Virus record (IMG/VR): IMGVR_UViG_3300031566_000009
Span: 1-64,000 of that record
DNA length: 64,000 nt
Source: a virus
Reading direction: 5' to 3' (one strand)
A model generated the notes under the pieces. It was not told where the DNA came from. It searched no databases and saw only the letters and a program-made list of their open reading frames with translations. Numbering within the stretch: the first letter of the stretch is position 1; each line of letters begins with the position of its first letter. The position numbers were made by a program, and so were the translations under genes. Shown one piece after another: positions 1 to 64,000 of this stretch.

Positions 1-1304
<1,304 letters not shown>

Positions 1305-1308
<4 letters not shown>

Positions 1309-2921
1309 TATTACAAGAGACTATAAGAAGCATAAATCAAAGACTCCGTGCCCTGGAAACCAGGGAATACACTGAAGTAGGCACTCCAACCGCCTGCTTC
1401 GAACAATATATCGAGCACTGTGATGATCCAGATACGTTCATCAATTTCCAGCCTGACAATTTCCAAGTAGATGTTGGTGGGAAGACGGCACTCTTCCTGG
1501 ATGCTGTTGATACCAACGTACTTCTAGGGGCTGATGCTGGTGCGGCGTTGACTCTAGGAGACAGCAATACGCTGTTGGGTTTCGAGGCAGGAAGAAGTTC
1601 CACTGAAGGCGTCGAAAACGTCTTTATTGGCTACCAAAGTGGCTATACCTGTATCGACGAGGAACGGAATGTTTCTATCGGTACATATTCGATGGGTCTG
1701 GCTACAGCAAGTTACAATGTAGCCATAGGTTATCAGGCTCTGGAAGATGCGGGAACGACGAATCAGGGCGATATGAATGTTGCTATTGGCTATCGAGCCA
1801 TGATGCAACAGGACACTGGTGAATTCAACGTCGCAATCGGCGCGGATGCTATGTTAAACTTCGTTAGTGGTGACGGCAATGTAGCCATCGGCGAAGAGGC
1901 TATGAGGTCAGTAGCTGGTAGTGGTGAATATAATATTGCTATTGGTTACGATAGCATGAGAGTTATCACATCAGGACATAGTAATGTAGCTATTGGTCCA
2001 TTTGCCTTGATTAGCATAACAACTGGAAACTATAATATCGCCATAGGCCGAGAGGCCATGCGCTATAATGCAGCTTCTCACAATAATGTCGTCATCGGTT
2101 ATCGAGCAGGGTATAAAGGAGCAGCAACTACATATGATAATTGCGTACTGATTGGACATCAGGCAGGCTATCTTTTACAGACGGGAGATGCCAATGTATT
2201 CATCGGCTACCAAGCAGGCTATAATGAATTAGGAGCCAACAGACTCTACATCGAGAACTCAAACTCCGTGACGCCCCTGATCTATGGAGAGTTCGATAAT
2301 AACTTGGTAAGAGTTCACGGCACTCTAGGAGTGGGAACGGCTGGGGATTATCTAGATATATCTCTTACAGGAGTTGTTACCTTACTCGGAACAGCCAAGA
2401 GGGACTTGACTCTAAGAGCGGACTTGGATTTCACAACCGTCACAGCACAGGGGAAGCCAACCCAAGCAGTTATAGGCGTATTTCGTGGCTACAGTATGCC
2501 TATTTACGCCGCTGATAACGAGGAACTATTCTTCAATGAGAATGTCCCTGGTAGATGGGATGGAGCAAGTGATATAAGTTTTCACGTTCTCGTAGCCCTC
2601 GAATTGGCGGAAACTGCGGATGAAACCTTCAAGTTCCAATTTTCTTGGAATCAGGTAGGAACGACAGATATAGTCCCAATTGTATCTCATGACGTGACAG
2701 ATGAAATAACAGTAGTCGATGGAACTCAATACGCTACATATATGCTTGAGTTCACGATTGACTACGATGCAGACGCAGGAGATGTGATAGTATCACACGA
2801 TGACTTGTCAGCCAGACTTCGTAGGATCGCTTCGGGAGGTGATGAAGTAGATGGTGAGATAATTGTACTCGACTGGCATACCCACTATACTGTTGACAAA
2901 ATGTTCAAGGCTCCTGGGTAA
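1305..2921 (+). CDS. Tail fibre / receptor-binding protein with YadA/Hep-Hag-like beta-roll repeats
   Basis: Many ~14-aa NVAIGYxA repeats; N-terminal RLRALE coiled segment; follows the tail gene. Confidence 0.75.
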
Positions 2922-2931
2922 AGGAGGAAGG

Positions 2932-3351
2932 ATGGCACTAAAGAAAATCACGTTATCATTTCCTGCGCGGTATGCAACACAGGCATGGTTGAATAGACCA
3001 CGACCAGATCTTAGGATGGATTCGATCCTAAAGGGGATGGAGATTTACGTCAAGTTTGGCCTCGAATTCGTCTCTGAATGGGCCGATAAACACATCGATC
3101 CTAATGGCAATCTGAGTCTCAAGGAAGTTTTGCATTCGGATGTAGAGCCAATCATATTCCGTATAGATGAAACATATCTCACATGGTTGAGAGATCAATT
3201 AGCCGCATATAAATGGAATGAAATGTTCCTTCCGGATGGACGGGTAGCACAAATAGCTATATCAACGGGATTACAATTTGGAATCGCTGCTTTAGGGAAA
3301 GCTTTGAATGAAGCGATCTCTGGAGCAGACGTTGAAGAAAAAGAGGAGTAA
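2932..3351 (+). CDS. Hypothetical protein
   Basis: AAGGAGG RBS then ATG at 2932; tightly packed in the late operon. Confidence 0.7.
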   Translation: MALKKITLSFPARYATQAWLNRPRPDLRMDSILKGMEIYVKFGLEFVSEWADKHIDPNGNLSLKEVLHSDVEPIIFRIDETYLTWLRDQLAAYKWNEMFLPDGRVAQIAISTGLQFGIAALGKALNEAISGADVEEKEE

Positions 3352-3355
3352 TAAT

Positions 3356-3589
3356 ATGACAGACTTTGGACTAAGGATATTAGATTTATTAGAACGTTCG
3401 GTGATATTACAGGCTTTTATCACCATCGGAGTATTATCGGTCGGAGGTTACATTTGGGTCGCGGGACGACCTATGCCATCTGATTTGGAAAAGTTGATAT
3501 TTATAGTTTTAAGTTTTTGGATGGGCAGCAAGACCCAATTTGCCGTAGATCAAAATCGTACTGATAGATTGAATAACCAAATTGAGTAA
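3356..3589 (+). CDS. Small two-helix membrane protein, holin candidate
   Basis: GAGGAG RBS; two hydrophobic segments and a FWMGS motif; last gene of the late arm. Confidence 0.5.
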   Translation: MTDFGLRILDLLERSVILQAFITIGVLSVGGYIWVAGRPMPSDLEKLIFIVLSFWMGSKTQFAVDQNRTDRLNNQIE

Positions 3590-3600
3590 GAATAAAAAGC

Positions 3601-5289
3601 TTATATTTGGAGACGCTTTTTCAGATCTTCCAAGAATGCTGGACCTAGAACAGCTTTTTGCATGGTGATTTTCTTCGTCAAAATTGCCTCTACCAAATCA
3701 TCTACGGTATTTGGGCAATAGAGGCTTATTACGTGTACTTTTTGAGTCTGGCCGCCTCGGTGTAGTCGATCTTCAGCCTGTGTTTGCTTTTCAGGATTGA
3801 ACCACTTATCTACAAAGATGGCAGTATTCGCTCCGACCAAGTTTAATCCCACACCGCCAGATTGAAGAGTAGCGACCAAGACCCTTACCTCACCTGTGTT
3901 TAATCTGGCCTCTTCCTGGCTTATTTCTTCGGAGGTCATACCACCCCAAATTCGTGTATGAGGAACTTCTGCTTTGGTCAATCGTTCACACATGGCTTCT
4001 ACAGTCTTTCTGAAGGCAGTGAATATAACAATAATGTTATCTGTGCCTAAAACGATGTCCATCGCAGCGTCGAGCTTTGCGCTTTCGTCGGGCAGGTCAA
4101 AGTTCGCAGGTGTGCTTAGGATTTGACGAAGGCGAGTAATCATAGAGATGATGTTCACGGCATAAAGTTTTTTCGTCTCTGAGAGTTCAATGTAGAATCG
4201 TTTTGCCATATCGTCATAGTGCTTCTCTTGTTTCGGCAATAGTTCCAGAGAAATCGTCTGGAATAATTTCTCTGGCAGGAAAGGCATGACCTCCGCTTTA
4301 GTCTTGCGGATCATTCGAGGGGCTAATTCGCGCCTGAGCAACTTGGGGCGTAAAATGCCCTTGATATGTCGAGTACCCCAATAATCTTCTTCGTAGTCCA
4401 CGTATAACTCAAAGAAACGCCAGAAACTCGTATATTGCTCTGGCCACAGGAAATTTAAAAGCGACCACAACTCAGAAGGATCGTTCCCAAAAGGAGTTCC
4501 TGTGAGCAAGCAGCAATTCTGAAAACGTAACTGCTTAGTTAGGAATGCAATTTGAGTCTTTCGATTTCTGATAGTCTGTGCTTCGTCGAGAATGAGCCAG
4601 TCCCACTCGGTTGAGAAGTAGAGGGATCGTTCTCTGAGTGCTCTAATATCGAATTGCTGTGTCTTCCCTCTTTGGCCGATTGACTTAGCCTCGGCACGGA
4701 GTTGGGCATAGTTAGCAATGAGCCATCCACCATCATAGGTTGAAAGTGTATCTCTGCGATCTTTCGTTTCAACCACAGTGGCGGGCTGATCTGGAAACGC
4801 CGTCCAAGAACTTTTTTCATTCTTCCACCAAGTTTTCAAGGAGTTTGGACAGATCACGAGCACCTTGTCATTTTGGGTGCTTTCCTCAATTGCGACAATG
4901 GCTGTGACCGTCTTTCCTGTGCCCATGTCGGATGCTAGGAGAGAACGCTTCGTCTTGACGATGAAATCAGCGGATACCCTCTGGAAGGGCCACAATTTAA
5001 TAGCGTTCGGGTGAAACAAGGAAACATCATCTCTAAGTAATAACTGTACCCTAGAGTTTTCTTCGTCGATTGCTTGTCTATACCATTGTTTTGCATTCTG
5101 ATCGAGAGGGGTTTTGGTCGCCCAATATATAGCCTCACATAGGCGAGCATCCAAGGGGACGACGACGCCTCTATCTGTTCTTTTGACCCCTGTGATCTTT
5201 TGGAGCATATTCCATGTTGGTGTAATAGCAGCCCCAGTAATGAATAATTTTGGAGTATATTTGCTCGTTCGTGGCAGGAGTATTATCAT
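3601..5289 (-). CDS. SNF2-family helicase/annealing ATPase
   Basis: DMGTGKT Walker A, ILDEAQ, LLTGTP, GGVGLNL and QAEDRLHRGGQ motifs. Confidence 0.93.
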   Translation of the reverse strand: MIILLPRTSKYTPKLFITGAAITPTWNMLQKITGVKRTDRGVVVPLDARLCEAIYWATKTPLDQNAKQWYRQAIDEENSRVQLLLRDDVSLFHPNAIKLWPFQRVSADFIVKTKRSLLASDMGTGKTVTAIVAIEESTQNDKVLVICPNSLKTWWKNEKSSWTAFPDQPATVVETKDRRDTLSTYDGGWLIANYAQLRAEAKSIGQRGKTQQFDIRALRERSLYFSTEWDWLILDEAQTIRNRKTQIAFLTKQLRFQNCCLLTGTPFGNDPSELWSLLNFLWPEQYTSFWRFFELYVDYEEDYWGTRHIKGILRPKLLRRELAPRMIRKTKAEVMPFLPEKLFQTISLELLPKQEKHYDDMAKRFYIELSETKKLYAVNIISMITRLRQILSTPANFDLPDESAKLDAAMDIVLGTDNIIVIFTAFRKTVEAMCERLTKAEVPHTRIWGGMTSEEISQEEARLNTGEVRVLVATLQSGGVGLNLVGANTAIFVDKWFNPEKQTQAEDRLHRGGQTQKVHVISLYCPNTVDDLVEAILTKKITMQKAVLGPAFLEDLKKRLQI

Positions 5290-6041
5290 TGATTATTGAT
5301 CTCGTGAATTCTCCGCCAGTAGGCTTTGCGTGCTTCGCTTATTTTGTATTTAGTCGCTGCACTGTGATGCTTACCTACCCGTGCTTTACTCATCTTCAAG
5401 CGTGCCTCTGCACTGTGATGCTTACCCATCTGTGCCTTACTTATCTTCGCGCGCGTCTCTATACTATGATGCTTACCCATTTGTGCCTTACTCATCTTCG
5501 CGCGTGTCTCCACGCTGAGGTGCTCACTCTTATGTGCTTCACTCATTTTTTCACGGGCCTTTGTACTAGGATGCCTTCCAGTATTTGCTGCACCGATTTT
5601 CGCGCGTGTCTCCACACTGCGATGCTTGCCATAATTATAGTTCCGCTTACCGATTTTCGCTGCACGCATTTTCGCGCGTGTCTCCACGCTGAGGTGCTCA
5701 CCTTTATGTGCCTCACCTATTTTCGCGCGTGCTTCATTGGTATATCGAACTCCAAGTGAACTACCTGCTGTTGAAGAGATATTGTATTCAGGATTCAATG
5801 TATCAAGATAAAACTGTTCACGCTCGATTAGATTTTCAGACTCAGTCTCTTCTAAGATGGAAAATATAAATGCTTTCTCACCATACTTATCGAAGGCTCT
5901 TTGAAGATATCTATTGCGGTGTTGCCCACGACGCAGAGTGCTTAGATGTACTGTCCATCTTTTCTGAAGATTCACCGCACTGCCGATATATTTTTTCCTA
6001 TTGATTTGGTTCTCGATTTGATATATGCAGCTAGTTGTCAT
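5286..6041 (-). CDS. GIY-YIG homing endonuclease with tandem NUMOD3 repeats
   Basis: CIYQIEN...KYIGSA..L.KRW..H catalytic domain, then about seven HS.ETRAK(M/I)S.A..G repeats. Confidence 0.92.
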   Translation of the reverse strand: MTTSCIYQIENQINRKKYIGSAVNLQKRWTVHLSTLRRGQHRNRYLQRAFDKYGEKAFIFSILEETESENLIEREQFYLDTLNPEYNISSTAGSSLGVRYTNEARAKIGEAHKGEHLSVETRAKMRAAKIGKRNYNYGKHRSVETRAKIGAANTGRHPSTKAREKMSEAHKSEHLSVETRAKMSKAQMGKHHSIETRAKISKAQMGKHHSAEARLKMSKARVGKHHSAATKYKISEARKAYWRRIHEINNQ

Positions 6042-6867
6042 TCAACCACCATTTTGGCAACTCCTTACAATATTTTTCCAAGTATGCCTCAGTATCACCG
6101 CGTTCAGCGTAAGTAAATTCCTCAGCGACTACTTTACTCATATCTTCCATCCTATTATGCAAGTCGAGTTTACATAAATCTTTGTAGTCGCACCAGGAAC
6201 AATCTTGCTGGAAGGATCGTGGGAGATCGATCATTGAGACGCTTTCAGGCGGCAGGGATTTGCAGTTTGCCATGAAATTCTTGCTTCGGGCTACTAGATC
6301 GAGATCGCTAACCTCCTCAAAGAATCTGTCGAAAGTTGGCGTCTTTGTTGTTGTAAGTCGGCTGACTCCGACGCCGCCCACAGGTGCTCCCAACTTCATC
6401 AAGCCCCAGGCATAGATAGATAATTGCTCTCTTTCAGGATGAGTGATTCCATGAGTCATCCTCCCAGAAGATTTGTGATCCCAAATCCAAATCTTGTTAT
6501 CTACCTTGGCTATCAAGTCGATCCAAGCCACTAGAATTACGTCGAAAGGAAAGGTAACTTGAAAGGGAAACTCCACAGCCAGAATCTTACCAGGAAACTC
6601 GCTCTTTCCGCTCTGAAGGTAAGCATCGACTACTCGCTTACTTTCTGCCAAGATTTCTGGCCTCAAATCCCCCATGAACTCGGAGCGCAGGACTTCCCAA
6701 TCGATCTCTCCAAAGCCGTAGAATTGCGCCAAAGCATTATGGACTAGCTTTCCCGTATCCAATGGGTCTGATTGCTTTTTCGGATACAAAGTCTTCAGAT
6801 ACCTTGCACCCCATTGCCATTGACAACGACTGAAACTACGAAGCTGTGAGTAACTAACGATTTTCAT
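6031..6867 (-). CDS. PD-(D/E)XK Cas4/RecB-like exonuclease
   Basis: SYSQL..F.RC, G.LVH, E..F, IDLI, DHKS, QLSIY and CSWCDYKDLC (4-Cys Fe-S pattern). Confidence 0.88.
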   Translation of the reverse strand: MKIVSYSQLRSFSRCQWQWGARYLKTLYPKKQSDPLDTGKLVHNALAQFYGFGEIDWEVLRSEFMGDLRPEILAESKRVVDAYLQSGKSEFPGKILAVEFPFQVTFPFDVILVAWIDLIAKVDNKIWIWDHKSSGRMTHGITHPEREQLSIYAWGLMKLGAPVGGVGVSRLTTTKTPTFDRFFEEVSDLDLVARSKNFMANCKSLPPESVSMIDLPRSFQQDCSWCDYKDLCKLDLHNRMEDMSKVVAEEFTYAERGDTEAYLEKYCKELPKWWLNDN

Positions 6868-7568
6868 TTGGTCTCCTTGTGCATAAATAAACGCTCGATT
6901 CTTGGAATCATTTGATTGTTTCTACTTTTGTAGTCTGTTCTAGTTGGCATCTCTAATACACAGTTCCAGTCTTGTGGTGCTTGGTATTCTGATACTACTA
7001 CGGTATGCCCAGAAATACTTAGTGTCTTACAACGTTCCCAAAACCTCCTATGATCAAAAGTCATTGAATATTTAGTAGTATCTGCATAGGGTGGGTCACA
7101 GTAGATAAGCATCTTTTCTGCAGGAGATATGAATGAGAAATAGTCTGCTTGAAAAAATCTTGTTACTGGGATCTGTGCTATTTTCTTGAGTAAACTATTT
7201 TTAGCATTTTGTGCATAGTTTCGATCACTTTTTGGATCTCTCGCATAGCCCCCAAAGTATTTTCCACCCCAAGAACAACCGAAACCAATAAACGCGGTAA
7301 GTTCTGGAGAATAGAACCCCTCTTTAGCTAAAGAATAAGCCTCCTCAGATACTTCACTTGGTGGAATCCAACCCCGTTGGAGTTCCTTCCACATTTCGAT
7401 CAATTTATAATGAATATCAGAAGCATAGTTTGGTTCTCCTTTTATTCGCATTAGTATCCAAGCCGCGCCCACGAAGGGTTCCCAATATGGTTGATTTGGT
7501 TCTCGCAGATTATTAAGAAAATCAGCAATCTGTTTTCCCACACGAAACTTTCCACCTAAATAGTGCAT
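6864..7568 (-). CDS. Dam-like (D12 class) DNA adenine methyltransferase
   Basis: YLGGK, EPFVG and IYCDPPY motifs. Confidence 0.9.
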   Translation of the reverse strand: MHYLGGKFRVGKQIADFLNNLREPNQPYWEPFVGAAWILMRIKGEPNYASDIHYKLIEMWKELQRGWIPPSEVSEEAYSLAKEGFYSPELTAFIGFGCSWGGKYFGGYARDPKSDRNYAQNAKNSLLKKIAQIPVTRFFQADYFSFISPAEKMLIYCDPPYADTTKYSMTFDHRRFWERCKTLSISGHTVVVSEYQAPQDWNCVLEMPTRTDYKSRNNQMIPRIERLFMHKETK

Positions 7569-7969
7569 TTGTTTGTCCTCCCTTTGAGATAAGCGATTAA
7601 ATGTTTCAACGCATCCCTGGCGTGTGGCCCTGAGACGCCTTCGATGTAACGTGGCAAGTCTGAGTCTGCGGTATATTTAACTGACGGTGGTTGGGCTACT
7701 AATTGAACTTGGCATCTTTGAGTCAAATACTTTAGCACTCCAATGGTTTCCACAGTGGGCATAGTACTCCAAGCCTTAAACTTTGCAATTTGTGGCGAGA
7801 GGTAGAAAGCCTCGTAAATTATGATTTTCGGAGACCAAGTAGTTATCAATGCCTCAAACATTTGCCAGTTGGGGAATTGCCCACTGAGTTTTATGTCATA
7901 GTTAGTTCCATCGGCCTCGGCGATTACGTAGCCTGTGGTTTCTCCTGGATCGAGAGCAAGTACCAGCAT
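7556..7969 (-). CDS. RuvC-like Holliday junction resolvase
   Basis: LALDPGETTG, IYE and HARDA RNase H-fold catalytic pattern. Confidence 0.75.
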   Translation of the reverse strand: MLVLALDPGETTGYVIAEADGTNYDIKLSGQFPNWQMFEALITTWSPKIIIYEAFYLSPQIAKFKAWSTMPTVETIGVLKYLTQRCQVQLVAQPPSVKYTADSDLPRYIEGVSGPHARDALKHLIAYLKGRTNKCTI

Positions 7970-8047
7970 AGATCTCCTTTCCTATTTGCATTTTGGGCAT
8001 GAAATGATAATAAGAACGATGCTTATTAGCATCTTTGTAAATAAGAC

Positions 8048-10114
8048 TCATATCTCAAACACCTTCCTCTCCTTATATTCGCTGATCTTTCCTGGATTCC
8101 ACTCACTTACGGGGCGGAAGTAGCCCACCACACGGCTGTACACCAAAGTTTTGTTGCCACAATGAGGACACACAGGGTGCTCACCATTAAGATAGCCATG
8201 CTCAGGGCAAATGGAAAACGTCGGAGTTAGCGTAAAGTAAGGAATTCTAAACTTAGAAGCAATTCTCTGCACTAAACTTTTTACCGCAGTAACAGAGGGC
8301 AGTTGTTCACCGAGGAAAGTATGAAACACCGAGCCACCTGTGTAAAGTGGCAGTGTTTCATTCTGCCATTCAAGAGCCTGAAACAAATCATCAGTAGCGT
8401 TCACAGGGAGCTGTGTACTATTTGTGTAGTATGGCTCGTCCTTCCCAGCAGTAATTATATTAGGATATGCTGCCTTATCTAAAAGAGCGAAACGATATGC
8501 TGTGCTCTCCGCAGGAGTGGCTTCGAGATTGAATAGTTGTCCAGAATCATTCTGATACTTGAGAAGTCGCCTATTCATAAACTCTAAGACTTCTTTGGAG
8601 AATCCCCTCGCTTCTTCTGTAGTAAGATCTTTTCCAAGAAGATTCAGCGTAGCCTCATTCATGCCACATAAGCCTATTGTATTGAAGTGGCCACTCCACC
8701 AACCATCGAAGCGCTCTTTGGTATAGGCCAAGTAGTGCTTCGAGTAGGGATAAAGACCCTGTTCAGTGAATCGCTCTACGATCTTTCGTTTGGTCAGGAG
8801 ACTATCTTTGGCTATGTCCATAAGTTCGCCGACTCGTTGTAAAAACGCTTCTTTGCTCTTGGTCAAATAACCGATTCTTGCTAGATTGAGCGTTACTACG
8901 CCAATACTCCCCGTGCTTGGTGCGGAGCCGAATAAACCACCTGCGCGTCGCATAAGATCAGTCAGCTTAATAGACAACCTGCAGCACATACTTCTTACAT
9001 CATCTGGACATAGATTGGAGTTGACGAAATTAGCGAAGTAGGGAATGCCATACTTTCTGGTGACTTCCCACAGGGGTAAATATCTAGGATTGTCCCAATC
9101 AAAGTCTTTGGTGATGTTCACTGTGGGTATGGGAAAAGTGAATGGCTTTCCAGAAGCGTCGCCCTCCAACATAACTTCGAGCAGGCATTCGTTGAGCAAA
9201 TCCATCTCTGTTTGAAAGTCTGCATAGAATTCGTCGTATTTTTCACCTCCGATTATGATATTCTGCTCTCTTAGATGTTCTGGTACTATAAAGTCCAGTG
9301 TTATATTTGTGAATGGTGATTGATGCCCCACTCGTGTTGGCACATTCATATTGAAAATAAATTCTTGAAGATATTGTTTTATATCTTTCTTGCTAAGATT
9401 GTCAAAAGAGATAAAAGGTGCGAGGAGAGTATCGAAATTGGAGAAAGCAACTGCTCCAGCTACCTCTCCCTGGACTGTGTAAAGAAAGTTCACTATCTGC
9501 CCTAGTGCAGACGAGAAGTGCTTTGCAGGAGCGCACTCCAACTTTCCAGGAGCACCACCAAAGCCCATAATCAATAGGTCTTCCAAATCCCACCCGCAAC
9601 AATACGGCGCAAGGAGATAGAGATCGTGAATGTGCAAATCACCGCTGATGTGTGCATCCCTGGCTTCTCTTGGATATAGAGAATTCAACCAGTAAGCGCG
9701 GTTTACTTCAGTGAATATATGATTATTGAGTCCTTGTAGAGAGTAGCCCATATTTGCATTCTCTTGAACTCTCCAATCGGTTCTGTCTAAGTAACCATTG
9801 ATAAGTTCATTGGCGTCTATCAGAGCACGGACATCACGCAACTTTCGGTGAAGGTCTCGATATAGAATGTATGCCTTAGCAGTCTTGGCGTGTCCATTTC
9901 TTATAAGCACTTCTTCGACTACATCTTGGATCTCCTCTACAGAAGGAGTATTGAAACGCTTCTCAAGAACTTTGAGAACATCGTTAGAATTGTGTATCGC
10001 CAACGACATATCATCGCCACCGACCGACTGCGCTGCTTTGAATATGGCGTTGGTAATCTTTTGTTGATTGAATGTTACTACTCTATTATCACGTTTTTTG
10101 ACTTTCATTATCAT
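8048..10114 (-). CDS. nrdD: Anaerobic (class III) ribonucleoside-triphosphate reductase with ATP cone
   Basis: N-terminal VKKRD ATP cone; HIHDL, PYCCGW, RSMCCRL, EATPAES, C-terminal Zn site and YSRVVGY glycyl-radical motif; RBS before ATG 10114. Confidence 0.96.
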   Translation of the reverse strand: MIMKVKKRDNRVVTFNQQKITNAIFKAAQSVGGDDMSLAIHNSNDVLKVLEKRFNTPSVEEIQDVVEEVLIRNGHAKTAKAYILYRDLHRKLRDVRALIDANELINGYLDRTDWRVQENANMGYSLQGLNNHIFTEVNRAYWLNSLYPREARDAHISGDLHIHDLYLLAPYCCGWDLEDLLIMGFGGAPGKLECAPAKHFSSALGQIVNFLYTVQGEVAGAVAFSNFDTLLAPFISFDNLSKKDIKQYLQEFIFNMNVPTRVGHQSPFTNITLDFIVPEHLREQNIIIGGEKYDEFYADFQTEMDLLNECLLEVMLEGDASGKPFTFPIPTVNITKDFDWDNPRYLPLWEVTRKYGIPYFANFVNSNLCPDDVRSMCCRLSIKLTDLMRRAGGLFGSAPSTGSIGVVTLNLARIGYLTKSKEAFLQRVGELMDIAKDSLLTKRKIVERFTEQGLYPYSKHYLAYTKERFDGWWSGHFNTIGLCGMNEATLNLLGKDLTTEEARGFSKEVLEFMNRRLLKYQNDSGQLFNLEATPAESTAYRFALLDKAAYPNIITAGKDEPYYTNSTQLPVNATDDLFQALEWQNETLPLYTGGSVFHTFLGEQLPSVTAVKSLVQRIASKFRIPYFTLTPTFSICPEHGYLNGEHPVCPHCGNKTLVYSRVVGYFRPVSEWNPGKISEYKERKVFEI

Positions 10115-10329
10115 GTTGTTTGCTCCTTTGTTAATTCGATATTGGCCCACTCCCTGCAAGAACTCACCAATGTCACCAACAAACTTTTTAGTTTACAACG
10201 TCCCAAAGCAAGTCGATTCTCACCAGGCGTCGTCAAGAGGAATCCCATAAACTGTTCGTAGTAGAGCCGTTGGCAATGAGCGCAGTTACCACAGTTGGCC
10301 TCGATTAGATTTGCCACAGTCTTAGACAT
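10111..10329 (-). CDS. Small Cys-rich hypothetical protein
   Basis: CGNCAHC...GRC...C; overlaps both neighbours in operon style. Confidence 0.6.
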   Translation of the reverse strand: MSKTVANLIEANCGNCAHCQRLYYEQFMGFLLTTPGENRLALGRCKLKSLLVTLVSSCREWANIELTKEQTT

Positions 10330-12583
10330 CCAAGTCCCCCCACCTATCTCCTATTGCTGTCTTGACTAAAAATGGAATTCTTTCCCCACAAACCTCCTTC
10401 GCTGTCTCTTCCATAATCTCTACGATTTCATCGGCTACCCCCTGTGCCACGCTCTCTGGAACTTGACATAAGATTGAGTCGTGGACGGTTAGAAGCACCT
10501 GCCAGCCTTTCTTAGCGATCTTTATCAAGGAAAGCAGGGTAATGTCGCTGGCGATTGATTGTGGAAGGAAATTGATTCCCTGGCGAAAGATGTCTTCCCT
10601 GAACCTCTTGGGAATATATGGGAATCTCCTTCTTCTACCCAGGGATGTTTCTAAGTAGCGTTCTCTGAGTATCTTTTCTTGAATCTCTCCACGCCACTGA
10701 ACGAAACGAGGAATCCTAGTAAAATAGTCTCGAACGATCCGTTCAGCTTGATGATAGTCGACACCAGGAACATTGACGTTAGTCACCATCCGTTTTATTC
10801 CCATACCATAAGCCAAACCAAAGTTACAGGACTTGGCCACTCCTCGCTCCACAGGATTGAAGTCTGGGCCGAAGAGGGTTCTGGCCATCTCATCGTGGAG
10901 ATCGCCTGCTTTTTCATAGGTATTTATTAGGAAGGGATCTCCAGACAAGATGGCCATTACTCGGAACTCCGCTTGAGACAGGTCGGCATAGATCAACTTC
11001 ATTCCTTCGTCGGCGATGAAGAAGTTACGAATGAGCGGAGTATCCGCTGGTTGATTTTGTAGATTCGGATCTTGAGAACTCAATCGTCCAGTGACCGTAC
11101 CATGCAGAAGGAATTGAGTGTGTATCCTATTATCTTGCACACTCTTTGCCAGAGATACGACATACGTAGAATGCAATTTCATCAACTTACGATACTTTAG
11201 CAACTCATCGACGAAAGGATGGCCTTTGAGCCTGTCTAAGACTTCTTTGTCGGTCGAGCGTTTCTTGATCTGTGGCAATCTAAATTCATCGAACAAAATC
11301 TTGGCTAATTGCTGTGTGCTATTTGGATTGAAGTCGTGTTTGACGAGCTTACGAAGATCGATTCGCAATCGCCCAAGCTCCTCTTTTAGTTGCTCATCGA
11401 CTCGATGTACCTCTGCTAAATCGATCCTCGTACCGAAAAGTTCTACATCTGCCAAGACGTTGGCCAGAGGAACCAAGATTCTGTCAAGAACAGCCCGCTG
11501 CTTGGGATACCTCTCAAGGGCTTTCTGAAAATACTCTGTCAACTTGTAGGTATAGAATCCATCCCACATTGTATATTTATAGAGCACATCTTGAGGAAGG
11601 TCGGCGTAACTCTTGCTCTTGGTGAGTTTTACATCCCAATCGAGAGCGTTTAGATAAACTCTGGCAAGATGCTTCAATCCGTGGTTGCCCTTCCTCTTGG
11701 CATTTCGTTCGTCGAGGACGTAATGAGCGAGCATCGTATCGAAATCGAACTCAAAATCAACGCCGAGACATCTCTTCAATACCTTTCGGTCGAACTTGAA
11801 GTTATGTCCTATCCAAATAGTGTCATACTCAGCTAGAGCGGACATAAAGGAAACGTCGTTGGCTAGTTCTTTGGAGAGTACCAAGACTTTATCTTTCGTG
11901 GCTACGACGCCACAGAGTATCTTGCAATTCAATGGATTGAGACTTGAGGTTTCGATGTCAAAGACTGCCATCGGCGAATTCGCCAAAGCATCGAACACCT
12001 GTTTAGGATCATCGACAATCGACCAATCGACTTTTGGATCGCTCAGATCGTATTCACTGCGATAGGATGGGACAAACCAAAACTTGGATTTCTTCAAATC
12101 GAATAAAACATCTCGATAATAATCTAAGTAGCGAAGAACCGCTGCAGGATGTATCGTGGGAAGCACCTCAGTCTGCAATTCCTCAGAAAAACACACTCTA
12201 CCTCTGCGTAAAGTTATTCCCGCCCCCTTTCCCAAAAGAAGGTCGGTAGCGATTGCTCCAAGGGTGATGACCAGTTCAGGCTCGTGCTCTTTGATTTCTT
12301 GGATTAGTCGATTCCGACAACAGTAGGCAGCAGGCACTTTATACTTCATATCAGTAGGAAGACAAAGAGTTGTATTGGTGAGAAAGATGTCATCAAGACC
12401 CACGAGTTTTATCGCCCCGTGCAATAGTTGTCCGCTTGGGCCGACGAAGACCTCTCCCTGGCGATCCTCATCACGACCAGGCCCCTCGCCAACAATGACA
12501 TATCGAGGCTTTTCTAATCCGTGGCCGTAAACTAATTTCTGTCCTTGGAGTGGGCAAGAAACACAATCCATCAATTCAGACAT
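10322..12583 (-). CDS. Family A DNA polymerase with N-terminal family-4 uracil-DNA glycosylase and 3'-5' exonuclease domains
   Basis: UDG: CxxCxL, VGEGPG, FVGPSG, HPAAVL. Exo: FDIET, HNFKFD. PolA: TGRLSS..PNLQN, DLSQAEFR, R..AK..NFG..YG, VHDS. Confidence 0.95.
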   Translation of the reverse strand: MSELMDCVSCPLQGQKLVYGHGLEKPRYVIVGEGPGRDEDRQGEVFVGPSGQLLHGAIKLVGLDDIFLTNTTLCLPTDMKYKVPAAYCCRNRLIQEIKEHEPELVITLGAIATDLLLGKGAGITLRRGRVCFSEELQTEVLPTIHPAAVLRYLDYYRDVLFDLKKSKFWFVPSYRSEYDLSDPKVDWSIVDDPKQVFDALANSPMAVFDIETSSLNPLNCKILCGVVATKDKVLVLSKELANDVSFMSALAEYDTIWIGHNFKFDRKVLKRCLGVDFEFDFDTMLAHYVLDERNAKRKGNHGLKHLARVYLNALDWDVKLTKSKSYADLPQDVLYKYTMWDGFYTYKLTEYFQKALERYPKQRAVLDRILVPLANVLADVELFGTRIDLAEVHRVDEQLKEELGRLRIDLRKLVKHDFNPNSTQQLAKILFDEFRLPQIKKRSTDKEVLDRLKGHPFVDELLKYRKLMKLHSTYVVSLAKSVQDNRIHTQFLLHGTVTGRLSSQDPNLQNQPADTPLIRNFFIADEGMKLIYADLSQAEFRVMAILSGDPFLINTYEKAGDLHDEMARTLFGPDFNPVERGVAKSCNFGLAYGMGIKRMVTNVNVPGVDYHQAERIVRDYFTRIPRFVQWRGEIQEKILRERYLETSLGRRRRFPYIPKRFREDIFRQGINFLPQSIASDITLLSLIKIAKKGWQVLLTVHDSILCQVPESVAQGVADEIVEIMEETAKEVCGERIPFLVKTAIGDRWGDLDV

Positions 12584-13367
12584 AATCTTTTCTCGCATCG
12601 CTCTTAATCCGATAGATGCCTTTTTCCAAGCGTTCTTTGGCGAAAGCATAGTATTCAGGCACTATCTCAAATCCCAAGTAGCGTCTGCCCATCCTTTTAC
12701 TTATTACAGCCACTTGGCCTGATCCAAGGAAAGGATCCATAACTAGATCATCTAATTCACTCGTGTATGCGAGTATCTTCTCAATGATCTCAGTTGGGAG
12801 CTTATTAGGAGTCTTTTTATCACCGCGCCAATACTCACGTTTAATTATCCAGACATCCTCTAGATCACGATATCGTGCGCTACCTCCAGTCTCAGTCTTA
12901 TCATTTTTATTGAATCTTGCACTATTGAAAAATTTGCGCTTCTTGTCATTTTTACAGAGGAAAAGACAATGATAATGAGACGAAATAAATTTTCTCTTAC
13001 AAACAACGCCAAATTGATATTTCCATATAATATGATTAATAATAGTGAAACCTACATCATCTACAGCAACTAAAATATCTTTGAGATTAGTCCATCCCGA
13101 AAAAATGAATACACTTCCCGAATCTTTCAAGAGTCGATATACCTCTGTCAACCATCTTCGAGAGAAATCCAAATATTGACAAGCCTTAATTTCTTCATAT
13201 CCTTCCATTACGTGAGACTGCGTGCGATTATAAGCCGAATGATGCGGTACTAAATTAATGCCAAACGGGGGATCTGTAATAACGAGATCGATACTCTCTG
13301 CTGGAAAGAGTTTCATACCTTCCACACAATCATCATTAAAGATTCTACAACTAGGCATAATCCTCAT
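12576..13367 (-). CDS. N6A/N4C DNA methyltransferase (beta class)
   Basis: ITDPPF followed by DPFLGSG. Confidence 0.92.
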   Translation of the reverse strand: MRIMPSCRIFNDDCVEGMKLFPAESIDLVITDPPFGINLVPHHSAYNRTQSHVMEGYEEIKACQYLDFSRRWLTEVYRLLKDSGSVFIFSGWTNLKDILVAVDDVGFTIINHIIWKYQFGVVCKRKFISSHYHCLFLCKNDKKRKFFNSARFNKNDKTETGGSARYRDLEDVWIIKREYWRGDKKTPNKLPTEIIEKILAYTSELDDLVMDPFLGSGQVAVISKRMGRRYLGFEIVPEYYAFAKERLEKGIYRIKSDARKDYV

Positions 13368-13625
13368 TCAGTCATTATCCTTCGCCAGTTCCTTTGCAAT
13401 TTTTCCTAATGCTTTATAGACAGCAATGCGAACTCCATAATCTGCATCCCATTTATCAGGATAGCAGACTTTGGAAAAGCCGAAGAACCCAAGTTTCCGC
13501 AAACTATAATAAAATATTCTAGCCGCAGTATTGGGCTGATCTTGCCAGATCTCAACTTGAAAGTTTGGAGACTGACTCTCGTACAATCCAATCAATTCTC
13601 GAAGAATCTCTGTTCGTTTACTCAT
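13368..13625 (-). CDS. Hypothetical protein
   Basis: RBS AAGGGAA; C.P.D.W....G..IA pattern; operon packing. Confidence 0.65.
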   Translation of the reverse strand: MSKRTEILRELIGLYESQSPNFQVEIWQDQPNTAARIFYYSLRKLGFFGFSKVCYPDKWDADYGVRIAVYKALGKIAKELAKDND

Positions 13626-13638
13626 CGTTCCCTTTCCC

Positions 13639-13959
13639 CTATCGGCAATCAGTAAAATGCTTGAGAATTTTTCTGGCTCGGACTACCGCTAAACACCCTG
13701 TCTGTGAAGGGTACTCATAAGTCTCTACTTCGATCATCAATTCTTTCAAAGTCTTTAGTATTTCCTCCATCTCTAATTCAATCTCTTTTGCATAGACAAG
13801 AGCATCGACTAATTCTTCCTGTAAATCAATGATGGCTGATTTCTTGTCCACCCAAGTTGTCAACTCATGCCCATATGTATCAATTCCCTTCTTTCTACGA
13901 CACTCTAGTAAGGAAAGAATCTCGCACTTCAGTCGATCAACTATCGAGATCTTATTCAA
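13639..13959 (-). CDS. Hypothetical protein, possible all-alpha (MazG-like) NTP pyrophosphatase
   Basis: KGIDTYG...DLQEELVDALVY (EExxD acidic motif). Confidence 0.45.
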   Translation of the reverse strand: MNKISIVDRLKCEILSLLECRRKKGIDTYGHELTTWVDKKSAIIDLQEELVDALVYAKEIELEMEEILKTLKELMIEVETYEYPSQTGCLAVVRARKILKHFTDCR

Positions 13960-14515
13960 TATGGCTCTTTTTAATTTCTCTGAGTATCCTGCTTCGCCAA
14001 GAAAGGAATCCTCCGCACTCCTTAGTCACTGTAGTTGCCCCTGGCGACGCGGCGATCCTCACGTCTACGCTCCAAGGCCACAACCTGAGAGGTCGATCAG
14101 TCACGATGCAGCCGAAGTTATTGCTACAAGCCCCGCCTAGCCATTGCCAAAACGACACATCGTTGTCCGACGGCTTCCTTGTCCAGGTTTGGTCGTCGTG
14201 ACCTGGGTGCGTGTGAAAGTGGATAGGCCAATTCCCATAGAAGTTGGCCGTGGCCCTGGACAATTCGGTGGCCTTCTCTATATCCCAAGGAGACCACGTT
14301 GTTTCTGGATTCTTGGCATGATTGGGCGCAATGATGATATGCTCAATGACATAGATTGGTGTCAAACCAAGCTTCTTGAGTTTGCTCCAGCTCATGCCAT
14401 GATCTTCAACATAGCCACGCAAGAACCACCCTCCAATTTCCTCTTTGCTGTCAGTGACCAATCGGCGAAAGCGTTCCTCAAGACTGTTCGATTCGAAAAG
14501 CAAATGTAATTTCAT
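13952..14515 (-). CDS. JAB/MPN (JAMM) metalloprotease-like protein
   Basis: EEIGG near the N-terminus and HFHTHP...PSDND (E, HxH, SxxD). Confidence 0.7.
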   Translation of the reverse strand: MKLHLLFESNSLEERFRRLVTDSKEEIGGWFLRGYVEDHGMSWSKLKKLGLTPIYVIEHIIIAPNHAKNPETTWSPWDIEKATELSRATANFYGNWPIHFHTHPGHDDQTWTRKPSDNDVSFWQWLGGACSNNFGCIVTDRPLRLWPWSVDVRIAASPGATTVTKECGGFLSWRSRILREIKKSHIE

Positions 14516-17028
14516 CAGGCATAATCCTCCTTGACATCACCGATTTCCTCGTGCAACGAAAGACAGTCGGGTATTTCCAAACCACACTTGTGCGCTCGTC
14601 CAAGGTGAACTCCTGTGCAGCGATGGACTTCACCAGAGATGTTGATAGGTTTAGTCTCAGTCACATAACGGTTTTGACGCTCCTCTAACTGAATCCTAAT
14701 CGATTTGTATTCCATCGAGTCACGCCCCTGCCTTATCCGCTCCGCCCGCCACCATCCCCAAGCGGCGTACATCTGAATCCAAAGTATATTCTCCGCAGCG
14801 TCATATTTCCATTGAAATCTTTGCGGCCCTCGTAGAGAGATGTAGTTCACTACATCTTCGACGAAACTATCCACAGCTATCCTTGTGCTTCCCGTTACAG
14901 TCTTCAACATAATGTTGTCTAGAGTAGTCATAAAATCTACACGATCCCAGTTTAGCATCTTTGCTTCGTACCTCCTAGCGAATTCGTTATACAATTTGAT
15001 TCCAACTACAGCAACGGAAAGATTCCTTCGCAGCCTATCAGGTAGAACATCTGGGAATGCTGTAAATAACTCAGACATAGCAGCATCAAACATTTCAGAA
15101 ATCTCCTTTTGTCCATACTCTAAGGTAAATTGAATATATCTACCAGCGAATAGTCTCAAAGGACATTTGATCAACGTCTTCATAGATTCGTAGCAAGCAC
15201 TTCCCTCCTTGATGGTATCTGGATGCAAGTTCACGATCAAAGCTCGCTCCTTGATAGCCCCTGTGTTATCCTCCAGAGCGTCCTCGCCATCGACACACAC
15301 AGGGGCAAGTAGGGGATAAACTACCGTGGTCTGATCTTGCCTGCCCCGCATATCGTGTTGCCAGTCGTAGGCGGTGCGCATTATATCGAGGAAATCAGCG
15401 TGACGTTGAGAACGAGCTACAGCTCTATAATCTCCGAAAGAGATTGGGATCGCATTGGTCGAGCCAAAGAGGGCGAGCAGACTGAATCTGGTGGTGTGGT
15501 AAGAATATGCCGTTGGGGGATCGTAGCCAAATAAAGGCAAGAAAATATCCTCTACAGTGGTGGTTTTACCGCTCCCTGTAGTTCCTACGATATTCAAATG
15601 AGGAAAGTGAATCTTCGCCTCCCTGAAAATTGTCGATAGCGGAGCTGCAAAGAACCAACCGATTATCGTAGTCATCACATCAGAGTGGTTGATCTTTGGC
15701 AAGTAAGTACAGATATCCTGAACTAACTTTTTATATTGCACAGGATCGGGGAATTGATAACTCAACTTTGGTGGATTACGCCCTGTATGGATATGTACGT
15801 AGGGAGCATCGTGGTCATCGTATACTTTGTGGGCATCGAAAGTCATCCCCTGTGCTATCCAGTAGTTCTTCTGCCTTCCCAAAACTTGCGTTCCGTAAGC
15901 TACTGGTGCATCATCTTCTCGAAGTCGTTCTGTGAGAGCTGGAAGGAGACTACGTATCTCAAAATCTGTCCCCAACCATTGCCATGCAGCGTCCTTTATA
16001 GACTTCAAGAAGTTCATCGTTGAATTGAACGACGAACGTGGGAAAGCTTGATTGGGTACTTCTTTATCGAGTGATCGCACCGTTCCAAAGATTATATCCT
16101 CGTTATTTTCTACAGACCTCAGGAGTTTCTTAGGGTCTATTACGAACGTACTGACTCTTTTACGTTTAGTTTCGGTTATGTACCAGTAACAACTATTTTT
16201 ATCTTCCTGAAAATTAGTTGATAGCGCTCTATTTGCACGATCTTTTGCCCTGGGGAGGTCGTAGTTGTGTAAAAGTCGAAGGCCACCATCCTCTTGGATT
16301 CGCTCACCGAACGGTAAGGAGAGACACAGTTGCTCTATTCCAGCATCAGAGACTTTACACTTTACCAACTCCATTATTACGACTAGATCGCGCTCGCTGC
16401 GAGAACGATAATCCCAGAGCTTTTTATTAGTGATCTCTCCAGACCACATGATATTCTTGATCTGCTGTGAAACTTTACAGAATCTTAACAAGTCATTGGG
16501 ATCGTAAGCGAGATTATCATTGAACTCCATCACCTTCACTGGCACAGGATGATCGGGTTCCTTGAAGTTAGTGCTCCCTGGGATACGCAAACGCCATCCA
16601 GCATGGTGGGTTGGGTCTGAGCCTATGGTGTTGCAAAAAGAACGCATTATCTCCTGTGCTTTTTCAGGTGTTACTGGACTTTGCAACTTCCAATAGGAAT
16701 GGAATCCATGACCACTGAAGACAAGACAAGTAGGAGATGCAGGGATGGCTTGGATAGACGCTTTAGCTTTCTCTGAAGAACCAAAGTCCTTAGAGTCGAT
16801 GTCTGCCCAAACACAGGTCACTCTGCTGACTGTCTCTTTTAGGCCCCTGATTCGAGGAGCGACGCCGAAGAAGCAGTCGTGATCCTTGAACTTATCTCGA
16901 TAAGCGAGAGCATCTGAGACACCATCGACCAACTCGCCAGGCAGAAGACCAACCCCTGCGTGAGGCCGATGAGTGACTAAGATTTGTTCACTGGGATTTA
17001 TGTCGGAGAAGATGTTTTCTAGGAGCAA
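14515..17028 (-). CDS. Primase-helicase: RepB-like (AEP) primase domain fused to a P-loop ATPase
   Basis: WADID, SGHGFHSYW and LRIPGSTNFK primase motifs; GTTGSGKTT Walker A in the C-terminal half. Confidence 0.85.
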   Translation of the reverse strand: MLLENIFSDINPSEQILVTHRPHAGVGLLPGELVDGVSDALAYRDKFKDHDCFFGVAPRIRGLKETVSRVTCVWADIDSKDFGSSEKAKASIQAIPASPTCLVFSGHGFHSYWKLQSPVTPEKAQEIMRSFCNTIGSDPTHHAGWRLRIPGSTNFKEPDHPVPVKVMEFNDNLAYDPNDLLRFCKVSQQIKNIMWSGEITNKKLWDYRSRSERDLVVIMELVKCKVSDAGIEQLCLSLPFGERIQEDGGLRLLHNYDLPRAKDRANRALSTNFQEDKNSCYWYITETKRKRVSTFVIDPKKLLRSVENNEDIIFGTVRSLDKEVPNQAFPRSSFNSTMNFLKSIKDAAWQWLGTDFEIRSLLPALTERLREDDAPVAYGTQVLGRQKNYWIAQGMTFDAHKVYDDHDAPYVHIHTGRNPPKLSYQFPDPVQYKKLVQDICTYLPKINHSDVMTTIIGWFFAAPLSTIFREAKIHFPHLNIVGTTGSGKTTTVEDIFLPLFGYDPPTAYSYHTTRFSLLALFGSTNAIPISFGDYRAVARSQRHADFLDIMRTAYDWQHDMRGRQDQTTVVYPLLAPVCVDGEDALEDNTGAIKERALIVNLHPDTIKEGSACYESMKTLIKCPLRLFAGRYIQFTLEYGQKEISEMFDAAMSELFTAFPDVLPDRLRRNLSVAVVGIKLYNEFARRYEAKMLNWDRVDFMTTLDNIMLKTVTGSTRIAVDSFVEDVVNYISLRGPQRFQWKYDAAENILWIQMYAAWGWWRAERIRQGRDSMEYKSIRIQLEERQNRYVTETKPINISGEVHRCTGVHLGRAHKCGLEIPDCLSLHEEIGDVKEDYA

Positions 17029-17290
17029 GTTTTATCTCATTAGAAGGAATGGTTTTATCTTTCTCTAAAGGCGCGGTGCGGGATTCGAACCTGCTATGTG
17101 CGTGCCTGACCCGTACACTGTGAGTATGTAGGCCGCTCGTCACGCGGTCATCATTATACTCGGCTATGCTAGAGCTTTTTACGACTTTGCTGACCCACAG
17201 GCGTACACTTGAGGTTTTTGTTCAGCGTGTTCCCACCACGCCGCCCGCGCCATATTCATTCATCCCGTTCACCCCAAAGGATGTATTTGG

Positions 17291-17479
17291 CTATAAAATG
17301 GCACAAAAATCCTTTTCCGCATCATCTAGGGGAATTTCATATATTCTCCATCCTCCCTTTTCGCCTCCTAGTGCATCAAGCCGCTGTTGTGCTTTTTTAC
17401 TGTTAGACCATACGGATTCAACTTCTGAAGGCCAGTAGTTACCATATACGATTAGATACACAGTACGTACCTTCTTCAT
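17291..17479 (-). CDS. Small hypothetical protein
   Basis: AAGGAAAG RBS; 62 aa, codirectional with neighbours. Confidence 0.6.
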   Translation of the reverse strand: MKKVRTVYLIVYGNYWPSEVESVWSNSKKAQQRLDALGGEKGGWRIYEIPLDDAEKDFCAIL

Positions 17480-17509
17480 AGTTACTTTCCTTTTTCTTCC
17501 ATAGAGAAG

Positions 17510-17619
17510 GCAAACCCCTCGTTGCTTAGTGTATAATTTCGGCGAACCTCAACGTGGTGGTTACGCCGCATTCACCACGAGGGGCAGAGGCCAACCTGCC
17601 TCGTCAACGAGGGTTGCAC
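17510..17619 (-). ncRNA. Putative structured small RNA (~110 nt)
   Basis: Intergenic, just downstream of a consensus promoter. Closing stem CCCUCGUUG/CAACGAGGG, hairpins GGCAG/CUGCC and GUGGUG/CACCAC, possible pseudoknot CGGCG/CGCCG. Confidence 0.55.
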
Positions 17620-17624
17620 AAACT

Positions 17625-17653
17625 AGGATAGCACAGAAGCCTTTATTTGTCAA
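17625..17653 (-). promoter_or_regulatory. Sigma70-type promoter
   Basis: TTGACA-17 bp-TATCCT with extended -10 TG. Confidence 0.75.
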
Positions 17654-17660
17654 AGAAAGT

Positions 17661-18068
17661 TTATATTGGATTCTTTCGGATCAGGAAATTCAAGAACTTC
17701 ACACCATCTACTAGAGTGGAAAACACAACGTCAGCAATCTCTATAGCCATATCGAATTCTGACATTTCGCACACGAGAACGATGGGAATGCGTAGAGCCT
17801 TTGCATAACCCAACTCGATCATCAAGCCGTGATGCCTATTGTGTTTTCCATATGGAGCGATGTACCCAAAGATCACATCGCTATTGTCAATGAAAAGCAA
17901 ATCTCGCAGCGTGAAATGTGCTGGAGGCAGCAAACTGACGCCCTCTTCAGTGGCTACAAAGTTACCTTTATCGTCTTTGTAGGGTTGAAGGAATTCGATA
18001 GTAGGAAAGCATCGTATGATTTCCTGACGCCAATTGGTATGCACGTTGCCAGCTAGATATACTTTCAT
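17661..18068 (-). CDS. Nucleoside 2-deoxyribosyltransferase-like protein
   Basis: MKVYLAG, RDL..I..SD and G..IELGYA.AL..PIV motifs. Confidence 0.8.
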   Translation of the reverse strand: MKVYLAGNVHTNWRQEIIRCFPTIEFLQPYKDDKGNFVATEEGVSLLPPAHFTLRDLLFIDNSDVIFGYIAPYGKHNRHHGLMIELGYAKALRIPIVLVCEMSEFDMAIEIADVVFSTLVDGVKFLNFLIRKNPI

Positions 18069-18092
18069 TTCACTTTACTCTCCTCAATTTAA

Positions 18093-18848
18093 TCATACTG
18101 GAATATCCCCACCCTCCTCTTCTTCGACCACGCCAGTTTCTTCTTCAGTCTCTACGGTTGTCTCGACCTCGGTGGTGACTTGGAACTCGCGGAGTTCGAG
18201 GAACTTATCGCGGAAGGGACGCCAATCGTAGGTCTTCGACGCCTCTTCGTCAACATTTATCACCGTTTCATACCAAGTTCCGATGTCTCCTGTGATTGGG
18301 CCGATGGAAGATATCACCACAGGTCTTGCAAAGAGAACCGATTTAAAACGAATCTTGAACTCACTCAAGATTCTCTTTGCATGTCTGACGCTCATACCAC
18401 GCATCGACAGCATGAAGGGACTGTTCTCTTGTAAGTCCCAGCAAAGAAAGTTGTACATAATGGGGCACTGAGGTCTGGTTCGATCCTTTCCCCAATTGGC
18501 ATTTATACAATCAGAACATACCTTGGCGTATTCACCACGAAATCGTTCCATCGGAGTATGTGCATCATTGCTGGAGCATAACAGATTTGCCTTTTGATCG
18601 AACATCGCCCTGCCGTGGGTAAACCGCAAGAGAACAGCCTTAATTAGTGGTTTCGCGTTTCTAGTTACGTTGTTAATGTACCAACCAAGTTCACCTTCTG
18701 TGATCTTTGAGAGAGCTTCCCTCTTGATATAGCGAGGGATTATTAAATCTGCTCTCCCAAAGGCTTCCATACCTTCCCCTACTAGGTCGTCGGGGATTTC
18801 TGGAACTGCCGTTGGCAAAAACTCTTCCTTCTTGATCAAGTCAGTCAT
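18093..18848 (-). CDS. Putative ssDNA-binding/recombination protein
   Basis: DL.IPR N-terminal motif, CxxC...C and a highly acidic C-terminal tail; in the replication arm. Confidence 0.5.
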   Translation of the reverse strand: MTDLIKKEEFLPTAVPEIPDDLVGEGMEAFGRADLIIPRYIKREALSKITEGELGWYINNVTRNAKPLIKAVLLRFTHGRAMFDQKANLLCSSNDAHTPMERFRGEYAKVCSDCINANWGKDRTRPQCPIMYNFLCWDLQENSPFMLSMRGMSVRHAKRILSEFKIRFKSVLFARPVVISSIGPITGDIGTWYETVINVDEEASKTYDWRPFRDKFLELREFQVTTEVETTVETEEETGVVEEEEGGDIPV

Positions 18849-19281
18849 CTCTTCCTCCTAAGAGTTGTGCGAGGGCTATATTAGCCCTCAATGTATTCTG
18901 CCTTCCATGTAATGCCGCTTCTAACATCCCCAAATACGCCTCTACCTTCGCCATCCTTCTCGCTATTTCATTCACCCTCTCCTGTGCATCCACCAATCCT
19001 TTCTCCCTCGATAGAAACCTTCCTAACTCAATCTTACGAATTTCTGCGTTTCGCCCCTTCACTACCGACGTTTTTGGATCGTCCAAACCATAGGCTAGAG
19101 CACTGGCATCAAACTCAGCTTGTTGAAGAATCAATCGTGCTGACTCCAAGTTCTCACGCTTCATACTGTCTAAACGCACCTGCTCATCGATACAACGTAT
19201 TTCAGCCTCCTCGATTTCCTGTGGAGCTTTTAACAGTTGCTCGATAATGCCCTCCCGAATACCCATTTTACCTCCTCCCAC
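18841..19281 (-). CDS. Coiled-coil hypothetical protein
   Basis: Helical heptads, GRNAEIRK motif; operon packing. Confidence 0.65.
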   Translation of the reverse strand: MGGGKMGIREGIIEQLLKAPQEIEEAEIRCIDEQVRLDSMKRENLESARLILQQAEFDASALAYGLDDPKTSVVKGRNAEIRKIELGRFLSREKGLVDAQERVNEIARRMAKVEAYLGMLEAALHGRQNTLRANIALAQLLGGRDD

Positions 19282-19513
19282 CTAGTTTCCCATAGATTAT
19301 GGTGTAAGTATCTGATCCTTTTTCTGCCCTTCGCACTCGACCATCCTCTTCGTATTCATAGAAATCAGGCCCATCGTCTGGCAAGAATAACTCTGGTTCC
19401 CAAACTGTTTGATCGTGGATTACTGGTTCGCTTTTCAGCTTCGACGAAACATAGGAGATCAAAAAGACTCCCCATAAGACACAGGCGAAAATAATTATGA
19501 CGATGAATCCCAC
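19268..19513 (-). CDS. Small membrane-anchored protein
   Basis: N-terminal hydrophobic helix; overlaps neighbours. Confidence 0.6.
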   Translation of the reverse strand: MGFIVIIIFACVLWGVFLISYVSSKLKSEPVIHDQTVWEPELFLPDDGPDFYEYEEDGRVRRAEKGSDTYTIIYGKLGGRR

Positions 19514-20181
19514 AAAAAATCACGCCACTCCGATTTCAAATCAATCGACGCTATGCTTTCAAACTCTTGAAGAAGGATGAATGAGGCCAAAGTGACCATA
19601 TTCGCTTTGTAACGATCCTTGGCCTCCCTCAATGAAAGATAGAAAGACTCTGGAAGATTCATAACTGTGGCGTTATCGTGTAATTGCTTGGAATAAGACT
19701 GGAATTTTTCAGATCGAGCAACCTCTAAAACGGTATCTCTGTCAAGCGAGACAAAAATGTCTTTGGCTAATTTGGTGCGGCTTACTCCCTCTCGCTTCGC
19801 CAGATTTGAAAGAGTTTCATAGATGTCGATGTAGATACCTACACAGGGCCTGAACTTTTTATCTGCTAACTTCTCCAACACTGGATAGACTACTAATGAG
19901 AATTGTAGAACTGGTAAGTGTTGTTGGATTAGTGCAGTCAAGATTGCTTGTTTGGAACAGTCATATAGAACTGACAAATCCCTTATAGTCTCAGTTGCGT
20001 TCTTGGAGATTCGCAAGTCTCGACAATTCGACGAATACAGTCTCTTCCAAGGCTTGACCAGTTCTACATCTAAAACAAATGAGTGCTCCGTCACCAGATG
20101 AGAAGCGACGAAGTTTGGATTGAGTCCATGCGCTTCACAGGTGGCAAAGAAAGTATCTGCAATCTTGGTGGCTATGAGCAA
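19495..20181 (-). CDS. Putative multi ribbon-helix-helix DNA-binding protein
   Basis: Repeated strand-helix-helix units such as VGIYIDIYETLSNLAKREGVSRTKL. Confidence 0.5.
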   Translation of the reverse strand: MLIATKIADTFFATCEAHGLNPNFVASHLVTEHSFVLDVELVKPWKRLYSSNCRDLRISKNATETIRDLSVLYDCSKQAILTALIQQHLPVLQFSLVVYPVLEKLADKKFRPCVGIYIDIYETLSNLAKREGVSRTKLAKDIFVSLDRDTVLEVARSEKFQSYSKQLHDNATVMNLPESFYLSLREAKDRYKANMVTLASFILLQEFESIASIDLKSEWRDFLWDSSS

Positions 20182-20408
20182 TTTAACTTTCCCAAACGCT
20201 CTAGCAATTCTTGTAAGTTCTTCATAAGCACGGCGACTTTATCCTCAAGGGGCAACGATTCGTAGATAAAGTATTCCTGCAAATGCCTCGTGTGCGCTTC
20301 TCTAACGAAGGCTGCCCGCGAAGCAATTTTTCCCTGATCTACTAAGTCGCCAGTCTTACGCCAACTTTCAATATCGACTCCTATCATTCGCTGCATAATT
20401 CTTTTCAT
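20172..20408 (-). CDS. Ribbon-helix-helix transcriptional regulator
   Basis: IGVDI...DLVDQG..ASRAAFVREA (CopG/Arc-like). Confidence 0.65.
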   Translation of the reverse strand: MKRIMQRMIGVDIESWRKTGDLVDQGKIASRAAFVREAHTRHLQEYFIYESLPLEDKVAVLMKNLQELLERLGKLNCS

Positions 20409-20653
20409 AGTTTCTCCTCAATAGACACTATTTCATTCAAGTAATCTCTAACAAGCCGCTGAACTAACCTTGTATGCTTTTCCGCAAATTCCCATTGCCT
20501 AGTTGCTGGATTCCAAGTTCTCTCCCAAGATGGAATTCTCTCCTTGATTTGCTCGATCAACTCAGGATCATAGTCACACTCTAAGACAATTATCGATCCA
20601 ACCTTTCTGAGTGATGCACCGCTTCTCCAATCTCGACTAAAATTCATCGACAC
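20405..20653 (-). CDS. Stand-alone HARP-like domain protein
   Basis: YDPELIEQIK.RIP...RTWNPATRQWEF pattern. Confidence 0.6.
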   Translation of the reverse strand: MSMNFSRDWRSGASLRKVGSIIVLECDYDPELIEQIKERIPSWERTWNPATRQWEFAEKHTRLVQRLVRDYLNEIVSIEEKL

Positions 20654-21210
20654 AACCGATCAGCCCAATCCTTGTGCCCTTTCAAGCGCAGATAAGCACC
20701 ACAAACAGCACCACCGAAACTCTCTTTATCGAATTGTCGCAGGAACGGATGGATAGCAGAAGAGCACAACCATTTCAAGTTGTTAGCACTCCAGGTCAAA
20801 TAGAAGTCTGGGGACTCTCCACTACAAGGCTCATTCATCTCCTTGAGAAGGTCGGGCCACATTATGGTTTCCCACGGTGGTAAGTGTCCGCGAACATCGC
20901 AAGTACAAGTGCCTTCTGAATTCCTCAACTCCCAGAGCAGGGGCCGAAAAGGGTAGTCTTCTGGAAGACGCCTCCAGCCTTTACATAATGACACAGCCTC
21001 GTCATAGTCCTGTGGCTCATAGACAACTTCGGCACAGGTTTGTGGCTCACCGATTTCTCCTCTCAAAATAGACTTGGCAATCCGTGCCAATTCTTCGCGT
21101 AAACAACAATTCTCCTCCTGCCCACGCTCAACAAGTTGAGCTAACTCTTTGAGCCAATTCGCCCAAAGCGTGTCAGTATAGGGCACTCGTTCACTAAGTT
21201 TTGTCGTCAC
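20644..21210 (-). CDS. Hypothetical protein (KLSERVP N-terminus shared with 29529-29960)
   Basis: AGGAGG RBS; modular similarity to other early genes. Confidence 0.65.
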   Translation of the reverse strand: MTTKLSERVPYTDTLWANWLKELAQLVERGQEENCCLREELARIAKSILRGEIGEPQTCAEVVYEPQDYDEAVSLCKGWRRLPEDYPFRPLLWELRNSEGTCTCDVRGHLPPWETIMWPDLLKEMNEPCSGESPDFYLTWSANNLKWLCSSAIHPFLRQFDKESFGGAVCGAYLRLKGHKDWADRLCR

Positions 21211-21437
21211 TTTTCCTCCTTAGAATACCTCAATCGCTATTGGTGGCAACAAGGCTACTTCCCCACATTGTGGACAACGAACCTCCGCCCAATCATCTGA
21301 TGTGATACCCAAGAGTATCCACCAGCAAAACTTGCATCGACGGCAGGAAAATCTAACCGATGGATGTGGCAAGGAAAACGGGCACGTCATCGCTCCAGGC
21401 CAGGTTTGAATCCCATAAGCGATTATCAAGAATCCCT

Positions 21438-21815
21438 CTATTTCCCCTGTAACATATTAATCAGTCGCTGCATCGCATAGTATTCAGGAACGGATAGATA
21501 AGAAACTGCGGAGGTAATCAAGATGGCGAACAAGACCGCAAATAGAGCAAAAAGGAAAAGGCCAGTTGCTACGAAGTCATTTGCAGAATTCGTCTCCCTG
21601 CAATGCTCACGATCACATTTCCTTTGAAGACCAAGCCCATGAAAACCTACTTTGAGAGAAACCAATGCTCCTAGAAAGGTAACTACAGCCCAAACTAGAC
21701 AAGTGTAGCCTTGAACGATGATATTACGCACTGTGATGATCCACACTTGTTGAGCAGCGGGAGAAATCATTTGACCGATTCGCTCTAGCAAAGAAACTAC
21801 CCCTTCAGGGTTCAT
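21438..21815 (-). CDS. Two-helix membrane protein translationally coupled to Ro60
   Basis: ATG overlaps the Ro60 stop; two hydrophobic segments. Confidence 0.7.
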   Translation of the reverse strand: MNPEGVVSLLERIGQMISPAAQQVWIITVRNIIVQGYTCLVWAVVTFLGALVSLKVGFHGLGLQRKCDREHCRETNSANDFVATGLFLFALFAVLFAILITSAVSYLSVPEYYAMQRLINMLQGK

Positions 21816-23497
21816 CACGCCTCCTTTGTTGGTTCCTCTATAAACTGCTGGATGACCTGCGGACAAGCGGAATCAAAACCTACCACATCTAGCATTCCAA
21901 CATCATTTGGATCGGCGATGGTAAAGCCCTCACTGGTCATACCCACGGTGATTAGTTTTGCTGGGATTCCAGTTTCACGGCGGTATTGCTTCAACGCCTG
22001 CACTGGATGAATATCCCCAGCCCAAGTTTCGTTGTCTGTGTAGACGATGAAACAATCTGCGGGAACGACATCGCGCTTTTGCTGCACCTGCGGTTGCAGT
22101 TGGCGACTCCAATAACGAGGGTAACGAGTACAATAAACATCTAAACCTAAAGCCCACAGCATAGGCAATGCACAGTCAGTGCCTCCAAAGGCAAGCCCGC
22201 CAAACTTCCTGACTACATCGTCGAGACGCTCTCGCGGTGAGACCTCGATAGGAACCATCGTATCAGAGAAGGCCACCACTGTATAGTTTGGCTCGGTTCG
22301 AGCAGTTACCATAGCCATAGCTGCTGCTGCCTCACGTACCGTCAGTGGACTATCGCCCATAGAAGAGGTCATACTTCCAGAGACATCCACGGCCAAGACG
22401 AAACGTTTCCCAGTTGGCTTTACGTTTTGGAAACTCTCATAGAAGGCAGCATCGAGAGCATCCACAACTTGCGAGACTGGTTGCCACTTCAGATTTCCTC
22501 TAGCCCCGTGGCCTGCAGCATAGGTGCGCATTCCCAATAGGATAGTAAATGGGTGCAATCTGGAACGGCTTAGAGCTTCAACATCAGAGAATCTCTGCAC
22601 TACATACTTTGATGTTTCACTAAGGGGGGCGAGTAGTCCAATGTCACTCAACCTACCAAGGTTACGCATCAATGCCCAAAGGGGAGTATTAGGCAACAAG
22701 ACTTCCCAAACCTTTGGGGAGCGCAACCACTTGGTATCAAGAGCTTCCCAAGGCAACTTACAATCGCTAACCAGCCGCACGATCTCCTTCGCATCATCAG
22801 TGATGGATGCCAGCTCGTAGCCGACCACGAACTTCTGCCACTGCTCTCCTGTATCTACAACGGTCATCAACCACTCTTTGCCATGACAGATCCAATCCAA
22901 AAGAATTTTATGTGCGGCGGAGTTCGTCTCAGGATGGCTCAATCGCAGCAAGTCACGGTGAGTCCAACCACCTCGCTGTCGATACTTCACCAATTGATAG
23001 GCCAAGTTTTCAGCCGATTTCTCGGTATACCACGAGCCTACAGCATCACGTAGTCCTCTACCCCAGCCACGAAAGGCTTGGATATAAGTAGCAAAGGTGA
23101 ACAAATAGGTTCCTGTGCGGGCTACCCGATTCAACGAATGCAATGCAGCGGATCTCGTCTTTGCATCACCCAGTCCAGCACACATAGCTAAGACGAATAG
23201 GGCAGGATCGTTCTTTGGTGCTCTACCAGACTCGGAGATTTCTACGACCTGCTTTACAACGCGCTCGCCGTCGGCATTGATGCAACGGAGCACCGCCTCT
23301 GCATTTTCCCGCGTCAGCTTATGCTCCTTTACATAATATGTACCACCTTCGGCTCCCAAGATCAGAAACCTGTCGAGACGCTTCCAGTCGTCTACATCCC
23401 AGACATAGCCACCAGCCTCGTTGACGGCCATATCTGCTCTACCTGGAATCGGCTCCTTCTGAGAAGTCTTTCGGACATTGAAGTGTCTTTGATACAT
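21815..23497 (-). CDS. rsr: Ro60/TROVE RNA-binding protein (Rsr ortholog) with vWA domain
   Basis: NEAGGY, RLDRFLILGAEGGTYY, GWGRGLR, KYRQRGGWTHRDLLRLSHP, MIDAS DVSGSM, GGTDCALPM, YTDNETW, LDVVGFD; AAAGGAGG RBS. Confidence 0.97.
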   Translation of the reverse strand: MYQRHFNVRKTSQKEPIPGRADMAVNEAGGYVWDVDDWKRLDRFLILGAEGGTYYVKEHKLTRENAEAVLRCINADGERVVKQVVEISESGRAPKNDPALFVLAMCAGLGDAKTRSAALHSLNRVARTGTYLFTFATYIQAFRGWGRGLRDAVGSWYTEKSAENLAYQLVKYRQRGGWTHRDLLRLSHPETNSAAHKILLDWICHGKEWLMTVVDTGEQWQKFVVGYELASITDDAKEIVRLVSDCKLPWEALDTKWLRSPKVWEVLLPNTPLWALMRNLGRLSDIGLLAPLSETSKYVVQRFSDVEALSRSRLHPFTILLGMRTYAAGHGARGNLKWQPVSQVVDALDAAFYESFQNVKPTGKRFVLAVDVSGSMTSSMGDSPLTVREAAAAMAMVTARTEPNYTVVAFSDTMVPIEVSPRERLDDVVRKFGGLAFGGTDCALPMLWALGLDVYCTRYPRYWSRQLQPQVQQKRDVVPADCFIVYTDNETWAGDIHPVQALKQYRRETGIPAKLITVGMTSEGFTIADPNDVGMLDVVGFDSACPQVIQQFIEEPTKEA

Positions 23498-23512
23498 CGA
23501 TCCTCCTTTGAA

Positions 23513-23656
23513 TCGGGCGTGTTATTGCAAGTGGATTTTAGTATGCCAAATTCAGAACGCTTCTTGTACCTTGCCTGCTGTTTGCCTTTGCTGCTTGGAA
23601 AAGAGACGTTATGAATTTTGTCTTTACTTTACGATAACCCACCTACTTCGGCCCGA
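23513..23656 (-). ncRNA. Y RNA-like RNA 3 (~144 nt, long internal hairpin)
   Basis: 5' UCGGGC-C-GAA-GUAGGUGGG-UUAUC pairs with 3' UCCACUUGC-AAUAACAC-GCCCGA; ends just before the Ro60 RBS. Confidence 0.85.
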
Positions 23657-23659
23657 ATT

Positions 23660-23781
23660 GGTTGGGGGCTGGACTCGAACCAGCGACCTCTTCCTTAACA
23701 TGGATAACCGTCGAACCTCGACCCTTGCAGATATGTTATGCCCAACGGGTTTAGTGCTCTACCAACTGAGCTACCCCAACC
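23660..23781 (-). ncRNA. tRNA-Y RNA chimera (RNA 2): tRNA body with a permuted Ro60-binding stem replacing the anticodon arm
   Basis: Acceptor GUUGGGG/CCCCAAC, D arm GCUC-AGUUGGUA-GAGC, T arm GCUGG-UUCGAGU-CCAGC; insert CCGUUGGGC-AUAACAU-AUCU-GCAA-GGGU-C-GAG-GUUCGACGG-UUAUC. Confidence 0.85.
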
Positions 23782-23786
23782 ACGAC

Positions 23787-23847
23787 GGTGGACGTGTCTT
23801 TGTTCGTGGGATCTTCCTATATGATAACCCATAAACTCCGGCCCACC
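23787..23847 (-). ncRNA. Y RNA-like RNA 1 (minimal, ~61 nt)
   Basis: 5' GGUGGGC-C-GGA-GUUUAUGGG-UUAUC pairs with 3' CCCACGAAC-AAAGACAC-GUCCACC; starts about 8 nt after a -10 box. Confidence 0.85.
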
Positions 23848-23855
23848 TGAACCAT

Positions 23856-23884
23856 ATAGTAGCACAATGTCAACGATTTGTCAA
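23856..23884 (-). promoter_or_regulatory. Sigma70-type promoter for the Y RNA-Ro60 operon
   Basis: TTGACA-17 bp-TACTAT with extended -10 TG. Confidence 0.85.
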
Positions 23885-24484
23885 ATTCGCCAAATGCTCC
23901 TCAAGTCTCTTTTCAGCCTTAGCATAAGTCTCATCAGATGATTCAATACCGATGAAGGATCGATCTGTATCAAGACAAGAAATACCCACAGTGCCAGCAC
24001 CCATCAAGGGATCGAGAACGACGCCATCTGGAGGAACAAATCGTATACAATACTGCGCCCAAGATAAACTCTGTTGCCAATGATGCAATCCCTTCTCTGG
24101 TGAAGGGCATTCAAAACCATCGGTGACGAAACCTCTTCCCTGTGGCCAAGCCTCCTTAACCCACCAAACCACAGGCTTCCACAAGACTTCCATACCCATC
24201 GCCATTCTAGGATGTGGCCCTTTGGCTTGCCACATACAAAGTATCCAACGATACTTTAGATGCTTTCCTACCGCTTCCAGAATCGTTGGCAGTGCATAAT
24301 GAGGAGTGATAGCGATAAAACTACCACCCCGTTTGAGGATTCGTTTGGCTTCTGTTGCTATAGCCTCATAAAGATAGAGAAACTTCTTTGGATATGGAGG
24401 ATCTGTGATTATGGCGTCGATAGAGTCACTGGAGAAATCTCGTAGAATTTCCAAGCAGTCTCCTTTATAGAGTTTTATTGTCAT
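23870..24484 (-). CDS. N6A/N4C DNA methyltransferase (beta class, compact)
   Basis: GDCLE, ITDPPY and LDPLMGAGT motifs. Confidence 0.88.
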   Translation of the reverse strand: MTIKLYKGDCLEILRDFSSDSIDAIITDPPYPKKFLYLYEAIATEAKRILKRGGSFIAITPHYALPTILEAVGKHLKYRWILCMWQAKGPHPRMAMGMEVLWKPVVWWVKEAWPQGRGFVTDGFECPSPEKGLHHWQQSLSWAQYCIRFVPPDGVVLDPLMGAGTVGISCLDTDRSFIGIESSDETYAKAEKRLEEHLANLTNR

Positions 24485-24894
24485 TTCAATCCCTCCAAAC
24501 ATTCCTTCGCAAACCGATAATTAGTGCTCTCCTGTGCAAAGCTCCTCATAACTTCTTTGAGCAACGACGTATCCTTGATACAACTAATCGCAACCTGTCT
24601 AACCTGCCAATCATCGTCGGTAAATATGACTTCCATCAAGGTTTCCTTGTCTCGAATGAACATCAAAGACGCCCTTCGGAGGTATGAATCGGGATCTCCT
24701 AAGACGATCTTGGTCGCAAGCTCTGGATCGTCTAATTCGATTAGTGCTCTGCCTCGTGCTTGGCGAGTCTGCTTCTGACTACACGCCAAACCTCTCAGAG
24801 CATCTTGTCTCCTGATGTTTCGCATAGCTGCTCGCACAGCACAAGGCTTGCAGAAATCGACGAATTCCTTGCCACAGGTTTTACAGAGTTTCAT
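24481..24894 (-). CDS. Zn-ribbon plus HEAT-like repeat protein
   Basis: CKTC...CKPC then D.D..(L/V)R..A helical repeats. Confidence 0.55.
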   Translation of the reverse strand: MKLCKTCGKEFVDFCKPCAVRAAMRNIRRQDALRGLACSQKQTRQARGRALIELDDPELATKIVLGDPDSYLRRASLMFIRDKETLMEVIFTDDDWQVRQVAISCIKDTSLLKEVMRSFAQESTNYRFAKECLEGLK

Positions 24895-25377
24895 CGAATA
24901 GCTTTATCACTGGTGCAATTGCCCTTTGTGTAATGATATCCGCTGCCTTTACGAGAGCTTTTTCTATGGCGTCGTTCAACGCTTCTTTTTCATGTCCTAG
25001 AAACGTAAAGGGGTATCCAGTTATCTCTTGAACCATAATATCATGGCTGCCGTCATTGACGACAACCTTGACGTAAGAGAGCGAGTTTTGTTGAAAGGAA
25101 TCGATCACCGAAATTCGTGGATCACCTCGTAAATATAGCTCCCATAACACACTGTTTAATCTAGACATTTTTTACCTCCAATCGTAGAAATTCCCAAGCA
25201 TCTTCACACGTCCAATCACATGACGGGCTTGGACAGTAGATCGAGTTGATTCGATCTCCCGCTCGCACACCTGTATCGCCGAATACAAAGTGGGCGAGTC
25301 CACTTTCATCAACCTCACCTTTCGCTTGAACGTCCACGAACGTTAGCGTCACCATAAGTCGCAACTCAGTGTCACAG

Positions 25378-25881
25378 TTAGGACATTTCAGTATCATCTA
25401 TTTCCCCTTCCCCATTGCATCTGGGACAACCGATGCTTCCATATCCATCGGCGTGAAGAACGCCCTCACCGTAGCAGGAGGGACACTCTTTATTAAGGCA
25501 CTTCAACTGGCTCTCATCGAAGGTGGGGTAGATGATTTCTCCTTTTACTGCCTGGCATTTTCCACCGAAGTAGTACTCCTTCCAAAGATCATCTGATTCC
25601 TGACCACTACCCCATAAAGTAAAAAGCACATTGGGGAAGGCAACAGATAATTCGATCATGTCCTCTTGGTGTTTATACCAGGTAAGGTCGCTACCTTCAC
25701 CAATCCAGACGCTCTTTAAATCTGACCAACCATACCCCCGTGCGGCGTCTTCAATGAAATCCTGAATGGCTTTGGCTCTACTTCCATCAATAAAGCGAGA
25801 CCAATCGTCTGCATTAGGGTCCAATTGATAATTTGTATAGTACCTCATCTCGTCCCCTCTCCGAAGTCGATTCTTCCTCAA
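25378..25881 (-). CDS. Hypothetical protein with C-terminal CxxCxGxG zinc finger
   Basis: WY.H..DM..LS..FP.VLF.L.G.G motif; CPSCYGEG...CPRCNGEG. Confidence 0.7.
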   Translation of the reverse strand: MRKNRLRRGDEMRYYTNYQLDPNADDWSRFIDGSRAKAIQDFIEDAARGYGWSDLKSVWIGEGSDLTWYKHQEDMIELSVAFPNVLFTLWGSGQESDDLWKEYYFGGKCQAVKGEIIYPTFDESQLKCLNKECPSCYGEGVLHADGYGSIGCPRCNGEGEIDDTEMS

Positions 25882-26427
25882 AACCCCATCTCAAAAAACG
25901 ACCACATAAAAGCAAGTGCAATTATCTTGGACATAAGCTTCAAGAGTAAGGGATAGCGAGTATGCAGAGACCTGTAAACACGGAAAAGATAAACAGTGGC
26001 CAAGAAAATTCGCTATCTCTACTAGAAACAATCCTAAACCAAGTCGAGAAAATCCAAAATATTGAAACAACTTTTACTAGACTACTCATCTTCTTCTCCA
26101 ATCGGCCAGTAGCCAATATCGTTAGCATCCTTTGGGTTTTCACCAAAGAAGTAACCTTCTGGAGATAGGTCGTCTAGAGCGTCCCAATAAATAACATTCA
26201 CCAACTCACCAGCTACCTGAGAAAGCTCTTCGGGTGGCTCCCATTCATCATCTGTCCAATGAGAAGGATTTTTCAATGAATCAAAGACTTCCGAGAATTC
26301 CCAACGAAGTTCTTCCCCCTTTTCTGGCCAATAGTAATCGAGAAAAGCAGCGAACGTCTTGATCAATTCCGCGTCACTTATCGATCCTCTCGACACTGTG
26401 CCAACGAAATCTACTGGTGTAGGCATT

Positions 26428-26913
26428 TCAGGCTCCTTTTTCACCTAAAGTGATGATTTGTTTGAGCATCTTAATAGACAATTTATCTAAAGGAATCAAT
26501 TCTCCTAAATAATCATGACCCCACTTACCATCATACTTCCAAGCTCCCCATACACCATCACACTTCCAAGTATCCTCTTGAGGAAGAAACCAAACATCCT
26601 CTCCGATAAAAACCGTATATCTGGGGTACTCTGCCGAATCACCATAGTCCCAGGCTTTTACAGTGGCAAAGAAGTTTCGATGTTCTGAAAGGAGATTCGA
26701 GATAGTCTTAGTCATCTCCTGCATCCTTTCATATTCTCCTTTGTGAAATTTAATTTCGTGCAAGGTGACTTTGGAGTTACGGTATTCTAGCGACCCATCG
26801 ACCTCCTCGACTAAGCCATCATCAAGGAGTTTGAATGCCGCCTTTACATCAGAAGCCTCAGCTTCACAGAAACGGGAGTAATTACCGGACTCAATAAAAC
26901 GATAAATAGGCAT
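26428..26913 (-). CDS. Two-module hypothetical protein (MPIYRF.ESG module plus TV.AWD.GD module)
   Basis: N-half resembles 27991-28269, C-half resembles 26844-27242. Confidence 0.7.
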   Translation of the reverse strand: MPIYRFIESGNYSRFCEAEASDVKAAFKLLDDGLVEEVDGSLEYRNSKVTLHEIKFHKGEYERMQEMTKTISNLLSEHRNFFATVKAWDYGDSAEYPRYTVFIGEDVWFLPQEDTWKCDGVWGAWKYDGKWGHDYLGELIPLDKLSIKMLKQIITLGEKGA

Positions 26914-27388
26914 TTTTCCTCCTCGTCTAGAGAAATGATTTTCCTGAGCACCTTGATTGGCAGTTCATCCAAAGAGAGAGGTTTTCCAAAGTAGTCCTTT
27001 GGAGTCCACCACCAATTTTCTAGCCAATCTCCTCCACATTCACAAATCTCATCAGGAGAATCAGGCATAAACCAAATCAGATCTCCGATGGCGACTGTAT
27101 ACCGACCCATCGCCAAGTCACCATCGTCCCAAGCCTGCACAGTGCAGAATAGTTCAGCATACTCTAAGAGGATGGTTTCAATTGCGGTCATATTTCTCTT
27201 TTTCGTGATGCCAAGCGAATTTGAAGACTTCACCAAAGACAACTGTTGTCGCCACGAAAGATGGCATACGACGGTCAGGTTCTAGACCATAAGGATCACG
27301 TAGCACTAAGTCAGGTTCTGCCTCGATCACAGCCCATAAGCTTTGTGTTGAAGGATGTATCAAGACATCGCCAACTTGGAAACCCTTT

Positions 27389-27979
27389 TTAGGCATCTAG
27401 ACTATCTTTGAGTGCCCGAATCCACTCAGTCCGCTCCTTGGCCCGATCCAATTCCTCTCGATAACCTTTAGCATTGTATTCTATATCTGCCAAACAACAG
27501 GTCAACCTCTTATGTCTGTAGTCTGCGCTACTGAGTTGCCGTGGTTCTGAAAAATCTGTACTGCAATCAAATTTTATGCTCTCTTGTAACTGCTTGATCA
27601 TAAAATCTTTCAATCCTTGATGCTCCTCGGTAGGAGGTAGCCAAGCCCTCGCCTTCTCCAGCATCGCATTGTAGCGACTTAGTAGCACAGTATTCTTTTC
27701 TGTTGCCTCTTGACGCCGCCGCATCTTTTTCACATAATCTGCTATAGTTGCTTCCTTCCAAGTATCGTCACTCCAAGACTCCATCGTAACCAAGGACTCA
27801 AGAGATTCTTGGAGCCGTTTTAGCTGCCATATAGAAGGCTCTATTTGGTCAGGAATTGATTCGTCTAACGACGCATCTCTCATAGAGGCGAAAGCACCGA
27901 AGGCTCTTGCGCAGCTAAATAGGAAATCACGAAACGTTACTTCACCTTCACAAATGGCAGCGGTATATCCAGTAGGCAT
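27389..27979 (-). CDS. Phage hypothetical protein (MPTGYT N-terminus)
   Basis: MPTGYTA...F..F...CARAFGA...MRD and W.PPT.EH..LK.FM..QL..S pattern; GGAGG RBS. Confidence 0.75.
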   Translation of the reverse strand: MPTGYTAAICEGEVTFRDFLFSCARAFGAFASMRDASLDESIPDQIEPSIWQLKRLQESLESLVTMESWSDDTWKEATIADYVKKMRRRQEATEKNTVLLSRYNAMLEKARAWLPPTEEHQGLKDFMIKQLQESIKFDCSTDFSEPRQLSSADYRHKRLTCCLADIEYNAKGYREELDRAKERTEWIRALKDSLDA

Positions 27980-28284
27980 TTCCTAACCTCCTAAGTTGGT
28001 GGTTGTTTTCTCGTTTCGTCCTTGTTCTCTACCATTACTCCAACAGGATGGTCACAAGAGTCGATAATCAATATAGGGCTTTCGTCTATCACCTCTTGAA
28101 GCTCAGAGTAGGGATCATAATATTGCAATGAACTCTCAATCTCCTCTCCCTCACCATCACCGATGAGTTCACGGGCTTCTTCTTCGTTTTCGGCTCTTAC
28201 CTCGACTAAGACAGAGAAAGTGCCTGATTCAGAGAAACGATAGATCGGCATTTTATTCGCCTCCCTCAAGACTTAGTTTCCATT

Positions 28285-28313
28285 ATTGTAGTACAATCAC
28301 TATGATTTGTCAA
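28285..28313 (-). promoter_or_regulatory. Sigma70-type early promoter
   Basis: TTGACA-17 bp-TACAAT. Confidence 0.8.
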
Positions 28314-28728
28314 ATTTCAGATTGATGAAAACCATACAGTCTAAGTCTCGTGTCAAGTTCTCTTGGATGTCTCGTAGCGTCTCCAGGAGGTCAGGATTGG
28401 TGCAGTAGATGTTGAATCGCACATACTCTGGCTTGGCGAGGTCGTCGCGCACGACGAACTCAGTAACCTCGTGGACGCCAGGAAGGGCCTCGATAGCGGC
28501 CTTAGCTTCAGCCAGGGTCATCTTGCTTCTCCCAAGCCCAAAGTCTTGAGAATGCGTTCTGCATGTTCCTTTATTGCCTCTTCGTCTCCGATAACTACCG
28601 AGGAATAACCAGGCCAATCTTTCTCAATTGACTCCCAGAAAGCATGGGCCTTCGATATGGCCTGTTCCCCATCCACGAATGACCATCTCACGACTTCGGT
28701 CTGATAGTTCACGGTCAACAAGACTGCC

Positions 28729-29127
28729 TTAGCCATCTTGCGCCTCCTCCTGAGCGTCCAGCCATGCCTCGATTGCCAGACAGATGGCCTCGCGCAGAGT
28801 AGGCGCAAAGGCCAAAGTTTCAGGCGCATCGGGATTCCCAAGGGCACACATATAGCCGCGTAGCCGCTTTGGTGTCGCACGTTCCAGCGTATATCCTACA
28901 CCTGGATATTTATCCGCAACTGTATCCAGCGCCTCCAGTGCCTGTTCCACGTCGAGATGGGGCTGCCAGCCTGGAATCAAATGCACACTAACGGGGCAAC
29001 CGGACTCATCGACTGACCACCAGAACAAGCGTTTGTGCCACCCCATCACTTCTCGCGCAAGCCGCTCGTCCAGGGCCTGCCACTCGGCGTCACTCTTGGG
29101 CATCTTGTTGCTCCTCCTCCTGAGCAT
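28729..29127 (-). CDS. Phage ABA-sandwich (BC1872-like) domain protein, copy 1
   Basis: LDERLAREVMGW...WQPHLDVEQAL...AICLAI. Confidence 0.65.
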   Translation of the reverse strand: MLRRRSNKMPKSDAEWQALDERLAREVMGWHKRLFWWSVDESGCPVSVHLIPGWQPHLDVEQALEALDTVADKYPGVGYTLERATPKRLRGYMCALGNPDAPETLAFAPTLREAICLAIEAWLDAQEEAQDG

Positions 29128-29578
29128 CCAGCCACTGCTCGATTGCCAAGCAGATGGCCTTTGGCAAAAGATCGTGTGTCTCTACAATGTGCGGGGCATT
29201 CTCCATCCAAATCGTTACCCAACACCGAGGCTCGCCAGTCTTTTGATCAATGCTTATGTCGTGGCCCTTGACTCTCACCGCGTCCAGCGCCCTCAGTGCC
29301 TGTTCCACGTCGAGATGGGGCTGCCAGCCAGAGAACGCATGGAGGGGGAACACAGACTCATATTGGCGCTTCCAATAGTTCTTCTTCCACCGCTCCAGCG
29401 ACATGTCGAGGAACTTTTTGGGCGTAACGTCAATGTAGTCTTGTCGTTCCGCAGGGGTTAGGTCGTCCCAGGTAAGCAACCCCATAATCTCGCAAGCTAT
29501 TCGTTGATCCAGTGCTCGCCATTCGGCGTCAGTCTTGGTCATCCGGGTCTCCTTCCAGGGCGCGGCGGAGGGGGTCAA
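29090..29578 (-). CDS. Phage ABA-sandwich (BC1872-like) domain protein, copy 2
   Basis: LDQRIACEIMG...WQPHLDVEQAL...AICLAI; tandem paralog. Confidence 0.65.
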   Translation of the reverse strand: MTPSAAPWKETRMTKTDAEWRALDQRIACEIMGLLTWDDLTPAERQDYIDVTPKKFLDMSLERWKKNYWKRQYESVFPLHAFSGWQPHLDVEQALRALDAVRVKGHDISIDQKTGEPRCWVTIWMENAPHIVETHDLLPKAICLAIEQWLDAQEEEQQDAQE

Positions 29579-31409
29579 TAACCAATAGAAGGTTGGAGAG
29601 TGCCCATGAATCCTCTACAAACCCTTTCTCCCATTCTAGGGCTGTGGCCAGTGCCTCCTCCACGAGCCTGCGGTCAACTGGGGCTTGCTGGTACTTGCCC
29701 TCCAGGATGTCGAGCCGCTCCCCTTGGGCCTCCACTTCCTGGGCCAGTTCCCTGCTCCATGCCGCCTGTCTAGTCTGTTCATACCACGGCACGCGCTCAC
29801 TCAGTTTCGGCATCTTGCTCCTCCAGTTCCTTCGCCACCTCGCGGCCCTTGTCGGTGAGATGGTACTCAAAGTTGATTGCCAGACCTGGGGGATCGCGCC
29901 GCAACAATCCCAAGCCCTCCAGTATTTCCACAGTCTTGCGTTGTGGCTGAAAATGCTCACCAGTGTCGTCTTCAGACCAGCTTATGCTCCATCGGCCACC
30001 CCACGTATTCATCCAGATACCAGTCGTAACCCAACATGCCGTCAGCACCCGTTTCTGGGCCTCACTCAGTTTCGTCATCGCTCCTCCTTTGGGTACAATC
30101 GCACCCGATCTGGGCACGGTCAGGGTAGTTCCTCCCCCGTAACCCTTCACTCCTACGCCTTTCGGCGACTGCACCCTTCCTCATTCGAATGACTTTCTCA
30201 TAGCCGTTAGGTTGGCTGCCATACCCTCAAGGAGTGCTAGCATATCAGCCTTAGACCGACGTAGTCTCTGGACTTCTTCGAGCACCAGGGGATAGCCCTC
30301 GCGGGCCGCAGCGATGAAGCGAGCATCGGAACTTCTTACGAGTTGGCCAGGAGGAACCGCCTTTTCGCAGATCTTTAGTTGCTCTTTGATCCATTCGTCA
30401 GTCAGTGGCATCGGTGGCCTCCTGTTTCAGGGCATCCTCTACAGCGTTGATTGCATCGATAACATCGGGGTCGCTTTCTGCAGTGGGATGGCGACCGATG
30501 GCTTCTACTAAACGCTCGATTGGCCCGAACTTTTCTAATGGCCTTTCGTTCACCTCCCGTTCAGGTAGGAAGATAGTCCACCCCCAAGGGCTGCTGCCAG
30601 TAAAGCGGTAAGTTTTGTTGTTGAACACTTCGTCGGCCCACTTAGCGACCAGCCATGCCTCTTGCTTGGTGAGAGAACACAACTCGCACTGTGAGTCGGG
30701 GCCATAATCACCACCTCTGTGTACCATGATGTTGAAGAAATCACCATTATGAGAATAGTTGATTGCACAGGCACTTTTCATGTTGTTGCCTCCTTCATGC
30801 CCCCATCTCCAATATCCACAGGAATGCTTGCAGGGCCAGGCAAACGACGATGCAGAGCAAGCCCTGCCGGAATGTCAGTCTTGTCATTCGCCCACCTCCC
30901 TATGAATCGCCCGCTGGCGGGACAGACACAGAAAGTCCGATGCCTGCCAGGGCTGCCTGCCATCTGTCAAGTGCAGCAGCATAGTCCTTCCAGCCTTGGA
31001 CAGCCAATTGGCCGATGGCTTCTTTCTCCTCTATCTCCTGTAATGCCTTTTTGACATCAGCCATAGCACTCTCAACGTTGTCAAGCGGATCGTGCTCTTG
31101 TGTCATCTAATGCTCCTTTTCGCCAACTATTCACCTGTGCGTTCGTAATTATACACTGGAGAATCTCCACCACTTTCCAATAGACGACGCTCAAAGTCAG
31201 CCTCAAAATGACGTGCCAACGGTCTATCCGCGAATCCACTTACGATTTGCACTTTGCACACGGGGCACTCGAATAAGTCGGCCAGCCATATTTGGTATGG
31301 CTCTGGAGGTGATGAGAACATATCTACTACTGCTATCCCTGTTTTGAATGGTTGGAACTCTGTTTCACATTTGACACAGATGGGACGTTTCATTTTTCCT
31401 CCTGACTAT

Positions 31410-31438
31410 ATAGTAGCACAAGTGCTATGCCTTGTCAA
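31410..31438 (-). promoter_or_regulatory. Sigma70-type early promoter with TAGCAC-N2-GTGCTA palindrome
   Basis: TTGACA-17 bp-TACTAT. Confidence 0.8.
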
Positions 31439-31949
31439 ATTCGTCGCTGATGCGTTGTTCTAAGTCCTGGATATTGCTCAAACCAAGAATCACCGTATCT
31501 GATTCCAAAACCACGGCTAGAATGCCCCTATAGTTCTCGATGATGAATGCAGGATAGCGGGTCACAACGCCACGCCGCACTACGCGACCGACGATGTGTG
31601 GGGCTAATTGACTGCGGATGTAGTCTCCTGGTTGAATTGCGGAAAGGGTCATCGGAATACTGTCTCCGTCGCCAACGTCGAGTCGATCAGTCATCGTCCC
31701 TGCGCTATTCGGTAACAATTGTACCATGCTTGACTACGCTTCTCAGACTTTGCCAACATCTTTTCCAGTCGATCTATGTCGCTTTTATCTTGCTTCGTCG
31801 TGGGTGAGATGGTGACTCCTGGTAGTGGTTCACCAGTACTTCCAATAGCCCCATACACTGAGTAACTCCAAGTGGTAAACGTGCCATCGTGGTTAGCCTC
31901 GGCGATGATGCTATGTCCTTCGGAATCTGTTGCTCTAACCCAAGTACGC

Positions 31950-32660
31950 TCATTCATAGATACGATCAATCTTGGCGATGTCATAGGCGTAACTTTTGGC
32001 GTAGTCTTCTGGTGGCGTTAGTCGGCCCTTGATATATTCACAGAGTTCGCGCCTTTTCTCCTGGTCGCGTAAGAAGACATAGCCACCAGATCCGATACAC
32101 TGCTGACAATCCTCTTCATCCAGGAAACTCTGCAACTTCCACCTGGTGTAGTGAATCAGCCAAGTGCAATCTTGCCCGCACATACCCATAAGGAGGTATT
32201 GCTTGCACCTGTGTTCGATCAAACAAAAGCCATTATCCCAAGCCAATTTGTAGGCTTTCTTCCACTTGGGACTGCTGCGATCAACGTCTAGCCAATCATC
32301 CCAGACCTTGACCTCATAGGCCGTGTTCCACATGACCTCAAAGTGGCCGTCGGAGCATTGTTCACAGTATATTTCACCTTCACCACCACAGTCCTTGCAA
32401 GGAAAACCACCTTCTCCCTTGCACTTTTGACACTCTCGATCAGCTACTATACCAAATCCCGCGCATTCTGAGCACTCAACCGATCCTTCCCCTCCGCACG
32501 TCGAACAGTCGTGTTCTGGTTCCCCGTGACAGTAGGGACATATCAGATCGTAATTATCGTACCAATATGCGGTGTTCTCCATGATCTCGCCAAAGTCTAG
32601 GGTTTGCATTACGCCTCCTTTGATTGAGCATATCATAGCACAGATGCTATGATTTGTCAA
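31950..32660 (-). CDS. Protein with DnaJ-type CxxCxGxG zinc-finger repeats
   Basis: CSTCGGEG, CSECAGFG, CQKCKGEG, CKDCGGEG; true start probably the MQTLDF ATG after AAGGAGG. Confidence 0.7.
   Translation of the reverse strand: MTNHSICAMICSIKGGVMQTLDFGEIMENTAYWYDNYDLICPYCHGEPEHDCSTCGGEGSVECSECAGFGIVADRECQKCKGEGGFPCKDCGGEGEIYCEQCSDGHFEVMWNTAYEVKVWDDWLDVDRSSPKWKKAYKLAWDNGFCLIEHRCKQYLLMGMCGQDCTWLIHYTRWKLQSFLDEEDCQQCIGSGGYVFLRDQEKRRELCEYIKGRLTPPEDYAKSYAYDIAKIDRIYE
32632..32660 (-). promoter_or_regulatory. Sigma70-type early promoter
   Basis: TTGACA-17 bp-TATGAT with TAGCAT-N2-GTGCTA. Confidence 0.8.
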
Positions 32661-33058
32661 ATTTGGCTAAAGTGCTTCGTCAAGCCAGATGAGCAACCCA
32701 TAACGAGCAGCGAATTCCTTGAATTCGGAGTAGGTAATGCCAGCCATAAGTGTCGCTATCGATTGCGGATTCCAGTCTGATTCAGTTAGGCGCAGCCAGG
32801 GCACAGCTCCTGAATTTATATCATCGACTGACCACCAAGTGTTGGAATGACTACTGTCTGGAGTCATCAATTGATGCTTGTAAGGATTGGCAAAGACGGC
32901 CACACGAAAGATTTTCCAATCTTGTCCACGCCTCAAAGTTGGAGGGCCAGCATTGCAGTCGTAGGGTGCATCATTCCAATCGTCGCCTGACTGCTCACGC
33001 AGATTCATCGTGAACCACACGAAGGGCAATTCCACGTAGCATAGTTGTGCTTGGTCGT

Positions 33059-33276
33059 TCATCTTTCTACCGCCACCCAGCCACCATCCCGCCAAATCCT
33101 CACTATGTAACGCCCCTCTCCAGGCCGAATCGAACGATCAATGACTACATCGTATCCGTCTGCCAGTAGGCCGTCGAGGATATTGCGTTCACCTAAAATA
33201 TTGAATATGCCGAGGATAGGAACACACCTGCTACAATGAGAATTACGATGAACGCTTTAGTCTCGTTCTTCGTCAT
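33059..33276 (-). pseudogene. Frameshifted small membrane-protein gene, paralog of 44432-44692
   Basis: MTKNETKAFIVILIVAGVF continues after a 1-nt shift as ILGIFNILGERNILDGLLADGYDVVIDRSIRPGEGRYIVRIWRDGGW. Confidence 0.6.
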
Positions 33277-34121
33277 CCCGCCTCCTTGTGCATCATTCGT
33301 AGGATATGGTTTTCTAGTTCTTTGATCTGGGCTTCCGCTCGGTCACGCTCCTCAAGAGCTAGACTCCAACGGTTACGCCACATAATCGTGTGTTCAAGGT
33401 CTTTCGCTATGGCCGCCTCAGCCTCGTCGCGTTCCTTGCGCAGAGTGTAGATTCTGTTGCGTGCTTCCTCTTTGTATGCTTCATGGTCATCCTTGGCAAC
33501 GTCGTACTCCTTGCGTAAGTTCTCTATCGTCGCCTTGGATTCGGCAAGCTCTTTGCACAGTTCATTACGCCGCCTGTATAGTCGCAGAATCACCCTCCTA
33601 CGAGTTGTCAACAAGTCTTCCCTTTCACCCCGCTTCTCCCGCAGCCTTTCTATCGTCGCCTTGGCTTTGTCATTCTCCTTGCACAGTCGCCCACATTCTG
33701 CTTTAGCCTCGGCAAGCTCTTTGCACAGGTTGCGGATAACCGTGTTGTATTGTTCGGCGATTCGGATATCGCTAGGCTCCACGGCTTTCACTACAGGAGG
33801 TAGAGCTTCAAATTCATCGCAGATTTCGTGATCTGGAGTCCTCCTGCGCTCTCCAGAACAAACCTTACAGCAAGCGAATGTGCGGTTGAAGAATCGACAC
33901 TCACCACAACAAAGCTCTTGTTGCTCTTCCAATGCCTCGACTTTCTCGGCTAGTATCTCCAGTTTGTTTATCATACTCATAAGCAAACCGTAATGGTCTC
34001 CACTAATAACGGCTGGCCCACCGACGTGGACACACAACAACTGTTCTCGCAGGCTAGGTATCGGTATAGGCATCGTCTTCCTCCTTTCGTTGAATCGAAC
34101 GTAGGGCCACGGTGGGGTCAT
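33273..34121 (-). CDS. Coiled-coil protein with Cys cluster and internal CKELAE repeats
   Basis: CGECRFF...C...C then long heptad repeats. Confidence 0.7.
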   Translation of the reverse strand: MTPPWPYVRFNERRKTMPIPIPSLREQLLCVHVGGPAVISGDHYGLLMSMINKLEILAEKVEALEEQQELCCGECRFFNRTFACCKVCSGERRRTPDHEICDEFEALPPVVKAVEPSDIRIAEQYNTVIRNLCKELAEAKAECGRLCKENDKAKATIERLREKRGEREDLLTTRRRVILRLYRRRNELCKELAESKATIENLRKEYDVAKDDHEAYKEEARNRIYTLRKERDEAEAAIAKDLEHTIMWRNRWSLALEERDRAEAQIKELENHILRMMHKEAG

Positions 34122-35127
34122 CTGAGCCGCTATTGGTGATTATACAGCCGCCACCACCGCTCCAGCTTGCTACCCAATCTGGCCTGTTCTTGCAGTCAGT
34201 AGTATGGAGTAATGTGCTGCCCCGCCGCATCCCACGAACGAGGCGGCCTAGTTCAGCGTCGGCCTGCAACTCTTCAAGGAGCTGGCGAACTCCTAGAATC
34301 TCCCAACTCGTTGACATCGGACTTTTCCCTTCTGCTTATGTTTCCTTGGGTAACTTTTTCGCCGCTTCGTCGAGTGCCGCTGCAGAAGTGACCAAGTACC
34401 CGATCTGTGCATTTGCGACCGCCCAGGTGACGGTATTGATGATCCGCTCTGCAACGTGAGTGGCGGACGCTCGCGGGTCGTCGCCGTCTTCAATCGCGCT
34501 CTGAACGATGCGGTCGATTTCAACAAGAGCACCATTGAGGTGGCGAATGACGCCGTCGATGTAAGCCTCGAAAGGCTGTGCCGCAAATTGCGCGGCTTGG
34601 GCTGCCCTCATAAGAGCTTGGTCGCCGCGCGACGATGCCTCGCGTGCGGTGCATTCGTACCAGTCGTTTGTTCTCATGTTTTCTCCTATCAGTTGCTATG
34701 GCGAAGAACTACTTGCTCTCCATCCTCATCTCCATATTGCACCTCAGCCCAGGTCAGACACGAAGAACCATCATTGTATTCTTGGGCATGAAGCCAATTG
34801 ATGAATCTGTCCCTTCGTTCATCACCCTCGTTTGATGCAGACCAGCCTTCTTTGCTTCCATCACATGGTATGATGAATGATAGATAATGATTCATTCCTG
34901 ATTCCAAGATAGGACTCACAATCGGGAATATCACTATTGCCTTCTCGTGTGCGGGCACTAGCCAGTCTTCACCGAACGAGGTGACGATAATCGCGTGATG
35001 TCGCATATAGCCCATTTCATTTCTCCTTTAAATCAGGATAGTCGATCAGGACTTCGGGGGGCACAGGCTTGCCAGCAGCTAGGGCTTCTAAGACCAACAA
35101 CCGATGTGCTTTGCCAAAAAAGCGTCT

Positions 35128-35179
35128 CACAGGCCACATAGACCGTTGCCTCCCACAGGCCACATAGACCGTTGCCTCC
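35128..35179. repeat. Exact 26-bp tandem duplication
   Basis: CACAGGCCACATAGACCGTTGCCTCC x2; shifts the frame of the overlapping minus-strand gene. Confidence 0.9.
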
Positions 35180-35581
35180 CAACAAAACCAGGCATCTCTA
35201 TACTCAAACGTTTGATGGCTGCCTCTGCCTCGTCTCCTGTAGCTGTCCCCGCATATTCATCGCGTCTCATCTCCCACGGTTCTTTCATCTTCATTGCCTC
35301 CTGCTCTTGCTTCAGCATCTTCAGGACATATCTGACCCTATAGGCTGCCCCGTCAGTATAGATGCAGGCGTGGTCGAATGCTAAGATGGATTTATCGAAT
35401 TGGTCAAGTCTCTCTTCCGCTTTCACCAGGTGTGCTAGGGCCTTGTTCAGTTCCTCTATGATTTGTTGCACGTCTCCTCCTTTGACAAGTCGGTATCCTT
35501 GGGTATGTCCCTTTCCACGGCCAACTTGACCGCGAGTGCGTAAGTTATCCGCTCGCTGGCGGGGCACTTAGATCAGATGCC

Positions 35582-35875
35582 CTATGTTTCATCTAGCGCG
35601 TTCAGCAGCGTCTCGGTGTGAGCGCGTTCCGCCTCATCATCCGCTTCCACGGTCAGTTTGACCGCGAGTGCGTGGACACAGAGATCGTCGGTATGGGAAT
35701 GGTAGCGACTCCACTCACAATCACAGTAGAAGTATCCGTTGGCCAAGACGCAGGTATTATAGAGACTATGGTCTCCTCGCACTGAGGCTTCCGTGTAGAG
35801 GGAACTATGGCAGCTCAGTTCGATACAGCCCTGATCCACCAGCCGCTGCGCTTTCTGCTCACGGGTTTCGGTCAT
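35582..35875 (-). CDS. SWIM zinc-finger protein
   Basis: V.G....Y.......YCDC...LCVHALAV. Confidence 0.75.
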   Translation of the reverse strand: MTETREQKAQRLVDQGCIELSCHSSLYTEASVRGDHSLYNTCVLANGYFYCDCEWSRYHSHTDDLCVHALAVKLTVEADDEAERAHTETLLNALDET

Positions 35876-35903
35876 GGGATTGCCTCCTTTGGACTTTGAT
35901 TAT

Positions 35904-35932
35904 ATCGTAGCACAAGTGCTATGAATTGTCAA
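35904..35932 (-). promoter_or_regulatory. Sigma70-type early promoter with palindromic operator candidate
   Basis: TTGACA-ATTCATAGCACTTGTGC-TACGAT, identical to 37275-37303. Confidence 0.8.
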
Positions 35933-36746
35933 CTTGACGAACTTTGGTCTCGTTTTGGCATCTTTTCGGCCATCCCCAGGATGTCGTAATATTTGAGTTC
36001 ACCAATTTGCTCTGGTCTGTATAGAGCACGCGCTTCTGAATGTCTAGTCAAATAGTCAGCCACCATGTCATGCTCAGGGCACGTCAGTTCCTTGGCCGAA
36101 TCCCAGATGATGTAGGGCCGCATCAGGCACAATCCCCAACGCAGCCAGGCACTTTTGGTCCAGTAGAAATCGGCTCGAAGATTCCGCACCTTATTTGATC
36201 TAAACAAAGGAGTTCCAGGAAGCCCCCCTTCATCGCCACGGAATCGGTCCCAGCTACCGAATCGCAGCCAGCCTGGCATATCAGGGAAACAGGGCATCAT
36301 TCACCATTCAAACAAGGGTACTGTCTCCTTCTGCCAGCTATTCGCTGGCGGGGTATAGCCAAGTAGTTTGGCCCATCGAAACAGCTTCTCCCAGGTGATA
36401 TCGATGGCCCAGGTGTACCAGGGGTTGCGAAAGCTGCGTAGTCGGTAGTTCAGGAAGTCGAGTAAATCCATGCACTCATCATAAGTCATGGACTAGCCGC
36501 CACGTCACTGGGCCGGCGGGTCCACTGGGTAGCTCCGGTTGGCCGAGGATAGAACTTGCCGCAGCGTTTGCACTGGAGGTATCCTTGGCGTAGTGAGTGG
36601 ACGAGTGTGTCCCCGTCTCGGTTGCCACAGCGAGGGCAGGCCCAGATAAGACTAACTTCACAACTTGGTTGCTTTTCCACAGTGGTCTCCTTCTGCCAGC
36701 TAACTTTGATTGTATCGTAGCACAGACCTCTTGTTCAGCCGTGCAA

Positions 36747-37286
36747 TTATACCTCTTCCGCTCTGTCCAAGGCCGCTCCGAGTTCCTCGGCAACGTCCTC
36801 ACCACCGAGCTGGAGAATAGCAAAAGCTCCTAGCGTCCCAAATGTTGTGGGTGTATCTGCGAAGTCTCGCGTTCTTTTGATCTCCTCTTTTAGCCCCTGA
36901 GTGTGCATAGCTTTGACCCCGCCTCCACTTACCTTTCCTGTCTCGCGTAAGTGTCCGAGCACCGCTTCTGCTGCACCTTCGCCGTTATCTCGATCATACA
37001 GCCGAGTGCGTAGCGAATCCTCCGAGAGGTCGATCTTCATCACGCGCCCCTTCAAATAATCGAAGTACGTTTGATGTGTCAAGATGTCCTTGGCCTCCTC
37101 AATAGTCATCGGCTTGGGATCGTATTGTAAGAATCCCATACCTAGAGGCCGACTGGCGTTGTAGAGTGCTGCTAACACCGATGCCTTATCGAGTCCTGCC
37201 AGTGAAATCCCATTCATTTCTGCTCTCCTTTGTGTCGAACTATTCCGCTTATCAGGTTCAGTGGTTATGATTATATCGTAGCACAA
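36747..37286 (-). CDS. Phage hypothetical protein (LAALYN...DYLKGRVMK...YDRDNG)
   Basis: Distinctive motif pattern; AAGGAG RBS before MNGISL (true start internal to the called ORF). Confidence 0.7.
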   Translation of the reverse strand: MCYDIIITTEPDKRNSSTQRRAEMNGISLAGLDKASVLAALYNASRPLGMGFLQYDPKPMTIEEAKDILTHQTYFDYLKGRVMKIDLSEDSLRTRLYDRDNGEGAAEAVLGHLRETGKVSGGGVKAMHTQGLKEEIKRTRDFADTPTTFGTLGAFAILQLGGEDVAEELGAALDRAEEV

Positions 37287-37303
37287 GTGCTATGAATTGT
37301 CAA
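37275..37303 (-). promoter_or_regulatory. Sigma70-type early promoter with palindromic operator candidate
   Basis: TTGACA-17 bp-TACGAT. Confidence 0.8.
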
Positions 37304-37503
37304 ATTCGGTGGATCAAGGTGTCTGGAAAACTCGCATACATAAACTGCACAGGGGCATAGAAAACGGGTAAGTAGTGACATTGCGCAAGGATGAGGGCGT
37401 GAAATGCACAGAAGCATAGAAAACAGGGAAATAGCGTTCTCATGCAATAATGTAAACTTGATTTTAACAACCGATAAAGACTGGTAGTGGTCATAAACAA
37501 GCA

Positions 37504-37828
37504 TAATTGAGTACCTTGAGGCACTAAGACAGCACAGGGTGCTTGTAAACTACAATAGAACTGCATCTTATGGTAAAGTAAAGATACATAAAATGCACTA
37601 TTGCATGGTTTTCGCACAGGAGTTGTACCCCATTGGTCACTTTAAATCGCGTATGATTCATCTATTATTATGTCAAACTGGGTTTAATCATAATGGTCAC
37701 AGGGTCTTGTATAGTTGAATATTTGATGCAATAGTGCATTTTATGTATCTTTACTTTACCATAACGTATGATTCTTCTGTGTTCTATTATCACCCTGTGC
37801 TGTCTTAGTGCCTCAAGGTACTCAATTA
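37504..37828. repeat. Nested perfect inverted repeats (38 bp and 39 bp arms) in a non-coding kb; candidate replication origin
   Basis: 37504-37541 is the reverse complement of 37791-37828; 37568-37606 of 37726-37764; both inter-arm gaps are 26 bp. Confidence 0.9.
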
Positions 37829-38338
37829 CGTTCATTTACGCCACGCGCAGTTTTCTGTAGTTTTCTCTTTGTTCATTGGTCTCTTACCTTGAGTCCCTCC
37901 CTATCAACTTTAGCAATAGTGCATTTTGTGTATGTTTACTTGACCATAACGTATCGTTTCTTTGTGTTCTTTCATCATTATCTACTGTCTTTATGCCTCT
38001 GCCTCAAAGACAGCAATAAACAATAGTCACTACGTTCGTTGCCTGTTTTTCCCTGTTTTCTTTTTTGCAAGGAGGCCCCGATTCCCTGTTTTCCTTGCTT
38101 CCTTGTGCAGTTGTTCACTACCTTCTACGCTCAATTCCAGTTTTTTCTTTGTTCATTGGTCTTTTAGAGCCTACATTTCGACGCCTTTTTATGTGTTTCG
38201 TAGCATAATCTACTCTTTTCACCGCTTTTTTCGTCCTATTGTGCTTTTTTCGCTGTCTTTACACCCCTATACTACTTGAGAGTTGAGTGGGTGGGACTCA
38301 AGTTTCTTTACAAGCAGGTGCTCTATCCCACCCCTGTG

Positions 38339-41300
38339 TTATCCAGTGCTTTCGATGTAGTACCACAGATTGCTGTGAACGCGGAGCGTAAAATGTCCGG
38401 CAGAGTTCTCACGCAGCCGAGCATAGTTGAATGTTTGGTAATTCTCCCATAACCAGTCAATCGGTAAAGGCAACGACTCTGGATGAAAGCAATTATCAAG
38501 GTCGCATACCCTACAACTGGTAGCCAACTCAAAGATTCGTTTGGCGCGTTTGGTGTTACGTCTGATGGTTTTCACTCTCTCCCTCTTCCTGTGGACTCAA
38601 CTTCGTCCATACGTTCTCTGCATCCTGGCCAGCTTCGACTTTGGGTGTTGTTTGATGAATACTTGTACGGAAAAGTACGAATGCCCCTGGCAATAGCGAT
38701 TGTTGCCGTCGGTGTTTTCCCTGATCCAACGTCCGCAGATTTCGCATCGCCCCTTCATCGTTGCCCTCCTCACGCCATACACTCAAGGTAAATCGACGCC
38801 CCCTCTTTGGTGAATTCCCTGACACATTCCCAGACGACGTGGCCACAATGCAGGCAGTTCTCGCGCCTGAAAAGTTCAAAGTCTTTTACCTCTGAAAAGT
38901 CCCCTGCCACCCGTTCGATCCTTTCGAGCGCGTCTTCGTCATTTTCGGCGAGGAATCGGTACTCCTGGCTGCACTCCATGCCGTTCGGCCACCAAATGTA
39001 GCCTACCACGCGAGCTTTGTAGTCTTCCACTTTTCACCCCCTGTGTTTTGACTTGCCGGATACGATGCCTCCGGCTGGCATGATTTCACCGTTCGCGGCT
39101 GATCTTGACCTCTTCGCCGGCGCAGTCCACCCAAAGCATCAAAGTCCTGCCCTCGATGCTCGCGCCTTCTACATGAGCGACATCTTCGACTTCGCCCTTG
39201 TTGCGCATAAAGACGGTCAAACGGAAGCCGTCCTCTTTGCCCTGTGGCCCAAAGGCGATTTTTGATTTTCGCCCTTCTACTTCGGCCTCGACCCAGAAGT
39301 TCCTTACGTTGCGCGGCATTTTGCCCTCCCCTGATAGATTTTCAATCCGACATATCCCCCAGCGCAGTACTGTTTCCTGGCCTCCATGAATTCCTTCATG
39401 ACGTTGTTGTAGAATACCACGTAGGGGTTGTCTTCAGAGAATACCACGAATTTGCTCCCTGATGGTATGTCGTCGTGGCCACAAGCTTGCTTCCACAACT
39501 GCGCGACTACGGCCCGCAATCCTTCGATATACTTTTGGCCCGTCCGATTGATCTCCTCTTGCTTGCTCACTTTGTGCTCTCCTCTACTTGGCATCGGCAG
39601 AATACAATACTAGTCCAAGGCCGTTTGCCGACGGTGACTTTGTTTCCGTCATCATCGGTCTTTGTCATCTCAACGAACGTGGATAATCTCACTCCATACT
39701 CTCCACGTTTGACCTGATATCCCTGGGCCAACCAGCGTTTGTACGTGTACCAGTCTTCATATGGCTGGCATTGACAACCCCGTTTGACGGCTGCTGCGGC
39801 CACTCTCAGGGCGTTTGCCATACTATAACCAGTAAAGCTCTTGGCGTCTTGTGCGTTCACTTTGCGCCTCCCTGTTTCGCCGTTTTCGTGGCCCCTGCCT
39901 GGCCCCTGCCCCCACTTTACCGATTATGATGGTTTGGCCAGCCAGCTCCTCACTGACTGGCCTTCCCTGCTATGCCGACAATTCCGCGTCTCTCTTGGCT
40001 GCTCTCTCAGCCTCAGCTATAGTGGCCCAGTGGGCATCATACTGACAGCCCCAAATAGCTGCCCGTTTCGTGCGGAAGGGGCCAATAGCTGCTACATAGA
40101 GGTGGCCATGACTTTCCTCAGTTGGTGCGCTCCCCGCCTGGAAGATTTCTTTGATTCCCCCTCTATGCCCGATATACCATTTCTTCACTTTGCCCTCCCT
40201 GTTTTCGTTGATTCTCCAGTCTCCGCGTCAGTCCAGAAACGATTTTCTAGGCTGACTCCGAGGCTGGCGCCTCGGATATTCGGTTGTGGTATCCTGTTAA
40301 TGATGTGTCGATACTTCTCCTTCCTGATAGAGAATGCAGCCAGCATACAACCACTGGCTGGTATTCTGACCGTGGAAGTTGAAGGCGTTGCGTTGTGCTC
40401 TTGACCGATCAAATACTTCGAAATTCATGCTGTATTGACCGTTCGCCTGACTTGGCACTTGCAGATCTGAGAAGAGCACTTCGCCTTCGGTTGCCCGCAA
40501 CGCTTCGGCAACGCACCAACTCAACTCGCGCCGGAAACACTGCAGGAATTGATCTCGACACATGGGATCAGAATCTCGTGTATTCGGCAGCTTTTTGATC
40601 TCTGCCCGAATATCTGGGATACTGATTTTGATGGTGTTCGCTAGTCTTGTGGTCATTTTCCCCCCAATTTCAGAATCATCGCCAAGTTCCGCAAAGCCTC
40701 CCGATCTTGCTTTGCCATTTGGCATCGAGGGTAGTCTTCGCAGCCTGGACAAGTGTAGGGCCGGAAGCTGTCAAAGCAGGATTTGATGACGTCCTTCCTT
40801 GCGCGTTCTTCTTGTAGTCTGATCGTTGATGTTAGCATTCTGTCATTCTCCTGTCCAATAATGCGTTGAGTTCTCGTGCGGCTGTTGCGCTGATATAATT
40901 CCATCGAAGTGCCCAACCGATGTGATTAATGCGCCGTTGTCGTGGGAGGCGCATAATCTCACTCCACCATGCCATTGTGCCATGTGCTGTTATGTAGCCT
41001 AGTCGCTGTTGTCTCATTCTGTCAGCCTCCGTTGACGGTCAAATTCGTCATTTTCGGCATCTCGTGCATCCCATTCATGCATAATCTTCGTTGAGTACAG
41101 AAGTGCCCGGCAGCCAGCGGAGAAGATTCTAGTATGATCACTGTTGGTCAAATCTTTACTGGCTTCAGCCAAGAGCAAGTGTAGGGCGTCGAGGCGTTTG
41201 GCTTCTGGATTCTCATGGCTTCTGCATCCAGCTATCTCAGCCTGGATTCCGATGATGCGGATCAATCTGGTTACTCTATCTGGTTTGGTCATTCTGTCAG

Positions 41301-41376
41301 CCTCCTGGTGGTCTGTTGTATCACTATGACTATGATACCACATAGTTGTGCAAATCCTGTTCAATTTTTGTGTCAA
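38339..41376 (-). other. Second block of small leftward hypothetical genes
   Basis: Overlapping minus-strand ORFs (38339-38575, 38597-38782, 38770-39030, 39086-39319, 39304-39594, 39970-40188, 40297-40752, 41014-41376) with G-rich RBS. Confidence 0.75.
39567..39860 (-). CDS. ArdC N-terminal-like ssDNA-binding domain protein
   Basis: YS..N...WYTYKRWLAQGYQVKRGE.G...VF...QV. Confidence 0.7.
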   Translation of the reverse strand: MNAQDAKSFTGYSMANALRVAAAAVKRGCQCQPYEDWYTYKRWLAQGYQVKRGEYGVRLSTFVEMTKTDDDGNKVTVGKRPWTSIVFCRCQVEESTK

Positions 41377-41700
41377 ACCCGTGTCAGTTTCTCATAGAGT
41401 ATAATGCAATATACAGCAAACGACTATACTCGCAGACGTGGGATCGATGCTTCGTTATGTCAACGTGGCGGTGCAGGGGAGTGTAGTATATCATAGAATA
41501 CAGCAAACGATGATAGAAAATTATGTCAAGTGGACGAGGCTGCACTACAGTAGGCGAGGGGCTATGATACTCTATGGGTTATCGTTGACTATGGTATATT
41601 ATAGCATTGTATCGTTTGCTCGTGCAGGATTCATCGACAATTCTAGCATGGAGGGGATTGTAGGGGCGATTCGATGTGGTTATGTATATGATGATGCAAG

Positions 41701-41900
41701 ATTCGTTGCATTCGTTGCATTCGTTGCATTCGTTGCTGGTGGTGCTGGTGGTGGCTGGTGGTGGCTGGTGCCGGTGGTGCCGGTGGTGCTGGTGGTGGCT
41801 GGTGCCGGTGGTGCTGGTGGTGGCTGGTGCCGGTGGTGCTGGTGGTGGCTGGTGCCGGTGGTGGCTGGTGGTGCTGGTGGTGCCGGTGGTGGCTGGTGCG
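41701..41900 (+). repeat. Compound tandem array: (ATTCGTTGC)x4 then GCTGGTGG/GCCGGTGG-rich repeats with a 25-bp unit
   Basis: GCTGGTGGTGGCTGGTGCCGGTGGT x3 at 41788-41862; eight exact GCTGGTGG octamers. Confidence 0.92.
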
Positions 41901-42004
41901 GGACTTGACACATTATGGGTCCTCTCTGCTCGAAGGTCGCCCAGACCACTAAAATAGTGTCGTTTTCACCGCTCAATGATTTATTGCACGCGCAAAACAG
42001 AAAT

Positions 42005-42033
42005 TTGACAAAAGCACGTCTTTGTGCTAAACT
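42005..42033 (+). promoter_or_regulatory. Rightward early promoter 1
   Basis: TTGACA-AAAGCACGTCTTTGTGC-TAAACT. Confidence 0.8.
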
Positions 42034-42083
42034 CTTCTGCGTATTAAAAGAAAACCAACCAACTATAGAGAGGATTTAGGATA

Positions 42084-42365
42084 ATGATAAGTAAAATTTC
42101 GCTTCGCAAGAATATCCAAGAATTACAGCGCGAAGTTAGTGGTCTACGCATAATAACCGAGGTATTATGGCAAGCACAAGGGGATCCGAATTTGGAGATT
42201 GATATGCCTTCCTACGACGACCCCGAACCGTGGGCGATCCAGGCTTATCCGCGATATTGTAAAGCGTTAGCAAAGGAAGCCCAGCAACTATCAAAAGTAG
42301 TGGGCACAGAATTAAGAAGGTTGAAAGAGATGTTTTGCAGCCATAAAAATAGCACTCACGTATGA
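42084..42365 (+). CDS. Hypothetical protein
   Basis: Follows a promoter and a GAGG/AGGA RBS. Confidence 0.65.
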   Translation: MISKISLRKNIQELQREVSGLRIITEVLWQAQGDPNLEIDMPSYDDPEPWAIQAYPRYCKALAKEAQQLSKVVGTELRRLKEMFCSHKNSTHV

Positions 42366-42413
42366 GACATCGCTCGATGATTTATTGCACGCGCAAATCT
42401 ACGAAATCCAAAT

Positions 42414-42442
42414 TTGACAAAAGCACGTCTTTATGCTACAAT
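42414..42442 (+). promoter_or_regulatory. Rightward early promoter 2
   Basis: TTGACA-AAAGCACGTCTTTATGC-TACAAT. Confidence 0.85.
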
Positions 42443-42468
42443 GATGATTCGGAAAGGAGAATACAAAG

Positions 42469-43650
42469 ATGAACTTTATCAGCCTTTTTGCGGGAATAGG
42501 TGGATTTGATTTAGGATTTGAGAGTACAGGAATGACCTGTGAAGGGCAAGTGGAAATAGATGGAGCTTGTAATAATATACTTGAAAAACATTGGCCTAAT
42601 GTAAAGAGGTATGGTGATGTCAAAGAATGCGGAAAACACAATCTCGAACAAGTTGATCTCATCTGTGGAGGATTCCCCTGCCAAGACGTATCGGTGGCCG
42701 GACGCCGCGAGGGATTGGCTGGAAGCAAGTCAGGACTCTGGTTTGAGTTCTATCGAATTCTTGAAGAGCTTAGACCAGGATGGGTTGTCATCGAAAATGT
42801 TCCAGGCTTGTTATCATCTAACAAAGGACGGGACTTTGCCACCATCCTTCAAGGGTTGGCGAAACTCAGGTATCTGTCGGCCTGGAGAATCTTGGACGCT
42901 CAATACTTCGGAGTGGCCCAGCGACGCCGCCGTGTGTTCATTGTCGGACATCTTGGAGACGGATGTGCTGCCGAAGTACTCTTTGAGCCGACGTGCGGCC
43001 CAAGGAATACTCCGCCGAGCAGAGAAACGGGGGCGAGAGTTACCCCCTTTGCTCCAGGCGGCTTTGGAGAGTATAAGGAAGGATTAACTACCTTGCGAGT
43101 TGGTGGGGGGAATGATAGTCAAGGACTAGTGGCTTGGCATGAAAATAAATCTGGTGAACTTACTCCCTCAGACCATATGAAGGCTCTCCGAAGCGGGGCG
43201 AGTCATAGTTATCAAGGCATAGCTTATCAGCAGAACGATTTTGATGCCAGCAGAACAAATAATCAGCACATAATCTATCAAGAATCTCAGTATGGAATCA
43301 AGAAATACAACGAGGCTGGAAGTCTAAGAGCTGGTCGCATACCTGAGCATCAAATGCTAATACAGAATAATACCAAAACAGATAATCAGCATGTACTAGC
43401 TCCAACAATCGGTGCAGATATAGGGCGACAGGCTGGCGGACATCCTGGAATTGAAGAATATGTAGGGGCAGTACATTCAGCAGGTTTTGGCGTCCGTCGC
43501 CTCACACCTGCGGAGTGCGAACGATTGCAAGGCTTTCCAGATAATTGGACGGCGGGACAAAGTGATACCAAGAGATACAAGCAACTGGGAAATGCAGTTT
43601 GTGTTCCTGTTATAGAGTGGCTTGGACGACGGATTATGCAATTCAAGTAG
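42469..43650 (+). CDS. C5 cytosine DNA methyltransferase, large subunit
   Basis: FAGIGG, GGFPCQD, ENVPG, QRRRRVF, RRLTP.ECERLQGFPD and YKQLGNAV. Confidence 0.95.
   Translation: MNFISLFAGIGGFDLGFESTGMTCEGQVEIDGACNNILEKHWPNVKRYGDVKECGKHNLEQVDLICGGFPCQDVSVAGRREGLAGSKSGLWFEFYRILEELRPGWVVIENVPGLLSSNKGRDFATILQGLAKLRYLSAWRILDAQYFGVAQRRRRVFIVGHLGDGCAAEVLFEPTCGPRNTPPSRETGARVTPFAPGGFGEYKEGLTTLRVGGGNDSQGLVAWHENKSGELTPSDHMKALRSGASHSYQGIAYQQNDFDASRTNNQHIIYQESQYGIKKYNEAGSLRAGRIPEHQMLIQNNTKTDNQHVLAPTIGADIGRQAGGHPGIEEYVGAVHSAGFGVRRLTPAECERLQGFPDNWTAGQSDTKRYKQLGNAVCVPVIEWLGRRIMQFK
42611..43087 (+). CDS. Alternative-frame small (beta-type) subunit of the C5 methyltransferase
   Basis: 158-aa +1-frame ORF ending SLSDILE...KYSLS.RA..GILRRA..RG..LP..L..AL, recalled as resembling M.EcoHK31I beta. 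Confidence 0.7.
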   Translation: MVMSKNAENTISNKLISSVEDSPAKTYRWPDAARDWLEASQDSGLSSIEFLKSLDQDGLSSKMFQACYHLTKDGTLPPSFKGWRNSGICRPGESWTLNTSEWPSDAAVCSLSDILETDVLPKYSLSRRAAQGILRRAEKRGRELPPLLQAALESIRKD

Positions 43651-43721
43651 CCGCTAGATGATTTATTGCACGCGCAAAACAGCAAATCAAAAAGTATTCA
43701 TTGCACGTCCAAAACAGAAAT

Positions 43722-43750
43722 TTGACAAAAGCACGTCTTTATGTTACAAT
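43722..43750 (+). promoter_or_regulatory. Rightward early promoter 3
   Basis: TTGACA-AAAGCACGTCTTTATGT-TACAAT. Confidence 0.85.
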
Positions 43751-44034
43751 GGATTCACTCATAAGAAGGAGAAAATAAATAATGGAGTACGAATATGTGG
43801 CGTTGACGTGGAGAGCACTCGACGCAGAGGCGGATAGGTTCTTTCAGGATGACAAATGTGGCTATATTGGTGCAGGATGGAAGGAATATATTCGTGCGCC
43901 ATTCCCACCCCCACATTTTGGTGGGGCCTGCATCCTACGAAGAGCCAAGGAGGAACTGCGCATGTGGACAAAATCTGAATTGCAAGAGTTAATTAGAGAA
44001 ACTTAACATTTCATTACACGTCCAAAACAGCAAT

Positions 44035-44063
44035 TTGACAAAAGCACGTCTTTATGCTATACT
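44035..44063 (+). promoter_or_regulatory. Rightward early promoter 4
   Basis: TTGACA-AAAGCACGTCTTTATGC-TATACT. Confidence 0.85.
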
Positions 44064-44391
44064 CTCCAACGAAGACAAAAAGGAGGAGAACATGATGGGG
44101 GGAGTCTTATGTTGGTTAGGATTGCATAAATGGCTGTGGGGCAAAGTCTTACCTGCTCGATTTTGCCGTCGATGCGGATTACTGCAAAGTTGGCGTATTC
44201 CTGGAATGGGATCTTGGACTACTATTGGTCAATTGACAACTAAACTACGAGCATTTGATGAGGGAACGAGGGATGCGCTTGATGATTTATATCTTACTTG
44301 GAAACAGACTGGATGTTTTCCCAGTCGTTTTGATTTTTTGTTGTCCTTCAGATCGAGTGATGGAATTGACCTTCAGATCAAGGGCTAGAAT

Positions 44392-44420
44392 TTGACAAAA
44401 GCACGCCCTTGTGGTATAAT
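44392..44420 (+). promoter_or_regulatory. Rightward early promoter 5
   Basis: TTGACA-AAAGCACGCCCTTGTGG-TATAAT. Confidence 0.85.
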
Positions 44421-46199
44421 CTAAAAGGAGGTTGATAATGAGATTAAAGACTCGGTGGCAACGATGGGAATCTAAACATGAGGTAGAGTTGGGTACTATT
44501 GTTTTGATATCGCTTCTTCTACTTGGCATCTTTGGGTTTTACAGCCTCGGACGCGGTGAATTTGAAGACGACCTTCTTAAGGATGGCTACAATATTTCAA
44601 GAGATCTATCGAAGCTCGCCGGCGATGGCCGCTACACTATTCAGATATGGCAGGATGGTCAATGGAGTGATGTATCCAGGTGTGGTGAATAAACAACAAA
44701 AGGAGGAACAATGACTAAATGGAAAGACCTAGAGGCCACGGAAGCGGAAGCACTGGCACTGTGGAATGATGTGATCGAAGCACTATTGAATAAGATTCAG
44801 CATCATCGGGAGCAGGTATTGATTTCCTGCAGTCAAACTAATGTGACTCCTTATACATGGCACGTCGAAGCGATGCACCGTGCAGTTGAGACACTCGCCG
44901 TATTCGTAACTCCATATAGGAAAAATGACTGAAAATAATCGGCAAACAAAAAGGAGGATTCGATGATGGTGCAGGAAATCGAGAGTACCGACCTTGGTAA
45001 GATTATAGAGAAAGTGAAGAGCGTGGCAGCCCTTAATTTACCGTTTGAACTCACGGCGGAAGTGCAAACCACAACGCTTGGTGAGAACCAATATCGCCAT
45101 CTTCTTTACACCCTGTGTGTAAAGGATGCTCCACGAGGAGCGGTAATTGTCACTATAGGTGATAGCTGGCTCGTCAAGGAATAACCCAGGCTCGAATCTG
45201 GCCCAAGGATAGCAGGCTGGGTATGGCCTCACGAACACGAGACTAAGTGAGGCCGTGGAAGGACATAAATGAACGAAGAAAGACAGAGCCAAGTGCATCG
45301 ATTAGATTTCTCTGAAAGAGGAACGCCAGAAGAACGAGCTGCTCACAGTATTGAAGTTTATGAATCTATGAGTAATGCTCGCAAGCGAGCCAATTATTTG
45401 CTCCAAATTGCGCAATGGGCTGAAGCATACAATAAAGAACCAACTCCTATGACGCCAGAAGAATTTAAGACTATACTTGATTCCATATTCCCTGAGGAGG
45501 AGATTAATGATAGGTAAAGCGTGGACTAAACCGAGAAGGATGTGCAATCATCCTGAATGGAATTGGAATGAACCCAAGCCAGAGCCAGCAGAGATGATCT
45601 ATTTGTGTGACTGCGGTGAGAACTATAGTTGTCCAATTTGCGGCTGGGGATGGGCTGTATGGTCGTGTTCATGTATGCAGGAAAGATTAAAAGCCAAATG
45701 AATCACCTACTCATAACCTTTTCAGATGGCAAGAAATATACAATTCCTGTGCTTGCCTTGGCAGAGGACATCGCTAAGTTCTTTGCTAATCCCAAATACT
45801 TTCCTAGCGAAAGAACCTATGATGAGGTTTTCGACGCCGAATTGAATTACTACCTACATAATCCAGAAGATTTGATCGCCTGGGCCAGCGATATGCCTTG
45901 GGCAAAGGTGCGACCAATGCTCGATATTCACGAAACCTCCAGAGTTGTATTAGCTGGTTATCGCAAGGAATGGGGGATGGCAAGAAAGGAGATTATAGAC
46001 TTATGACTGAAAAAGAAATCCTAGAATTAAAAGAAGAAATCATACGCCTACGACTCATTATAAAGAATAGCATCGAAGATTACAGGGATGATTACCCAGA
46101 TATAGCTAAGGACATACTTATACGAGGGGTTCAAGAAACGCCTATTCATTTAATCCCGATTGGCGAGCCAGATAATTTCTTTAAGTAGAAGAGGAAACT

Positions 46200-46373
46200 A
46201 TGAGCCGAAAATCAATTACCCTGCGTGTGAACTCAGAGACTCCTGAAAAATTAGAGAGACTAGCAGAAAGATTGCACCTGCTTTCACAGAGGAGCCAAAA
46301 AGTAGGCAAGCCGAGCATTTCAAGGCTCTTAGATTTTTTGGCTGACAACTCAGAAAAGATAAATGTAGAATGA
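46200..46373 (+). CDS. Small ribbon-helix-helix-like protein (57 aa, absent from the ORF track)
   Basis: MSRKSITLRVNSETPEKLERLAERL...SISRLLDFLA; GAGG RBS. Confidence 0.55.
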   Translation: MSRKSITLRVNSETPEKLERLAERLHLLSQRSQKVGKPSISRLLDFLADNSEKINVE

Positions 46374-46594
46374 AAAAGGTTTATATCGCGGGGCCATACA
46401 CCAGGGGCGATGCGAGGAGAACAAGATGATGACGCAAGATTTCATACAGACATTAGAAATTCTAGTAAGGTTCGGCATCGTGGTAGATATGATTCTGCTG
46501 GCATTGATGGTTCTGCTGGTGGTTCAAAACCGCGACTAAAACTACTTGACAATTTCCACGCTCCATTGTATAACTTCCCCTGTCCTCCTCGCTT

Positions 46595-46623
46595 GAGACC
46601 ACCATTCGGTGGTTTCTTTGTTT
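46595..46623 (+). terminator. Rho-independent terminator before the packaging genes
   Basis: GAGACCACC-ATTC-GGTGGTTTC followed by TTTGTTT. Confidence 0.7.
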
Positions 46624-46650
46624 GCATTTTATAAAGCTTTGTAGTATAAT
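46622..46650 (+). promoter_or_regulatory. Promoter for the terminase operon (near-leaderless)
   Basis: TTGCAT-17 bp-TATAAT ending 9 nt before ATG 46660, with no RBS. Confidence 0.6.
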
Positions 46651-46659
46651 AACTACACT

Positions 46660-47130
46660 ATGCGATGGACATATAGACAGCGCAGATACCAAGAACTGCT
46701 CACCGTGCCAGAGTCAGAAAGACCAGAAGACTGCGATACTGACTCTGGAATAGCCAAGACTCTGGGAGTAGCCCTCAGCACACTCAAAGGTTGGAAGTTA
46801 GAGCCTGGTTGGTGGGAATCCGTCTCCGATATTGCAAGTGCTTACATCGGTGAGCGTCTCGCCGAGATATATGAGGCAATGGTCAAGCAAGCGTTGACTG
46901 GCTCCGTACAAGCTGCCAAGTTTTGCTTAGACGTGCTCGGCTTGACAAATCGAGAACTCACTCTCAATGTCAAACACTACGAAGATGATCGTCTCGTCGT
47001 CTTCCTCCCTGCTGAAAAGGGGCCTCCAATTATTCGCCCTCTGTTGGAGGCCCCCGCTCTTGAGGATACCATAGAGGGAAAAGTCCTGGAATCTAAACCT
47101 GTGGATGACGAATTGGTGATCGTATTATAA
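46660..47130 (+). CDS. terS: Terminase small subunit (HTH)
   Basis: IAKTLGVALSTLKGWK HTH and A..GSVQAAK; stop overlaps the terL start. Confidence 0.75.
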   Translation: MRWTYRQRRYQELLTVPESERPEDCDTDSGIAKTLGVALSTLKGWKLEPGWWESVSDIASAYIGERLAEIYEAMVKQALTGSVQAAKFCLDVLGLTNRELTLNVKHYEDDRLVVFLPAEKGPPIIRPLLEAPALEDTIEGKVLESKPVDDELVIVL

Positions 47131-48452
47131 TGCCCGTCGAATTCGTAGCCAGCGAAACACAAGCGGAATTCTTACGCAGTAAAGCCAGACTCATCTTATT
47201 CGGAGCTGGACTTGGTGCAGGGAAAACAGCTATTGGGGCTGTAAAGGCTATCGAAAAGGTCGGTCAGGGAGAGAGTGGCATTATCGTTGCGCCCAACTTT
47301 CCACACTTCGTTCGTTCAACATGGCCAGAGTTTTCTAAGTGGTTGCCGTGGAGCAGGGTAAAGAATGCTCACCTAGAACACCCATATACCCAGAGAAAAG
47401 AGTTACTCCTTGACATAAATGGAAAAGAGGTTAGAATACTCTATGGCGGTATAGACGAGCCAAAGTCCTGGCGTGGCCCCACCGTGAATTTTTTCTGGTT
47501 CGACGAAGGTGCGATGCGTAATAGCAGGGATGCTTTCGATGTCCTTTGTGGTAGAATTCGTACTGGTTTTCGGCCACAGGGATGGGTGACTACCACTCCG
47601 TCTGGAGTAAATCACTGGCTGTACGATGTTTTCGTCAAACAAGATTTCGATAAGAAGTTTCTGGAGGAATTCAAGAAGCAAGCAGACATCTACGGTGGAA
47701 AATTGGTGGAACGCTTTCATTGTGATACTTCAGAGAATATCCACAACGATGCTCTTTATTATGCCAGCTTGTTGACTACTTATCAAGGAAAATTTAGAGA
47801 ACAAGAAGTTGGCGGTATGTTCGTCAGCCTTGAGGGTCTAGTATGGGAAGATTTCTCTGAGGAACTCAATGTCACTGAGGAAGCTGACTATGTTTCGGGG
47901 GTTCCAGTAGAGTGGTGGGTGGATGATGGCTACACTAGGGCACACCCCCGCGTAATCTTACTTGCACAAGAAATTCCACCTTTTGTGAATGTCTTCGATG
48001 AACTTATAGAAATTTATGTAAAGGCTGAGGTTTCAATAGCTAATGTCCTGGACAAAGGTTGGCCGAAGGCGAAAGTCGCTTATATTGACTCATCTGCGGC
48101 GGAGCTTCGGGGCCGTTTGGAGGAACAAGATGTAGATACCGTAGGGGCGACTCATCCTATCGAGGAAGGCATCAAACATGTCGCTCCTTTCATTCTGAGT
48201 GGCGAGGGAGTGCGACATTTGCGATTTCATCCACGATGCACTTATGCGCCCACGAGTATGGCTTCATATAATAGAGACATCAATACGAACAAGCCACAGC
48301 AGTTGGGAGATGATGTGCCAGATACGGTTCGTTATGGACTTTGGGGAAGGGACTTGCTCGATCTTCTCGAAGAGGCAAAATATCAAAAGAAGTTAGAGGA
48401 ACGAAAAGCACAGGCTGTTGAGGCGCAACCATATATGAGCCAATTCTTCTAA
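47130..48452 (+). CDS. terL: Terminase large subunit
   Basis: Q..FL adenine motif, GLGAGKT, RG..VNFFWFDEG, TTTP, nuclease D.G and DD..D..RY. Confidence 0.92.
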   Translation: MPVEFVASETQAEFLRSKARLILFGAGLGAGKTAIGAVKAIEKVGQGESGIIVAPNFPHFVRSTWPEFSKWLPWSRVKNAHLEHPYTQRKELLLDINGKEVRILYGGIDEPKSWRGPTVNFFWFDEGAMRNSRDAFDVLCGRIRTGFRPQGWVTTTPSGVNHWLYDVFVKQDFDKKFLEEFKKQADIYGGKLVERFHCDTSENIHNDALYYASLLTTYQGKFREQEVGGMFVSLEGLVWEDFSEELNVTEEADYVSGVPVEWWVDDGYTRAHPRVILLAQEIPPFVNVFDELIEIYVKAEVSIANVLDKGWPKAKVAYIDSSAAELRGRLEEQDVDTVGATHPIEEGIKHVAPFILSGEGVRHLRFHPRCTYAPTSMASYNRDINTNKPQQLGDDVPDTVRYGLWGRDLLDLLEEAKYQKKLEERKAQAVEAQPYMSQFF

Positions 48453-48462
48453 GGAGAAAGTT

Positions 48463-48867
48463 ATGACCAGAACTAGACAAGTAGAAGGTGGTCCAGCGAC
48501 TGCAGTTGATATTGTAGGTTATGATGTTCCGCCTGCTGGTGCAGCAGGTGATGTTTCTACGCCTGCGGCGAATACCATAGCAGAGATAGCATATCCAAGG
48601 CCAGGAATATATTCTTATCACGCTATCAGTGGCGTGGCTTGGTCTTATGATGGGCAAATTGCTGGTGGAAATCTCCAAATAGTCGATGAATATTTGGGGG
48701 TTACTTTTGATATAGACATCATCAATTCTGGACTTGGATTAATTACTTTCCCTGTGCCTAAGAGGAGTTCATTGAATGCGACGATGACCATCCTCTTGGC
48801 AGCGGGAGGTGCTGGAGTAAACGGTAAATTGAACGTTCTTACCCATTGGATAGAGAGTATAAAATAA
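48463..48867 (+). CDS. Hypothetical beta-rich protein, possibly structural
   Basis: AAGGAG RBS; lies between terL and portal. Confidence 0.7.
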   Translation: MTRTRQVEGGPATAVDIVGYDVPPAGAAGDVSTPAANTIAEIAYPRPGIYSYHAISGVAWSYDGQIAGGNLQIVDEYLGVTFDIDIINSGLGLITFPVPKRSSLNATMTILLAAGGAGVNGKLNVLTHWIESIK

Positions 48868-48868
48868 T

Positions 48869-49720
48869 ATGCGAAAAGCTACCCTCGTACTGAGTGACCT
48901 GCACTTTGGCGACGCGGGGCAATTTTATCGGTCTTTGATGGAATGTATGGACAGGGCTATAATAGAAATCAATAACTTCAAACCAGACGTAACTCAAATA
49001 GCACTCAATGGCGATGCAGCAGCGGGAAGGGGGATCTTTCGATTACAAGAGGCACAGAACATCGTTCAGTTGGGTCCAGAGCAGATTTATTGGGCAGGCT
49101 GGGAAATCAGACAGTGGGATAGACGACTTGACAATAAAGCAGAATGGTATATAATACTTGGTAATCACGATCACTCTAACAGGGAAAACTTGGCTAGGCA
49201 GTTAGTTTTATTCTTACGCTTATTAGGTATCAATGCTAGATATGTAGATAGAGAATTCATTGGATATTTTGGAGATAAAGAATCCGCTTTTCATATAGCG
49301 CACGGCTTTGGATATAGTAGTTATTATGCTAATTCGTATTCTGAAATCAGGGCTGCCTGGAAAAAGTTTATTGAAATAGCACAGATTGATGGAATTCACA
49401 TAGATCGTTTCATCAGAGCGCACGTACACAAACTTAATGTTGGTCAAGAGATTGGCCTCAATTGCCAAATTGATACGTCGGGAGGCTGGCACAAACAAGA
49501 ACGCCTTTCCCTGGAATTCTCCGTGCAGACCACGGGAGTCCTACTATATCTACATAATGCAGGTGCGCAACCACCACTGACTATCAAAGCAATTGAGGCC
49601 AATCAAGACTTGCTTTTATCGGAGAATAAAAATATTGCGTTGCACTATCGAAATATGGAAGCCGCTGGAAGAGCGTTAAGCGACGTTGCGGCTTGGGGAA
49701 GAGTCGAAGGCATTTGGTAA
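48869..49720 (+). CDS. Calcineurin-like metallophosphoesterase
   Basis: SDLH, NGD, GNHD, HG and AHVH motifs. Confidence 0.85.
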   Translation: MRKATLVLSDLHFGDAGQFYRSLMECMDRAIIEINNFKPDVTQIALNGDAAAGRGIFRLQEAQNIVQLGPEQIYWAGWEIRQWDRRLDNKAEWYIILGNHDHSNRENLARQLVLFLRLLGINARYVDREFIGYFGDKESAFHIAHGFGYSSYYANSYSEIRAAWKKFIEIAQIDGIHIDRFIRAHVHKLNVGQEIGLNCQIDTSGGWHKQERLSLEFSVQTTGVLLYLHNAGAQPPLTIKAIEANQDLLLSENKNIALHYRNMEAAGRALSDVAAWGRVEGIW

Positions 49721-49893
49721 AATGGGGAAGGATAGAGAATTGGAAATCGGGCGAAATGACATGGATTTGCTCGAACCAAGACGACTGAGATTTACGGATA
49801 AACGAATAATTAACCAGAGAACTAGAAGGAAGTGGAGAGAAGCACTAAGGAACTCACATCGCGTTAGATATATGGAAAACTGGTGGACAGATT

Positions 49894-52368
49894 ATGACTG
49901 ATAATCCAAAGGAACAGGCTATCCTATCGATTCAGGATAGGGCGGATTTAAAGATAGAAGAGGAGTCTCCACTTATTTTTTATCTCGCCCAACTTGCCGA
50001 CGAGATTCCTATAAAACGTGGACTTTCTCGTGATAAGGCGTTGGACAAATTTTGGCCCACCGAATCTGTGCTTGCGGGCGCAATTTATTCTATGTGCGCC
50101 AAAGTCGCCGCACTCGATTTTAGGCTCAAGGGTCGCACCAAAGCCGTTGCTAGATATGCCAACGTCTTCCAAGCCGCTGACTTTGGCGCAGGTTGGGTAA
50201 ATTTTATTCAACGGGTCGTTCAAGACATTTTGTGCCTAGCAGCCACGACGAGAGTTCAATTAGGTGGGGATCGCCGAGGCCAGACGAAGGAGATTCGTGA
50301 CATCGTTAAGGACCGAGATCCTGGCCCCGTGTTGTCTGTAGATATTGATGGCAACCTCATAGAGCGTCATGTTGTGGAGTGGCACAAGACTCCCTTGGGG
50401 CCTCGTAGGTGGTGGTGGATCTCCTTAAAAGAAGCGTCTGGGCACAGTCGGGAAAAAGCTGGTGGGATATTCATGACGGAGGACCACCCCGTACTTACTA
50501 GCGATGGTTGGAAGCTGGCAAGAGACATTGAGTTGGGAGATCGAGTAGCCACAGGCGATCCCGTCCCTAACCAGAAGCAGGCTGAACTACTAGCTGGCAG
50601 TCTACTGGGGGATCTTTGCATTCAGCCTATTAGGAAGCGAGCTACGCTGCGTCTTTGCCACAGTGTTGCGCAAGAGGCGTGGTTGGACTTGAAACTGAGT
50701 GCCTTAGCTGGATTTGGATGGACGGGACGGGCTACTTATACCAGTTCCTATCAAGGGTACTCTAGTGAGAGTGTCCAGGTAGCATCTCTGGGATCGCTGG
50801 AACTGGAAAGATGGCGACAGCTTTGGTATCCACAGGGGAAGAAGGTAGTACCTCGTGCTCTCGTTGAGAGCCTCTTTTCTCCAAGGCTTCTAGCCGCATG
50901 GTATTGCGACGACGGGAGCCTCTGTGGACCTAGACACAGAACTACTGGTGAAAGCATCGCGCCTCACGCTGTGCTGTATACCTGCGGTTTCTTGGAGGAT
51001 GATGTTCGGTGGCTTGTGGATTTACTGAACTGTAAGGGATATTCCTGCCGACTGCGTTTTCAGCCTTATAGAGGTTCAGACGACGAAAGGGATGACTATC
51101 CTATAATTTACATTACACCAAAGGGGTTGCAGCGCCTCGTGGCCGATATAGGCTCCTACGTACCTCCAGAGCTACGGTACAAGCTCCCCAAGGGCGCTCC
51201 AGAATACGACGCCAGCCTGTGGGAGCTTGGAAGAGCTACGGTATATTATGACACCGTTGTAGCCTCTATGGAAAGGGACTACAAGGCTGGTTACAAAAAG
51301 GCTAAGACGACTTTTCATATTGGCGTAGAGGAGACAGGAAATTTCGTAGCGGCCAACGTGGTTGTACACAATACTCAGGACAATGGAGCTTTCGTTGAAC
51401 TTCTCCGTCCAAAAGGCGCATCTCCACAATCACCTGTGCGTGGGATAGCTCATTTAGATTCACAGAGAATTCAACGAACGGGAAATCCCGAAATACCTTA
51501 CTTATATTATTCAAATAAAGATAGTGCTTGGCATCGTCTTCGATGGTATCAAGTCCTTGCCCTTACCGACCAACCCAGTCCGAGAGAGGAAGACAAGGGA
51601 CGTGGTTATTGCGCCGTAAGTCGTGTCTTGGAGTTTGCAAAACTACTCAGGGCTGTGCAGACCTATCAGTCGCAGAAATTGAGTGGACAGAGAATACCTG
51701 CACTTCTCTTCGTTCAAGGAATGCGCAGTAACGCCATTGCCGATGCCATCGAGAAGGCTAGAGAAGAGACGAGAGCTTCAGGAAGAAGTCTTTACATAAC
51801 TCCTATTGTCATTTCTTCCCACGACTCACAAAGGCCCTTGCGGGTACAATTAGTCGAATTAGCAGGTCTTCCAGATGGCTTCAAATATGACGAATTGATG
51901 AAGTGGTACATCGGCGTTCTAGCCCTTGGAATGGGCACTGACTATATTGAATTCTTTCCTATGCCTGGAGGCAACCTTGGATCTGCCCAGCAAACTACAG
52001 AGATGTCTTCGCGGTCTCGTGGAAAAGGACCAGGACTTATCCTTCAGCAATTTGAATTTGGCTTTAATTGGTATGTTCTTCCCTCCACTGTGGAGTTTCA
52101 GTTCGCCAGCACAGATCCTACGGCAGAGCGTGAACGAGTGGAACTCGGCGTCTGGCGTGCTCGAAGACGCGGTGAAATGGTAAAGTCTGGTGAAATTACT
52201 GGAGAGCAAGCATTGCGTATCGCCATCCAAGAAGGGGATGCACCAGAAGATTTCATATCAGGCGGTGAAGAAGCTGCTGAAGACCGTGTGGATATGCTCG
52301 TAAAGAGTTTGCAAGATATAAAAAACGCGTATAATAAAGTGGAAAGAATATTAGGCCGTTTAAGATGA
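49894..52368 (+). CDS. Portal protein interrupted by an intein
   Basis: Position between terL and the head genes; extein reads DIL|TQDNGAFVEL...HLDS; about 444 aa after splicing. Confidence 0.8.
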   Translation: MTDNPKEQAILSIQDRADLKIEEESPLIFYLAQLADEIPIKRGLSRDKALDKFWPTESVLAGAIYSMCAKVAALDFRLKGRTKAVARYANVFQAADFGAGWVNFIQRVVQDILCLAATTRVQLGGDRRGQTKEIRDIVKDRDPGPVLSVDIDGNLIERHVVEWHKTPLGPRRWWWISLKEASGHSREKAGGIFMTEDHPVLTSDGWKLARDIELGDRVATGDPVPNQKQAELLAGSLLGDLCIQPIRKRATLRLCHSVAQEAWLDLKLSALAGFGWTGRATYTSSYQGYSSESVQVASLGSLELERWRQLWYPQGKKVVPRALVESLFSPRLLAAWYCDDGSLCGPRHRTTGESIAPHAVLYTCGFLEDDVRWLVDLLNCKGYSCRLRFQPYRGSDDERDDYPIIYITPKGLQRLVADIGSYVPPELRYKLPKGAPEYDASLWELGRATVYYDTVVASMERDYKAGYKKAKTTFHIGVEETGNFVAANVVVHNTQDNGAFVELLRPKGASPQSPVRGIAHLDSQRIQRTGNPEIPYLYYSNKDSAWHRLRWYQVLALTDQPSPREEDKGRGYCAVSRVLEFAKLLRAVQTYQSQKLSGQRIPALLFVQGMRSNAIADAIEKAREETRASGRSLYITPIVISSHDSQRPLRVQLVELAGLPDGFKYDELMKWYIGVLALGMGTDYIEFFPMPGGNLGSAQQTTEMSSRSRGKGPGLILQQFEFGFNWYVLPSTVEFQFASTDPTAERERVELGVWRARRRGEMVKSGEITGEQALRIAIQEGDAPEDFISGGEEAAEDRVDMLVKSLQDIKNAYNKVERILGRLR
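50233..51372 (+). mobile_element. Intein with LAGLIDADG homing endonuclease (380 aa)
   Basis: Starts CLAATT, block B TEDHPVLT, LAGSLLGD and LAAWYCDDGS, ends NFVAANVVVHN with +1 Thr. Confidence 0.93.
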
Positions 52369-52919
52369 TTAGTTTCAAGGCTATCGTTCCTAAGCAATTT
52401 GATACTACTAAATTAGCTGCTTCGCTAAAAAAGACTCTTAAGGATTTGGCGAAGCGAGCATTAGATGATTTCAAGTTAACTACTGAGAACTGGGTTGAAC
52501 CAGTTGACTTCAAGATAGATGGCCCAAAGAAGCGTGGAGATGATTGGGTTATATCTGTAGGGACGGATAATGTGATTTGGCACTGGGTAGATGCAGGAAC
52601 TAAAGAGCATACCTATGGTGCTCGATCATCTAAAGATGGCTTGTTACACTTTCAACCTACCAAGCAGGCTAGAACCAGTCCTGGAAGTTTAGTCTCTGGT
52701 CCAATAATGAGAGAACCATATTGGGTTGTGGCGCGTGAGGTAACTCATCCAGGGATTACAGCCAGAAACTTTAGTGGAACCATTCAAGCAAATCTTGAAA
52801 AAGTTGCGCCACAGATGTTCACAGTGGCTTTGAATAAATTCACAAAACAACTTGAAATTGCTGGTCGTCCAGCAAAACCACCAGAGTCAGCTTGTTTCAG
52901 ACCAGGCCACGGGTGTTAG
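52365..52919 (+). CDS. Putative head/neck morphogenesis protein
   Basis: WVDAGTK.H and V.HPG..AR.F motifs typical of HK97 gp10-like proteins. Confidence 0.55.
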   Translation: MISFKAIVPKQFDTTKLAASLKKTLKDLAKRALDDFKLTTENWVEPVDFKIDGPKKRGDDWVISVGTDNVIWHWVDAGTKEHTYGARSSKDGLLHFQPTKQARTSPGSLVSGPIMREPYWVVAREVTHPGITARNFSGTIQANLEKVAPQMFTVALNKFTKQLEIAGRPAKPPESACFRPGHGC

Positions 52920-52929
52920 GAGGTTTATC

Positions 52930-53088
52930 ATGCCTTACGAAATAAGAAAAACTGGACCCAAAAGTAAGCAATGGTGTGTTTTCAACAAGGTCACTGGAGC
53001 AAAGAAGGGTTGCTCAGTGACAGAAGAGATGGCCAAGAAGTTCATGGCCAAGCTGTATGTCGAGGAGGGCAAGAAGAATGGCAAATAA
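52930..53088 (+). CDS. Small basic hypothetical protein
   Basis: AGGAGG RBS, MPYEIRK... Confidence 0.6.
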   Translation: MPYEIRKTGPKSKQWCVFNKVTGAKKGCSVTEEMAKKFMAKLYVEEGKKNGK

Positions 53089-54445
53089 GACATTTGCAAT
53101 ACAAAAAGCTACAGCAAAACATCTAATCATTGAAGATGTTGAAGGAATGCAATACAGAGCACCCTATTCTATCACTGAAGATGGTGAGTTCTCTATTACT
53201 AAGAAAGAGGAGTGGCTCGAACTCAAAGATGTTGGTTTAGGTAATCAAGCGAGACGAATCGCAAAAGCCTTCCAAAAGAATTTTGGGGGCAGCGGATATT
53301 TTGGAGATTCCTATTGGGTAACTGAGGTCTTTGAGGGCTATCTAATCGTGGAAGATTATTCAGACTACGCACTCTATAAGGTCACTTATACCGAAAGTGG
53401 TGATGGCTACGAATTCGCTGAAAAAGATGCTTGGGTAAAGGTCGAGGTGGAGTATGTTGAAAAAGAAGCTCCACCTATGGAAAAGAAAGAAGAAGCACAG
53501 GGTCTCGTCGATAAAGTAAAGCAACTTTGGGAGAAGGTCTTCCCTTCAGAGCCAATACCACTCTTCATCACAAAGCAACAGGAGGATGGTAGATTTAGAT
53601 GGGTGACGATTTCTTCGACCGCTTTCTTGGACGGTGAGGAAGAGATCGTATCTACTAAGGCGTTGGCCGATAATCAACCACTAGCCGAAAAAGACTATGG
53701 AGAACTTCGTTTCTGGCACGTACCGCCAATCAAACTTGGAAATTGTGATTTCCAAATGCCTGATGGCGTTTGCTTAGTAGAGTCTGGCCTATGGGATGAT
53801 AGTGAAGTCGCCAATCCTATTCGAAAGGCCATCGATGAGAATCCGAAGGATTGGAAAGTGAGTATAGGATTCGTTCCTTTGCAAGAAGCATCAAAGAATG
53901 TGCTTATCAAGAGCACAACGGTTAAGAAAGTATGGGATGCCATACAAATCAAAGAGCGGTCTGTGTTACCGAAGAAATATGCAGCCAACAAATTCGCTTG
54001 TATAGTAACTGAAGGAGGTACTATCGTGGATAAGAAGAAGGAAAAAGTTCTTCAAGAACTTTTGGGCATTGATCTCGCTACTCAGGTGATCAGCAACGTA
54101 GATGAACTCAATAAAAAGGCTTTGGAAGACGACGCTGTGGTAAAGGGACAGGAGGAACCTACCCCCGAACCTGTAGTTGCGCCAGCACCTGCGCCAGAGG
54201 AAGTGATCACCAAAGAGGATTTAGTAGCAATTCTAAAGGAGATTCAATCTTTGCCCGATAAGTTCAAGAAGCTCGAAGAGGATTTGCAAAAACTGAAGGA
54301 TGACGTGGCTCCAAAGGCGACGGTTTTGAGGGCCTCTGATGATGTAGGTACTTCTGTATCTGCTGCTGAGGCTGAGAAGCTGGTAGGCCCAACGGAGCTT
54401 AAGGCTATCGAAGAAATCGTCGATACCATGCTTGGAAATATTTAG
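53078..54445 (+). CDS. Prohead protease/scaffold protein
   Basis: D...EIV, FWH, SIGF and ERSVLP..AAN (HK97-type protease pattern); acidic coiled C-terminus; directly before the capsid gene. Confidence 0.75.
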   Translation: MANKTFAIQKATAKHLIIEDVEGMQYRAPYSITEDGEFSITKKEEWLELKDVGLGNQARRIAKAFQKNFGGSGYFGDSYWVTEVFEGYLIVEDYSDYALYKVTYTESGDGYEFAEKDAWVKVEVEYVEKEAPPMEKKEEAQGLVDKVKQLWEKVFPSEPIPLFITKQQEDGRFRWVTISSTAFLDGEEEIVSTKALADNQPLAEKDYGELRFWHVPPIKLGNCDFQMPDGVCLVESGLWDDSEVANPIRKAIDENPKDWKVSIGFVPLQEASKNVLIKSTTVKKVWDAIQIKERSVLPKKYAANKFACIVTEGGTIVDKKKEKVLQELLGIDLATQVISNVDELNKKALEDDAVVKGQEEPTPEPVVAPAPAPEEVITKEDLVAILKEIQSLPDKFKKLEEDLQKLKDDVAPKATVLRASDDVGTSVSAAEAEKLVGPTELKAIEEIVDTMLGNI

Positions 54446-54457
54446 GAGGTTTATAAA

Positions 54458-55906
54458 ATGGACATTGATTATAGGAAACTTGCGCAGGCTCTTCTCTCTG
54501 AGAAGACGCTAGAGACCAAGAATATTACTGGAACACCTAATGCACAACCGATTTATGCTCCTGGTGGAATTTTCAGTGCTCTTGGTTTGGAGGATACCGT
54601 CGTAAATGCTGCAACGACTCCTCGTGGCATTGCTTCGATACTTCCCGCATTCGGCACAACTTTTCGTAATCCGATTTATCCTTTCATCACTGGTTTCGAT
54701 CCTGATGGAAGCGCAGAGCCAGTGGGTGTCTGCGAGGACTGCCCTGGTGGAATCATCGAGGTATGTCATCAGACGGCCCAATTTGGTAGAATCTGCCGTG
54801 AAAGTCAGGAGATGGAAATCAATGAACTGATCCGAAAGGTGAATCGAGGAGAAACCACCGATCTTCGTGTACTTGGTGACGTGCTTGGACCCGCCCCGAT
54901 GATGCCACAAGACGTGACGAGCGTTCGTGACTGGTTGAACTTGGTCACAAAGGCTCAGATGGTCATCGTTGGCACGCAACTGCAATCCGCGTTTTATCCT
55001 ATGGTCTGGCAAGGAAACCCCGTGAATAATACCGCTGGTGGTGGGTATATGGAATTCCCTGGATTCGATATTCTCATTTCTCAACCAAAGGTAGACCTGT
55101 TCACTAACGTTCGCTGCCAAGCCATAGAGCCAGACATCAAAGACTTCAACTATGATAACGTCTGCGGAACGGCGGCTGGTGATAGGGACATCGTACAGTA
55201 TATCTCCTACCTGGACATCTATCTGCGCCACGTAGCAGATCGTGCTGGACTTGCCCCTGTGGATTGGGTTATCGCTATGCGACCAGAACTGTGGATCGAA
55301 CTTACAGCTTGCTGGCCGTGCCGGTATCTGACCAATCGTTGTCAGACTAGCGTAATGCCTGGTCAGGTCAACCCGACTTTGGTGATCAATGATGAAGGAA
55401 ATGTCCGAATGCGCGACGAAATGCGTAATGGGATGTTCCTCTGGGTCAATGGTCGCAAAGTCCCCGTGGTGACGGATGACGGTATTTTTGAGGCTAATGT
55501 AGTCAACAATGCTAATCTGCAACCAGGCGAGTTCGCCTCTGATATTTACTACATCCCTCTCCGCGCACGCGGAATGCGAGTGTCTTACTTTGAGTTTATG
55601 GACTATACACTTACTGCTCCAGAACTCGAAGTGCTCAAGAACAAGCACAGATACTGGGTGACGGACGGAGGCAGGTACATGTGGACGATGGAGGATCAGA
55701 GTTACTGCTTTTTGTTCCGCGCAAAGATCGAGCCTCGGCTTATCTTGCGGACTCCGCATCTGTCTGGCCGAATCGAGAATGTATCTTACGAGCCTCTGCA
55801 GCACTTGAGAGATTGGAATCCTGACAGTCCTTATAGGTTGAAGGGTGGCATCGATGAAATGCCGCTGATCGACGAGAACTGGTACAAAGGCTGGGAAACT
55901 AGATAG
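54458..55906 (+). CDS. Major capsid protein
   Basis: 482 aa after the protease/scaffold, strong AGGAGG RBS, followed by a hairpin; EF.GFD and G..VPVV.D patterns. Confidence 0.8.
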   Translation: MDIDYRKLAQALLSEKTLETKNITGTPNAQPIYAPGGIFSALGLEDTVVNAATTPRGIASILPAFGTTFRNPIYPFITGFDPDGSAEPVGVCEDCPGGIIEVCHQTAQFGRICRESQEMEINELIRKVNRGETTDLRVLGDVLGPAPMMPQDVTSVRDWLNLVTKAQMVIVGTQLQSAFYPMVWQGNPVNNTAGGGYMEFPGFDILISQPKVDLFTNVRCQAIEPDIKDFNYDNVCGTAAGDRDIVQYISYLDIYLRHVADRAGLAPVDWVIAMRPELWIELTACWPCRYLTNRCQTSVMPGQVNPTLVINDEGNVRMRDEMRNGMFLWVNGRKVPVVTDDGIFEANVVNNANLQPGEFASDIYYIPLRARGMRVSYFEFMDYTLTAPELEVLKNKHRYWVTDGGRYMWTMEDQSYCFLFRAKIEPRLILRTPHLSGRIENVSYEPLQHLRDWNPDSPYRLKGGIDEMPLIDENWYKGWETR

Positions 55907-55919
55907 TAATAAGTAGAAA

Positions 55920-55949
55920 AATGGGTCGAGGGTAAAATCTCGACCCATT
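55920..55949. terminator. 11-bp perfect hairpin after the capsid gene
   Basis: AATGGGTCGAG-GGTAAAAT-CTCGACCCATT; U-tract present only on the minus strand. Confidence 0.6.
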
Positions 55950-55959
55950 CAAAGAAGGA

Positions 55960-56673
55960 ATGTTTATGAGTTTCACTTGGCCTGATGTGGCGGTGCAAAT
56001 AATCACCTACGAACGACCAGGTGAGATTCGTCGCGTCATAGTGGCATTAACTAAATACTTACAGTACGATGGGAAACTTGTATGGTACTTAGCCGATGAT
56101 GGCAGTAAGGGCAATTATGTGCTAGAGATCCAGCGAGATTTTCCTAAAATAAATTTTAGAGTGTCTGTTACGAAGAGGCTTGGATGGGGAGCAAATGTCA
56201 CGAGATGTATGCAAATGATCGGCGAGAAGTATATTTTACTATGCGAGGATGATTATGTCGCCTTACAGCAGCTTGACATAAATAAAGGTGTTGCCCTTCT
56301 CAATTCCACAGCGAATATTGGACTGGTGCGATATGACGGTTTGGCTGGACATAGACTAAATCTGGCAATCGAGGAAGTTAGTACTCCTCTGGGTGTCTTG
56401 CAATATCTGGAAATCCTAAAGAGCAGTCGCGGCCTCAATGTTTATAGCAATCGTCCTCATTTGAAGCACAAAAAATTTCATCGCGCTTATGGGGAGTATC
56501 CAATGAATAAGTCTCTTGGTGAGACAGAGAGTGCCTTCGCACACAGGGTGAAAGATGCGCTTGAGAAGGGGCCGAAGATCATTACCCTCGAAAACGGAAT
56601 TGTCCGTGCATTCAATCATATCGGCAAGTCTAGGCAAGGTACAGAATTCGATCAACTGAAAACAAAAGGATAA
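55960..56673 (+). CDS. Glycosyltransferase family 2 (GT-A)
   Basis: IITYERP, ADDGS and LCEDD. Confidence 0.85.
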   Translation: MFMSFTWPDVAVQIITYERPGEIRRVIVALTKYLQYDGKLVWYLADDGSKGNYVLEIQRDFPKINFRVSVTKRLGWGANVTRCMQMIGEKYILLCEDDYVALQQLDINKGVALLNSTANIGLVRYDGLAGHRLNLAIEEVSTPLGVLQYLEILKSSRGLNVYSNRPHLKHKKFHRAYGEYPMNKSLGETESAFAHRVKDALEKGPKIITLENGIVRAFNHIGKSRQGTEFDQLKTKG

Positions 56674-56675
56674 GA

Positions 56676-57242
56676 ATGGGCAAACTTATCGATGAGATGG
56701 GAAATCGCTATGGTCGATTGGTCATTATTGAAAGGAGTGGAAATAATAAATTTAACTGTGCTGAATGGCTTTGCAGATGCGACTGTGGCAATGAAAAAGT
56801 CATCGCTGGAGTGAATTTACGTAGAGGTAGAACAAAAAGTTGTGGCTGTTTTCAGAAAGAAAGACAGCGCGAGGCGCACAGGCTATCCATTGGGGAAGCA
56901 TCTTTTAATGCTCTGGTTGGAAAGATGAAATTTCGTGCGGATAAACGTAATTTCGAATGGTCTTTGACAGTAGATCAAGTACGCACCCTTTTTGAACAAA
57001 GTTGCTATTATTGTGGGATTAAACCACAACAAAAGATATTTATGAGGAGTTGTTATGGTTCTTATAATTATAATGGCCTAGACCGCGTAGATAGTTCCAA
57101 AGGTTACAGCATCGAAAATGTCGTGCCTTGCTGTGGAATTTGTAATGTAGCAAAAAATTCTATGACTGTCGACCAATTTCGAGAATGGACTACGCGGCTC
57201 TATAAACATCTCATCGAAAAATCAGATGGAGTCGCTGAATGA
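56676..57242 (+). CDS. HNH homing endonuclease
   Basis: GNRYGRL..WLCRCDCG...SCGC, CYYCG, GLDRVDSSKGY..ENVVPCC..CN..K. Confidence 0.88.
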   Translation: MGKLIDEMGNRYGRLVIIERSGNNKFNCAEWLCRCDCGNEKVIAGVNLRRGRTKSCGCFQKERQREAHRLSIGEASFNALVGKMKFRADKRNFEWSLTVDQVRTLFEQSCYYCGIKPQQKIFMRSCYGSYNYNGLDRVDSSKGYSIENVVPCCGICNVAKNSMTVDQFREWTTRLYKHLIEKSDGVAE

Positions 57243-58408
57243 TCCAAGTTTTCAAGCCTTCTCTTGGTGAAGAAGAACTCGATGCTCTACGAGAAATCTT
57301 TGCTACTGGTTGGATAGGTTTAGGACCGAAGACAGCGGAATTTGAAGAAAAGTTCGCTGAATACGTTGGAGCAAAGTATGCCATTGCCACTAATAGTGCT
57401 ACGGCAGCTCTTCACTTGTGTTGCATAGCATTGGATCTCGATGAGTGGGATGTGGTGATGATTCCTACGATGACTTTCGTTTCCACAGCTCATGCTCCTA
57501 CTTATTGCGGAGCATTTCCCCTATTCGTGGACATCGAAACAGATACCCTGAATATCCAAATTAAAGATCTCGCTCATCGATTAAGAATAGCAGCTAAATT
57601 AGGTCATCCTAGAATAAAGGCTATAATCCCCGTGCATTATGGAGGCCACGCTTGTCAGATGGATGCTATCTGGAATATCGCAGACAAATATGGTCTTCGC
57701 GTTATAGAAGACGCTGCACACGCCTGTGGCAGTGAGTACAAGGGTCAGAAAATCGGCGGTTTAGAGCGTAGCTGGGCTACTTGTTTCAGTTTCCACGCCG
57801 TTAAAAATCTCCCCTGCGGAGATGGAGGAATGATTACTACCAATCACCTTGAATTGGTTGAGAGGCTTCGGCGTCTTCGTTGGTGCGGCATAGATAAGAG
57901 CACTTGGGATCGCACAGAAGAGGCTGAATATAAAAAGTATTCTTGGTACTATGAAGTGAACGAATTGGGTTATAAATATCACATGAATGACATCGCAGCA
58001 GTCATTGGTTTATGTCAACTAGAAAAATTGGATAAAGGCAATGCCAGGCGTCGTGATATCGCAAACGCCTACACTGCAGCTTTTCAAGAAAAGGCTCCTT
58101 GGATAGAAACCCCTGTGGAAAAATCTTACGCAAAAAGCTCTTGGCATAATTACGTGATAAAGACTTCCTCTAGGGATGCTTTGAATGCCTTCCTTAAGGA
58201 AAAGGGAATTGCCACAGGGGTGCATTATTATCCGATTCATCTGCAACCTTACTACCGTCGAAAGTTGGGTTCTGTGGTTTTGCCTGTCGCAGAACGTGTG
58301 TGGCCGAAGTTGTTGACCTTGCCTATGTATCCTAGTCTTACAGACGAGGAAATCTCTTACATTATATACTCTATCCTAGAGTTTGGAAGGGCAAATGTTA
58401 GCTGGTAA
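57239..58408 (+). CDS. DegT/DnrJ/EryC1/StrS sugar aminotransferase
   Basis: SATAALHL, PVHYGG, IEDAAHA, FSFHAVKNL..GDGG and LGYKY.M. Confidence 0.95.
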   Translation: MIQVFKPSLGEEELDALREIFATGWIGLGPKTAEFEEKFAEYVGAKYAIATNSATAALHLCCIALDLDEWDVVMIPTMTFVSTAHAPTYCGAFPLFVDIETDTLNIQIKDLAHRLRIAAKLGHPRIKAIIPVHYGGHACQMDAIWNIADKYGLRVIEDAAHACGSEYKGQKIGGLERSWATCFSFHAVKNLPCGDGGMITTNHLELVERLRRLRWCGIDKSTWDRTEEAEYKKYSWYYEVNELGYKYHMNDIAAVIGLCQLEKLDKGNARRRDIANAYTAAFQEKAPWIETPVEKSYAKSSWHNYVIKTSSRDALNAFLKEKGIATGVHYYPIHLQPYYRRKLGSVVLPVAERVWPKLLTLPMYPSLTDEEISYIIYSILEFGRANVSW

Positions 58409-58982
58409 GAAAGTGCTGCTTAGGGCTTACGATAACTCTGTAGACGATGGCTGGGATGTCGTGAAATGGCGGAATAATCCGCAAGTAAAGCCCTTCTTCT
58501 TCGAGGAGGAGCCACTTTCTCTGGATGCACATTTTGAGTGGGTTGAGAAAATTACGCATAATCTAAATGCTAAATATTACATGATTCAACTTGTAAACGA
58601 AGCCGATCCAGCTTTTGGAGTTCAAAAAGACGGAGATATCGGCACGATAGGACTGAATCACATCGATTGGCGAAGTCACACAGCAGAATTGAGTTGGTTT
58701 CTCATTGGTGAAGTAAAATATCGCAGTTGGGGCTATGGCACGGAGGCTGTATTCTTACTCCTTGATTATGCTTTCAATCACCTTAACCTTAACAAAATCG
58801 GGCTGTATACAATGGCTCTAAATGAGGGTGCTAGGGCGGTTTATCAAAAGATGGGTTTTCAGGAAGAGGGCGTTTTAAGAGAACAGAAATTTAAGAATGG
58901 TCAATATATAGATGTCCACATTTACGGCTTGCTGCGAGAGGACTTCAACGATCTGAAGAAGGAGAACCTTATTGGAGAGTAG
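58395..58982 (+). CDS. GNAT N-acetyltransferase (PseH/RimL-like)
   Basis: WRN.P, IG...R.WGYGTEA, N..A..VY.KMGF..EG.LR. Confidence 0.88.
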   Translation: MLAGKKVLLRAYDNSVDDGWDVVKWRNNPQVKPFFFEEEPLSLDAHFEWVEKITHNLNAKYYMIQLVNEADPAFGVQKDGDIGTIGLNHIDWRSHTAELSWFLIGEVKYRSWGYGTEAVFLLLDYAFNHLNLNKIGLYTMALNEGARAVYQKMGFQEEGVLREQKFKNGQYIDVHIYGLLREDFNDLKKENLIGE

Positions 58983-59550
58983 GGACTTCGAGAAACGTAC
59001 AGTTCAATTTTTACAAGAATGTGGAATCTCTGGGAAGTCCGCTCTCGACATTGGAGCTAGATATAATCTAGAATATGGCGCAGGTTTATTTGAGGGTCTA
59101 CAGCGATTTGGTGTTGAGGACTACACAATACTGGAAATCTTTGAAGATAATGTAAGAGAATTAGGAGAACGCGGCTACCCTGTGGTGCAGGGAGATGTAC
59201 GAGAGGTACAGAGATACTTTCTACCAGAAAGTTTCGATATAGTTTGTTGGATTCATGGCTTAGAGCACCTGAACAATTTTGCGGAGATACAAAAAACTAT
59301 TAAGAAGCTGAAGAGGCTAACAAGTAAGTGGTTGATTCTCTCGTTTCCAATTGGTATTGAGAAGCAAGGCGAATCTTATGGTAATCCATTTGAAAAGCAT
59401 AGTTATACGATTGCGGGTGTGAAAAAGATATTAAGTTGCTTTGATAGGAAGGAGAATGTTCGATATATCGTATATCGTAGGTTGCCAAGAAAAGTTGGTT
59501 TAGTCGCTGTGAAGTTCAATCCCAATGCAGTGATTCTCTATGAAAAGTGA
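58972..59550 (+). CDS. Class I SAM-dependent methyltransferase
   Basis: ALDIGA, GDV, FDIV and HGLEHL. Confidence 0.75.
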   Translation: MESRDFEKRTVQFLQECGISGKSALDIGARYNLEYGAGLFEGLQRFGVEDYTILEIFEDNVRELGERGYPVVQGDVREVQRYFLPESFDIVCWIHGLEHLNNFAEIQKTIKKLKRLTSKWLILSFPIGIEKQGESYGNPFEKHSYTIAGVKKILSCFDRKENVRYIVYRRLPRKVGLVAVKFNPNAVILYEK

Positions 59551-60496
59551 GAAGATATCACGCTTACAGCAAAAGAAAACTTTAACGGTGCATATCATCG
59601 CTCCCTCAGATATTAGTCCTTCAAAATACGCCCGAAGTTTGTGGGGAGATAATTGGGTAAAGGAGGAATTGTCCAAGGCTTTGAAGAAACTAGGTTATCG
59701 TATTTCAATTAGTAGACCAGATGTGCATCCACCAGATGTGTTGATTCACCTCTCTGGTGGTGAAATAGAGTACGTGTATAAAAAGAGAATAGAGCAGTTT
59801 CCAAATAGTATCTACAAAATCGCGTGGATTTATTCACACCCTGAAAAGGTCTCTACAACAAATTTGCGTGGATACGATAGGATCTATTGTTGTTCTACAT
59901 TCTTCATCAAGAAATTGTGGGAGATGGGTTACACAGAAGCGCGAGTAATGTTAGGTGCGACTTCTAAGAGACCTATAAGTATGCCTAATAAATATGATGT
60001 CGTCTTCGTAGGAAATAATAGAGGCCCACACGGGATGGATGGTCGAGCGATCATTAACCATATTAAATCCCTTGGAAACCTTCCTTATAGAATCGGTATC
60101 TGGGGCAGCAATTGGGAGAACAATCAAGTCCCCAAGTCATGGTATGGTGGTCGCTATTGGCCGTATGAGGAGTTGAATAAACTCTATGCCTCCTCGAAGA
60201 TTTGCCTCCAAGATCACAGGACAGAGATGGTCAATGAGGGTTTTGTTTCCGTAAAACTCTTTGACATTCTTGCATCTGGTAGTCTTGCCATCAGTGATGC
60301 CAACAAAGGCATCGATCCCATCTTCAAAGGCGCTGTGCCACAGTATGAATCTGCACAGCATTTGAAACAACTATTAGATCACTATATCAATAATCCACAA
60401 GAAAGAGAACGTTTAATCAAGTTAGGTCAAAAAACCGCCTTCGCCTGCACCTGGGAGAAAAGGGCAGCCTTATTCGTGGAGGAACTCCGTGGCTGA
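59540..60496 (+). CDS. Glycosyltransferase (GT-B, CgeB/YkvP-like)
   Basis: DVVFVGN, LY.SSKI.L, KLFDILASG, G...A...TWEKR. Confidence 0.82.
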   Translation: MKSEKISRLQQKKTLTVHIIAPSDISPSKYARSLWGDNWVKEELSKALKKLGYRISISRPDVHPPDVLIHLSGGEIEYVYKKRIEQFPNSIYKIAWIYSHPEKVSTTNLRGYDRIYCCSTFFIKKLWEMGYTEARVMLGATSKRPISMPNKYDVVFVGNNRGPHGMDGRAIINHIKSLGNLPYRIGIWGSNWENNQVPKSWYGGRYWPYEELNKLYASSKICLQDHRTEMVNEGFVSVKLFDILASGSLAISDANKGIDPIFKGAVPQYESAQHLKQLLDHYINNPQERERLIKLGQKTAFACTWEKRAALFVEELRG

Positions 60497-61421
60497 ACGA
60501 ATCTTTTATGTAGATTTATTTGAGAAGACCAACTCTAACTTTTATTGGCTCAATGCTTTCCGAAAACTTGGTGTAGTTCAACACTTCGACATTCGGAGTA
60601 AAAAGGAACGTCTCGAAAGCATCATCCTCGATTTTGCGCCGACACATATTCATCTTGGCGGTAGTGTAAAGCCTGGGAGAAGCGTCGATGCTCGAATGTT
60701 ACGAAGAGTCAAAGATGAATTAAATTGTGGTGTCTCTGCTTTCTATGGCGACCGACCTTACTCTGAGTATCATTTGCGACTTGCTAGAGTTGCAGCAGAT
60801 TATGTTTACATCTCAAATAAAACACACGTAAAACAGAATATTGAAAAGTGTGTTTTCAACTGTGCATACCTTCCCTGTCCTACCGAGCCAAGTATATTCA
60901 AGTATTGTCCATCGGAGCAGATTTACGATGTCGTTTTTCCTGGTTGGAATAACGATCCCTCCAGACGTAGAACTTTGAATGAGTTGCACAAGAGATTCAA
61001 TCTCTATGTGGCTGGCCCGAATTGGGCAGGAACACAATTTAAGTCTCTCAGCCCCGCTTTCGGTGAGGACTTTGCTAAATTGTGTGGACAAACGAAGATT
61101 ATGCTCAGTCTGATCGGAGACGAATGGCGACATTTAGAAGGATACTTCTCAAATCGCTTGCCCAATGTTTTAGGTTCTCGTTGCTTCCTTATTCAGACTT
61201 ATTCTGAAGGAATCGAGGATTTATTCACCAATCACAAGCATCTGGTATGGTACAAATCAGATCAGGAACTCTTTGCTATGCTTGATTATTATTTGAAACA
61301 CCCAAAAGAGCGTACAGAAATTGCTAATAGTGGACAGGAAGAAGTTTTAGCACGCTATACATTCACTCAACACACAAAAAAGATGATAAAAGAGTGTCAT
61401 GTTGCAACTCAATCTAGGTAG
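60489..61421 (+). CDS. Glycosyltransferase (GT-B, CgeB/YkvP-like)
   Basis: DVVFPG, YFSNRL..VLG...F, YYL.HP.ER..IA..G. Confidence 0.82.
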   Translation: MAERIFYVDLFEKTNSNFYWLNAFRKLGVVQHFDIRSKKERLESIILDFAPTHIHLGGSVKPGRSVDARMLRRVKDELNCGVSAFYGDRPYSEYHLRLARVAADYVYISNKTHVKQNIEKCVFNCAYLPCPTEPSIFKYCPSEQIYDVVFPGWNNDPSRRRTLNELHKRFNLYVAGPNWAGTQFKSLSPAFGEDFAKLCGQTKIMLSLIGDEWRHLEGYFSNRLPNVLGSRCFLIQTYSEGIEDLFTNHKHLVWYKSDQELFAMLDYYLKHPKERTEIANSGQEEVLARYTFTQHTKKMIKECHVATQSR

Positions 61422-61887
61422 TGGAACTTCGCGGATGGCCGGATTTAAAAACATCGACAAATACGCGAAGGAGGCGGATCTGAATGTAGACGCTTCTGAA
61501 CTTCCTTATGCTAATGATACAGTAGATAAGATTTATACGTCTCATATGGTTGAGCATGTAACCCTTCCTGAGTTCCAGAAGATGCTGAGAGAATGGAGGA
61601 GAGTTCTAAGGTTTGGTGGAGTATTGATGATTCGTTGCCCAAATATTGAGGCTTATCTAAGGAGATGGTTGGCAGGCGATTACAAATTGCGCTGGGGCGA
61701 AGGTTTGACCTGGCTTTTGGGATCGGTCTCAAGAGGAAAAGGGCATATCAATAGGAACTTTTTCACGGCGGATAGGATGCACCAGATTGTTAAAGATTCT
61801 GGTTTCAAGATAAGGAGATGTACTGTTTATCCAACTAGGTCAGGACATATGCCAGATGGCGACATACTCTGTGAGGCTATAAAGTGA
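61399..61887 (+). CDS. SAM-dependent methyltransferase (type 11)
   Basis: LNLGSG, NID, SHMVEH and E..RVL..GG. Confidence 0.85.
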   Translation: MLQLNLGSGTSRMAGFKNIDKYAKEADLNVDASELPYANDTVDKIYTSHMVEHVTLPEFQKMLREWRRVLRFGGVLMIRCPNIEAYLRRWLAGDYKLRWGEGLTWLLGSVSRGKGHINRNFFTADRMHQIVKDSGFKIRRCTVYPTRSGHMPDGDILCEAIK

Positions 61888-63131
61888 CTTTCTTATCTGT
61901 GGTAACTCGGTCTTGTGGAAGAACTAGACTTCTCGCAAGAAATAGAAAATCGCTTGCTACTCAAATTGATCCAGACTATGAACATATCATAATTACTGAT
62001 AATGAGCATAAAGGACTGCACGAAGCCAATAAAAGTCTGAGTAAAAATAAGCACAGGGTGAAAGGAAAGTATGTTCTTATCTTAGATGATGATGACTATA
62101 TTAGCGACCGAAGTTTCATCAAGCATTTAAAGAATGTCGTCGCACAACATCCTGTTGACATCATTCTTTTCAAAGTTTACCGTAAACAGTTTAGCGAAAC
62201 GTTACCTTCTAAGAGAACTTGGGGGAAACCACCCGTATTGGGAGAAATCGGCTCTTGTTGCTTCGTGGTAAAGTATGCAATTTGGAGACGCTATATCCAT
62301 GAGTTTGGACAGCCAAGATATGGAGATTATCATTTTATCAAGGCTTTATTTAATGCAGGATGTAGTCATTACTGGGTGAATCGAACGATGATTACGGTGG
62401 ATAAAATAGGAGGTGGAAAAGGCTTACCCATCAAGGTTGTGGTATCACCAGATGTAGAAAAGGTTTATCCACAAGTAACAGTAGTATTAGTAAATTACTG
62501 CACGAAAGAATTAACGAACGAGGCGAGACGAACGATGATGCTGTATTATCCAAAAATATCTATTATAATGATAGATAATGGATCTAAAGATGGGTCCACA
62601 GAGTATATCAAAGTGGTCGGAGAGATGCACGAGAATATAACAACTATCTTGAATGAGCAGAATATTGGACATGGCCCTGCAATGAATCAGGGTATCAATT
62701 TAGCTAAGACTCCATTCGTATTTCTTTACGATTCAGACGCCTCATTAAAATGCTCAGATCTCTTAGAAATGATGTTGGCAGAGTTTGCGAAGAATCCAAA
62801 TCTCTATGCAATTGGTTGGCTCAGAAAGGTAGATAAATTTTCAGGCGTGCCTACAGGGGGTAAAGGAGGAATGGATTATGTTCACCCACACGCAGCAATG
62901 ATTGATAGGGAAAAATTTCTTCAATTGACACCGATGGAAAACAGCGGAGCGCCATGCACCGCAAATATGCGGGCTGCGTTGGAAAGAGGCTATCAATTGA
63001 AGGATTTCCCTGTCCAGAGTTATGTAAAGCATTTGATCGCAGGTACGAGACGGAGATTCGGAGGGCATTGGAAGCCTGGTTCAACTATGAGAGCAAAAAC
63101 GTGGAGAGCGGACGAACACTATCCTATCTAA
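61884..63131 (+). CDS. Tandem two-domain glycosyltransferase family 2
   Basis: First domain ILDDDD; second domain IDNGSKDGS, NIGHG and YDSD. Confidence 0.87.
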   Translation: MTFLSVVTRSCGRTRLLARNRKSLATQIDPDYEHIIITDNEHKGLHEANKSLSKNKHRVKGKYVLILDDDDYISDRSFIKHLKNVVAQHPVDIILFKVYRKQFSETLPSKRTWGKPPVLGEIGSCCFVVKYAIWRRYIHEFGQPRYGDYHFIKALFNAGCSHYWVNRTMITVDKIGGGKGLPIKVVVSPDVEKVYPQVTVVLVNYCTKELTNEARRTMMLYYPKISIIMIDNGSKDGSTEYIKVVGEMHENITTILNEQNIGHGPAMNQGINLAKTPFVFLYDSDASLKCSDLLEMMLAEFAKNPNLYAIGWLRKVDKFSGVPTGGKGGMDYVHPHAAMIDREKFLQLTPMENSGAPCTANMRAALERGYQLKDFPVQSYVKHLIAGTRRRFGGHWKPGSTMRAKTWRADEHYPI

Positions 63132-63143
63132 TAATGGGGAAAA

Positions 63144-64000
63144 ATGAAATTATTTCTTAGTCCTAACGCACCCGATATAAATATCTCGCAGAAGTCCATC
63201 ACAGGGGTTGAACGAGTCATCCTTGAACAACGACGTTACTTGACAGATTATCTGAAATTCGTTGATTCTCCACTAGAGGCAGATGTCATCGCGGCGCATG
63301 TTGTTCCCTACGCTGATACAGTTCCAGATGTACTTCACAACCACGGACTTTATCCCACAGGGGAATTTGCCCTGCCCGTATGGATGTGGCGAGGAAATAA
63401 AAATGTTGTAAGTGCAATTCGTCGAGCCAAAAAGATTACAGTTCCATCCCCGTGGGTCGCTGAGATCTTCATCAGAGACATGGGCTTCTGTCCAACTATC
63501 ATCTCGCATGGCATTCGTCTTGAAGAATGGCAAGAACCTCTTACAGCAAGGGAAATGAATGTAGTTTTCAATAAGAATCGAGTCGATGCTGTCTGCACTC
63601 CAGAACCTGCGCAACGCTTGGCCGCATTGTGTCCTGGTATAAAGTTCCTTTCCACTTTTGGCTCGCCAACTAAGAATTTAAATGTTATTGGCCTCCAACC
63701 CTACGAGACCATGAAGGAAATCCTCTACAAAAATGGTATTTATTTCGCGCCAACGAAAGAGACGTTCGGGATTGGAATTCTCGAAGCCTTCGCCGCAGGG
63801 ATGCCTGTATTGGCTTGGTCATGGGGCAACGCCGTCGAATTAGTCGCTCATAAAAAGACTGGATACCTAGCCAAACCAGGCGACTACGACGATACTGTAG
63901 CAGGACTAAGGTATTGCATCGACAATTTCGACAAACTTTCACAAGCCGCTCGACAAGAAGCCCTAAAACACGACTGGAAAGAAATTATCCCAAAATACGT
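63144..64000 (+). CDS. Glycosyltransferase family 4 (3'-partial, absent from the ORF track)
   Basis: ATG 63144 MKLFLSPNAP..., with PS.WVA, I.HGI and ETFGIGILEAFAAGMPV; runs to the window end. Confidence 0.88.
   Translation, partial: MKLFLSPNAPDINISQKSITGVERVILEQRRYLTDYLKFVDSPLEADVIAAHVVPYADTVPDVLHNHGLYPTGEFALPVWMWRGNKNVVSAIRRAKKITVPSPWVAEIFIRDMGFCPTIISHGIRLEEWQEPLTAREMNVVFNKNRVDAVCTPEPAQRLAALCPGIKFLSTFGSPTKNLNVIGLQPYETMKEILYKNGIYFAPTKETFGIGILEAFAAGMPVLAWSWGNAVELVAHKKTGYLAKPGDYDDTVAGLRYCIDNFDKLSQAARQEALKHDWKEIIPKY

What the first reader, a model, noticed from the sequence alone, without database searches (positions are those of the whole stretch)
23660..23781. tRNA with its anticodon arm replaced by a circularly permuted Ro60-binding stem
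Seen: perfect acceptor stem (GUUGGGG/CCCCAAC), U8-A9, D arm GCUC-AGUUGGUA-GAGC, GAGGUC variable segment and T arm GCUGG-UUCGAGU-CCAGC in normal tRNA order, but no anticodon stem. In its place the Y RNA motif appears with strand order reversed (3' strand first) and the usual open end sealed by a GCAA tetraloop. Known: in YrlA the Ro stem holds the free ends and the tRNA-like part is the permuted one with a closed acceptor stem, so this is the opposite topology. Inference: free acceptor ends could be processed by RNase P and 3' nucleases, which would also release the two flanking Y RNAs from the polycistron, and could receive CCA. A possible G-1:C73 pair is the tRNA-His identity element, so aminoacylation is conceivable. 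CCA is not encoded in register. I do not know of a description of this topology but cannot exclude one.
Basis: partly seen in the sequence, partly recalled or inferred. Interest (0 to 1): 0.92.

Follow-up and report, generated by a model that had tools for sequence, protein, structure and literature searches.

The report
tRNA-shaped Y RNA beside phage Ro60
A soil phage encodes, just upstream of its Ro60 gene, a small RNA built like a complete tRNA in which the place of the anticodon arm is taken by a hairpin carrying the Ro60 docking site, which is the known bacterial YrlA RNA wired the other way round.

Summary
On the minus strand, 23780-23660 has a 7-bp open acceptor stem, U8-A9, D arm, AGGUC variable loop and T arm in normal tRNA order (Rfam tRNA 47.2 bits). 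A 41-nt hairpin sealed by GCAA lies where the anticodon arm should be. Its two halves align with the 3' and 5' strands of the two flanking Y-RNA-like hairpins, in reversed order. The Ro60 gene starts 163 nt downstream.

It is not a one-off. A covariance model finds 87 such elements in 55 of 94 Ro60 loci, all on the Ro60 strand. All seven acceptor pairs covary. Standard closed-acceptor YrlA-type elements occur beside other Ro60 genes.

Best reading: a Y RNA, a circular permutation of YrlA, cut from a promoter-Y1-tRNA/Y-Y3-Ro60 transcript. Ro60 binding, RNase P cutting and CCA addition are inferred. The G-1:C73 pair is not family-wide (23 of 87).

One correction: a small anticodon-like hairpin (loop AUGUUAA) does sit at the canonical distance from the T arm.

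This scan reported the same design on other DNA (e1-5753165). I found no published description, but three key papers and all supplements were unreadable.

The parts
23856..23884 (-). Sigma-70-type promoter-like site: TTGACA, 17 nt, TG, TACTAT
   Evidence: 10 of 12 hexamer matches with an extended -10 TG. It was the best of 6 sites in 21500-24600 (shuffles give 3.4 +/- 1.7). It lies about 8 nt upstream of Y1. A consensus match only.
23787..23847 (-). Y1: minimal Y-RNA-like bulged hairpin whose free ends form the Ro-type stem
   Evidence: Fold. Weak match to the nematode stem-bulge (Y-like) RNA family RF01656: 20 bits, E 0.7, below cut-off 38. Its strands align with those of Y3 and of the insert.
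23660..23781 (-). tRNA-shaped Y RNA in native tRNA order, including G-1 (23781) and C73 (23660)
   Evidence: Rfam tRNA 47.2 bits. My model R1 gives 99 bits. Family covariation.
23774..23780 (-). Acceptor stem, 5' strand GUUGGGG
   Evidence: Pairs 7 of 7 with 23667-23661. All 7 pairs covary in 87 relatives, 98.7% of cells paired.
23756..23771 (-). D arm GCUC-AGUUGGUA-GAGC, preceded by U8-A9 (23773-23772)
   Evidence: UA at positions 8-9 in 80 of 87 relatives. T8, G10, A14 and A21 are invariant in A1.
23708..23748 (-). Ro60-site hairpin: 3'-strand-like half, GCAA loop (23728-23725), then 5'-strand-like half with GUCGAGG (23722-23716)
   Evidence: Fold. The halves align to the Y1/Y3 strands in reversed order. 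Its helices covary in relatives: 95.9%, 75.8% and 99.1% of cells paired.
23703..23708 (-). GUUAUC motif shared by all three RNAs of the operon
   Evidence: Invariant. GTT[AC][TC]C is present in 71 of 87 relatives.
23692..23704 (-). Small hairpin UCC-AUGUUAA-GGA, the counterpart of the YrlA 'V' stem-loop, with an anticodon-loop-like loop
   Evidence: A hairpin at exactly this offset, with 3 inner pairs, U at loop position 2 and a purine at position 6, occurs in 26 of 87 relatives, against 0-8 at 40 other offsets.
23685..23689 (-). Variable loop AGGUC; its C48 can form the Levitt pair with G15
   Evidence: Rfam alignment.
23668..23684 (-). T arm GCUGG-UUCGAGU-CCAGC
   Evidence: The T stem covaries, 99.5% of cells paired.
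23661..23667 (-). Acceptor stem, 3' strand CCCCAAC; no CCA follows
   Evidence: CCA is encoded after the discriminator in only 6 of 87 relatives.
23513..23657 (-). Y3: long Y-RNA-like hairpin with GCCGAAG and GGGUUAUC on its 5' strand
   Evidence: Fold. RF01656 gives 25.1 bits, E 0.032, below the cut-off. Alignments.
23502..23508 (-). Ribosome-binding site AAGGAGG of the Ro60 gene
   Evidence: Read directly; it lies 4 nt before the ATG at 23497.
21815..23497 (-). Ro60 (Rsr) gene, 560 aa
   Evidence: Pfam vWA_Ro60 3e-66 and TROVE 1.1e-43. Relatives at 38-57% identity in 77 viral loci and at least 46% in 80 bacterial loci.

Best explanation
This is a Y RNA of the YrlA kind written in native tRNA order. 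One promoter drives Y1, the tRNA-shaped RNA, Y3 and then the Ro60 mRNA. The middle RNA folds into a tRNA L-shape through its acceptor, D and T arms and the usual tertiary-contact nucleotides. The helix that stacks under the D arm, where a tRNA has its anticodon stem, carries the bulged Ro60 docking site and is closed by a GCAA loop.

In space it should look like YrlA. In connectivity it is the circular permutation: the acceptor end is open and the Ro stem is sealed.

Shown: the sequence anatomy, its conservation with covariation, and its fixed association with Ro60 genes on the same strand.

Inferred:
(a) The phage Ro60 binds the hairpin.
(b) Host RNase P and 3' nucleases cut at the acceptor ends as for a tRNA, which also frees Y1 and Y3 and the Ro60 message.
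(c) The tRNA body serves as the effector-binding or decoy module, as proposed for YrlA: tethering Ro60 to a tRNA-recognising protein or PNPase, or competing with an anticodon nuclease.
(d) CCA may be added.
For: - Anatomy.
- Ro60 gene 163 nt downstream on the same strand, with an RBS and no terminator-like site between the RNAs and the gene; promoter-like site just upstream of Y1.
- The insert halves align with the Y1/Y3 strands in reversed order.
- Family: 17 hand-collected elements aligned by MAFFT (not fitted to any structure) show all 7 acceptor pairs with compensatory changes and none broken.
- Model R1 finds 87 elements at E <= 1e-11 in 55 of 94 sources, 87 of 87 on the Ro60 strand.
- 96.2% of pair cells are standard pairs against 74.3% in shuffles and 34-52% when partners are slid; 24 of 27 pairs change on both sides.
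- The apical loop of the Ro hairpin measures 3-12 nt in 75 of the 82 elements measured (of 87).
- The window holds a single T arm and D arm, so no closed-acceptor reading across neighbouring units is possible.
- Precedents: YrlA is bound by Rsr and modified by tRNA enzymes; M. smegmatis YrlA is cut by RNase P and gains CCA (Chen 2014, passages). The crystal structure puts the Ro-linked stem in the anticodon-stem position (Wang 2018, passages). The decoy idea comes from Hughes 2020 PMC7790460 (passage).
Against: - There is no expression, end-mapping or binding datum.
- The published motif GNCGAA(N)G is met only approximately here (GUCGAGG), and strictly in 24 of 87 relatives.
- Folding energy is not better than shuffles at a convincing level (z -1.56).
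- Rfam's YrlA model scores 15 bits against a cut-off of 69. It also gave no gathering-level match in any of the 10 standard-topology loci among the 20 tried, so it is a narrow model.
- Alignment A3 was fitted to the model, which favours its structure.
- G-1:C73 plus U-2:A74 could lengthen the terminal helix to 9 bp. In some bacterial members the helix runs to about 10 bp. That could shift or hinder RNase P cutting.
- No RtcB or CCA-adding enzyme is found in the virus record, which is 53% complete.
Confidence: 0.75

Rival explanations
1. It is chiefly a processing signal. A tRNA-shaped spacer recruits RNase P and 3' nucleases to cut the polycistronic transcript into Y1, Y3 and the Ro60 mRNA. 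Its Ro60-type hairpin would be secondary or vestigial.
For: It lies between two Y RNAs with spacers of only a few nucleotides, in one promoter-to-gene unit. Its flanks resemble those of tRNA genes: U-1/A73 or G-1/C73 in most members.
Against: 32 of the 55 sources with a member have a single member, and I did not check whether those are flanked by other Y RNAs. The insert hairpin and its motifs are conserved with covariation, which a mere cutting signal would not need. This reading does not exclude the main one.
Confidence: 0.1
2. It is a working tRNA with an extra arm. The small hairpin UCC-AUGUUAA-GGA would be the true anticodon arm (anticodon GUU), and the Ro60 hairpin an insertion between positions 26 and 27. 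The RNA would be charged and used, or sensed, in translation.
For: The hairpin lies exactly one 5-nt variable loop before the T arm and has an anticodon-loop-like Y/A-U-NNN-A-A loop. The same holds in 26 of 87 relatives, with varied middle triplets. Free acceptor ends are present.
Against: The stem has 3 Watson-Crick pairs, one G-U and an A-A mismatch in 5 positions. 61 of 87 relatives lack such a hairpin, and many have the Ro hairpin enclosed by the anticodon-stem analogue instead. The same hairpin occurs in closed-acceptor elements, which cannot be charged. CCA is not encoded. ARAGORN's call on insert-deleted constructs was no better than on controls. From memory: Asn identity in E. coli needs G73, and here it is C73.
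Confidence: 0.05
3. It is a tRNA gene interrupted by an intervening sequence that is spliced out, or a dead tRNA gene disrupted by insertion of a Y RNA.
For: Rfam's tRNA model reads it as a tRNA with a 61-nt insertion at the anticodon.
Against: From memory: bacterial and phage tRNA introns are group I introns of more than 200 nt, and no splicing endonuclease motif is evident. The insert is conserved in structure and motif across 87 elements that share little primary sequence, always beside Ro60. That argues against decay and against a mobile insertion. After removal of the hairpin the remaining anticodon arm is poor.
Confidence: 0.04

Closest known systems
YrlA (Y RNA-like A) of bacteria and mycobacteriophages; Rfam RF02553; Chen et al. 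2014 PMC4201824; structure in Wang et al. 2018, bioRxiv 10.1101/312249
   Same: Encoded next to Ro60 on the same strand. Has a Ro-site helix with a GNCGA-type motif followed by GUUAUC-like nucleotides, a CUAAA-like segment after the D arm, a tRNA-like D arm, T arm, acceptor-like stem and variable region, and often a small 'V' hairpin before the T arm.
   Different: The connectivity differs. In YrlA the RNA ends form the Ro stem, the T arm precedes the D arm, and the acceptor-like stem is a closed hairpin. Here the ends form a 7-bp acceptor stem, the order is D then T, and the Ro stem is closed by a tetraloop. The Rfam model does not detect it (15 bits).
[quoted passage not shown] 2014, passages seen)
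   Same: A Ro60-associated tRNA mimic with a 7-bp acceptor stem, an open acceptor end and possibly CCA.
   Different: There the open end arises by cutting a closed loop, which leaves two RNA pieces held by base pairing. Here the open end is encoded and the molecule stays one piece.
D. radiodurans Yrn1 (Chen et al. 2014, passages seen)
   Same: A second published arrangement in which the order of T-like and D-like arms relative to the 5' end differs from YrlA.
   Different: In Yrn1 the Ro stem with the free ends takes the place of the acceptor stem, and a stem-loop takes the anticodon position. Here it is the reverse.
Simple Y RNAs: YrlB, phage phiLo Yrl1/Yrl2 (PMC12135203, passages), metazoan Y RNAs and nematode stem-bulge RNAs (RF01656)
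   Same: A bulged Ro-site helix. The flanking Y1 and Y3 are of this simple kind and share their strands with the insert.
   Different: They have no tRNA body, and the Ro helix holds the free ends.
b7a-tRNA of Burroughs and Aravind 2016, known to me only through its citation in Wang et al. 2018
   Same: A predicted tRNA-like RNA in native tRNA form, said to be encoded occasionally beside Rsr.
   Different: It is described there as strongly resembling an authentic tRNA and as the partner of a Band-7 protein. I could not read the paper, so I cannot say whether any of its examples carry a Ro-site hairpin.

Membership tests
YrlA-type Y RNA (Chen et al. 2014) | Encoded within about 4 kb of a Ro60/Rsr gene on the same strand | tested here: met
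   The element ends 163 nt before the Ro60 start codon, on the same strand. 87 of 87 relatives lie on the Ro60 strand.
YrlA-type Y RNA (Chen et al. 2014) | GNCGAA(N0-1)G motif in the Ro60-binding module | tested here: inconclusive
   The window has GUCGAGG, one departure. The strict motif is found in 24 of 87 relatives and the looser GG[GCU]YC[GA] in 82 of 87. Y3 has GCCGAAG.
YrlA-type Y RNA (Chen et al. 2014) | tRNA-like domain with D arm, T arm, acceptor-like stem and the conserved tertiary-contact nucleotides | tested here: met
   Rfam tRNA 47.2 bits over all 71 model positions. U8, A14, G18-G19, A21, the G15/C48 pair, G53, U54-U55, A58 and C61 are all present.
YrlA-type Y RNA (Chen et al. 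2014) | Topology: 5' and 3' ends form the Ro stem, the T arm lies 5' of the D arm, and the acceptor-like stem is closed by a loop | tested here: not met
   The opposite holds: D before T, open acceptor, closed Ro stem.
YrlA-type Y RNA (Chen et al. 2014) | Match to Rfam RF02553 at its gathering score | tested here: not met
   15 bits against 69. The model also gave no gathering-level hit in any of 10 standard-topology phage loci, including mycobacteriophage ET08, so this test discriminates poorly.
YrlA-type Y RNA (Chen et al. 2014) | Bound by Ro60/Rsr in vivo | not testable with these tools
   No RNA-protein binding tool is available.
tRNA (RF00005) | Acceptor, D and T arms with a variable loop in canonical order | tested here: met
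   47.2 bits, above the cut-off of 29.
tRNA (RF00005) | A 5-bp anticodon stem with a 7-nt loop directly after position 26, and a total length of about 70-95 nt | tested here: not met
   The RNA is 121 nt. Position 26 is followed by the 41-nt Ro hairpin. The small hairpin has 3 Watson-Crick pairs, a G-U and an A-A. ARAGORN calls nothing.
tRNA (RF00005) | CCA end and aminoacylation | not testable with these tools
   CCA is not encoded. It is encoded in 6 of 87 relatives.
Simple Y RNA (metazoan Y, sbRNA RF01656, YrlB) | Ro-site helix formed by the RNA's own 5' and 3' ends | tested here: not met
   In the tRNA-shaped element the helix is internal and its strand order is reversed. The feature is met by the flanking Y1 and Y3.

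The most novel reading that the evidence does not exclude
The mature RNA is handled by the host as a real tRNA. RNase P cuts it, it receives CCA, and a synthetase or a tRNA-directed defence nuclease recognises it. The phage Ro60 particle would thus be brought to, or would jam, the host's tRNA-handling machinery. The anticodon-like side hairpin would then be a bait for anticodon nucleases. In addition, this native-order form may be the ancestral state: closed-acceptor YrlA could arise when two such units lie in tandem and the reading register shifts by half a unit.
Probability: 0.12. Interest if true: 0.85.

Novelty: new variant of a known kind. Interest (0 to 1): 0.62.

Why it matters
Y RNAs are the RNA partners of Ro60, a conserved RNA-surveillance protein and human autoantigen. 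What the tRNA-like half of bacterial Y RNAs does, and where it came from, are open questions.

A second wiring of the same parts shows that selection acts on the three-dimensional combination of tRNA body and Ro60 site, not on the order in which it is written. This wiring is common beside Ro60 genes of Myxococcota, Gemmatimonadota, Armatimonadota and Chloroflexota and in uncultured phages.

It may explain why Chen et al. 2014 found few YrlA RNAs in some groups, such as delta-proteobacteria.

It supplies natural single-piece molecules with an open acceptor end, on which RNase P cutting, CCA addition and charging can be tested.

Tandem pairs of such units (L010, L015, L070, L033, L024, L011) are the kind of dimeric tRNA-like transcript from which YrlA has been proposed to derive (Wang 2018 Discussion).

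These elements escape ARAGORN. Rfam reports them, if at all, only as long odd tRNAs, so they are probably unannotated in many genomes.

Tried and rejected
- ARAGORN on the window: 0 genes.
- blastn of 23480-23900 against GenBank phages: no match.
- Exact 24-base pattern in IMG/VR: no match.
- Rfam at E <= 10 around the locus: apart from tRNA, only weak sbRNA hits and chance-level hits.
- ARAGORN on constructs with the Ro hairpin removed: 79 of 85 were called, but so were 73 and 68 of 85 controls carrying unrelated 17-nt pieces. The test does not discriminate and I draw nothing from it.
- -1:73 control using ARAGORN coordinates: the registers were inconsistent, so I discarded it and replaced it with a same-register descriptor. 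This removed most of the apparent excess of -1:73 pairing.
- Expression: no RNA holder listed. Nine DNA runs were listed, mostly soil metagenomes.
- RtcB (PF01139) and CCA-adding enzyme (PF01743): no match in the 82-kb virus record, which is 53% complete.
- GenBank phages: 0 of 12 Ro60 loci sampled out of 368 matching records have a native-order element with a 7/7 acceptor and a D arm. Several have closed-acceptor elements. prophiT37-1 has a tandem array that can be read either way.
- L078 scored 63.8 bits. I left it out because its units also form 7/7 closed-acceptor hairpins.
- Ro60 tree: 20 of 162 loci were dropped for fewer than 400 aligned residues; 72 of 142 rows carried no label and were not counted.

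Literature. Searches found no description of a native-order tRNA/Y chimera. Not held, so not read: Sim et al. 2020 (PMC10870794); Sim and Wolin 2018 (PMC6047535); Burroughs and Aravind 2016. Supplemental Tables S1/S2 and Fig. S1 of Chen 2014 could list such elements.
Full report
1. WHAT IS THERE

The element lies on the minus strand. Read 5' to 3' from 23780 to 23660 it has, in order:
- a 7-bp acceptor stem (GUUGGGG with CCCCAAC);
- U8-A9;
- a D arm with the usual AGUUGGUA loop;
- A26;
- a 61-66-nt insert;
- an AGGUC variable loop;
- a T arm with a UUCGAGU loop;
- discriminator C.

Rfam's tRNA model aligns over all 71 of its positions at 47.2 bits (cut-off 29, E 5.9e-07), with 61 nt where 13 are expected. 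ARAGORN finds no tRNA in the window. The tRNA model finds no other tRNA in the whole 82-kb virus record.

The minimum-free-energy fold gives the cloverleaf arms, a 9-bp helix (CCGUUGGGC with GUUCGACGG), an internal loop, four more pairs (AUCU with GGGU) and a GCAA loop. It also gives a small hairpin UCC-AUGUUAA-GGA. The energy is not significantly better than shuffles (z -1.56; 14 of 200 shuffles fold as well), so the case rests on comparison, not thermodynamics.

2. SURROUNDINGS

The next ORF downstream on the same strand (23497-21815, 560 aa) is Ro60: vWA_Ro60 3e-66, TROVE 1.1e-43. An AAGGAGG lies 4 nt before its ATG.

Two bulged hairpins flank the element: Y1 (23847-23787) and Y3 (23657-23513). 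They give weak, sub-threshold matches to the nematode stem-bulge RNA family RF01656, at 20 and 25.1 bits against a cut-off of 38. From memory, that family is a Y RNA relative.

A promoter-like site (TTGACA, 17 nt, TG, TACTAT) lies at 23884-23856, just upstream of Y1. No terminator-like site lies between the RNAs and Ro60. So the unit reads promoter, Y1, tRNA-shaped RNA, Y3, Ro60.

The rest of the window is phage: terminase, family A DNA polymerase, NrdD, SNF2 helicase and methylases. The record is an IMG/VR virus, 53% complete. Near-identical DNA occurs in six soil metagenome runs.

3. THE REVERSED STRAND ORDER IS REAL

The second half of the insert (23727-23692) aligns with the 5' strands of Y1 and Y3. 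There are 18 invariant columns of 38, including GGG.CG..G.GU and GGUUAUC. The first half (23755-23725) aligns with their 3' strands, with 8 invariant columns of 32, including the A-rich AACA segment. The Ro-site helix of the neighbours is therefore present with its 3' strand first, and its normally open end is sealed.

4. IT IS A FAMILY

I fetched 77 IMG/VR loci encoding relatives of this Ro60 (38-57% identity). A simple descriptor picked out elements of the same build. It required a T arm, a 7/7 acceptor and a D arm.

Seventeen of them were aligned by MAFFT without any structural input. All seven acceptor pairs show compensatory changes (4-10 sequences each) and none is broken. The D, T and Ro-hairpin helices covary as well: 22 of 27 pairs change on both sides.

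A covariance model built from this alignment (R1) scores the window element at 99 bits. In one search, 14 of 77 viral loci have a hit of 61 bits or more. Ordinary tRNAs score 25-51 bits.

I then fetched 80 bacterial Ro60 loci, mostly metagenome-assembled genomes of Myxococcota, Gemmatimonadota, Armatimonadota and Chloroflexota, at 46% identity or more. I searched them together with the window and 13 viral loci chosen. Result: 87 hits at E <= 1e-11 in 55 of 94 sources, that is the window, 13 of 13 chosen viral loci and 41 of 80 bacterial loci, all on the Ro60 strand.

On that alignment 96.2% of pair cells are standard pairs, against 74.3 +/- 0.5% in 500 shuffles and 34-52% with partners slid. 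24 of 27 pairs change on both sides. The acceptor helix is 98.7% paired, with up to six pair types per position. This alignment is fitted to the model, which favours it; the unfitted MAFFT result agrees.

Further counts:
- 77 of 87 have a 7/7 acceptor stem and 7 have 6/7.
- 80 of 87 have UA at positions 8-9.
- Median length is 124 nt.
- The Ro hairpin's apical loop measures 3-12 nt in 75 of the 82 elements measured.

5. BOTH WIRINGS EXIST

For every T arm preceded by the Ro 5'-strand motif, I scored two alternatives:
- native order: complementary 7-mer plus D arm 55-170 nt upstream;
- published YrlA order: acceptor 3' strand, a 3-15-nt loop, complementary 7-mer, D arm.

Loci with native order only, standard order only, both, or neither:
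- viral: 11, 25, 0, 41 of 77;
- bacterial: 33, 11, 1, 35 of 80;
- window: native order.

The 12 GenBank phage Ro60 loci I sampled (of 368 matching records, mostly actinophages) have 0 native-order elements. Only cultured actinophages and a few bacteria have been studied experimentally, which fits the published picture.

On a FastTree tree of 142 Ro60 proteins, the two labels (35 and 35 rows) need 10 changes against 23.7 +/- 2.2 in 500 shuffles. The wiring therefore follows Ro60 lineage but has switched several times, or been exchanged. Related rows share labels, so this is description, not a test.

In tandem arrays some units can be read either way (L078; prophiT37-1). The window has only one T arm and one D arm, so it is unambiguous.

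6. COMPARISON WITH WHAT IS KNOWN

Chen et al. 2014 (passages) define YrlA by:
- a GNCGAA(N)G motif near the 5' end;
- T, acceptor-like, D and V elements in that order;
- location within 4 kb of Ro60 on the same strand.

They note that Yrn1 has yet another arrangement, that M. smegmatis YrlA is cut by RNase P and gains CCA, and that few YrlAs were found in delta-proteobacteria and cyanobacteria. [quoted passage not shown]

Wang et al. 2018 (passages and Discussion) show that the Ro-linked stem occupies the anticodon-stem position. They discuss an origin from dimeric tRNA transcripts and the resemblance to circularly permuted tRNA genes.

The window element has the same parts, down to the CUAAA segment after the D arm and GUUAUC after the Ro 5' strand. 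These are also seen in standard-order elements such as L021. The connectivity is rotated. It is a circular permutation of YrlA, or equivalently YrlA is a permutation of it.

It fails the topology criterion and the Rfam model (15 bits). That model also misses all 10 standard-order phage loci tried. I therefore file it as a new variant of the YrlA kind, not as a member of RF02553.

7. THE SMALL HAIRPIN

A hairpin lies exactly one 5-nt variable loop before the T arm and has a 7-nt loop, AUGUUAA.

Across the 87 elements, a hairpin at this offset with three inner pairs, U at loop position 2 and a purine at position 6 occurs in 26. At 40 other offsets the count is 0-8. The loops read C/U-U-NNN-A-A with varied middle triplets, for example CUGUUAA, CUGAUAA and CUUGGGG.

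The same is true of standard-order elements: 15 of 47 distinct at offset 5 and 9 at offset 4. This is therefore the YrlA 'V' stem-loop. It looks like a relic of, or a mimic of, an anticodon arm.

Other family members instead have a 5-bp anticodon-stem analogue that encloses the Ro hairpin (L070b, L010b, L015b, L007, L046). Others lack the hairpin altogether and are 86-97 nt long (L062, L007b, L070c).

Which helix stacks under the D arm in this RNA cannot be told from sequence. By homology with the YrlA crystal structure I take it to be the Ro hairpin.

8. ENDS

G-1:C73 is present here. The long fold adds U-2:A74.

In the family, -1:73 is complementary in 62 of 87: U:A 26, G:C 23. Ordinary tRNAs in the same loci, scored in the same register, are complementary in 110 of 188, against 53 of 74 for native-order elements (p 0.065). 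G:C is commoner in the native-order elements, 18 of 74 against 11 of 188.

The flanks therefore look like tRNA-gene flanks, which fits RNase P processing. The His-like pair is a minority trait. CCA is encoded in 6 of 87 and not here. Some bacterial members extend the terminal helix to about 10 bp, which may change processing.

9. MECHANISM AND CONFIDENCE

- I hold as near certain that this is a conserved structured RNA of this topology tied to Ro60.
- Likely, about 0.8: it binds the phage Ro60 through the hairpin.
- About 0.6: RNase P and 3' nucleases define its ends and thereby separate Y1, Y3 and the Ro60 mRNA.
- About 0.4: it receives CCA.
- 0.1 or less: it is charged.

The role of the tRNA body is unknown for YrlA itself. 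Published ideas are tethering of Ro60 to PNPase or to a tRNA-binding effector, and competitive inhibition of an anticodon nuclease (Hughes 2020, passage). The last idea would suit a phage.

10. PRIOR NOTES OF THIS SCAN

- Note e1-5753165 reported two native-order tRNA/Y chimeras upstream of another phage's Ro60 gene and said the design is common beside bacterial Ro60 genes. My searches confirm that claim independently.
- Notes e1-6124927 and e1-6124917 describe the same operon and its Y RNAs from this genome. The promoter scan and alignments agree with them.

11. LIMITS

- There are no RNA data.
- Three key papers and all supplements could not be read.
- The descriptor is strict: 41 viral and 35 bacterial loci fell in 'none', and many of these surely carry divergent elements.
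- The bacterial loci are the 80 best of 315, so the proportions are not a census.

Noticed in passing
window 23692-23704 (-); also L010:1861-1981, L120:4557-4681, L053:1389-1522, L047:1573-1705: The 'V' stem-loop of YrlA-type RNAs, in both wirings, often lies exactly 4-5 nt before the T arm. Its 7-nt loop reads C/U-U-NNN-A-A with a varied middle triplet, like an anticodon loop. The offset-5 count is 23 of 64 native-order and 15 of 47 standard-order elements, against 0-1 at most other offsets tried, but 8-9 at offset 4 and 4 (standard-order) at offset 3.
   Followed up: partly
L033:2328-2391: A simple Y-like hairpin next to the two tRNA-shaped elements of this viral locus reaches the gathering score of the nematode stem-bulge RNA family RF01656 (38.5 against 38 bits). 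The window's Y1 and Y3 match the same family below threshold.
   Followed up: no
L171 (Rhodococcus phage Trina, NC_042040.1) 2098-2306 and 4097-4951: RefSeq annotates a 209-nt pseudo 'tRNA-OTHER' directly upstream of the Ro gene and a Band-7-like lipoprotein directly downstream. My descriptor reads a standard-order element at the T arm 2279-2295. The Band-7 neighbour recalls the Band-7/tRNA-like pairing cited in Wang 2018.
   Followed up: partly
L010:1861-2120, L015:270-527, L070:1793-2148, L033:2074-2325, L024:4284-4616, L011:5122-5454: Native-order units often lie in tandem 8-100 nt apart, with similar acceptor sequences. [quoted passage not shown] A half-unit register shift in such an array would give the standard YrlA order.
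   Followed up: partly
L062:2245-2330, L007:2254-2350, L070:2053-2148: Short versions of 86-97 nt keep the acceptor, D and T arms and GUUAUC but have lost the V hairpin or most of the Ro hairpin.
   Followed up: no
L093, L094, L111, L123, L126, L147 and others (bacterial loci): In many Myxococcota and Gemmatimonadota members the three bases before and after the 7-bp acceptor stem are also complementary (for example cat...atg, gga...tcc). This gives a terminal helix of about 10 bp.
   Followed up: no
window 49894-52368 (+) and 10322-12649 (-): An 824-aa ORF carries a LAGLIDADG endonuclease domain and a sub-threshold intein-splicing match (a possible intein). The family A DNA polymerase has an N-terminal uracil-DNA glycosylase-superfamily domain.
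   Followed up: no
whole virus record (82 kb): The tRNA-shaped Y RNA is the only match to the tRNA model in the record. Unlike many Ro60 phages, this one has no tRNA array around its Ro60 gene.
   Followed up: partly
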